From assembly GCA_036444275.1 (NCBI GenBank), contig JAZGAD010000039.1:1-25548 (forward strand): a stretch of DNA of 25,548 nucleotides, written 5' to 3'. The DNA is from Candidatus Hydrothermarchaeales archaeon (GTDB lineage: Archaea; Hydrothermarchaeota; Hydrothermarchaeia; Hydrothermarchaeales; JAZGAD01). Under the pieces are notes generated by a model that did not search any database, was not told where the DNA came from, and saw nothing but the letters and a program-made list of their open reading frames with translations. Below, in pieces: positions 1 through 25,548 of this stretch. Both the position numbers and the translations under genes were made by a program. The first letter of the stretch is position 1; every line of letters begins with the position of its first letter.

Positions 1-17
1 CAGTCATAAATCATTCT

Positions 18-791
18 ATGCTCGTCTTCGTGGGCTTAGGGCTGAATGACGAGAGGGACCTCACCCTGAAGGGCTTGGAGGAAGCCCGCTCCTGCGATCT
101 ATTATTCGCAGAGTTCTATACCAGTGCCCTCTCTATTACTTCTGAAGAGATAGCTAGGCTTGTGGGAAAGGAGATTATAGTTCTTGATAGGAGCGAAATA
201 GAAGAGAAGGAGGATATGATACTGGAACCAGCGACAAAAAAGAAGGTATGCCTCCTAGTACCTGGCGATCCACTTATATCCACGACTCATATATCTCTGC
301 GAATTGAAGCTAAAAAACGAGGCATAGAGACTAGGGTGGTGCACAATGCCTCCATATCTTCGGCCGCCCCATCGGTCTCAGGCCTGCAGAATTACAAGTT
401 CGGCAAATCAGCAAGCATAGCTATGCCCGAAAAAGGCTTTTCCCCTGAAACGCCGTACGATGTCGTGAAAGAGAATAAAGCACGGGGACTGCACACCCTC
501 TTATTCCTGGACATAAAGGTTGATGGCGAAAAGAGGAGATTGTTGACAGCTGGGCAGGCGATGAAAATACTTTTGGATACCGAGGCAAAGCGAGGTGAAG
601 GCGTCTTTACAGCTGAGACTCTGTGCATCGTCCTGGGAAAGGTGGGCTCAGAAAATTGCGTTGTGAAGGCAGGGAATGTTAAAGATTTATTGACACAGAC
701 TTTTGGAGCGCCGCCTCACACATTGATAGTGCCTGGGAGACTCCACTTTATGGAGGAAGAATACTTGAGGGAATTCGGAGGGTTGAAATGA
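18..791 (+). CDS. dph5: Diphthine synthase (diphthamide biosynthesis methyltransferase)
   Basis: N-terminal LVFVGLGL..RDLTLKG, AEFYTS, PGDPLISTTH, GLQNYKFGKSASI and GLHTLLFLDI motifs typical of Dph5. Confidence 0.95.
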   Translation: MLVFVGLGLNDERDLTLKGLEEARSCDLLFAEFYTSALSITSEEIARLVGKEIIVLDRSEIEEKEDMILEPATKKKVCLLVPGDPLISTTHISLRIEAKKRGIETRVVHNASISSAAPSVSGLQNYKFGKSASIAMPEKGFSPETPYDVVKENKARGLHTLLFLDIKVDGEKRRLLTAGQAMKILLDTEAKRGEGVFTAETLCIVLGKVGSENCVVKAGNVKDLLTQTFGAPPHTLIVPGRLHFMEEEYLREFGGLK

Positions 792-1363
792 GGCTGCATT
801 CAGATAAAAAGGGGCTTCGTGCTCTTGGTATTGCTGAGAGCTTTCAGAAAGGTGTGAGCGAGAAGTCGATGCTTGCAGGCGTTGTTATGCGTGGTGACCT
901 GCAGATAGACGGTTTTGAGTTGACGTTTATAACAGTAGGCGGTCTAGATGCTACAGAGGGCGTGCTACGGTTATACAACAGTCTAGGGAGGCGGGACATT
1001 AACCTCCTGCTATTGAACGGCTGTGTGATAAGCTGGTACAACATCATAGACCTAGAAGAAGTCTTCAAGGCACTAGAGATACCCATGATATGCGTTACCT
1101 ACGAGGAGAGCGAGGGCCTGGAGAAGTATTTTAAGGAATTCGAGGATTCAGAGAAACGCCTAGAGATATACAGGAGGGTGGGGGAGCGCACTCCTGTTAA
1201 GCTTCACACAGGCCACGAGGTCCTAGTGCGTTCATACGGCATAGACGATGAAAAAGAGGTAAAGAGGGTCTTGGACAAGTTTACTCTGCAGGGCGCTGTG
1301 CCGGAACCCTTGAAGGTGGCTAGGCTCCTGGCAAGAGCAGCTATAAAGAAAGAATTGGCATAA
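788..1363 (+). CDS. DUF99 family protein (endonuclease V-like fold)
   Basis: LGIAESF, GVVMRGDLQIDG, GLDAT, GCVISWYNIID and VPEPLKVARLLA motifs. ATGA overlap with dph5. Confidence 0.88.
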   Translation: MRLHSDKKGLRALGIAESFQKGVSEKSMLAGVVMRGDLQIDGFELTFITVGGLDATEGVLRLYNSLGRRDINLLLLNGCVISWYNIIDLEEVFKALEIPMICVTYEESEGLEKYFKEFEDSEKRLEIYRRVGERTPVKLHTGHEVLVRSYGIDDEKEVKRVLDKFTLQGAVPEPLKVARLLARAAIKKELA

Positions 1364-1371
1364 CTTTTTTC

Positions 1372-1391
1372 GAATGCCCAGCATACTATTT
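1372..1391 (+). repeat. Left inverted repeat GAATGCCCAGCATACTATTT
   Basis: Exact reverse complement of 6771-6790 (AAATAGTATGCTGGGCATTC). Confidence 0.92.
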
Positions 1392-1413
1392 GCCCCGTTT
1401 TACTTTCTTCTGA

Positions 1414-1437
1414 GTTGCCGTTCATCTTCTGTCTTAT
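1414..1437 (+). repeat. Direct repeat copy 1 (GTTGCCGTTCATCTT..GTCTTAT)
   Basis: 14/15 identity with 6293-6307 (GTTGCCATTCATCTT). The match extends through G(T/A)CTTAT with a 2-nt gap. Confidence 0.6.
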
Positions 1438-1503
1438 CATCGACCTAGATTGTGATCAAGCGCTAGACTCTGCAATCCAAAAATCTGGGCAGTATACAAA
1501 CCA

Positions 1504-1559
1504 CCAAAAAACTTATTTTTGGCAAGTTAAACTTTACATTTGCTAAAAACTTATTTTAG
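1504..1559 (-). terminator. Two palindromic oligo-T sites with identical ACTTA spacer, probably terminating the island operon
   Basis: CCAAAAA-ACTTA-TTTTTGG (1504-1522) and CTAAAA-ACTTA-TTTTAG (1543-1559) directly downstream of the McrC-like stop codon. Confidence 0.45.
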
Positions 1560-1561
1560 AC

Positions 1562-3274
1562 CTATTTTTCAGAATGTTTTTCCAGTATTCTGACCAAAAA
1601 TTCATCTAAAGTTTTCAGGTCCTCATGATTAAGAGGTTTTAAAGGAATAGCCCCAACGCCATCAAATCCTTCTATTGAATCTACCGATGTTCTTTCACTG
1701 TCTCCGTTGTCTTTTTTCTCATAAAATCTGAAATTCTCAGTGTCCCCGGGATAGAGTAGACAAACAGAAATAGCTTGGTTTATGGCATCTTTATACGTAT
1801 GCATCTTATAGATGTCGCCTCGTTTAAAAGTAGAGCTAGTTTTTTCTTCGGTCTCAATCTCATCGTTTACTTTTTCCGGGAAGTCAACTTTATCGATTTT
1901 GAACTTAGCATCGAAGATGTATTTCTTTCCTTCTAGTTCTAAAGAAATATCCGGTCTTAATGGTAGAGAATAAGATTTTTTACAATCTTTTCCGAAGTAT
2001 GTTTTATTGTAGTAAAGTTCAATTTTTGGGAATTTTTTACTCTTATCCCAAACAATCTTATTGTAATATCGAAGCTCAACTCTTTTTTCTGTTGTCCTAT
2101 CTATACGAGCCTTTTTTGGTGGTCCTAATATTTTTCTAAGTATTTCTACCATTTTAAAATAAGTCCAGTATTCATAGAGGGTTGCAATGTCCTTAGAATC
2201 AATTATTGATCTCAGATCATCCTCGTTTATAGGATAATTTGTGGCTAGGTTAAGTCTTGAAAAGTGCATTAAGATCTCTCTGTATCCCTCTTTTCGTTGC
2301 AATACAGATGAGCTTGAGGGAATAAAAGTAAGGTCACCTATCTCTTGAAAAAAGTTATTACTAAGCAGGGTTTTGATTTGTCCCAACATCAAATGGCAAT
2401 CATATTCAATCTCGGCATCAAGAAGTTCTGTTTCATTCTTCAATAGTTCCTGAAACCTCTTTATAACATCCTGGCAAGCATTAAGAAAATATTTTACGAA
2501 TCTGTTTTCAGGCGTATCATAGTCTTTAATGGTCTCTTCGACAAAGATTCTCTCAGGAAAGAAATATTCTTTCTTTGCGCTTATATCTCTGATCTTTTGA
2601 GCTAAGGATGTAACGGCTAAACTTGATTCAGGTTCTATCTTTACTAAGTTTTCAGGATTAGTGAATATCTTCTCTATAGTTGTAACATTAATGTTTGAGG
2701 CTTTCGAAACATCTTTTAATTCAATTTTTTTCTCTCTTTTAAAATGAGGGCTATAGAGAATTTTATTTACCTGTCCTTTAAGACGATCAAAATTTTTTAC
2801 TTGTAGCATTATATATCGAAGATATACAAAATTATGGTAAAGTACCTCTATGGGCCAATATTCTGTTCTATCAAATGGCAAAAAAGTAGGTGAATTATAA
2901 TCATAAGGCAGTGCTTTTATTATGGTTGATATTTCTTCTAATAATTCTTTAAATTCATCAGCACTAATTTTTTTGTTTTCTATATCTAGTTCTACTCCGT
3001 AGAATTTGGATGTTCCTACAAAGTTTTTATAATTTAATATCCCCGCTTTTTTCTCTCGCCCGAACCACTTGAAAACCTGTTTACTAAACTTAAACTCGTC
3101 TCCCGGGTCTTCTTGGAATTCTACATGATATTCTGACTGTTCATGCAAGCAAAGCTTATTGTCCTTGCAATCTAATTTATAATCGTCTTTTCCTTTTGAG
3201 ATATAAACTATATTATCATTAACTTCGACTTTAGCTTTATTATCTTCTAGTTTAATTTCCACTTCGGTCATCAT
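1562..3274 (-). CDS. McrC-like nuclease (DUF2357 + PD-(D/E)xK domain)
   Basis: YDTPENRFVKYFL and LYEYW (DUF2357), RPDISL...FDAKFK nuclease motif, and DIYKMHTYKDAI. ATGA overlap with the upstream McrB-like gene. Confidence 0.88.
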   Translation of the reverse strand: MMTEVEIKLEDNKAKVEVNDNIVYISKGKDDYKLDCKDNKLCLHEQSEYHVEFQEDPGDEFKFSKQVFKWFGREKKAGILNYKNFVGTSKFYGVELDIENKKISADEFKELLEEISTIIKALPYDYNSPTFLPFDRTEYWPIEVLYHNFVYLRYIMLQVKNFDRLKGQVNKILYSPHFKREKKIELKDVSKASNINVTTIEKIFTNPENLVKIEPESSLAVTSLAQKIRDISAKKEYFFPERIFVEETIKDYDTPENRFVKYFLNACQDVIKRFQELLKNETELLDAEIEYDCHLMLGQIKTLLSNNFFQEIGDLTFIPSSSSVLQRKEGYREILMHFSRLNLATNYPINEDDLRSIIDSKDIATLYEYWTYFKMVEILRKILGPPKKARIDRTTEKRVELRYYNKIVWDKSKKFPKIELYYNKTYFGKDCKKSYSLPLRPDISLELEGKKYIFDAKFKIDKVDFPEKVNDEIETEEKTSSTFKRGDIYKMHTYKDAINQAISVCLLYPGDTENFRFYEKKDNGDSERTSVDSIEGFDGVGAIPLKPLNHEDLKTLDEFLVRILEKHSEK

Positions 3275-5031
3275 TCTATGAAACTTACAAATCCTTGATC
3301 TTTTAGCTTATTCAACATCCGATAAATCTTAATAGCGGATCTAGGATAAAGAGCCTCCTTTGCTACTTCCCGCGGAGCAGAATTCTCAGAATCTCCCCCC
3401 TCCTCTGTATTTTTTTCATCTTTTAATTCGAAAGAAGGTGTATTATCCTCAAGTTCTATAGAGTTCCATAGGGTGTCTGGTAAAATACCTTTTAGAACAT
3501 CGCCTTTAGAACTTCTATGCCCATCGAGACAGTATCTCAGCAGCCTGCTTAGTGGCATTTCTAGTTTATGTTTACTCCCATGAAACTTAGGTAGAACCTT
3601 TTGTAAAATCTGCAAATCAAAAGCTATATCCAAATTCTTTTTCTCATCTTCACTAAATCTATAACTTAGTGAAGTATCGGAATTGTGAATGTAAAATAGA
3701 ATCTCGTTTACAACCCTGTAACCAAAATGTAAGTTGTAGTCTCTTAAAATCTCATTTATATCTACTAATCTAGCGTAATAGTTTTGATAATTATTAATTA
3801 GATCATTCTTAACAAAAGTTAAATCCAATAACTTAAGGTGATAGGATCCTCCGTTGGTAAATTCGGATATCTCTGAATCTGATGCTGTAAATGAATCCTC
3901 ACCATTTTTAGAACTATCTCTATAGGCTTTTAGGTTTACCGCGTTAAACTCGATGGTGTTTGCCCTATCTAAGACTTTAGGGCTAAACATATAGGTGGTT
4001 TCATCAATATTCACGGTCCCTGTAAAATAGAGGTTTGGGGGAATTTCAATCTTAGGTGGAATTACATATTCGATACCGTCATCTCCTTTTACAACAAGGT
4101 CTCTGTTTTTATTATGCAATACCACCGGTTCCTGTTGGATCTCGCCATCGTCCCCAATTTTCCTACTTTCTAGACAGCTCAAGAAGTCTGAGAAGTAATA
4201 TTCAACTTTTGCAAGATTCATTTCATCAAGGATCACAAAATAAGGTTTTGATGCTTCTTTCTTTTCTTGATATTCCCTGTAAGCTCGCAACATTAGCTTT
4301 AGGAATTCCGTGGGTTCATATTTTTCGGTTAAAAGATTATAAAATCCGAGTAAACCTTTATTATCTGACCATTCTGGCCGCACAGAAATAAAGGCATATC
4401 TTTTTTCTTTCCTTTTAATTTTCTTTCTAAGTAACTTCTCAAATCTCAGTTTTGGAACCTTGTCTTTGTCTCCGTGTATTTTTTCAATATGTAGTGTATC
4501 TTCATCCACCTTTAGGTTGGTAATCCATTTTTTCAATTCCCCTTTAAATCCAACTTGATCAATGGAGCCCTTATCTTTTCCTCTTATAAGATACTGTAAC
4601 GTGCATTTTTGTGACTTACCATCGAAGAGGATTTCAATTTTCTTTTGTGTTTTCAACTCAGGCATATCAAACCAATTTCCTATCTTAACCGGAACAGTCC
4701 AACTATCTTTAGAAGTTTTTTTGACCTCCCAGTAAAAATTTGTCTCATCATTTTCCGGGAATGATTCAATAAAAGGAATCCCCTCTTCTTCAGAATACAT
4801 ATATTCTGCAAAAAATTGTGCAATTTTTGTTTTGCCTGTTCCGGAGATTCCTGTCAATATTACAAATGGTTTGGTTTTAAGTGCTAAGTAATAGTTGTTC
4901 ACGACTTCTTCGAGGAAGTAAAAATTCTTTGAACATATGAAATTATAAAATCCATTATCCTGTTCTTTGATTATAGGTACATACCATTCCTCCCCATCCT
5001 TGTCTGTTTCAATTTTGTATTCAGGTAGCAT
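3271..5031 (-). CDS. McrB-like AAA+ GTPase of the DUF2357-partner class, with internal insertion
   Basis: KPFVILTGISGTGKT (Walker A), SVRPEWSD..GLLGFYN, VILDEMNLAKVEYYFSDFLS (Walker B), GTVNIDETT..FSPKVLDRAN, FGYRV and QKVLPKFHG. Confidence 0.92.
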   Translation of the reverse strand: MLPEYKIETDKDGEEWYVPIIKEQDNGFYNFICSKNFYFLEEVVNNYYLALKTKPFVILTGISGTGKTKIAQFFAEYMYSEEEGIPFIESFPENDETNFYWEVKKTSKDSWTVPVKIGNWFDMPELKTQKKIEILFDGKSQKCTLQYLIRGKDKGSIDQVGFKGELKKWITNLKVDEDTLHIEKIHGDKDKVPKLRFEKLLRKKIKRKEKRYAFISVRPEWSDNKGLLGFYNLLTEKYEPTEFLKLMLRAYREYQEKKEASKPYFVILDEMNLAKVEYYFSDFLSCLESRKIGDDGEIQQEPVVLHNKNRDLVVKGDDGIEYVIPPKIEIPPNLYFTGTVNIDETTYMFSPKVLDRANTIEFNAVNLKAYRDSSKNGEDSFTASDSEISEFTNGGSYHLKLLDLTFVKNDLINNYQNYYARLVDINEILRDYNLHFGYRVVNEILFYIHNSDTSLSYRFSEDEKKNLDIAFDLQILQKVLPKFHGSKHKLEMPLSRLLRYCLDGHRSSKGDVLKGILPDTLWNSIELEDNTPSFELKDEKNTEEGGDSENSAPREVAKEALYPRSAIKIYRMLNKLKDQGFVSFIE

Positions 5032-5032
5032 T

Positions 5033-5236
5033 TTAGCCCTCCTCCAAATTTGGTATTTCTATATCTCTCCTGACATATGCTTTAACAATTGCTACTGCCA
5101 AGAACTTTCTAAGAAAATCTTCGGCAAATTCACCCTTCCTTATATCAAAAACGCCTAAATGCACCTTATCTTTTGATATTTCAATCTCACTTGTTTTCAA
5201 GATGTTTCTTGCCTGGAATATCCAAACATTTTCCAT
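5033..5236 (-). CDS. 67-aa hypothetical protein in the defence operon (N-terminus resembles the first EVE strand, WIFQA)
   Basis: ATG preceded by a GAGGGA RBS. The ORF fills the gap between its neighbours and its stop lies 1 nt before the McrB ATG. Confidence 0.6.
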   Translation of the reverse strand: MENVWIFQARNILKTSEIEISKDKVHLGVFDIRKGEFAEDFLRKFLAVAIVKAYVRRDIEIPNLEEG

Positions 5237-5248
5237 TGTTCCCTCACA

Positions 5249-6250
5249 TCATCCTATAGGTATAGCATTGTTTCTAATAACTTTTTTTGCCTCTTCTTCC
5301 CAACCATCAGGTAAAGTACCTCCCTGATTTGCGACTAAATCGGACATCTTTTCTAGGATAGTTGATATTTTAAGCTTATTATTGGAACCTAATTCTTCAA
5401 GTGCTTGAGAAAATAACTTGTAGTATAGATCGATGTCTCCTCCTTTTGAGATATAATCTCCTTTTATTAAATTTGGATAGACATACCCGTTTTCTATTCG
5501 AAATTTTTTGGTTTTTGGAGTAAGATAACCTTTGACATCACTGAAAACCAGGGAGTATTCTCCATCTCCACCAATTTTAACATTAGGGATTATATCCGGA
5601 GAATTATCTTTTTCCAGTGGAATCTCTTCAAATTCCCTCTTTTCTCCCCCCTCAATTTCGAATTCAATGGAGGTTATATTGTCGTTAGAATCGAATATTT
5701 TATATGAACAGTCGATATTTACATGAACTTTAAGGTCTGTTATGGGCGTCTTTTTTGCAAAATTGTAAATGAGTTCCCAGTCCTCTGGTTCTAACTTATG
5801 CACGGTCCCCGGTTTGTAAATGGCCTCCCTTTTAAGCTTATCTTTAATATCCCGTATGCTAATTCTTGAAGTCGAACTAACCAGCCAGTCAACAGGTTTG
5901 GTATGTTGGTACTGTATATCGCCGCGATCCTCATATTTGTATCCACCTGTTACCCTGCCCACACCGAATATAGATAAACCACCTGCATAGGCAATCACAC
6001 CATCTCCTTCTTTTATCTCCAAAAAATCATTGATATGTCTGGCAGATTGCCCAAGCTGGCCTTTATTTCCTTCACCCCCTGCTTCTGTTATCCTCCTTTT
6101 TATCTCATCTTTTGTTGGATTATCAGATAAATCTCCGATATAAGACCATCCTATGGCCACCCAGCCATTTGAAATGAATTCATCCCAGTACTCCTCTTCA
6201 TTACCCTTTTCGCCAGCCTTCACACTCCAATAATTTGGTTCTTCCGGCAT
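5249..6250 (-). CDS. Stand-alone putative modified-base reader: EVE/PUA-like N-terminal domain, PEGA/Ig-like middle domain, helical C-terminus
   Basis: YWSVKAG..WDEF...GWVAIGW...IKEGDGVIA...GVGRVTGGYKY...HTKPVDW matches N-terminal domains seen on McrB/Mrr proteins. GEYSLVFSDVKGYLTP resembles PEGA-like repeats. GGAGGTGA RBS. Confidence 0.7.
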   Translation of the reverse strand: MPEEPNYWSVKAGEKGNEEEYWDEFISNGWVAIGWSYIGDLSDNPTKDEIKRRITEAGGEGNKGQLGQSARHINDFLEIKEGDGVIAYAGGLSIFGVGRVTGGYKYEDRGDIQYQHTKPVDWLVSSTSRISIRDIKDKLKREAIYKPGTVHKLEPEDWELIYNFAKKTPITDLKVHVNIDCSYKIFDSNDNITSIEFEIEGGEKREFEEIPLEKDNSPDIIPNVKIGGDGEYSLVFSDVKGYLTPKTKKFRIENGYVYPNLIKGDYISKGGDIDLYYKLFSQALEELGSNNKLKISTILEKMSDLVANQGGTLPDGWEEEAKKVIRNNAIPIG

Positions 6251-6292
6251 AGCTAGAACCTCACCTCCTCAATCATTGAATTCAAATGTTTT

Positions 6293-6314
6293 GTTGCCAT
6301 TCATCTTGACTTAT
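6293..6314 (+). repeat. Direct repeat copy 2 (GTTGCCATTCATCTTGACTTAT)
   Basis: Matches 1414-1437. Lies between the NUDIX gene and the reader gene. Confidence 0.6.
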
Positions 6315-6329
6315 ATAGTTCCTGAGCCT

Positions 6330-6713
6330 CTAACCTTCCTTTATTTTCTCAACAATAGCTATATCTGCCTCCACAAAATCATATTTTTCAAATTCTTTCA
6401 GCAAGATCCATTTTATTTCTTCGTGCTCGTTTAATTTAAACTCTCCCGAAAGATGCTTTACCTTATAGGCCAATAATTCAATTAACCCATGGCTATATTC
6501 ATGTTTGCTGGAGCCTACAAAATCGTTAACTCCTGTCTTAATACCGAATTCCTCTAAAAGCTCTCTTTCAAGGCATTGTTTTGGGGTTTCACCCTCCTCT
6601 AACTTGCCCCCTGGAAACTCCCACTTACCCTCTAACTGTCCTCCTTTCTTTCTTCTAGAAACCAATATTTTACCATTCTTTTCAATCACAACAGCAGTTA
6701 CTTTTACACATAT
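6330..6713 (-). CDS. MutT/NudG-like NUDIX (d)NTP pyrophosphohydrolase; start uncertain (ATA 6713 or GTG 6689)
   Basis: WEFPGGKLEEGETPKQCLERELLEEFGI Nudix box. The in-frame upstream sequence VKVTAVV supplies the conserved first strand. Confidence 0.88.
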   Translation of the reverse strand: MCVKVTAVVIEKNGKILVSRRKKGGQLEGKWEFPGGKLEEGETPKQCLERELLEEFGIKTGVNDFVGSSKHEYSHGLIELLAYKVKHLSGEFKLNEHEEIKWILLKEFEKYDFVEADIAIVEKIKEG

Positions 6714-6770
6714 CTTTTAACGCTTTAATGATGATAATTTAAATTTTAAATCTCTTCTCAACTTCAGGCA

Positions 6771-6790
6771 AAATAGTATGCTGGGCATTC
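6771..6790 (-). repeat. Right inverted repeat
   Basis: Reverse complement identical to 1372-1391. Confidence 0.92.
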
Positions 6791-6827
6791 AAAAACTTTA
6801 TTTTACTTTTGATTTAATTGAAGTACT

Positions 6828-7430
6828 ATGTCCTCTGAAGACCAGATCCTAAAGGCCATCTGGAAGCTCAACTTCGAGAAGGGCGCTGCTACAGAAGAAG
6901 ACTTGGGAGAATTCAAAGAGGATCTACCTCAGTTATTGCGGGAGGGGTTGGTTGAGAGAATCGATAGTGGGTATTGTCTGAGTAAAAGCGGCAGAAAGAA
7001 GATTAAAGTCGTGGCCTGCGGCGGTGTATTTGACATCCTGCATCCAGGGCATGGCTTCATCCTTGAAAAGGCTAAAGAGTTGGGCAATCTCTTAGTCGTA
7101 GTCGTCGCTAGGGATTCGACTGTTATGAAGAGGAAGCGCATCCCAATTGTGCCAGAGAAGCAGAGGCTTGAGATGGTGCGATACCTGAAGCCGGTTGACG
7201 TTGCTTCTCTGGGTGAAGAGAGTGACTACCTGAAGATAATGGAGAGGATCGCTCCGGATGTTATAGTCCTAGGCCCAGATCAGCACCATAACGAAGAGCT
7301 TATCAGGAAGGAATTGGAAAAGCGGGGCTTAAAGGTAGAGGTTGTGCGCATAGAAGAGTATAAAGAGGCCCCTCTGCACAGCACTGGAGATATCCTAAAG
7401 AAGATAATGGAGCAGGGCTATCCCAAATAG
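6828..7430 (+). CDS. ribL: Archaeal FAD synthetase (cytidylyltransferase family) with N-terminal winged-helix-like extension
   Basis: GGVFDILHPGH, VVVARDSTV, EKQRLEMV..LKPVD and PDVIVLGPDQ. Adjacent to ribH. Confidence 0.82.
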   Translation: MSSEDQILKAIWKLNFEKGAATEEDLGEFKEDLPQLLREGLVERIDSGYCLSKSGRKKIKVVACGGVFDILHPGHGFILEKAKELGNLLVVVVARDSTVMKRKRIPIVPEKQRLEMVRYLKPVDVASLGEESDYLKIMERIAPDVIVLGPDQHHNEELIRKELEKRGLKVEVVRIEEYKEAPLHSTGDILKKIMEQGYPK

Positions 7431-7844
7431 CTACCCCAGCTCCTTGAGCCTCTTCACCATCTTAACTACGCTTTCCACAGCGCGCTTTGCATACTTAACG
7501 CGCTCGTGTGCTTGAAGCCTGCTCAAGCCTGGTCCTGTAACTCCAAGTGCAACTGGTTTTTCATATTTCAAGGAAAGGTCTGCAATCTTCCTGGAGGCGT
7601 GCTGTATCACGATCTCGTCATGCTCTGTCTCGCCTTCTATCACTGCTCCCAAGGTTACGACGCCGTCGACATCTTGCTTCTCCAGCAACTTCTTAACCAT
7701 TAGGGGCATGTCAAATGTGCCCGGGACCTTCACTATGTGCGTGATATCTGCCTCAAGGAAATCCGCCTGCTCTTTCGCTAGCTCAACCATGGCGTAGGTT
7801 ATGTCGTAGTTGAACTCCGATGCAACTATGCCTATATTCACCAT
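7431..7844 (-). CDS. ribH: 6,7-dimethyl-8-ribityllumazine synthase
   Basis: IGIVASEFNYDIT, VPGTFDMP, TLGAVIEGETEHD and KPVALGVTGPG. Start reassigned to ATG 7844. Confidence 0.93.
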   Translation of the reverse strand: MVNIGIVASEFNYDITYAMVELAKEQADFLEADITHIVKVPGTFDMPLMVKKLLEKQDVDGVVTLGAVIEGETEHDEIVIQHASRKIADLSLKYEKPVALGVTGPGLSRLQAHERVKYAKRAVESVVKMVKRLKELG

Positions 7845-7983
7845 GTCCCATGAATTTAGCGTTCGACTATATATAATTTTTGAGTAGCTACCCACATCTG
7901 AGTAGAAATACCTTAAAGTTAACTGCGTAGTAATAAGTCCATTCATCTGTCCCGGTTATGTGTCGCATTTCAACCCGTGCTGA

Positions 7984-8064
7984 CTAGATAAAGGTTTTAA
8001 TATGAATGAAAACTCTCCCCCTGTCTATGTCCACCACGATGCTCGTATCGAGGGAGAGCCTCAC
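7984..8064 (-). pseudogene. Truncated VapC/PIN toxin remnant
   Basis: GTG overlaps the AbrB TGA. It translates to MRLSLDTSIVVDIDRG (PIN N-terminal LDTS motif), then unrelated sequence and a stop after 26 codons. Confidence 0.72.
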
Positions 8065-8306
8065 GGGATCACGCCCAGCCTCTTGAACCTTTCCCTAGAA
8101 TCTTTCCTCACTCTATCCAAGACCTCTTCGTATCCCTTGGGGAGGAAGCCGCTGTACTCAGAAAATGCGGTCTCGATCTTCTTGACCACGATCTTCCCGT
8201 CCTCGATGCGTATGTCGACCTTATCTCCTATCTTGATCTCCAACTTCTCTCTGATTTTTTTTGGAATGGTGATTTGGGTATTCCTGGTGACGGTCACGGT
8301 TACCAT
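8061..8306 (-). CDS. AbrB/MazE/SpoVT family antitoxin (VapB-like)
   Basis: VTRNTQITIPKKIREKLEIKIGDKVDIRIEDGKIVVKK. Confidence 0.9.
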   Translation of the reverse strand: MVTVTVTRNTQITIPKKIREKLEIKIGDKVDIRIEDGKIVVKKIETAFSEYSGFLPKGYEEVLDRVRKDSRERFKRLGVIP

Positions 8307-8458
8307 AATATTTACTAGAATATCATAGTATCTAAAAATTACTATGGATTATAACTATACTCTGGAAACTTATTAGTGCGGTTGGATACATTAACTACCC
8401 TCATAAGTTTATTAAACAAGGAATTACTTATTTTCTTAGGCGCGGATTGGGTAGTAAT

Positions 8459-10240
8459 ATGATAAGGCAGCCAATAGTTTCGGTCTTGGGACACATAGAT
8501 CATGGAAAGACAACTATGCTCGACACCCTCAGAGGCAGTGCCGTTGTCAATAGAGAGGCTGGAGGGATAACCCAGCACATTGGCGCCACCGAAATCCCCT
8601 TGGAGGTCATTAAAGATACATGCGGCGGGCTATTGAAGCAGCTGAAAGCAGAAATCACTCTACCTGGGCTTCTCTTCATAGACACCCCTGGACACGAAGC
8701 TTTCACTACGTTGAGGAAGCGTGGAGGCGCTCTAGCAGACTTAGCGATCCTTGTAGTTGATATAACAGAAGGATTTCAGCCACAGACACTCGAAGCCTTA
8801 AACATCCTGGAGACCTATAAGACGCCCTTCCTGATTGCTGCCAACAAGATAGACAAAATAACCGGGTGGCAGAGTTTCGACAACTATCCTTTTACTCACA
8901 GCTTCTTCAAACAGAGCGAAGAGGTTCATGATGCGCTTGAGAAAAAGCTCTACGAGCTGGTGGGACGCCTCTATGAAGCAGGTTTTCAAGGAGAAAGATT
9001 CGATAGGGTGGAGAAATTCGAGAAACAAATAGTCATCGTCCCAATCAGCGCTAAGACAGGAGAGGGGATGCCAGAGCTTCTAGTGATGCTAGTTGGTTTG
9101 GCTCAAAAATTCTTGGGAAAGGAGCTGGCTATCGAGATAGAAAATCCAGCTAAAGGCACGATCTTGGAGGTAAAGGAAGAAGTTGGTCTCGGAGCAACCA
9201 TAGATGTCGTGATATACGATGGCAAGATAAAACGGGGAGACGCTATAGTAGTGGGAAGCAAAGGTGAACCCATAGTTACCAAGGTGCGTTCACTGCTAAA
9301 GCCAAACCCCCTAGATGAGATCCGCGACCCACGTTTTAAATTTAACAAGGTAGTAGAGGCCCACGCTTCCTGCGGTATCAAGATAGCTGCCCCCAACTTG
9401 AGCGATGCATTAGCTGGCTCACCCATAAGAGTCGTCGGAAAGGAAGAGGATGTCTCTAAGGTGGCGGAAGCTGTTAGAGCCGAGCTAGAGGAGGTCAATA
9501 TAGAGGCTGATAAAATCGGCGTCGTCCTCAAGGCAGACACCCTGGGCGCCCTAGAAGCACTCGTTAATATGCTGAAGAAGGAGGATGTGCTAGTCTGTAG
9601 GGCTGATGTAGGCGATATCTCCAGACGGGATGTAGTGGATGCCGAGACAATGAAAGGAGAGACGCCTACACTAGCAGTAGTCATTGGATTTAACGTAAAA
9701 GTTTTAAAGGACGCTGAGGAAAGGGCTAAGGAAACCGGCATCCAAATCTTCCAGGACGATGTGATTTATAGACTCGTGGAGGATTATCAAGCGTGGTCCA
9801 AAGAGGCATTAGACAGAGAAAAACAAAGAGGACTAGATAAGGTTACTAGGGCGGCGAAGATCAAGGTCCTTCCTGGGTATGTTTTCAGAACCAGTAAGCC
9901 TGCGGTAGTCGGAATCGAGGTATTAGCCGGTGTTATAAGGAGCAAGTATAAACTGATGAATAGCGAGGGAAGGACAGTAGGTATAATAAAAGGCATACAA
10001 GATAAAGGTGAGAATATACCTGAAGCAAAGATAGGCATGCAGATAGCTGTCTCAATAGCTGGAGCAGCAGTCGGTAAGAATATCAAGGAAAACGATGTCC
10101 TTTATACAGACCTAACAGAAGAGGAGGCAAAACTAATGGGAAGTAAATATAGGGAGTACTTAAGTCAAGATGAAGTTGATGCTTTTGGAGAGATAAAAGA
10201 GATAAAAAAGAAGGAACGCCCGTTCTGGGCTAGCCAATAA
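8459..10240 (+). CDS. infB: Translation initiation factor aIF5B/IF-2
   Basis: MIRQPIVSVLGHIDHGKT, EAGGITQHIGA, DTPGHEAF and ANKID. No intein is visible. Start at ATG 8459. Confidence 0.97.
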   Translation: MIRQPIVSVLGHIDHGKTTMLDTLRGSAVVNREAGGITQHIGATEIPLEVIKDTCGGLLKQLKAEITLPGLLFIDTPGHEAFTTLRKRGGALADLAILVVDITEGFQPQTLEALNILETYKTPFLIAANKIDKITGWQSFDNYPFTHSFFKQSEEVHDALEKKLYELVGRLYEAGFQGERFDRVEKFEKQIVIVPISAKTGEGMPELLVMLVGLAQKFLGKELAIEIENPAKGTILEVKEEVGLGATIDVVIYDGKIKRGDAIVVGSKGEPIVTKVRSLLKPNPLDEIRDPRFKFNKVVEAHASCGIKIAAPNLSDALAGSPIRVVGKEEDVSKVAEAVRAELEEVNIEADKIGVVLKADTLGALEALVNMLKKEDVLVCRADVGDISRRDVVDAETMKGETPTLAVVIGFNVKVLKDAEERAKETGIQIFQDDVIYRLVEDYQAWSKEALDREKQRGLDKVTRAAKIKVLPGYVFRTSKPAVVGIEVLAGVIRSKYKLMNSEGRTVGIIKGIQDKGENIPEAKIGMQIAVSIAGAAVGKNIKENDVLYTDLTEEEAKLMGSKYREYLSQDEVDAFGEIKEIKKKERPFWASQ

Positions 10241-10245
10241 AGACG

Positions 10246-10665
10246 GTGGATATAATGAAGTTGGTAATTTCAGACCCTAAGACTGGGAAGGCGTATAATC
10301 TAGAACTGGACGCAAAAAAAGAGAAGAGCCTCATAGGCATCGAGTTAGGTAAGGCTATAGATGCCTCTAAGATAGGTCTATCTGGCTACAAGATACAGTT
10401 CACTGGCGGGAGCGACAAAGACGGCTTTCCAATGCGTAGCGATGTCTTCGGAAGGGTACGGCCTAGGATTACTTTGGGCGGGACACCCGGCTTTAAGCCG
10501 AAGGAAAAGGGCTTGAGGAGGCGGAAGCGAATTAGAGGCAAGGTAATCACCTCTGATATCGTCCAGGTTAACGTGAAGATCGTGAAGGAGGGCAAGAAGT
10601 CCATAGAGGCCCTTCTGGGGCATGTTACAGAGGCAGAAGAATCCAAAGAAGGGGAGACGGCGTAG
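10246..10665 (+). CDS. rps6e: 30S ribosomal protein S6e
   Basis: [23 protein letters not shown] and RRRKRIRG. Start may be ATG 10255. Confidence 0.95.
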
Positions 10666-10684
10666 CCATTGGAGGAGCTGTAGA

Positions 10685-11911
10685 GTGCAACCAGAGATGA
10701 ACATAGGCATGGTCGGGCACGTAGATCATGGCAAGACTACTTTAACCCAGGCTTTCTCAGGGGTGTGGACTGACAGGCACAGCGAAGAGATTAAGCGGGG
10801 GATATCGATAAGGCTGGGCTATGCCAATGTCGCCTTCAGGAAATGTCCCAAGTGCCCTGAGCCACAGGCATATACCACCGAAAAAGTGTGCAAGAAGTGC
10901 GGAACCAAGTCCAAGTCAGAAGTTGTGAGGGAAGTTTCCTTCGTTGACTCCCCAGGCCACGAAACCTTAATGGCGACCATGCTCTCCGGCGCTGCGATTA
11001 TGGATGGCGCAATCTTAGTGATCGCTGCCAATGAGCCCTGCCCTCAACCCCAGACGAAGGAACATCTCATGGCCCTAGATATAATAGGGGTAAAGGATAT
11101 AATAATCGCCCAGAACAAGATTGACACAGTGCCTAAAGAAAGGGTCCTAGAGCATTACAATGAGATCAAGGGATTCATCAAGGGTACTGTAGCCGAGAAA
11201 TCACCTATCATACCTATCGCAGCACAACACAAGGCAAACATAGATGTCCTTATCCAAGCCATACTGGAGAAGATAACCCCTTCAAAAAGAGACCCAAAGA
11301 AAACCCCATTGATGTATATTGCAAGGTCTTTTGACATCAATAGGCCAGGAATATCACCGGAGAAGTTGAAGGGCGGCGTAGTGGGTGGATCATTACTTCA
11401 GGGGAAATTAAGTGTCGGCAAGGAGATCGAGATTCGGCCCGGTATTAAAGTAGAAGAAGGAAACAATATCTATTGGAAACCCTTAACCACAATCATTACT
11501 TCCCTTATAACAGGGGATAAGAACGCCAAGACAGTTTCGCCGGGTGGGTTGATCGGGATCGGAACAAAGCTAGATTCAAGTCTGACTAAGGCTGACGGCC
11601 TCTCTGGAATGGTGTTGGGAGAGGTTGGTTCCTTACCCGCAGTACTTAGTGATTTTCTCTTGGAGGCTCACCTTCTCCAGAGGGTGGTAGGTACCAAAGA
11701 AGAGTTAAAAGTGGAAGACATTAAGACCGGCGAACTCCTCATGTTAAACGTCGGCACCTCCACAACCATCGGTGTAGTGACTAGTGCTAGAGAAAGCCAA
11801 GTGGAAATCAAGCTCAAACTTCCTGTTTGCGCCGAAAAGGGCTCTAGGGTTGCGATAAGCCGGAGGATAGGTGCACGGTGGAGACTAATTGGCTATGGGA
11901 TCATCATATAG
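10685..11911 (+). CDS. eif2g: Translation initiation factor 2 gamma subunit
   Basis: [31 protein letters not shown], Zn knuckle, [15 protein letters not shown] and [11 protein letters not shown] 10685 follows a GGAGGAG RBS. Confidence 0.96.
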
Positions 11912-12290
11912 ACTAGTGTTCGACTCGAACTTCTTGTTGTTACCCTTTCAATTCGGAGTGGATATATTCTCAGAGTTGAAGGAACTCCTAGATGTCAATT
12001 ATAAAATATACGTGACCAGAGGCGTCCTCAGAGAGCTGACGCGGCTATCTCAGCGGAAGGGAGTTGAAGGTCGGCGTGCTAAAGCGGCTTTGGAGAGTGC
12101 TATGAAGCTAGAGCTAATAGAATCGAATGAGGATGTAGATGTAGATGAAGGGCTTGCTGCATTAGCTGCTGAGGGTGCCGTGATATGCACCAACGATAAA
12201 GCTTTAAAGGAGAGGATAAGAAAGAACAGGGCGCCTGTAGTATATCTGAGGCAAAAGAAATATCTCATATTAGAGGGCTACCTAAGATAA
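11895..12290 (+). CDS. PIN domain protein (Fcf1/Utp24-like)
   Basis: [14 protein letters not shown]...ICTNDKALK. Conserved position between eIF2g and rpoE1. Confidence 0.88.
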
Positions 12291-12305
12291 AAGGAGGGAT
12301 GACGG

Positions 12306-13097
12306 ATATTCAAGTTAGTAGTTTTGAAGGACTTGGTAAGAGTGCCACCCGAGAGATTCGGGGAACCCATTAATGGAGTGGTAGAAGAGATCCTGAAGGT
12401 GGGCTATGAGTACAACACCATCCACGGGAGAAGCGGGTGGGAGGGAGGATACGAAGGCAGGTTGGACAAGGACCTAGGCATGGTAGTAGCAGTGACTGAA
12501 CTAAAGGACGTGACCGATGGCAGCGTTATACCTGGCGACGGCGGCGCTTATCATACAGCGACTTTCGAGGCTTTAGTTTTCAAGCCGGGGCTCCATGAAA
12601 TCGTGGACGGTAAGGTGGTTGAAATAGTCGAATTTGGGGCCTTCCTACGATTCGGCCCACTTGATGGTCTGGTACATGTCTCTCAGATCGCCGACGACTA
12701 CATAGCTCATGATGCTAAGAGAGGCGCCTTAGTGGGAAAGGAAAGCGGCAGAACGCTCGATGTTGAGGACACAGTCAGGGCGCGGATAGTGGCAATCAGC
12801 CTTAATCCAGAGAAATCCAAGGAGAGCAAGATCAACCTTACTATGAGGCAACCGGGTCTTGGAAAGTTCGGATGGTTGGAAGAGGATAAAAAGAAGGCCA
12901 AACCCGAGGAGAAACCAAAGAAAGTTGAAAAAGAGAAAGAAAAGCCCAAGGAGAAGCCCACAGTAGAACCAAAGAAAGGTGAAGAGAAAAAAATAGAAGC
13001 TGAGAAAAAGAAAGAAAAGCCTGAGGAGAAAACACCAGCAAAACAAGAAAAAGATGGAGAGAAAAAAATAGAAGCTGAGAAAAAGAAGGCGGAATAA
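12306..13097 (+). CDS. rpoE1: RNA polymerase subunit Rpo7 (E') with K/E/P-rich C-terminal tail; probable ATA start
   Basis: KDLVRVPP, PGDGGAYH, S1 domain VEFGAFLRFGPLDGLVHVSQI and LTMRQPGLGK. In-frame ATA-FKLVVLKD lies 7 nt after AGGAGGG. Confidence 0.94.
   Translation: MFKLVVLKDLVRVPPERFGEPINGVVEEILKVGYEYNTIHGRSGWEGGYEGRLDKDLGMVVAVTELKDVTDGSVIPGDGGAYHTATFEALVFKPGLHEIVDGKVVEIVEFGAFLRFGPLDGLVHVSQIADDYIAHDAKRGALVGKESGRTLDVEDTVRARIVAISLNPEKSKESKINLTMRQPGLGKFGWLEEDKKKAKPEEKPKKVEKEKEKPKEKPTVEPKKGEEKKIEAEKKKEKPEEKTPAKQEKDGEKKIEAEKKKAE
12983..13087 (+). repeat. Perfect 30-bp direct repeat in the rpoE1 tail (EKKIEAEKK x2)
   Basis: AGAGAAAAAAATAGAAGCTGAGAAAAAGAA at 12983-13012 and 13058-13087. Confidence 0.9.
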
Positions 13098-13098
13098 G

Positions 13099-13281
13099 AT
13101 GAAGGAGAAGGCTTGCAAGGAATGCAATAGGATCGGTGCGTCGGACATTTGTAAGGTCTGCAGGCAGCCGATGTCCCCAAGTTGGATGGGCTATGTCAGA
13201 GTGATAGACCCAGAGAAATCAAACATCGCACAAAAACTTAAACTCAGCACTAAGGGGAGATTCGCCTTGAGGGTAAGGTAA
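13099..13281 (+). CDS. spt4: Transcription elongation factor Spt4 (RpoE'')
   Basis: KACKECNRI...CKVC, WMGYVRVIDPEKSNIA and GRFALRVR. Confidence 0.93.
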   Translation: MKEKACKECNRIGASDICKVCRQPMSPSWMGYVRVIDPEKSNIAQKLKLSTKGRFALRVR

Positions 13282-13785
13282 ATGAAGGACCTCAGAGTTC
13301 CAGAAGAGCTGCGAGGTCTATTCAAGAAGCCCTTTGGAGAGCTTTACAGTGGGCAGGGGTTAAAACCAGCTCAAGATATAAAGGCCGTGCTTAAGGATGA
13401 GAGGATTATAGTAGTAGGCGATGTCACACTGCGAAACGTCCTTGCCATTGGCCTAAAGCCTTCTTTGGCGATAGTAGACCTCAAGACAAAGAGGGATAGG
13501 GAGATGCTCTTAGGAGGCAAAGCCATTAAAGTCAGGAACTCACCGGGCATGATAACGCAAGAGCTATGGAACAGCATACATGAAAACATTGACAAAGAGG
13601 ATGTGACAATACTAGTCGATGGTGAAGAGGACTTAGCGGTGCTTCCATGCATACTCGAGGCTGAGTGGGATGCGATAATCTTATATGGCCAGCCGAATGA
13701 AGGGATAGTCCTTGTGAAAGTAGATGAGGATAAAAAACTAAAGGCAAGCATGCTGCTGAAGATGTTATCCTCTGTAAGTGGTTAA
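13282..13785 (+). CDS. DUF359 GTP-dependent dephospho-CoA kinase family
   Basis: KKPFGEL, VGDVT, VDLKTKR, VDGEEDLAVLP and YGQPNEG. Confidence 0.9.
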   Translation: MKDLRVPEELRGLFKKPFGELYSGQGLKPAQDIKAVLKDERIIVVGDVTLRNVLAIGLKPSLAIVDLKTKRDREMLLGGKAIKVRNSPGMITQELWNSIHENIDKEDVTILVDGEEDLAVLPCILEAEWDAIILYGQPNEGIVLVKVDEDKKLKASMLLKMLSSVSG

Positions 13786-13786
13786 G

Positions 13787-14281
13787 ATGAAACTTGAGAT
13801 ACTTGAGGAGGTAGAAAATCCTCTCTTCGATAGAAGGGAGCTAAAGGTAAAGGTTTTACATAAGGCCGCTACTCCCAGCTGGGCGGATGTCAGGGACAAG
13901 ATAAGTGTTTTAGCTAAAGCAAAGAAAGACACTGTTATACTGGACTCTATACAGAGCAGATTCGGCATAAGGGAGTCTCTCGCCCTAGTTAGGATATACA
14001 AGACTAAAGATAGGGCTTTGCAGATAGAGCCGAAACACAAGCTCAAGAAGAACTTCCCTAAAGAAGAAAAAGTTGAAAAGCCTGAGGAGAAGCCCACAGT
14101 AGAACAGAAAGAAGAAGCAAAGGAAGAAAAAACAGAAGAGAAGCAAGAGCAACCTGAAGTCAAAGCCAAAGAAGCAAAGGAAGCTGAAGTGGTAAAAACA
14201 GAACCAAAGGAAGAGAAAGCTAAATCTAAATCAAAAGTAAAATCTAAGGAAACATCCAAGGAAATGGAGAAAGAGAAGTAG
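13787..14281 (+). CDS. rps24e: 30S ribosomal protein S24e with long K/E-rich tail
   Basis: [21 protein letters not shown] and IEPKH. Operon position. Confidence 0.92.
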
Positions 14282-14283
14282 AA

Positions 14284-14436
14284 ATGGCTAAGTGGAGATT
14301 ATACGAGGTAAAAGGGGATAATTTGGAGAGAAAGAATAGTTCATGCCCGAGATGCGGTGAAGGCGTATTCATGGCTAATCATGAGGACCGTCAAAGTTGT
14401 GGAAGGTGCGGTTATACGGTGTGGAAGGGGCGCTGA
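14284..14436 (+). CDS. rps27ae: 30S ribosomal protein S27ae (absent from the ORF track)
   Basis: Manual translation: [50 protein letters not shown]. Confidence 0.95.
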
Positions 14437-14438
14437 GG

Positions 14439-15413
14439 TTGCTTTGCCTAGGCATTGAAGCTACAGCCGAGAAATTAGGGGCGGGTATAGTATCCTCTTC
14501 AGGGAAGATATTGAGCAACATAGTCAAGCGCCCTCCCCTTGTCGGCGGGATCCATCCACGCGAGGCTGCCCAGCACCATGCCGAGAATATCAAAGATACC
14601 TTAAGCAAATCCCTTGAAAAAGCTGGTAAGGACCTAGGGGATATAAACTTAATAGCGTTCTCCAAGGGGCCTGGTTTAGGTCCGTGTTTGAGAGTTGGCG
14701 CCATCTCTGCAAGGACAATAGCTCTCTCACGGGAAATCCCTATACTGGGTGCGAATCACTGCCTCGCTCACATCGAGATAGGCAGGCTATTGACCGGTGC
14801 TAAGGATCCCCTCGCGCTCTATGTCTCTGGCGGGAACACGCAGGTGATCGCCTATGCAGATGCCAAGTATCGCGTCTTTGGTGAGACACTCGATATAGCT
14901 ATAGGTAACTGCATAGACCAATTCGCTAGGGCACTCAACCTTGGAAACCCTGGTGGGCCAATAGTGGAGGATATAGCAAAAAAAGGCAGTTATATCTCGC
15001 TGCCCTATGTGGTAAAAGGCATGGACCTCTCATTTTCTGGTCTTCTAACGGCAGCTAAGAGAGCCGCGGAGAAGCATTCCATTGAGAACGTGTGCCACAG
15101 CCTGCAGGAAAACGCCTTCTCTATGATCGTAGAGGTAACAGAGCGAGCCCTAGCATATACTGAGAAGGAGGAATTGATGTTGGTTGGAGGCGTGGGCGCA
15201 AATGGACGGCTACAGGAGATGCTACGCACAATGTCAGAGGAACATGGGGCGAGGTTTTTGGTTCCTGACAAGGAGGTTTTAGGAGACAACGGTGCAATGA
15301 TCGCTTGGCTTGGGATACTGATGTACAACTCGGGAATTAGGCACGAGATAGGAGATACTGCTGTAAAACAGAAGTATAGAACCGATGAGGTCGAAGTAAC
15401 GTGGAGGATTTAA
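14439..15413 (+). CDS. kae1: tRNA N6-threonylcarbamoyladenosine synthesis protein Kae1 (not fused to Bud32)
   Basis: [58 protein letters not shown] and DNGAMIA. TTG start at 14439. Confidence 0.95.
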
Positions 15414-15435
15414 AATTAAGAAAGTGAACTACGAA

Positions 15436-15555
15436 CGGACCCGCCGGGATTTGAACCCGGGCTGCAGGGTGTCTCCCCTAGGTAGCCATGCTACTATGTG
15501 TGCCAACTAGACCGAGGGCCGAAGCCCTGTATACTATCCACTATACTACGGGCCC
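15436..15555 (-). tRNA. tRNA-Arg(TCG) with a 48-nt intron at position 37/38 (intron 15471-15518); CCA not encoded
   Basis: Acceptor stem GGGCCCG/CGGGTCC, anticodon stem CAGGG/CCCTG, loop CT-TCG-G^A, T-arm CCGGG-TTCAAAT-CCCGG. Canonical bulge-helix-bulge: CTTC/GGAG central helix, bulges GGC and ACA, CCT/AGG outer helix. Confidence 0.93.
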
Positions 15556-15599
15556 AGGTTAGAAACTTATTTATTACCTTATTTCTACTTTGTGATACC

Positions 15600-16256
15600 A
15601 TGGAGGGCTACGACTTCCACATTCACTCTATATTCAGCGATGGTGAGCTCATACCAGCTGAGATAGCTCATAGATGCTCAGTATTGGGCTACAAAGCTAT
15701 TGCAATAACGGATCATGCCGACAACTCCAATCTGGAGTTCATTCTATCCAACCTCGTCGATGCCTGCGCTGAGTTGAGTGAGCATATGTATACCAAGATC
15801 CTACCAGGTATCGAGATAACCTACGCCCCAGCAGGTATGCTGGAAAAGCTTGTATCCAGGGCAAGGGAGTTGGGCGCTAAAGTCATATTAGTTCATGGGG
15901 AAACGCCAGTAGAGCCGGTGCCTGAGGGTACAAACGCAGTTGCTGTAGAGATAGCCGAGGTGGATATACTGGCGCACCCAGGATTCATAACCCGAAAGGA
16001 GGCTGAGCAGGCCCTGGAAAACAACATATACCTGGAACTAAGCGCCCGTAGGGGCCATAGCCTCGCTAACGGGCATGTTGCAAGAATCGCCCAGGAAACA
16101 GGTGCAAAACTCCTGGTGAATACAGATGCCCATTCCCCCGAGGACCTCATTCCGCCTTCTAAGGCTATAGAGATAGCAACTGCTTCTGGATTACCAGAAG
16201 AACTTTCAAAAATTATTACAAGTGTTAACCCAAAATCCTTTATTGGCGATTTGTAG
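15600..16256 (+). CDS. PHP-domain phosphoesterase (histidinol phosphatase-like family)
   Basis: DFHIHSIFSDG, ITDH, VHGETPVEPV, LAHPG and NTDAHSP. Start at ATG 15600. Confidence 0.9.
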   Translation: MEGYDFHIHSIFSDGELIPAEIAHRCSVLGYKAIAITDHADNSNLEFILSNLVDACAELSEHMYTKILPGIEITYAPAGMLEKLVSRARELGAKVILVHGETPVEPVPEGTNAVAVEIAEVDILAHPGFITRKEAEQALENNIYLELSARRGHSLANGHVARIAQETGAKLLVNTDAHSPEDLIPPSKAIEIATASGLPEELSKIITSVNPKSFIGDL

Positions 16257-16305
16257 AGCGTAATTCGGTTTTCTCGCCGTCCAATGAAAAAATGGAGGAA
16301 AATCT

Positions 16306-16608
16306 TTGGCCCCTCTAAGATTCAGCCACATTACGAATGCTGGAAATATTGTGTTAAGGGGCGATGAAATTCCTTCTATGTATTCTCTCGTAGCTATTAA
16401 GGACTCTAGGATAGGTAAGATCCAGGACATAATCGGTCCTGTATCGCGACCCTATATTTTGGTCAAGCCTGATAAAAAATTGACGAAAGATGATGTACCT
16501 CTTTTAAGGAAGGAAATTTTTCACGAGCTTAAGGGAAGGAGGGCACGTGGTGGAAAAAAGGGTAGAGTACACCGAAGACTGTCCAGAGTGTGGAAGCAGA
16601 AGCCTTAG
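16306..16608 (+). CDS. gar1: Gar1/Naf1 family H/ACA RNP protein
   Basis: [20 protein letters not shown] motif, position immediately upstream of tfb, GGAGGA RBS. Confidence 0.85.
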
Positions 16609-17473
16609 TAGGGATTATGATCGGGCTGAAATCGTTTGCAATGACTGCGGCTTGGTCATAGATGAGAAGATAATAGACCTAGGTCCAGAGTGGCGTGCCT
16701 TTGACCATGAGCAACGCACGAAGAGAAGCCGCGTTGGGGCACCTATGACTTATACTATTCACGACAAGGGATTATCCACGGTCATCGACTGGCGCAACAA
16801 GGACTGTTATGGCAGGGATATAGCACCGGGGAAGAGGGCCCAGCTTTATCGTTTAAGGAAGTGGCAACAGCGTATCCGTGTTTCAAATGCTACTGAGCGT
16901 AACCTTGCTTTTGCCCTCACAGAGCTGGATAGGGTTGCTTCAAGGCTGGCTCTGACTAAAAATGTTAGAGAAGCAGCCGCAGTGGTCTACCGCCGAGCTG
17001 TGGAGAAGGGGTTGATCAGGGGAAGAAGCATAGAAGGCGTAGCAGCTGCATCCCTATATGCCGCTTGCAGGCAGTGCAAGGTGCCGCGCACTCTCGACGA
17101 GATAGCTGATTCTGCGAAGATGAATCGGAAGGAGATAGGCCGCACATATAGATTTGTCTCAAGGGAGCTCAACATCAACTTGAAGCCGACAACACCTATT
17201 GACTATGTACCAAGATTCGGTTCTGAGTTGACTCTGTCCGGGGAGGTGCAGAGCAAGGCCATAGAGATACTGAAGAAGGCCATGGACCAAGAGCTGACTT
17301 CTGGTCGTGGCCCAACAGGCGTATCGGCTGCCGCCATATATATCGCAAGTGTCCTCCTCGGCGAAAGGCGAACCCAAAGGGAGGTTGCCGATGTAGCTGG
17401 CGTAACAGAGGTCACAATAAGGAATAGGTATAAGGAGCTGGCCGAGAGACTCGATATAGAAATAACTATTTGA
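16547..17473 (+). CDS. tfb: Transcription initiation factor IIB
   Basis: CPECGS..CNDCG Zn ribbon, GPEWRAF, cyclin repeats and [23 protein letters not shown]. Confidence 0.97.
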
Positions 17474-17477
17474 TTAC

Positions 17478-17492
17478 TTTTTCTCTTCTTTT
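17478..17492 (+). terminator. Oligo-T archaeal terminator after tfb
   Basis: TTTTTCTCTTCTTTT just after the stop codon. Confidence 0.55.
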
Positions 17493-17531
17493 CGGTAAAA
17501 ATTATCTATGTTATACTACCAAGAGATATCT

Positions 17532-17835
17532 GCAGCGAGCTGGAGGGCATCTGTCGCTATCGTTCTATGAACGAGGGTGAGGAAACTCCGCTCATCTCAC
17601 GGGAACCCGACTCCTGAAAGGGAGAGGCTGAGAGGCCTAGCTCTGGAGCAGAAACGATACACTGCTGCATGGTGGATAATGAGCACGATGGTGTGAAGAC
17701 GTGCAGTGGATGGTGAAACGGCCAACTTCGGGGATGCAAGCCTGAGTATCGCCGTTGAGACCCGTGCAAGGCGAGTAATAGGCGCATTAGACGAATGATG
17801 CCGAAACATAAGGCGGGTTACTCCCAGCACGCTGC
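17532..17835 (+). ncRNA. rnpB: RNase P RNA (archaeal, probably type A)
   Basis: GAGGAAACTCCG (CR-I), GCAGAAAC, TGAAACGGC, GCAAG, TAGACGAATG and AACATAAGGCGGGTTA (CR-V). P1 pairing GCAGCGAGCTGGAG / CTCCCAGCACGCTGC. P8/P9-like hairpins are present. Confidence 0.93.
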
Positions 17836-17954
17836 GTCCCACTCTTGGGATAAATCAGGATTTTCTTAATTTTAATTTAAAGCCTATTCAAATATTGGTT
17901 GGCAGTTGCCAGTAAATTTTTATTCCTCTATCAGGATTTGGAAGGAGATGCATC

Positions 17955-18155
17955 ATGGAAGTATACGTGAAGATGAGAGATAAGAGCTCAACTGTTGAGC
18001 TCGATGAAGATAGCACTATCTCATGCTTACTGGAGAGACTGGAGATAAACCGGGAAACCGTCTTGGTCATGGTCAATCAAGAAATTAGAGTTGAGGAAGA
18101 GATGTTGAAGCAAGGGGATGAAGTAGAGATCATAATGGCTGTTTCGGGTGGCTAG
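17955..18155 (+). CDS. MoaD/ThiS/SAMP ubiquitin-like sulfur carrier
   Basis: 66 aa beta-grasp pattern ending GDEVEIIMAVSGG. Confidence 0.92.
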   Translation: MEVYVKMRDKSSTVELDEDSTISCLLERLEINRETVLVMVNQEIRVEEEMLKQGDEVEIIMAVSGG

Positions 18156-19061
18156 ATGAAGTGCGATAAGTGTGGAGGAAAGGCAGTCTATTTCAGACGC
18201 TACAGTGGTCAGTATCTATGCTCAGCTCACTTTGAGGAATACTTTGAGGAAAAGGTCAGGAAGACACTGCTGAAAGAAAAGATGTTGAGGCGAAGCGAGG
18301 ATATAGGGATCGCTTTCTCAGGGGGCAAGGACAGTGTAGTAACCCTGTTCGTTCTCAATAAGCTGGCAGAGAAGTTGGATTTGAAATTATCTTGCATCTC
18401 CATAGACGAGGGGATTAAAGGCTATAGAGATAAAAGTCTTGAAATCGCGAATTCTATCTGCTCCCGGTTTGGAGTGCAGTTGCACATCGCGTCCTTTAAG
18501 GAGCACTTCGGATACTCCTTGGATGAAATGGTAGCGAGCAATAGGGCCTGCACCTACTGCGGCGTGCTCAGGAGGAGGCTCCTCAACGAGAAGGCAAGGG
18601 AGCTAGACGTAGATAAGCTTGCTACCGGCCACAACCTGGATGATGAGGTCCAAGCCATCATGATGAATTACTTGAGAGGCGATGTAGAGAGGCTTGCCAG
18701 GTTAGGAACTCCAGCGCGAGGCAATGGCTTTATAGCGAGAATAAAGCCCCTCTCAAAGATGCCTGAGAAGGAAGTAGCGCTGTACGCAATACTCAAGGAC
18801 CTAGGGCCAAGTTTCGATGAATGTCCTTACAGTGCATCTTTCAGGACAGGTGTGCGGGACTTTGTCAATAAGCTGGAGAAGGAGAACCCAGGGATAAAAT
18901 TCTCTATCTTAAAGGGTTATGAAAAAATCACTCCCTACCTAGAGAACTATGAAAGGGCAGAGCTAAAGAGATGCATGTCTTGCGGGGAGCCATCATCACA
19001 AGAAATATGCAATGCCTGCAAGCTCTTGGACGAAGTGAGAAGTCTGAGACAAGATAGTTAG
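18156..19061 (+). CDS. tRNA 2-thiolation protein NcsA/TtuA (TIGR00269-like)
   Basis: N- and C-terminal Zn fingers, SGGKDS PP-loop, CTYCGVLRR and ATGHNLDDE. Adjacent to the SAMP gene. Confidence 0.9.
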   Translation: MKCDKCGGKAVYFRRYSGQYLCSAHFEEYFEEKVRKTLLKEKMLRRSEDIGIAFSGGKDSVVTLFVLNKLAEKLDLKLSCISIDEGIKGYRDKSLEIANSICSRFGVQLHIASFKEHFGYSLDEMVASNRACTYCGVLRRRLLNEKARELDVDKLATGHNLDDEVQAIMMNYLRGDVERLARLGTPARGNGFIARIKPLSKMPEKEVALYAILKDLGPSFDECPYSASFRTGVRDFVNKLEKENPGIKFSILKGYEKITPYLENYERAELKRCMSCGEPSSQEICNACKLLDEVRSLRQDS

Positions 19062-19137
19062 CAAGCTAATTTTGTATATTCTACCTCTAAGAAAATTTAA
19101 ATATCCAGAGCAAGAACAAGATGTAGGAGGTGAAGCT

Positions 19138-19290
19138 GTGAGAATAGTTAAATTATGCGTTGACGAAAGCTGTCCGGTTGTCGAGCTGGGCGACGACTAC
19201 GTAAGGATCGGCGAGGAAGGCAACCTCTGTACCCTACAACTGGAGGAGTGGAGCGCCCTCAAAGAGAAAGTCCTCAAAGGGGAGCTATAA
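19138..19290 (+). CDS. 50-aa protein with C-x4-C motif, DUF397-like
   Basis: GTG after GGAGGTG RBS. Translation: MRIVKLCVDESCPVVELGDDYVRIGEEGNLCTLQLEEWSALKEKVLKGEL. Confidence 0.65.
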   Translation: MRIVKLCVDESCPVVELGDDYVRIGEEGNLCTLQLEEWSALKEKVLKGEL

Positions 19291-19405
19291 ATTACTCTAC
19301 GAAATAGCCTTGTCTTGCCACAATAGCACGCGCTAAGAAATTGTTTTCGTTAAATTTGGGGTGAGGAGATGAAAAGTCTAGAAAGGAGAGTGCAGTGGAG
19401 GAAGC

Positions 19406-20476
19406 ATGAAAGCTGTAGCGGTGATTCCTGGGCAGACGGACAGCGTCCGCATAGTTAATGTGGATAAACCAGAGATCAGCGCTGGCGAAGTATTGGTAGA
19501 GGTTATTAGAGTCGGCGTTGATGGTACAGATATCGAGATAAACGAGGGGTTATACGGCGAAGCGCCCGAAGGCGATGCTTTCCTGATTATTGGACACGAG
19601 TCTTTGGGTATAGTGCGGGAGGTTGGAGATGGAATAAGCAACTTTAAAAAAGGCGACTATGTGGTGGCAACTGTCAGGAGACCTGACGACTGTCTAAACT
19701 GTAGGGCAGGAGAATACGACATGTGCTTGACCGGGGATTACAAAGAAAGAGGGATTAAAGGGCTGCACGGCTTCATGTCAGAGTTTTATAAGGAATCACA
19801 TGAGTTCCTAGTTAAAGTTCCAGAAAAAATTAGTGAGTTGGGAGTCTTACTCGAGCCGTTGAGCATCGTAGAGAAAGCTGTATCCCAGGCATATAAGATA
19901 CAAGAGCGACTTGAGTGGCAACCGAAAACGGCCTTGGTAACAGGGGCAGGTGCGATAGGGATACTAGCATGCCTAGTCCTGCGAAACATGGCCCTAGATG
20001 TATACGTGGTGGCGAGGAGCTCGGCAGAGGGGAATCCCAAGGCGGATTTGATTAGAGAATGCGGTGCTACTTATATCAGCAGCAGTGGACAGCCAATATC
20101 CAGCCTTAAACTTGGGAATATAGACCTGCTGGTAGAGGCTACCGGGAGCTCTGCAGTCGTATTCGATGCTATAAAGGTGCTCGGCACAAATGGCGTTGCC
20201 GCGCTGACGAGTATCACTGCAACAGAGGATGTACACGAGGTTTGCGCTGCCTGCATAAATCTCGATATGGTGCTGAACAACAAGGTTGTATTCGGCAGCG
20301 TGAACGCTAACCGGAGACACTTCGAGATGGGTCTAGTTCACCTCCCGGATTTTGAAAGGAAATGGCCAGGTTTATTGGGTAAGATCATTACGAGGAGAGT
20401 GCCATTCAGACAGTTTAGAGAGGCACTGGAGAGGAGGAAGGGGGATATAAAAATAGTTATTGAGGTCCAAATGTGA
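19406..20476 (+). CDS. Zn-dependent glucose 1-dehydrogenase (MDR family)
   Basis: GVDGTD, GHESLG, VRRPDDCLNC..YDMC, ERGIKGLHGFM, LEPLSIVEKA, GAGAIG and GSVNANRRHF. Confidence 0.88.
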   Translation: MKAVAVIPGQTDSVRIVNVDKPEISAGEVLVEVIRVGVDGTDIEINEGLYGEAPEGDAFLIIGHESLGIVREVGDGISNFKKGDYVVATVRRPDDCLNCRAGEYDMCLTGDYKERGIKGLHGFMSEFYKESHEFLVKVPEKISELGVLLEPLSIVEKAVSQAYKIQERLEWQPKTALVTGAGAIGILACLVLRNMALDVYVVARSSAEGNPKADLIRECGATYISSSGQPISSLKLGNIDLLVEATGSSAVVFDAIKVLGTNGVAALTSITATEDVHEVCAACINLDMVLNNKVVFGSVNANRRHFEMGLVHLPDFERKWPGLLGKIITRRVPFRQFREALERRKGDIKIVIEVQM

Positions 20477-20787
20477 AGATCGAACTCCTATACTTCGATG
20501 ATTGTCCTAATTATAAGAAGACACTAGAGGATGTGAACGAGTTGCTGAAACAGGAGGGTGTTGAAGCAGAGATAGCTATGATAAGGATCGAGACCCAAGA
20601 AGAGGCAGAGAAGCTGGGCTTCCTGGGTTCGCCGACGTTGCGTATAGCAGGAAAGGACGTAGATGAAAAAAGCAGGGACTCTAAAGAATTTGGATTGAAG
20701 TGCAGGATCTATCTGGTGGGAGACAAGATTTTAGGTTCGCCGCCGAGAGAGATGATAATGCAGACATTGAAAGAGGCTAAGGTATGA
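20473..20787 (+). CDS. Thioredoxin-fold protein of the type associated with mer/merB loci
   Basis: IELLYFDDCPNY...FLGSPTLRIAGKD...CRIY...GSPP. GTGA overlap with gdh. Confidence 0.8.
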   Translation: MKIELLYFDDCPNYKKTLEDVNELLKQEGVEAEIAMIRIETQEEAEKLGFLGSPTLRIAGKDVDEKSRDSKEFGLKCRIYLVGDKILGSPPREMIMQTLKEAKV

Positions 20788-21497
20788 GGATTTCCAAGAT
20801 TGCTCCAGATGCCAACGAAAGAGCCAGATCCGTCCTAGAGAGCATTCATGCTACGGTGGATATAGACGCCAAGTGGGGCAAGAGTTTGAGCCCGGACGAG
20901 GATGAAATACGCAGGTTTATCCTGACGGAATTTCCAAGCTTAGGCAGAGTGCCAACGATGGAGGAAATAAAAGAAGGCCTAGGTTTAACCACGACGGATG
21001 TCTCTCAATCACTGGAGACGCTTAACGAATTGGACATAATCTACATGAAGGACGATAGGATTTTGGGTGCATATCCATTCTCAAGTGAGCCGACCCCCTA
21101 TCTTGTAACATTCAAAGGCAGAGAAAAAAGGAGGGCCTATGCCCTCTGTGCCATTGATGCACTTGGCATACCTTTTATGTTTGGTGAAGACGTGGATATC
21201 GAGTCTTCATGCGCTCACTGCAGTGGGAAGATAAAGATCAAGGTTGAGGATGGAAGGATCATAGAGTGTGAGCCTAAGGAAGCGCTGGTATGGATTGGCT
21301 TAAAGTATTCCTGTCATGCTGCAACCTCTCTATGCACTTCTCTAATCTTCTTCCAGTCAGAGGAGCACTTGCTGGAATGGCGTGCGGAAAATCCTAGTGA
21401 AGATGGGGAGGCTCTCACTCTATCTGAAGCGTTATATGTTGGAAAGGAGCTCTTTGAGGCTAGATTAGGCCTTGCACATAGTTCTACTGGGACCTAA
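20784..21497 (+). CDS. merB: Organomercurial lyase MerB-like protein with N-terminal HTH-like region
   Basis: AYPFSSEPT, YALCAIDALGI (catalytic Cys/Asp equivalents), ESSCAHC and LCTSLIFFQSEE (second catalytic Cys). Confidence 0.8.
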   Translation: MRISKIAPDANERARSVLESIHATVDIDAKWGKSLSPDEDEIRRFILTEFPSLGRVPTMEEIKEGLGLTTTDVSQSLETLNELDIIYMKDDRILGAYPFSSEPTPYLVTFKGREKRRAYALCAIDALGIPFMFGEDVDIESSCAHCSGKIKIKVEDGRIIECEPKEALVWIGLKYSCHAATSLCTSLIFFQSEEHLLEWRAENPSEDGEALTLSEALYVGKELFEARLGLAHSSTGT

Positions 21498-21627
21498 CAA
21501 GCTACCCGGAGGAGTTCAAGAGACTTGATCTGGATAATGTATCCCACTCTATCTAACACCATTGAATACATGGTCAGCCCAGAGATGGCCATTACTAATA
21601 AATAAATAATAACACCAAGGATACCTG

Positions 21628-22086
21628 ATGATTAAGAAACCTGTAACCGAGAACGAGAGGCTCTTCTCGTCTGTCCTTTTAGTCTTTATAGTATACTTCG
21701 GGTTGAACTCCATAATATTCTCACTGTTCGGTAGAGATACAATATTCGTACACTATTTGATGACCTTCTCCTTTCTAGGCGGCATGGCGTGTGGCGTTTT
21801 ATTTTTCCTGTGGACTAATCCTAAGTCAAAAGAAAATGGCGATATCAATGCATTGGAAAAGAATATACGGATTTTGAAGAAGGCATTGAGCGAGGACGAA
21901 CGTATCCTTGTTGATATGATAAGGGAAGCCGAGGGACTGACTCAGGACTCACTAAGATTCAGGACGGGGTTCTCGAAGTCTAAAGTGAGCTATTTAGTAT
22001 CAGAATTAGAAAAAAAGGATGTTATAGTACGAGAAAGACTTGGAAGGACATATAAATTATTCATTTCTGATTGGTTAAGAAAATAG
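21628..22086 (+). CDS. Membrane protein with C-terminal winged-helix (COG2512-like membrane-anchored regulator)
   Basis: Two hydrophobic segments followed by LSEDER...GLTQDSLRFRTGFSKSKVS..ELEKK...ERLGRTYKL. Confidence 0.8.
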   Translation: MIKKPVTENERLFSSVLLVFIVYFGLNSIIFSLFGRDTIFVHYLMTFSFLGGMACGVLFFLWTNPKSKENGDINALEKNIRILKKALSEDERILVDMIREAEGLTQDSLRFRTGFSKSKVSYLVSELEKKDVIVRERLGRTYKLFISDWLRK

Positions 22087-22221
22087 GGAGCTATATACCG
22101 ATATGGACGGTTTTCGGTTTTTAAAAGGCAGTAACTCCCTGAATTGCATTTGCATGTATAATGGTATGCTAGGCAATTTATAACTGCTCTGCGGAATAAC
22201 CTAATGGCGAGGTGATTAAAA

Positions 22222-22512
22222 ATGAATGATAAAACAAGTTTGAAAATTCTCTTGGTGGGACTTGGGCTCTTACTGGTCTTCTCGGCAATTGTCTCGGCGC
22301 ACGAGAATAGAATAACGGAGTCCGGGAATAGAATAACGGGCTGGTGGGCAGAGATGAAGGAACACCACCTTGAGATACATGGCGATGACTTCGAAGAGCA
22401 CCACATAGAGATGCACGGCGAAGACTGGGAAGAGCATGTAGAGACATGCCATGCTGATACGGATTTAGAGGGTATGCATGGAGATACCGACCATATGATG
22501 TCATCCATGTAG
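22222..22512 (+). CDS. Secreted His/Met/acidic-rich small protein, putative metal binder
   Basis: Signal peptide ending VSA-H, repeats HHLEIHGDDFEE / HHIEMHGEDWEE, GAGGTGA RBS, oligo-T tract after the stop. Confidence 0.78.
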   Translation: MNDKTSLKILLVGLGLLLVFSAIVSAHENRITESGNRITGWWAEMKEHHLEIHGDDFEEHHIEMHGEDWEEHVETCHADTDLEGMHGDTDHMMSSM

Positions 22513-22628
22513 AACCTTTTTATTTATTTTATTACAACGATATGGACATCTAATCTATAAACCATGTAAACTCTTGAATCGAAGGAGATGTGCAGGAAGC
22601 CTATAAAAATGCCGGTAGTAGGGAAGAT

Positions 22629-22964
22629 ATGACGCTGAAGAAAGAACACTATGTATTTGGAGCCCTTGTTGCACTGTTTTTGATTATAGTCGGATACGAG
22701 GGCTATACCAACTACACCCATTATGGGCACCATGCCGCAATGCACGGCACAGCGGGGGGCATGATGGGGTCAAGTATGTTGGGGTTTAGTCTCTTGTTTT
22801 GGGTCCTGCTATTTGCCTTTGTATTTTTGATATTCAAATACCACGAAGACAGTGGAGAGGAGGAGGACACCGCAATAGAAATAATCAAGGAGAGATATGC
22901 GAGGGGAGAGATAACGAAGGAGCAATACCTCGAGATGTTCAAGGACCTCAAGAAAAGAGAGTAA
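22629..22964 (+). CDS. SHOCT-domain membrane protein with His/Met/Gly-rich loop
   Basis: Two TM segments around HYGHHAAMHG..MMG, and C-terminal AIEIIKERYARGEITKEQY. Confidence 0.85.
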   Translation: MTLKKEHYVFGALVALFLIIVGYEGYTNYTHYGHHAAMHGTAGGMMGSSMLGFSLLFWVLLFAFVFLIFKYHEDSGEEEDTAIEIIKERYARGEITKEQYLEMFKDLKKRE

Positions 22965-22989
22965 AATAATACAAGTTGCCTGCTCCTGA

Positions 22990-23466
22990 TTAATAGAGCA
23001 CATACAGTAGCAGATAAATTGAGATACCTGTGAGAAATGAGATTATCCATGTTGCAACAGTCGCGTACCCAATCTTTCTATGCCAGCGGTATTTTTCTTT
23101 CGCATGGAATACCCTTACCTTCCCCTTAACGGTGCTGTTCCTGTAGCCGTATAAAACCATGTATCCAGCTAGGACCAAGACTGCAACAGAGATGAGGGAG
23201 TGCAAAATCACAACGGGCAGGTAAAGCAATTTGTACATATTCTCTGGGCCCTTGAATTCTGTAGAGCCCTCCACGAGCCTCTTCGCCATATAGCTGACCA
23301 TGAACGTGAAATCAAAGACGAAGCCGATAGTCATGAGTTTATAGTGTAACAAGCTGCGATGCCTTCTGGCATAGAAGACTCCGCCCAAGAATACTATGGT
23401 GACCGCTATCTCCAAGGTCAAACTTAGATCCGAAAAACTTCCTGCCGAGGTCCCATAGAAACCCAT
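22990..23466 (-). CDS. DUF420 family membrane protein
   Basis: Four TM helices with conserved His residues: LHYKLM, ILHSLIS and WHRKIG...W..SFLTG..IY. Confidence 0.8.
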   Translation of the reverse strand: MGFYGTSAGSFSDLSLTLEIAVTIVFLGGVFYARRHRSLLHYKLMTIGFVFDFTFMVSYMAKRLVEGSTEFKGPENMYKLLYLPVVILHSLISVAVLVLAGYMVLYGYRNSTVKGKVRVFHAKEKYRWHRKIGYATVATWIISFLTGISIYLLLYVLY

Positions 23467-23584
23467 GCTGTATAGATTGCATTAGGGAATAAAAAACGTA
23501 TCTATTTCAAGATACTATACTGCACTGCACTACACTATTATTCGTCGTTTGAAAGTAACTCTAGTCTAAAACTACAATCCTAGC

Positions 23585-23596
23585 AAAATTTATAAG
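23585..23596 (+). promoter_or_regulatory. Putative BRE/TATA promoter
   Basis: AAAATTTATAAG about 35 nt upstream of the small ORF at 23632. Confidence 0.45.
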
Positions 23597-23631
23597 ACAT
23601 AGGGTTCCATATAGATTTAGGAGTGAGGAAA

Positions 23632-23700
23632 ATGAGTGTCAGGAAAATTGAGAAGGGACTTAGGTACGGAGCATGTAAGTGCCACAAGAGCTGCATGTAA
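23632..23700 (+). CDS. Unannotated 22-aa Cys/His/Met peptide MSVRKIEKGLRYGACKCHKSCM
   Basis: ATG preceded by GGAGTGAGG RBS and a TATA box. Lies upstream of the YHS gene. Confidence 0.5.
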   Translation: MSVRKIEKGLRYGACKCHKSCM

Positions 23701-23779
23701 GTGGACCTTAAGAGATCTGCGCTCTGGGATTAGAAGCTGGAGCGGGAAAATATAAATAAATAGAAGGGAGGCTAGACCG

Positions 23780-24016
23780 ATGGCGAAGGACCCAATTTGT
23801 AATATGGATGTAGACGAGGCCACCGCGGAGCATACGTCTGAGCATGAGGGACAGACCTATTACTTCTGCGCTGCAGGATGTAAAACAAGCTTTGAGGAAA
23901 ACCCAGAGAAGTTCCTCAAAGGCGCAGCAGCCGAAGAGAAAGCTGAGATGAAGATGCCAGAGCACGCGATGCCTCGCGAGGAAGCAAAAGAGAAGCCTTG
24001 GTGGAAGTTCTGGTAA
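23780..24016 (+). CDS. YHS/TRASH-domain metal-binding protein
   Basis: KDPICNMDV...YYFCAAGCKTSFEENPEKF with a KPWWKFW tail. Confidence 0.9.
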   Translation: MAKDPICNMDVDEATAEHTSEHEGQTYYFCAAGCKTSFEENPEKFLKGAAAEEKAEMKMPEHAMPREEAKEKPWWKFW

Positions 24017-24131
24017 TCTTTAGAAAGCATTAGGCCAACTGAAGAGACCATAGCTCGAAGGCTGGATTAAGTTTTCATTAGTATTAGTTAGGCAGAACTT
24101 TTCTGATTATGATTTGTGCGTTTCTCGCGCT

Positions 24132-25256
24132 CTATCCCCCTAGTTCCGCATCAATAAGTTGCTGGAAATCCTGATAGGGCCGGGCTCCCCCGATCTTTAT
24201 CCCATTTATAAAGAAGGCTGGTGTGCCAGTAACTCCAGCATTTACCCCTTTCTGCATGTTACTCAATACAGCCTCCGCATATTTCGTTGAGTCAAGGCAT
24301 TCGTTGAAAGCTGCTGAATCTAGGCCGAGTTCTGACGCATATTTATTCAACTCGTTGAGTTCGTCCTCTGAATCTGGAGCAAATCTGGACCATACGCCCT
24401 GATTGGCAAAGAGCTTGTCGTGATATTCAAAATACTTGTCCTGCTCGCCTGCGCATCTCGCAGACACATGGGCTATGAAGGCCTGGGGATGAATAGAAGT
24501 TAGAGGGAAGTCCATAAGGACATACTTGATCTTTTCACCATACTGCCCGAGAACCTGATCGAGGGTTTGATCCCGAAACTTCTTGCAGAAGGGGCACTGG
24601 TAATCGTTGAACTCTATCATGGTTACGGTTGCATTCTCCGGCCCAGTCACATATGCGGCATCGCTTGTATCTATCGTCGGCTTCTGGGGTTGCTGAGTCG
24701 GCGTGGGAGTAGGTTGGGGCACGGTAGGTGTTAAAAGGGTCTCCCCGCTTTCTGGAAGGTCCACTATTCCTCCGCCTTCCCCCAAGAGGATGAGCTTGCC
24801 ATCCTTCGAAACGTACACCGATATCTGTTGGGTTGTATCCCCCCTATTAAGTGTCAGATCCACGACATAGAGATTCTTGCCGTATTCCTTTACCGCTACG
24901 AGTTCTCCCTCTATGCCTTGGGGCTTCAAAAAGTTCTCTGCCATATAAGCCAGCGTCCTACTTCCCATTTCCTCCTTTGAGACACTGGATTCTCCTGTAA
25001 GGTTCCAGAGCAACAGAGGTTCTTGAGTCTGAGAAGGCTTCCCACATTCGACTGGAGAAGAGTATAGTTCTCCTCCTTCCTTTGCTCCCGGGGAATAATT
25101 GATAAGCGAGCTGACCAAAAAACCAGCTGCGAATAATACTACGCCAATAATTATGAGGTAGACTTCCCTCCGTTGAATCGCTGGTATCTCTTTCTCTTTC
25201 GCGTTCTCTTCCGTGTTCTCTTTTTCTTTCTCTTCTTTTTCTTTCATATTCCCCAC
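24132..25256 (-). CDS. Membrane-anchored DsbA/thioredoxin-family oxidoreductase
   Basis: N-terminal TM, Pro/Thr linker, EFNDYQCPFC, DFPL..IHPQA and GVTGTPAFFING. Confidence 0.92.
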   Translation of the reverse strand: MGNMKEKEEKEKENTEENAKEKEIPAIQRREVYLIIIGVVLFAAGFLVSSLINYSPGAKEGGELYSSPVECGKPSQTQEPLLLWNLTGESSVSKEEMGSRTLAYMAENFLKPQGIEGELVAVKEYGKNLYVVDLTLNRGDTTQQISVYVSKDGKLILLGEGGGIVDLPESGETLLTPTVPQPTPTPTQQPQKPTIDTSDAAYVTGPENATVTMIEFNDYQCPFCKKFRDQTLDQVLGQYGEKIKYVLMDFPLTSIHPQAFIAHVSARCAGEQDKYFEYHDKLFANQGVWSRFAPDSEDELNELNKYASELGLDSAAFNECLDSTKYAEAVLSNMQKGVNAGVTGTPAFFINGIKIGGARPYQDFQQLIDAELGG

Positions 25257-25266
25257 ATACTGAGAG

Positions 25267-25548
25267 TCAAGGTGTCTTATATGTTCTAGCGCAGTGCATA
25301 CAGCAGAAGGTCAGCATCTCTCCGTTGATCTCCTCATCATAGCCGCCCTTGTAGACCTCGCAACCGCAGTGAGCGCACTTGGTTAGGTTTTTCTCGATCG
25401 TTGCAGTGACTATATCCCCGAACATTTCGAATTTCTTCTTAACGAATATTACTCCTTTCTCCGTAAGAACATAGACTTTTTTATCCCGGTCTCCAGTCTC
25501 GTCTATCTTGATCAAGCCGTTTTCTTTGAGTTTCATGAGGAAGGGGTA
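25267..25548 (-). CDS. PadR-family regulator with C-terminal TRASH-like metal-binding domain (5' truncated by the window edge)
   Basis: The frame is open to the edge: YPFLMKLKENGLI...RDKKVYVLTEKG, then CAHCGC...FCCMHCA. Confidence 0.82.
   Translation of the reverse strand, partial: YPFLMKLKENGLIKIDETGDRDKKVYVLTEKGVIFVKKKFEMFGDIVTATIEKNLTKCAHCGCEVYKGGYDEEINGEMLTFCCMHCARTYKTP

Follow-up and report, generated by a model that had tools for sequence, protein, structure and literature searches.

The window, a 25,548-nt stretch from a Candidatus Hydrothermarchaeales archaeon (GCA_036444275.1, JAZGAD010000039.1), contains a 5.4-kb block (1368 to 6794) that is bordered by inverted repeats and located between two host genes, both of which are of full length. 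The left neighbour (788 to 1363, plus strand), called DUF99 in an earlier reading made from the sequence alone, encodes an endonuclease dU (PF01949, Endo_dU, E 1.8e-55). The gene is intact up to its stop codon (1361 to 1363), and residues 1 to 191 of its product align to the protein of the closest relative (G001). The right neighbour (6828 to 7430, plus strand) encodes a nucleotidyltransferase of the cytidylyltransferase fold (PF01467, E 2.4e-21) and adjoins ribH (7431 to 7946, minus strand; TIGR00114, 155 bits compared to a cut-off of 84.6); judged by this fold and the ribH neighbour, the protein is presumably a RibL and is called RibL-like here.

Five open reading frames (ORFs) are enclosed, all of them located on the minus strand and forming one operon. 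The first gene (6330 to 6689) encodes a NUDIX (MutT-like) hydrolase of 119 amino acids (PF14815, E 3.3e-20; PF00293, E 4.5e-18; PADLOC PDC-S07, E 7e-43), which scores 94.2 bits on TIGR00586, slightly below the cut-off of 97.9. The AT-rich stretch upstream of the operon (6690 to 6770, minus strand) lies within the repeats and, as far as can be read from the sequence, presumably contains the operon's own promoter. A stand-alone protein of 333 amino acids (5249 to 6250) resembles the N-terminal DNA-binding part of the McrB family (PADLOC PDC-S02, E 6e-18, residues 6 to 130). No sequence match to it was found in the PDB, while its Atlas model aligns to McrB N-termini of the DUF8426/EVE type with TM scores of 0.42 to 0.53, a structural lead according to which the protein may be a separate reader of DNA modification. 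The ORF for 67 amino acids (5033 to 5236) has no match in Pfam, PADLOC, NCBIfam or PHROGs. An AAA-type ATPase of 586 amino acids (3271 to 5031; E 7.3e-45 to the candidate-defence model PADLOC PDC-M26A) is the predicted motor partner of the nuclease. Its matches to nSTAND3, AAA_22, AAA_5 and TrmB are weak (E 4e-4 to 5e-3) and all under the Pfam cut-offs, the McrB-type motor AAA_5 reaching E 5e-3 only; a weak winged-helix match is located at the C-terminus, and no sequence match was found in the PDB. The nuclease itself (1562 to 3274, 570 amino acids) is McrC-like and comprises DUF2357 and a PD-(D/E)XK domain (PF09823, E 7e-36; PF04411, E 3.4e-22; PF10117, McrBC, E 1.5e-5). Homologues are encoded on bacterial and archaeal plasmids with a similar upstream gene alongside. 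These families suggest that the cargo is a McrBC-like, modification-dependent (type IV) restriction system with a putative role in defence. It shares the McrC-like PD-(D/E)XK nuclease subunit with McrBC-type restriction, whereas the candidate reader is a protein of its own. The GC content inside the island (30 to 39% between 1501 and 6500) is low compared to 47 to 48% outside. The sequence-only reading had described an island enclosing only AT-rich, minus-strand defence genes and no transposase or integrase; the five ORFs, the low GC content and the defence-family matches agree with the former, and profile searches of all five ORFs (Pfam, NCBIfam, PADLOC, PHROGs), in which no recognisable transposase, integrase, recombinase, Cas1 or rve was found, with the latter.

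The core of the inverted repeat is a 20-mer, GAATGCCCAGCATACTATTT, at 1372 to 1391 (plus strand), which recurs as an exact reverse complement at 6771 to 6790 (minus strand). TTTC (1368 to 1371) opposite AAAA (6791 to 6794) extends it to 24 nt with one mismatch, so that the left arm covers 1368 to 1391 (plus strand) and the right arm 6771 to 6794 (minus strand), and the outer ends of the element read TTTCGAATG... and ...CATTCAAAA. A repeat search of the window reported the pair as 25 nt at 96% identity (1367 to 1391 and 6771 to 6795). Since runs of T and A adjoin the 20-mer, the edge is ambiguous, and the repeat can be counted as 20, 24 or about 26 nt long. Of 100 versions of the window with shuffled dinucleotides, not one contained as many as two matches to the repeat with up to three mismatches. 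In the whole genome of 1,486,092 bases, a metagenome bin of 61 contigs (1.49 Mb, 81% complete), the 20-mer with up to three mismatches was found at its two sites in the window only, and with up to four mismatches at two extra, unrelated sites. Genome-wide, only two sequences of 20 nt recur as exact inverted copies no more than 20 kb apart, one of them being this repeat, and none of 18 or 19 nt do so. The inverted repeat is therefore genuine and unique in the genome, and is not a dispersed motif, since it is also nearly absent from the rest of the phylum. The left arm begins 4 nt past the stop codon of the endonuclease dU gene and the right arm finishes 33 nt short of the RibL-like start codon (ATG, 6828), so the earlier placement of the repeats directly after the one gene and directly before the other holds with a tolerance of 4 nt at the left edge and of 33 nt or less at the right.

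Both arms are bordered by ACTTT, at 1363 to 1367, the first base of which is also the final one of the stop codon, and at 6795 to 6799. Direct reading thus confirmed the exact 20-mer, its 24-nt extension and the flanking ACTTT as they had been noted before. Among 400,000 random pairs of AT-rich sites in this genome, 0.28% show a 5-nt direct repeat by chance when the boundary is fixed, and 0.82% when three choices of boundary are allowed. ACTTT is of low complexity and vanishes if the terminus is taken to include the A/T run, which also follows the related repeat in genome G022 described below. Because the T and A runs blur the edge of the repeat, the 5-bp duplication is ambiguous as well; depending on where the repeat is taken to end, ACTTT is a candidate for a target duplication made on insertion.

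In nine of the 29 loci of relatives, from four families (f1, f4, f5 and f6), the RibL-like gene comes next after the endonuclease dU gene. One of the nine is that of G001, the only genome of the same family, where a spacer of about 80 nt separates the two genes. The empty state of this site, which the sequence-only reading had proposed to look for, was thus found at the level of gene adjacency, and the 5.4-kb block is an insertion between two host genes that are neighbours in relatives. An empty site at the nucleotide level is not available, since the proteins of even this nearest relative share just 76% identity with those of the source. Relatives without the island keep neither of the repeat arms (search of the phylum with up to three mismatches). 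In the 29 loci, the only accessory cargo found in this gap is a HIT-like gene, which two of them carry. No nucleotide match to the island DNA was found elsewhere in the phylum, and the McrC-like nuclease was found in none of the 37 other genomes; together with the low GC content, this suggests a foreign origin of the inserted cargo.

The left arm forms the outermost part of a longer end module of approximately 133 nt (1368 to 1500, plus strand) with a host-like GC content. The module is kept in G022, a genome of another family (contig C159, locus L033, 2065 to 2196), with 77% identity over 129 to 130 nt (E 1.5e-21). The terminal 25 nt are identical in both, while the rest of the module is approximately 70% identical, as would be expected of a terminus bound by a protein. 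Because the alignment contains indels, the module is non-coding; no Rfam match was obtained, and folding was no better than that of shuffled sequences on either strand in either genome (z −0.96 to +1.22). The right end of the element is similar to the left-end module for about 27 nt only, which makes the two ends very unequal. A 10-nt motif within the repeat, ATRCTGSSCA, has only three exact matches in the window (1375 to 1384 and 1486 to 1495 on the minus strand, 6778 to 6787 on the plus strand). The subterminal copy at 1486 to 1495 has the same orientation as the terminal one, 111 nt away, and is a possible second binding site; the evidence for this is weak, and with one mismatch the motif was found 13 times compared to 8.8 expected, which is not above chance.

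In G022, the module has a core MBL-fold gene on one side and, on the other, accessory genes encoding a HVO_2833-like winged helix-turn-helix protein and a DUF6036 nucleotidyltransferase. The accessory genes were not found in any of the four other genomes of this family (f9), in all of which the MBL gene adjoins an aminoacyl-tRNA synthetase gene. Different cargo beside the same repeat, another outcome considered beforehand, was therefore found once, at the edge of a different insertion, the second end of which was not assembled. Between the two explanations offered in the sequence-only reading, this instance favours a non-autonomous cargo element that would be mobilised in trans. The alternative of an invertible or swappable defence slot at this site was not supported and appears to be at odds with the rarity of other cargo in the gap, with the lack of a recombinase nearby and with the position of the presumed promoter region inside the repeats.

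No autonomous element with the same ends was found in the source genome or, with up to three mismatches, in the 37 other genomes of the phylum, where the 20-mer matched G022 and, by chance, one coding region. The exact 20-mer was found in only one of the species genomes scanned besides the source (G022), not at all in viral contigs, and once in metagenome contigs in a chance-like match; none of these searches revealed an autonomous element. The search of the phylum revealed neither an autonomous partner nor a sign of a multi-copy family; all of these scans relied on exact or close matches, and insertion sequence (IS) copies are frequently missing from metagenome bins.

A second island bounded by inverted repeats is located in the same genome on contig C54, where an exact 20-nt inverted repeat surrounds a low-GC block of 4.7 kb with defence-type genes and remnants of a transposase (DDE_Tnp_1). 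This element begins with CAGT and has direct TTTGT repeats on both sides, which fits the ISH3 row of Table 1 in PMC2266710 (ends 'CRGT', direct repeats of '4-5 bp'). By analogy, it would serve as a precedent in the same genome for a defence block bounded by inverted repeats, although the ISH3-like repeat has nothing in common with the ends of the element studied here. The latter fits the IS4-subgroup consensus as given in PMC2266710 only at the first four specified positions, AATR, and the 10-13-bp duplication listed there for this subgroup was not seen.

We lean towards reading 1368 to 6794 as a transposon with terminal inverted repeats, either non-autonomous or decayed, that resembles a mobile insertion cassette or a degenerate 'transporter IS'. 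An element with terminal inverted repeats of about 24 bp would have entered the short spacer between the endonuclease dU and RibL-like genes, probably duplicating the 5 bp ACTTT. Its left end would be a non-coding module of about 130 nt adapted to Hydrothermarchaeales, and the remainder a foreign low-GC operon for McrBC-like restriction with a separate reader and a NUDIX hydrolase. To move, the element would depend on a transposase that acts in trans and binds the conserved terminal 25 nt or so; since no such transposase was found, the copy may now be immobile.

Arrival by another route, for example illegitimate recombination or the integration of a plasmid- or virus-like element that has since lost its integrase, is considered unlikely. 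In that case the tip of the module would have been partly duplicated afterwards to give the right arm, and the repeats would not be functional termini. The pronounced asymmetry of the ends fits such an origin, as does the failure to find a transposase for them anywhere, and the winged-helix protein in the G022 cargo is reminiscent of plasmids by weak matches to replication-initiator-like PHROGs (E 1e-5 to 5e-3). Insertion mediated by an integrase, however, yields direct and not inverted repeats, and the outer edges of both arms coincide with the edges of the insertion. Moreover, the perfect conservation of the terminal 25 nt between families argues for a functional terminus, and a 5-nt direct repeat borders the unit. 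Distinctly improbable is a scheme without any transposition, in which a site-specific recombinase crosses over at the repeats and can flip the 5.4-kb segment between them, or did so once. The inverted orientation is what an invertase requires, and the DNA outside the repeat in G022 resembles the flank of the right arm in the window and not that of the left (17 of 24 positions; p about 0.03 in anchored shuffles, 1.5% in an AT-rich control). BLAST extends this similarity to G022 over 6771 to 6814, and a flipped state would give such a flank. Yet the similarity is weak, was noticed post hoc and concerns low-complexity DNA, and a Lys-rich coding repeat happens to match 17 nt of this flank exactly. 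A scan of the ORFs from 18 to 8328, in the segment and on either side of it, gave no recombinase gene, a flip would switch nothing obvious since the region upstream of the operon lies inside the repeats, and inversion does not account for the arrival of 5.4 kb of foreign DNA between two genes that are neighbours in relatives.

It is very improbable that the island is an assembly artefact, in which a low-GC segment of another organism or locus was joined at a shared 20-mer. Such an error is suggested by the exact 20-nt cores of both repeat-bounded islands, a length corresponding to k−1 for k = 21, and by the nature of the genome as a fragmented, incomplete metagenome bin. A mis-join at a shared k-mer, however, leaves one copy per junction and not an inverted copy at both. 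Identity also continues beyond the 20-mer, on the inner side for three bases after a 1-nt indel and on the outer side for three to four more bases after one mismatch. The GC content on the left shifts at about 1500 and not at the repeat, so that the unit includes 110 nt of Hydrothermarchaeales-type DNA, and repeat and module are contiguous in the independent assembly of G022. Furthermore, the ATPase, the putative reader and the endonuclease dU are each found on two contigs (25,548 and apparently 24,660 bases) in the protein collection.

Several known types of element do not fit the locus. Transposons of the Tn7 type have termini that begin with TGT and finish with ACA, and those of the Tn3 family have inverted repeats of about 38 bp beginning with GGGG and encode a transposase and a resolvase. 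The ends of the element carry neither TGT...ACA nor GGGG, as had been stated in the sequence-only reading. A mini-Tn7 was also rejected since rve (PF00665) has no match in the source genome (G000) and no cargo ORF fits, and a Tn3-family transposon since transposase and resolvase genes are lacking. An integron-type cassette bounded by attC was discarded, as the end module forms no hairpin better than shuffled sequences on either strand or in either genome. Archaeal Tn7-like transposons, including those of Hydrothermarchaeota, are described with 5-bp target duplications, mostly defence cargo and long asymmetric ends (bioRxiv 10.1101/2025.07.27.667033). The element resembles this description in its candidate 5-bp duplication, its putative defence cargo, its asymmetric ends and its phylum; it differs in that neither TnsA/B/C nor TniQ is found among the cargo ORFs and in that the insertion is not located beside a tRNA gene.

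Elements of the present kind, with defence cargo and inverted repeats but without an enzyme of their own, are already known in bacteria. The concept is that of the mobile insertion cassettes such as MIC231 of Bacillus cereus and of 'transporter IS' derivatives devoid of a transposase (PMC2266710, PMC9330008). As these are described there, the likeness consists in passenger genes between IS-type terminal inverted repeats without a transposase, in a short flanking direct repeat and in presumed mobilisation in trans. In contrast to these cassettes, the element has ends for which an autonomous IS partner is not known and was not found here, the ends are highly asymmetric (130 nt of module compared to about 27 nt), and the element is archaeal (Hydrothermarchaeales) and carries a five-gene operon of putative type IV restriction. 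Closer in cargo are the restriction units of all types, including type IV, reported by Furuta, Abe and Kobayashi in 2010 (PMC2853133), which are bracketed by inverted repeats unique in the genome, have short target duplications and lack a functional transposase. Unique inverted repeats around restriction genes and the lack of a transposase are common to both. The units described in that report are bacterial, with inverted repeats of 26 to 65 bp and 8-bp duplications confirmed against empty sites, whereas the element studied here has a 24-bp inverted repeat and a tentative 5-bp duplication, and has an empty counterpart only at the level of gene adjacency. What is new here is that the left arm of the inverted repeat is the tip of an end module which recurs at the edge of another insertion.

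The 20-mer GAATGCCCAGCATACTATTT at 1372-1391 of the window recurs as an exact reverse complement at 6771-6790. Once TTTC is set against AAAA, the inverted repeat comprises 24 nt with one mismatch (left arm 1368-1391, right arm 6771-6794); a repeat finder returned it as 25 nt at 96%, and on the inner side three further bases pair past a 1-nt indel. ACTTT is located directly outside both arms (1363-1367 and 6795-6799). The 20-mer, its 24-bp extension and the two ACTTT copies had been pointed out in the sequence-only reading and were confirmed by direct reading and by chance controls. Of 100 dinucleotide shuffles made from the window, none contained two matches to the 20-mer. Among 400,000 random pairs of AT-rich positions, 5 nt were directly repeated at a fixed boundary in 0.28% (in 0.82% when three boundaries were allowed). 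At each of the three known ends, two in the window and one in genome G022, a member of another family (f9) of the same order, the repeat is followed by an A-run. The candidate ACTTT duplication is of low complexity and would disappear if the A-run was counted into the terminus. A longer degenerate inverted repeat was rejected, since the similarity between the inner parts of both ends does not exceed that of shuffles (score of 18 versus 15.5 +/- 2.1, reached by 16% of the shuffles).

Only these two copies of the 20-mer are present at up to three mismatches in the 1.49-Mb genome assembly of the archaeon (61 contigs, 81% complete), and none of its 12-mers is repeated elsewhere, with the exception of one found twice. 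Genome-wide, exact inverted pairs within 20 kb and above 17 nt in length were limited to the repeat of the window, one 20-nt pair on contig C54 and paralogues on contig C48. The inverted duplication on C48 (27250-27410 and 36271-36383, approximately 130-160 nt, 9 kb apart) lies within two paralogous membrane-subunit genes of normal GC content; it stems from gene duplication and does not bound an island. Positions 14227-14243 of the window, within a coding repeat, match the RibL promoter region (6800-6816) exactly and in inverted orientation over 17 nt, which looks like chance; Lys/Glu-rich ORFs with tandem-like repeats of 54-75 nt are located at 12324-14281.

The repeat encloses an insertion between two host genes, both of full length, and the edges of the repeat are the edges of the insertion: the left arm starts 4 nt from the stop codon of the endonuclease dU gene (endoDU, 788-1363, PF01949), and the right arm ends 33 nt from the ATG of the RibL-like gene. 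EndoDU was found in 35 of 41 genomes, including that of the archaeon itself. Among 29 loci fetched from relatives, nine carry a RibL-like gene 6 to about 420 nt past endoDU, usually followed by ribH, and one of the nine belongs to G001, the sole other genome of the same family, where the spacer measures approximately 80 nt. In the other 20 loci, different core genes follow endoDU or the contig ends too soon. For an empty site at nucleotide level, even the closest of the relatives is too far removed. The only extra gene in the gap among relatives is an ORF of 134 amino acids similar to HIT (histidine triad) proteins at approximately 2073-2477 in two loci of family f4 (L006 of G012 and L011 of G004). 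The nuclease gene of the island was not found in any of the 37 further phylum genomes, and apart from the repeat itself no DNA relative of the island was found there. The approximately 5.4 kb between the two ancestrally adjacent genes are thus foreign DNA. Elsewhere in the window, archaeal RNase P RNA is encoded at 17535-17832 on the plus strand (Rfam, 201 bits), and a 120-nt Rfam tRNA match at 15436-15555 on the minus strand, which was not called by ARAGORN, suggests an intron-containing tRNA.

GC content is 47-48% up to position 1500, 30-39% over 1501-6500 and 43-50% beyond. Five minus-strand ORFs fill the low-GC part. A MutT-like NUDIX hydrolase (6689-6330; PF14815/PF00293) matches PADLOC model PDC-S07 (E 7e-43) and is followed by a protein of 333 amino acids (6250-5249), whose N-terminus matches PDC-S02 and whose Atlas model compares with DUF8426/EVE-type McrB N-termini at TM values of 0.42-0.53. 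An ORF of 67 amino acids (5236-5033) had no match in any of the libraries. The last two gene products are a P-loop ATPase of 586 amino acids (5031-3271; PDC-M26A, E 7e-45, AAA_5 only weak) and a nuclease of 570 amino acids (3274-1562) with DUF2357 and PD-(D/E)XK domains of the McrC type. By sequence, no relative was found in the PDB. A spirochaete and Thermococcus barophilus carry plasmid-borne homologues of the nuclease, in each case behind an unnamed gene of similar size. We read the operon as a predicted split McrBC-like, modification-dependent restriction system, in which the NUDIX enzyme may, for example, clean up modified nucleotides. No resemblance to a transposase, integrase, resolvase or Cas1 is shown by any of the five ORFs, the ORF of 67 amino acids being without any family match, which bears out the earlier statement that the island carries no transposase or integrase. 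The protein collection lists two contigs for each of the ATPase, the 333-aa reader-like protein and endoDU, and the NUDIX hydrolase is recorded with 119 amino acids on a contig of 24,660 bases and with 127 amino acids on one of 25,548 bases, so that public data seem to contain a second, near-identical contig bearing the island.

In an exact-match scan covering one genome per prokaryote species, the 20-mer was found in just one further genome contig (L033, contig C159 of G022). The similarity extends inward from the left arm over approximately 130 nt (1368-1500 of the window and 2065-2196 of L033), with 77% identity and a number of small indels, so that this end module is non-coding. The terminal 25 nt are identical, and identity is down to about 70% in the adjoining 105 nt; a terminus fixed next to drifted sequence is what one would expect if it was bound and cut by a protein. 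The right end of the island has only approximately 27 nt in common with the module. An attC-type site or a structured RNA is not supported, as the module gave no Rfam match at gathering score (only a 14-bit snoRNA match, E 0.94) and its folding energies are no better than those of shuffles; the right end gave nothing against Rfam.

In G022, the module is located downstream of a core MBL-fold hydrolase gene, which in all four other f9 genomes is directly followed by an aminoacyl-tRNA synthetase gene. Here, the module is followed instead by genes encoding a winged-helix HVO_2833-like protein (320 amino acids, with weak replication-initiator-like PHROG matches) and a DUF6036 nucleotidyltransferase-like protein (275 amino acids), the former not being found in the four other f9 genomes. 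Positions 96-2196 of L033 represent an insertion or rearrangement between the MBL-fold gene and the expected synthetase gene. One and the same end is therefore found at the border of a different insertion, at another site and with other cargo, the other junction of which lies outside the assembly; a search for it via the expected neighbour gene recovered only a paralogue.

Among the 37 other genomes of the phylum, the repeat was found at up to three mismatches only in G022, apart from a match in G029 that was rejected as chance (three mismatches, inside a gene and without extension). A match on contig C76 of G022 was also rejected, with only 13 nt in common. Viral contigs contained neither the 20-mer nor a degenerate module pattern, and for 1364-1560 there was no match in collections of plasmids and phages. 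Among metagenome contigs, only L060 (565-589) shares the sequence, with an identity of 24-25 nt including flanking bases, longer than the 20-mer searched, inside an ORF of 457 amino acids. This contig is apparently unrelated and shows no further homology, and the match, from a very large collection, is probably chance or else unexplained. The genome of the archaeon harbors two DDE_Tnp_1 fragments, both on C54, and three tyrosine-recombinase matches on contigs C10 and C57, none of them linked to the repeat, and no rve match. The 20-mer also fits the AATR and two of three WTW positions of the IS4-subgroup end consensus (-AATR--------WTW----, with 10-13-bp repeats, as listed in Table 1 of PMC2266710), but the 13-nt flanks agree at only 9 of 13 positions, which is unconvincing. 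No autonomous partner was found in the genome, the 37 genomes of the phylum or the collections, the latter scanned with exact words. Of what the sequence-only reading had proposed to look for in the genome and its relatives, two copies of the 20-mer at home, one in G022 and a single instance of different cargo beside it (with one junction assembled) were recovered, but no autonomous copy.

The 20-nt inverted repeat on C54 (L095; 2368-2387 and 7047-7066, exact) bounds a further low-GC island (2363-7071). It begins 23 nt past the gene for the primase small subunit and has TTTGT as a direct repeat on either side. The enclosed 4.7 kb are mostly of low GC content and contain a Schlafen/AlbA_2 gene, a transglutaminase-like gene and the two unrelated DDE_Tnp_1 fragments, one of them abutting the left arm. 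Its ends start with CAGT and, together with the 5-bp TTTGT, fit the entry for the ISH3 family ("CRGT" ends, direct repeats of 4-5 bp) in Table 1 of PMC2266710. Near copies of this repeat (1-3 mismatches) are found in intergenic positions in five of the 37 other genomes of the phylum (L128, L130, L131, L134 and L136), with two copies 45 nt apart in L134. In G022 (L131, contig C12) and G025 (L130, contig C78), the copy (approximately 1501-1520 in both) precedes the ribosomal protein L3 gene by approximately 160 nt and lies at the exact point at which the two genomes cease to align and conserved sequence turns unrelated. The C54 insertion is less cleanly bounded, since in G001 the primase gene directly adjoins a homologue of the C54 gene at 7647-8837. 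The C54 island shows that IS-type elements with ends of approximately 20 bp and 5-bp duplications brought low-GC accessory genes into this genome and then decayed.

With the inverted repeat at the insertion edges, foreign cargo between them and the end recurring in G022, the element is best read, in line with one of the two options of the sequence-only reading, as a non-autonomous, terminal-inverted-repeat transposon with passenger genes and without transposase, an interpretation that we hold to be probable by a small measure. An enzyme supplied in trans would move it by cut-and-paste or replicative transposition; this mechanism, like the 5-bp duplication and a present capacity to move, is putative. 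That the segment might instead be inverted by site-specific recombination at the repeats is a weak alternative: the DNA outside the G022 repeat does resemble the right outer flank of the window (p about 0.02-0.03, in a post hoc comparison of AT-rich sequence), but no recombinase was found in or beside the segment and there is no obvious switch logic. An invertible or swappable slot, the other suggestion made for this site, did not gain support either, and a hotspot in the endoDU-RibL gap was rejected, as the gaps of relatives are empty or hold the HIT-like gene. A host hairpin split by the insertion was likewise rejected, given that arm and module form a unit at the unrelated G022 locus and are missing from all endoDU-ribL spacers of relatives.

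It is less probable that the island arrived by another route, with the right arm as a secondary duplication, a reading that leaves both the coincidence of the edges and the conserved terminus unexplained. An assembly chimera is unlikely. A mis-join would not place the same sequence, inverted, at both junctions; moreover, identity tails off gradually past the 20-mer, the unit contains 110 nt of lineage-typical DNA, repeat and module are contiguous in the independent assembly of G022, and the ATPase, the reader-like protein and endoDU each occur on two contigs.

The transposon reading places the element next to published systems. Mobile insertion cassettes and transposase-less transporter IS, as outlined in PMC2266710 and PMC9330008, have the same architecture of passenger genes between terminal inverted repeats. 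The bacterial restriction genes described in PMC2853133 are likewise bracketed by unit-specific inverted repeats, without a working transposase and with short target duplications, for which the ACTTT copies are a candidate counterpart. The same pattern has thus been published before, for restriction genes of bacteria. Tn7-like elements of Hydrothermarchaeota, according to a preprint (bioRxiv 10.1101/2025.07.27.667033), combine 5-bp duplications with defence cargo, but termini and gene content of the element do not fit these. The only unusual trait is the end module, which is conserved and asymmetric and has no known mobiliser. A speculative and rather improbable extension is that the 24-nt termini and the module of approximately 130 nt represent a family of cargo transposons not yet described in archaea, which would carry interchangeable accessory or defence cassettes across Hydrothermarchaeales families. 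Its mobiliser would be host-encoded or fall outside the recognised transposase families, which would account for the failure to find a partner IS anywhere.

To our knowledge, very little is known about the acquisition of defence genes by archaea of hydrothermal sediments. The locus is a clean case, in which a whole, predicted modification-dependent restriction operon is placed between two housekeeping genes, and the transposon-like ends of the element also bound different cargo in another family. Its value lies in a documented archaeal example and in a lead to a possible new type of end, and the mobiliser, if identified, would give a means of approaching gene flow in this uncultured phylum.

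What the first reader, a model, noticed from the sequence alone, without database searches (positions are those of the whole stretch)
19406..21497. Translationally coupled glucose dehydrogenase - thioredoxin-fold - MerB operon without merA or merR
Seen: GTGA and ATGA stop/start overlaps link three genes. The MerB-like protein keeps the Cys-x-x-Asp and distal Cys catalytic equivalents. The GDH has Asp in the GVDGTD catalytic-zinc position, as in haloarchaeal GDH. Established: MerB cleaves C-Hg bonds and normally hands Hg(II) to NADPH-dependent MerA; it is uncommon in archaea. Inference: an alternative organometal-detoxification module in which GDH supplies NAD(P)H and the Cys-bearing thioredoxin-fold protein accepts or reduces the metal. 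Alternatively the MerB fold has a non-mercury role.
Basis: partly seen in the sequence, partly recalled or inferred. Interest (0 to 1): 0.7.

Follow-up and report, generated by a model that had tools for sequence, protein, structure and literature searches.

The report
MerB with a two-cysteine thioredoxin-fold partner
An archaeal methylmercury-cleaving enzyme gene sits directly behind a small two-cysteine protein that in other microbes is fused to the same enzyme or to a mercury transporter, so this small protein is a good candidate for the unknown helper that takes up the released mercury; the sugar dehydrogenase in front is a local neighbour only.

Summary
Three co-directional genes overlap by 4 nt: a haloarchaeal-type glucose dehydrogenase (GDH), a 104-aa thioredoxin-fold protein, and a MerB with an intact Cys-Asp-Cys site. 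No MerA, MerT or MerF was found in this 81%-complete Hydrothermarchaeota genome.

- The small protein belongs to the uncharacterised "DF"/DUF2703 family. It has two invariant cysteines (C11, C77) and no CxxC.
- It recurs beside MerB relatives in 10 of 107 loci, including bacterial mer operons with MerF, MerC and MerR.
- It is naturally fused, in the same N-to-C order, to MerB (5 proteins), and also to MerT with or without HMA (5 proteins).
- It most likely accepts Hg(II) from MerB.

GDH adjacency is not conserved: 0 of 107 MerB loci, and none of the DF loci examined. GDH orthologues sit beside a glucoamylase-like gene or a thioredoxin reductase. An NADPH-supply role is therefore possible but weakly supported.

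Contigs from two other studies, 96-98% identical, keep GDH-DF but lack about 815 nt holding merB. merB is thus strain-variable.

MerB without MerA is already known to be common. The novelty is the DF family as a candidate mer component. The scan had noted DF beside an arsenite pump on other DNA.

The parts
19406..20476 (+). Zn-dependent MDR glucose 1-dehydrogenase-like gene (356 aa). Asp39/His64/Glu65/Glu150 stand at the catalytic-zinc positions. Cys96/Cys99/Cys107 stand in the structural-zinc lobe.
20473..20787 (+). DF-family / DUF2703 thioredoxin-fold protein (104 aa, GTG start). Its only two cysteines, C11 (DCPNY) and C77 (KCRIY), are invariant in the family. Proposed Hg(II) acceptor or partner of MerB.
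20784..21497 (+). MerB-family organomercurial lyase (237 aa). Catalytic equivalents are C122, D125 and C184; C143-x-x-C146 is an extra pair.
20473..20476 (+). GTGA overlap: stop of GDH and start of DF.
20784..20787 (+). ATGA overlap: stop of DF and start of merB.
20778..21589 (.). Segment of about 815 nt (merB plus about 95 nt of 3' flank) that is absent from 96-98% identical contigs of two public runs. It is a strain-level presence/absence polymorphism. Its GC of 0.469 is like the genome's 0.465.
19123..19290 (+). Small conserved Cys protein (about 55 aa) upstream of GDH. In the same-family genome G027 its homologue lies directly before DF-ArsR, with no GDH between. Neighbour; role unknown.
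21628..22086 (+). Membrane-anchored winged-helix protein (DUF7343/MarR-like). It is the first gene of a downstream metal-related stretch: a His-rich protein at 22222-22512, a SHOCT membrane protein at 22590-22964, DUF420 at 22990-23466 (-), a YHS protein at 23780-24016, and a DsbA-like protein at 24132-25256 (-). Context, not shown to belong.

Best explanation
The locus is a compact, probably co-transcribed run of three genes, of which only the last two form a functional unit.

MerB is a genuine organomercurial lyase that cleaves the C-Hg bond. The DF-family thioredoxin-fold protein encoded just upstream uses its two invariant cysteines (C11, C77) to take the tightly bound Hg(II) product off MerB. 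This frees the enzyme for the next turnover and keeps Hg(II) away from other thiols. That is the job done by MerA and its N-terminal domain in classical operons (this comparison is recalled, not tested).

In this MerA-less anaerobe the metal would then be passed on or precipitated by means not encoded here.

GDH is a lineage-specific neighbour. At most it helps keep the thiol pool reduced by making NAD(P)H.

Shown: the gene structure, the conserved residues, the recurrent DF-mer adjacency, the DF::MerB and DF::MerT fusions, and the strain-variable merB. Inferred: Hg(II) binding by DF, the direction of transfer, any role of GDH, and co-transcription.
For: (1) MerB is real. PF03243 scores 119.6 bits and the C/D/C triad plus the C117 equivalent are conserved.

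(2) Relatives of this MerB sit in bona fide mer contexts.
- G034: ArsR, MerA (538 bits against a cut-off of 454), MerB, MerT/HMA.
- Nitrospira moscoviensis: MerR, MerF, MerB::MerT.
- 22 of the 120 listed homologues carry a MerT domain.

(3) A DF homologue lies within the fetched flanks of 10 of 107 MerB-relative loci; L023 and L113 are the same contig. Architectures:
- DF-MerF-MerC-MerB (L061).
- DF-MerF-?-MerB, with a MerA-like flavoprotein further on (L067).
- DF-MerB (L065).
- MerB-MerF-MerR-DF-like (L080).
DF is otherwise rare: over the cut-off in 7 of 38 genomes of this phylum and in 3 of 201 of a bacterial phylum.

(4) Rosetta-stone fusions exist with the DF domain N-terminal, matching the gene order here.
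- DF::MerB: a Streptomyces plasmid protein of 328 aa, P0101 and P0110, and P0336, P0348 and P0366.
- DF::MerT or DF::MerT::HMA: P0304, P0312, P0389, P0334 and P0340.
- So 8 of the 18 DF representatives of 230 aa or more, among the top 150, are fused to mercury-specific domains.
- Ten of these fusions, and the partial P0322, were aligned; all keep both DF cysteines. The five DF::MerB proteins among them also keep the MerB triad. The Streptomyces plasmid protein was not aligned.

(5) C11 and C77 are invariant in 49 homologues. One bacterial homologue has an in-frame TGA exactly at the C77 position, as expected for a reactive thiol or selenol.

(6) The closest MerB homologue carrying a taxon name (63% identity, Hydrothermarchaeaceae) and a DF homologue (56%) both list an 11,818-nt longest contig. 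This suggests the pair is kept in the family, but it is an indirect fingerprint.

(7) The AlphaFold model of DF is confident (pLDDT 94.6). It shows a thioredoxin-like core, with C11 at the N-terminus of helix 1.
Against: - No experiment or structure shows DF binding Hg.
- DF is not mercury-specific. In this phylum only 2 of 8 DF loci adjoin MerB. Two adjoin ArsR and two adjoin a thioredoxin plus a radical-SAM gene. In another phylum 0 of 3 DF loci adjoin mer genes.
- A DUF2703 gene lies in, and is induced with, a Rhodococcus ars cluster (PMC6514093, passages read).
- Five MerB-bearing genomes tested have no DF.
- Near-identical strains keep GDH-DF but not merB. DF therefore has a role without MerB.
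- The MerB scores fall below NCBI's equivalog cut-offs: 80 against 193, and 76 against 200.
- Co-transcription was not tested.
Confidence: 0.6

Rival explanations
1. DF is a redox protein rather than a metal acceptor. Its C11/C77 pair cycles between dithiol and disulfide and is re-reduced by an NAD(P)H-dependent reductase. It keeps MerB's (and MerT's) cysteines reduced, or resolves enzyme-thiol adducts. GDH supplies the NAD(P)H, which is the electron-supply part of the first reader's model.
For: - Thioredoxin-like fold; the nearest solved sequences are the MJ0307 and MTH895 thioredoxins.
- On actinobacterial plasmids, DF lies between a MerR-type regulator and a 450-aa glutathione-reductase-like flavoprotein. 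That flavoprotein is below the MerA cut-off: 268-271 bits against 454.
- The GDH orthologue of G031 overlaps by 4 nt a thioredoxin-reductase gene (323.5 bits against a cut-off of 343). A ferredoxin:thioredoxin-reductase-like gene follows it.
- GDH-DF stays linked in strains that lack merB.
Against: - DF has no CxxC; the second position is Tyr, His or Trp.
- The fusions are to Hg-binding and Hg-transport proteins, not to reductases.
- GDH-DF adjacency was seen only in this species.
- The two roles are not mutually exclusive.
Confidence: 0.2
2. The three genes are functionally unrelated neighbours, packed together in a small, gene-dense genome. The overlaps reflect compaction only.
For: - Four-nt overlaps occur in 101 of 896 same-strand pairs.
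- The same window has overlapping pairs with unrelated annotations: a methylase with an Endo_dU protein, and DUF359 with ribosomal protein S24e.
- GDH adjacency is not conserved.
- merB is an indel between strains.
Against: The DF-MerB pairing recurs across domains of life and as fusions, which chance packing does not explain. This rival remains good for the GDH gene alone.
Confidence: 0.1
3. The MerB-like protein acts on something other than organomercurials, such as another organometal, or serves in metal binding. The module would then be a non-mercury system, like the SAO system with its MerB-like SaoL and thioredoxin-like SaoT.
For: - The best NCBIfam row is SaoL, at 89.5 bits, and all MerB equivalog scores are below cut-off.
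- An extra near-invariant CxxC (C143, C146) is present.
- No MerA, MerT or MerF is found in the genome.
- The neighbours look copper-related: YHS, His-rich and SHOCT proteins.
- The SAO preprint proposes organometallic chemistry for a MerB relative with a thioredoxin-like partner (10.1101/2022.07.06.499078, abstract and passages read).
Against: - The SaoL score is below its cut-off of 140, and there is no CC/CU dipeptide at the distal Cys (SLCTSL).
- DF does not match the SaoT model at E <= 0.01.
- Asp is kept at the D99 position.
- Relatives are fused to MerT and sit next to true MerA.
Confidence: 0.08

Closest known systems
Organomercurial lyase MerB of broad-spectrum mer operons (plasmid R831b; PDB 1s6l/3f0p series), with hand-off of Hg(II) to MerA
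   Same: Same Pfam family. The Cys96/Asp99/Cys159 triad and Cys117 equivalents are all present. Relatives sit in mer operons.
   Different: E-value to R831b-type chains is only about 4e-9 to 7e-9, and scores are below NCBI equivalog cut-offs. It has an N-terminal extension (237 aa against 212) and an extra CxxC. No MerA, MerR or MerT is in the locus or found in the genome. The proposed Hg(II) acceptor is a DF-family protein, not MerA.
MerB2 of Bacillus megaterium (PDB 5c17)
   Same: Closest solved sequence (E 1.9e-18, residues 54-223), with the same fold family.
   Different: In the alignment 5c17 has Ser where this protein and R831b MerB have Asp. This protein is therefore of the canonical Asp type.
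SaoL/SaoT of the SAO system (Haft preprint 10.1101/2022.07.06.499078)
   Same: A MerB-like lyase is paired with a small MJ0307-like thioredoxin-fold Cys/Sec protein. DF weakly matches the MJ0307 family: TIGR00411 at 24.7 bits and PDB 1fo5.
   Different: The score is below the SaoL cut-off and there is no CU/CC motif. DF matches NF049942, not SaoT. No ABC transporter or other SAO genes are found among the annotated neighbours.
DF family (seleno)protein NF049942 / Pfam DUF2703
   Same: Full-length match of 113.4 bits against a cut-off of 70, and DUF2703 at 30.7 against 23.6.
   Different: The family is listed only as 'hypothetical protein DF' (PMC13188914, table passage read). DUF2703 is discussed only in an arsenic context and in a fold-classification paper (2 papers; of these, PMC6514093 passages were read, and PMC3091736 was seen only in the search listing). 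I found no link to mercury in print.
Haloferax mediterranei glucose dehydrogenase (PDB 2b5v)
   Same: Full-length alignment, E 2.4e-62, with Asp at the position that is Cys in Sulfolobus GDH.
   Different: It keeps three cysteines of the structural-zinc lobe (C96, C99, C107), as Sulfolobus GDH does. No enolase-type gluconate dehydratase or GH15 gene was found in this incomplete genome.

Membership tests
MerB (organomercurial lyase, PF03243) | Pfam domain over the gathering score | tested here: met
   119.6 bits against 27; single copy in the genome
MerB (organomercurial lyase, PF03243) | Cys96, Asp99, Cys159 and Cys117 (R831b numbering; criteria of PMC8261052) | tested here: met
   C122, D125, C184 and C143, by alignment to R831b-type chains; invariant in 13 homologues
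MerB (organomercurial lyase, PF03243) | NCBIfam equivalog or exception models over the cut-off | tested here: not met
   PRK13239 80 against 193; NF033555 76.3 against 200
MerB (organomercurial lyase, PF03243) | Protonolysis of C-Hg bonds | not testable with these tools
   needs an enzyme assay
Canonical mer operon | merA, merR and merT/P/F/C in the locus or genome | tested here: not met
   No such gene in the window. In the genome: MerA best 85.5 against 454, no MerT and no MerF. The genome is only 81% complete, and the MerF search rang in no control genome.
SaoL (NF040728) | Score over the cut-off and a CU/CC dipeptide about 50 residues from the C-terminus | tested here: not met
   89.5 against 140; the distal Cys is in SLCTSL
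DF family (seleno)protein NF049942 | Full-length model match over the cut-off | tested here: met
   113.4 against 70, profile positions 1-95 of 96
DF family (seleno)protein NF049942 | The two conserved Cys/Sec positions | tested here: met
   C11 and C77 invariant in 13 and in 49 sequences; TGA at the C77 position in one bacterial member
Classical thioredoxin/glutaredoxin | CxxC active site | tested here: not met
   CPNY here and CP-x-(H/W/Y) in the family; only weak fold matches, Foldseek E >= 4e-3 and TM about 0.5
MDR glucose 1-dehydrogenase (PF16912 + PF08240) | Both domains over the cut-off and the catalytic-zinc ligand positions | tested here: met
   211.4 and 72 bits; D39/H64/E65/E150 aligned to 2b5v. 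That these positions bind zinc is recalled knowledge.
MDR glucose 1-dehydrogenase (PF16912 + PF08240) | Glucose as substrate, and cofactor preference | not testable with these tools
   There are only context hints: GH15 lies next to the orthologues in G001 and G002.

The most novel reading that the evidence does not exclude
The DF/DUF2703-type two-cysteine (or two-selenocysteine) thioredoxin-fold domain is an unrecognised, widespread component of mercury systems. It would be a cytoplasmic Hg(II) acceptor that docks to MerB and to MerT, free-standing or fused. This would explain how MerB turns over and how cells survive in the roughly half of MerB-bearing genomes that lack MerA. More broadly it would be a general soft-metal(loid) chaperone, also used with arsenic pumps.
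Probability: 0.4. Interest if true: 0.75.

Novelty: new variant of a known kind. Interest (0 to 1): 0.6.

Why it matters
How MerB releases its Hg(II) product, and how cells tolerate that product without mercuric reductase, is an open problem stated in the mer literature (PMC8261052, passages read). A small protein family that is repeatedly adjacent or fused to MerB and MerT gives a concrete candidate, testable with simple biochemistry. It also affects how 'merB-only' genomes are read in environmental methylmercury budgets.

The finding also corrects two annotations. Stand-alone DF proteins are named 'alkylmercury lyase' in some RefSeq plasmids. The GDH should not be counted as part of a mercury module.

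Tried and rejected
- Complex prediction of MerB (A1) with DF (A2): verdict 'no answer', run scores 0.40, 0.00 and 0.00. This is neither for nor against binding.
- The look-up of sequencing runs: no RNA holder listed, so co-transcription could not be examined.
- Single-protein scan of metagenome contigs found nothing. The alignment-based scan worked.
The contigs of the closest MerB homologues (55-64% identity, P0002-P0008) could therefore not be read. I used only the weak contig-length fingerprint. No GDH homologue among the top 120 shares the 11,818- or 41,900-nt contig lengths.
- Foldseek of the DF model against the PDB gave only weak thioredoxin matches.
- No flanking direct repeats or target-site duplication lie at the merB indel. 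There is only a 3-nt GGC microhomology. Whether merB was inserted here or deleted in the relatives stays open; its composition is native-like.
- The small upstream Cys protein has variable neighbours elsewhere: TauE, MntP-like, acetyl-CoA synthetase. I do not count it as part of the module.
- No DF was found in five MerB-bearing genomes, and 0 of 3 DF loci in another phylum are near mer genes.
- A TATA-like string (GATATAAAAATAG, 20444-20456) lies before the DF start. It also encodes the conserved GDIKI end of GDH, so it cannot be read as a promoter.
Full report
**What is there.**

The window is contig C39 of a 1.49-Mb, 81%-complete archaeal genome. Its phylum group includes a record titled Candidatus Hydrothermarchaeota. 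The closest MerB homologue that carries a taxon name is from Hydrothermarchaeaceae.

Three + strand ORFs lie at 19406-20476, 20473-20787 and 20784-21497. They overlap by GTGA and ATGA, and Shine-Dalgarno-like motifs lie inside the upstream genes. A 115-nt spacer with an SD (GGAGGA) precedes the first gene. No oligo-T run follows the third, and an AT-rich stretch precedes the next gene.

Four-nt overlaps are frequent in this genome: 101 of 896 same-strand pairs in a crude ORF call. The overlaps are consistent with an operon but are not remarkable in themselves.

**The three proteins.**

- Gene 1 is an MDR Zn-dehydrogenase of the glucose-dehydrogenase type. Glu_dehyd_C scores 211 bits. The best solved relative is Haloferax mediterranei GDH, E 2.4e-62. 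Asp39 stands where Sulfolobus GDH has Cys.
- Gene 2 matches NCBIfam NF049942, 'DF family (seleno)protein', at 113 bits against a cut-off of 70. It also matches Pfam DUF2703, and only weakly matches MJ0307-type thioredoxins.
  - It has exactly two cysteines, C11 and C77. Both are invariant in 13 context-derived and in 49 database homologues. For the latter I left out 4 of the 53 hits because they were 135-182 aa long.
  - The CxxC of thioredoxins is CP-x-(Y/H/W) here.
  - A bacterial member has TGA exactly at the C77 position.
  - The AlphaFold model is confident (pLDDT 94.6) and thioredoxin-like. It has an insertion of about 25 residues that carries C77. Foldseek finds only weak thioredoxin matches.
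- Gene 3 is a MerB. PF03243 scores 119.6 bits. C122/D125/C184 and C143 align to C96/D99/C159 and C117 of R831b MerB, and all are invariant in its clade. It scores below NCBI's equivalog cut-offs for MerB and for SaoL. An extra Cys (C146) makes a CxxC.

**Mercury genes in the genome and the phylum.**

- In this genome: no MerA over the cut-off (best 85.5 against 454), no MerT and no MerF. There is one small HMA protein beside a Thioredoxin_3 gene on another contig.
- In the 38 species genomes of the phylum: MerB-like matches occur in 12 and MerA over the cut-off in 4. Only 3 of the 12 MerB-positive genomes have MerA.
- MerB without MerA is thus the local rule. It is already known to hold for about half of MerB genomes (PMC8261052, abstract and passages).
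- MerB in Hydrothermarchaeota was reported in 2025 (PMC12484752, one passage read).

**Is the gene order conserved?**

I collected 107 loci around MerB relatives: 10 from the phylum, 80 from metagenomes and 17 from species genomes. Many are short contigs. A tblastn with the window's proteins gave the following:

| Query | Loci with a match |
|---|---|
| GDH | 0 of 107 |
| DF | 10 of 107 (L023 and L113 are one contig) |

Pfam annotation shows that these are true mer contexts:
- L061: DF-MerF-MerC-MerB.
- L067: DF-MerF-?-MerB, with a MerA-like flavoprotein further on.
- L065: DF-MerB.
- L080: MerB-MerF-MerR-DF-like.

Other MerB relatives sit with ArsR-MerA-MerB-MerT/HMA (G034; MerA 538 bits), with CopZ-like/HMA proteins, or are fused to MerT.

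Seen from the DF side the link is partial.
- In the phylum, 2 of 8 DF loci adjoin MerB, 2 adjoin ArsR, and 2 adjoin a thioredoxin plus a radical-SAM gene. One lies 5.4 kb from a true MerA.
- In another phylum, DF occurs in 3 of 201 genomes and none is beside mer genes.
- On plasmids, 59 actinobacterial records hold a DF homologue. I looked at 7 of them, partly chosen for their annotation.
  - Three lie beside a MerR-type regulator and two beside ArsR/SmtB.
  - Two (L181, L183) lie beside glutathione-reductase-like flavoproteins that are below the MerA cut-off. One (L180) lies near an FAD-dependent oxidoreductase with only a weak ArsO-like match.
  - One is a DF::MerB fusion.

**Fusions.**

A search of 1.84 billion representatives with DF found 690 proteins at E <= 1e-10. 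Of the top 150, 18 are 230 aa or longer:

| Fusion partner | Count | Proteins |
|---|---|---|
| MerB | 3 | P0336, P0348, P0366 |
| MerT or MerT::HMA | 5 | P0304, P0312, P0389, P0334, P0340 |
| Other domains (NUDIX, ankyrin, ABC-2, SnoaL) or none recognised | 10 | - |

A 187-aa protein (P0322) is DF plus the MerB helix-turn-helix. Three further DF::MerB proteins came from other searches: a Streptomyces plasmid protein, P0101 and P0110.

DF is N-terminal in all of them, as in the gene order here. Ten of these fusions and P0322 were aligned. All keep both DF cysteines, and the five DF::MerB proteins among them also keep the MerB triad. The Streptomyces plasmid protein was not in that alignment.

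This is the strongest evidence that DF works with MerB and with the Hg(II) importer.

**Strain variation.**

Logan contigs of two DNA runs from two studies are 96-98% identical to the window.
- They cover 19079-20777, including the GDH/DF junction.
- They then join to 21587 or 21617, skipping 812-839 nt that hold merB.
- The DF reading frame then ends a few codons later, in the former intergenic DNA.
- merB has native-like composition, and no flanking repeats beyond a 3-nt microhomology.

So merB is dispensable at species level and GDH-DF is the stable pair. Whether this is a deletion or an insertion is undecided. These contigs are short and come from metagenomes.

**The dehydrogenase.**

Orthologues at 49-65% identity exist in 5 other genomes of the phylum, never beside MerB or DF.
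- In G001 and G002 a GH15 glucoamylase-like gene precedes them. This fits a sugar dehydrogenase.
- In G031 the orthologue overlaps by 4 nt a thioredoxin-reductase gene (323.5 bits against 343). A ferredoxin:thioredoxin-reductase-like gene follows, and a thioredoxin-domain (Thioredoxin_3) gene of 220 aa lies opposite.
- In the same-family genome G027 the small upstream Cys protein is followed directly by DF and ArsR, without GDH.
- This genome shows no enolase-type gluconate dehydratase and no GH15 gene (incomplete genome).

GDH therefore looks like a local recruit. An NAD(P)H-supply role for thiol chemistry is possible, since the link to thiol-redox genes arose twice, but it is unproven.

**Mechanism proposed.**

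MerB cleaves the C-Hg bond, and Hg(II) stays on its Cys pair. Current models invoke direct transfer to MerA (PMC8261052 citing Benison 2004, passage read). Here the two thiols of DF would take the metal, free the enzyme and buffer the cell.

The downstream fate is not encoded in the locus; export or sulfide precipitation are speculation. The main rival is a redox, disulfide-reducing role for DF fed by NAD(P)H. The two roles are not exclusive. Reduction of Hg(II) by this trio is unlikely because no flavoprotein is present.

**Literature.**

'DUF2703' occurs in 2 papers of the library. One is an arsenic cluster study, whose passages I read. The other is a fold-classification paper that I saw only in the listing. 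'DF family' appears as 'hypothetical protein DF' in a table. Searches for a thioredoxin-like partner of MerB or a fusion listed nothing relevant; I saw listings only. I therefore found no printed link of this family to mercury. Subscription journals are not covered.

Earlier notes of this scan place a DF selenoprotein beside an arsenite pump (e1-963517), and thioredoxin-like genes in MerA-less mer operons (e1-360258). These are unchecked leads that fit a soft-metal chaperone.

**Verdict.**

The MerB gene is an ordinary new member of its family, and the GDH link is local. The DF-MerB pairing is a new variant of mer systems worth testing.

Noticed in passing
window 17535-17832 (+) and 15436-15555 (-): An archaeal RNase P RNA (201 bits), and a 120-nt tRNA match that Rfam finds but ARAGORN does not. 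The tRNA probably contains an intron.
   Followed up: no
window 19123-19290 (+): A small (about 55 aa) conserved protein with an invariant LC...SCPVVE...IGEEGNL...EW...GEL pattern. It precedes DF in G027 and follows MerR in a bacterial mer locus (L062). Elsewhere it sits by TauE, MntP-like or acetyl-CoA synthetase genes. No Pfam family.
   Followed up: partly
L130 (G031:C11), 557-3713: Thioredoxin reductase, GDH orthologue (4-nt overlap) and a rubredoxin/ferredoxin:thioredoxin-reductase-beta fusion. A 220-aa thioredoxin-domain (Thioredoxin_3) gene lies opposite. A sugar dehydrogenase is thus embedded in a thiol-redox cluster.
   Followed up: partly
window 1562-6250 (-): A low-GC stretch (0.31-0.37 against 0.465 for the genome). 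It holds a DUF2357/PD-(D/E)XK McrBC-like gene overlapping a 586-aa gene with no Pfam match, and a 333-aa gene with no match. It looks like an acquired restriction or defence island.
   Followed up: no
window 21628-25256: A metal-related stretch lies downstream of merB: a membrane-anchored winged-helix protein, a His-rich secreted-looking 96-aa protein, a Met/His-rich SHOCT membrane protein, DUF420, a YHS protein and a membrane DsbA-like protein. SHOCT homologues also lie near MerB relatives in 7 of 107 loci, two of which are one contig.
   Followed up: partly
L178 (NZ_CP039433.1) 4001-4309; L181 (NZ_CP016284.1) 3501-3794: Stand-alone DF proteins of about 100 aa are annotated 'alkylmercury lyase' in RefSeq plasmids. 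The name was probably transferred from DF::MerB fusion proteins.
   Followed up: partly
L181 3873-5225; L183 4047-5399; L067 3229-4602: Flavoprotein disulfide reductases of 450-458 aa lie next to DF under MerR-type regulators. They reach no NCBIfam equivalog cut-off: MerA 268-284 against 454, glutathione reductase 298-312 against 480. They may be a dedicated reductase of unknown substrate.
   Followed up: partly
L025 (G014:C9) 5977-6682: The MerB relative of G014 is split into two overlapping ORFs of 167 and 75 aa. It is probably frameshifted or decaying.
   Followed up: no
L177 (G095:C16) 4731-5021: A DF homologue has an in-frame TGA at the position of the second invariant Cys (GLTURNY). It is a candidate selenoprotein form. 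No SECIS element was sought.
   Followed up: partly
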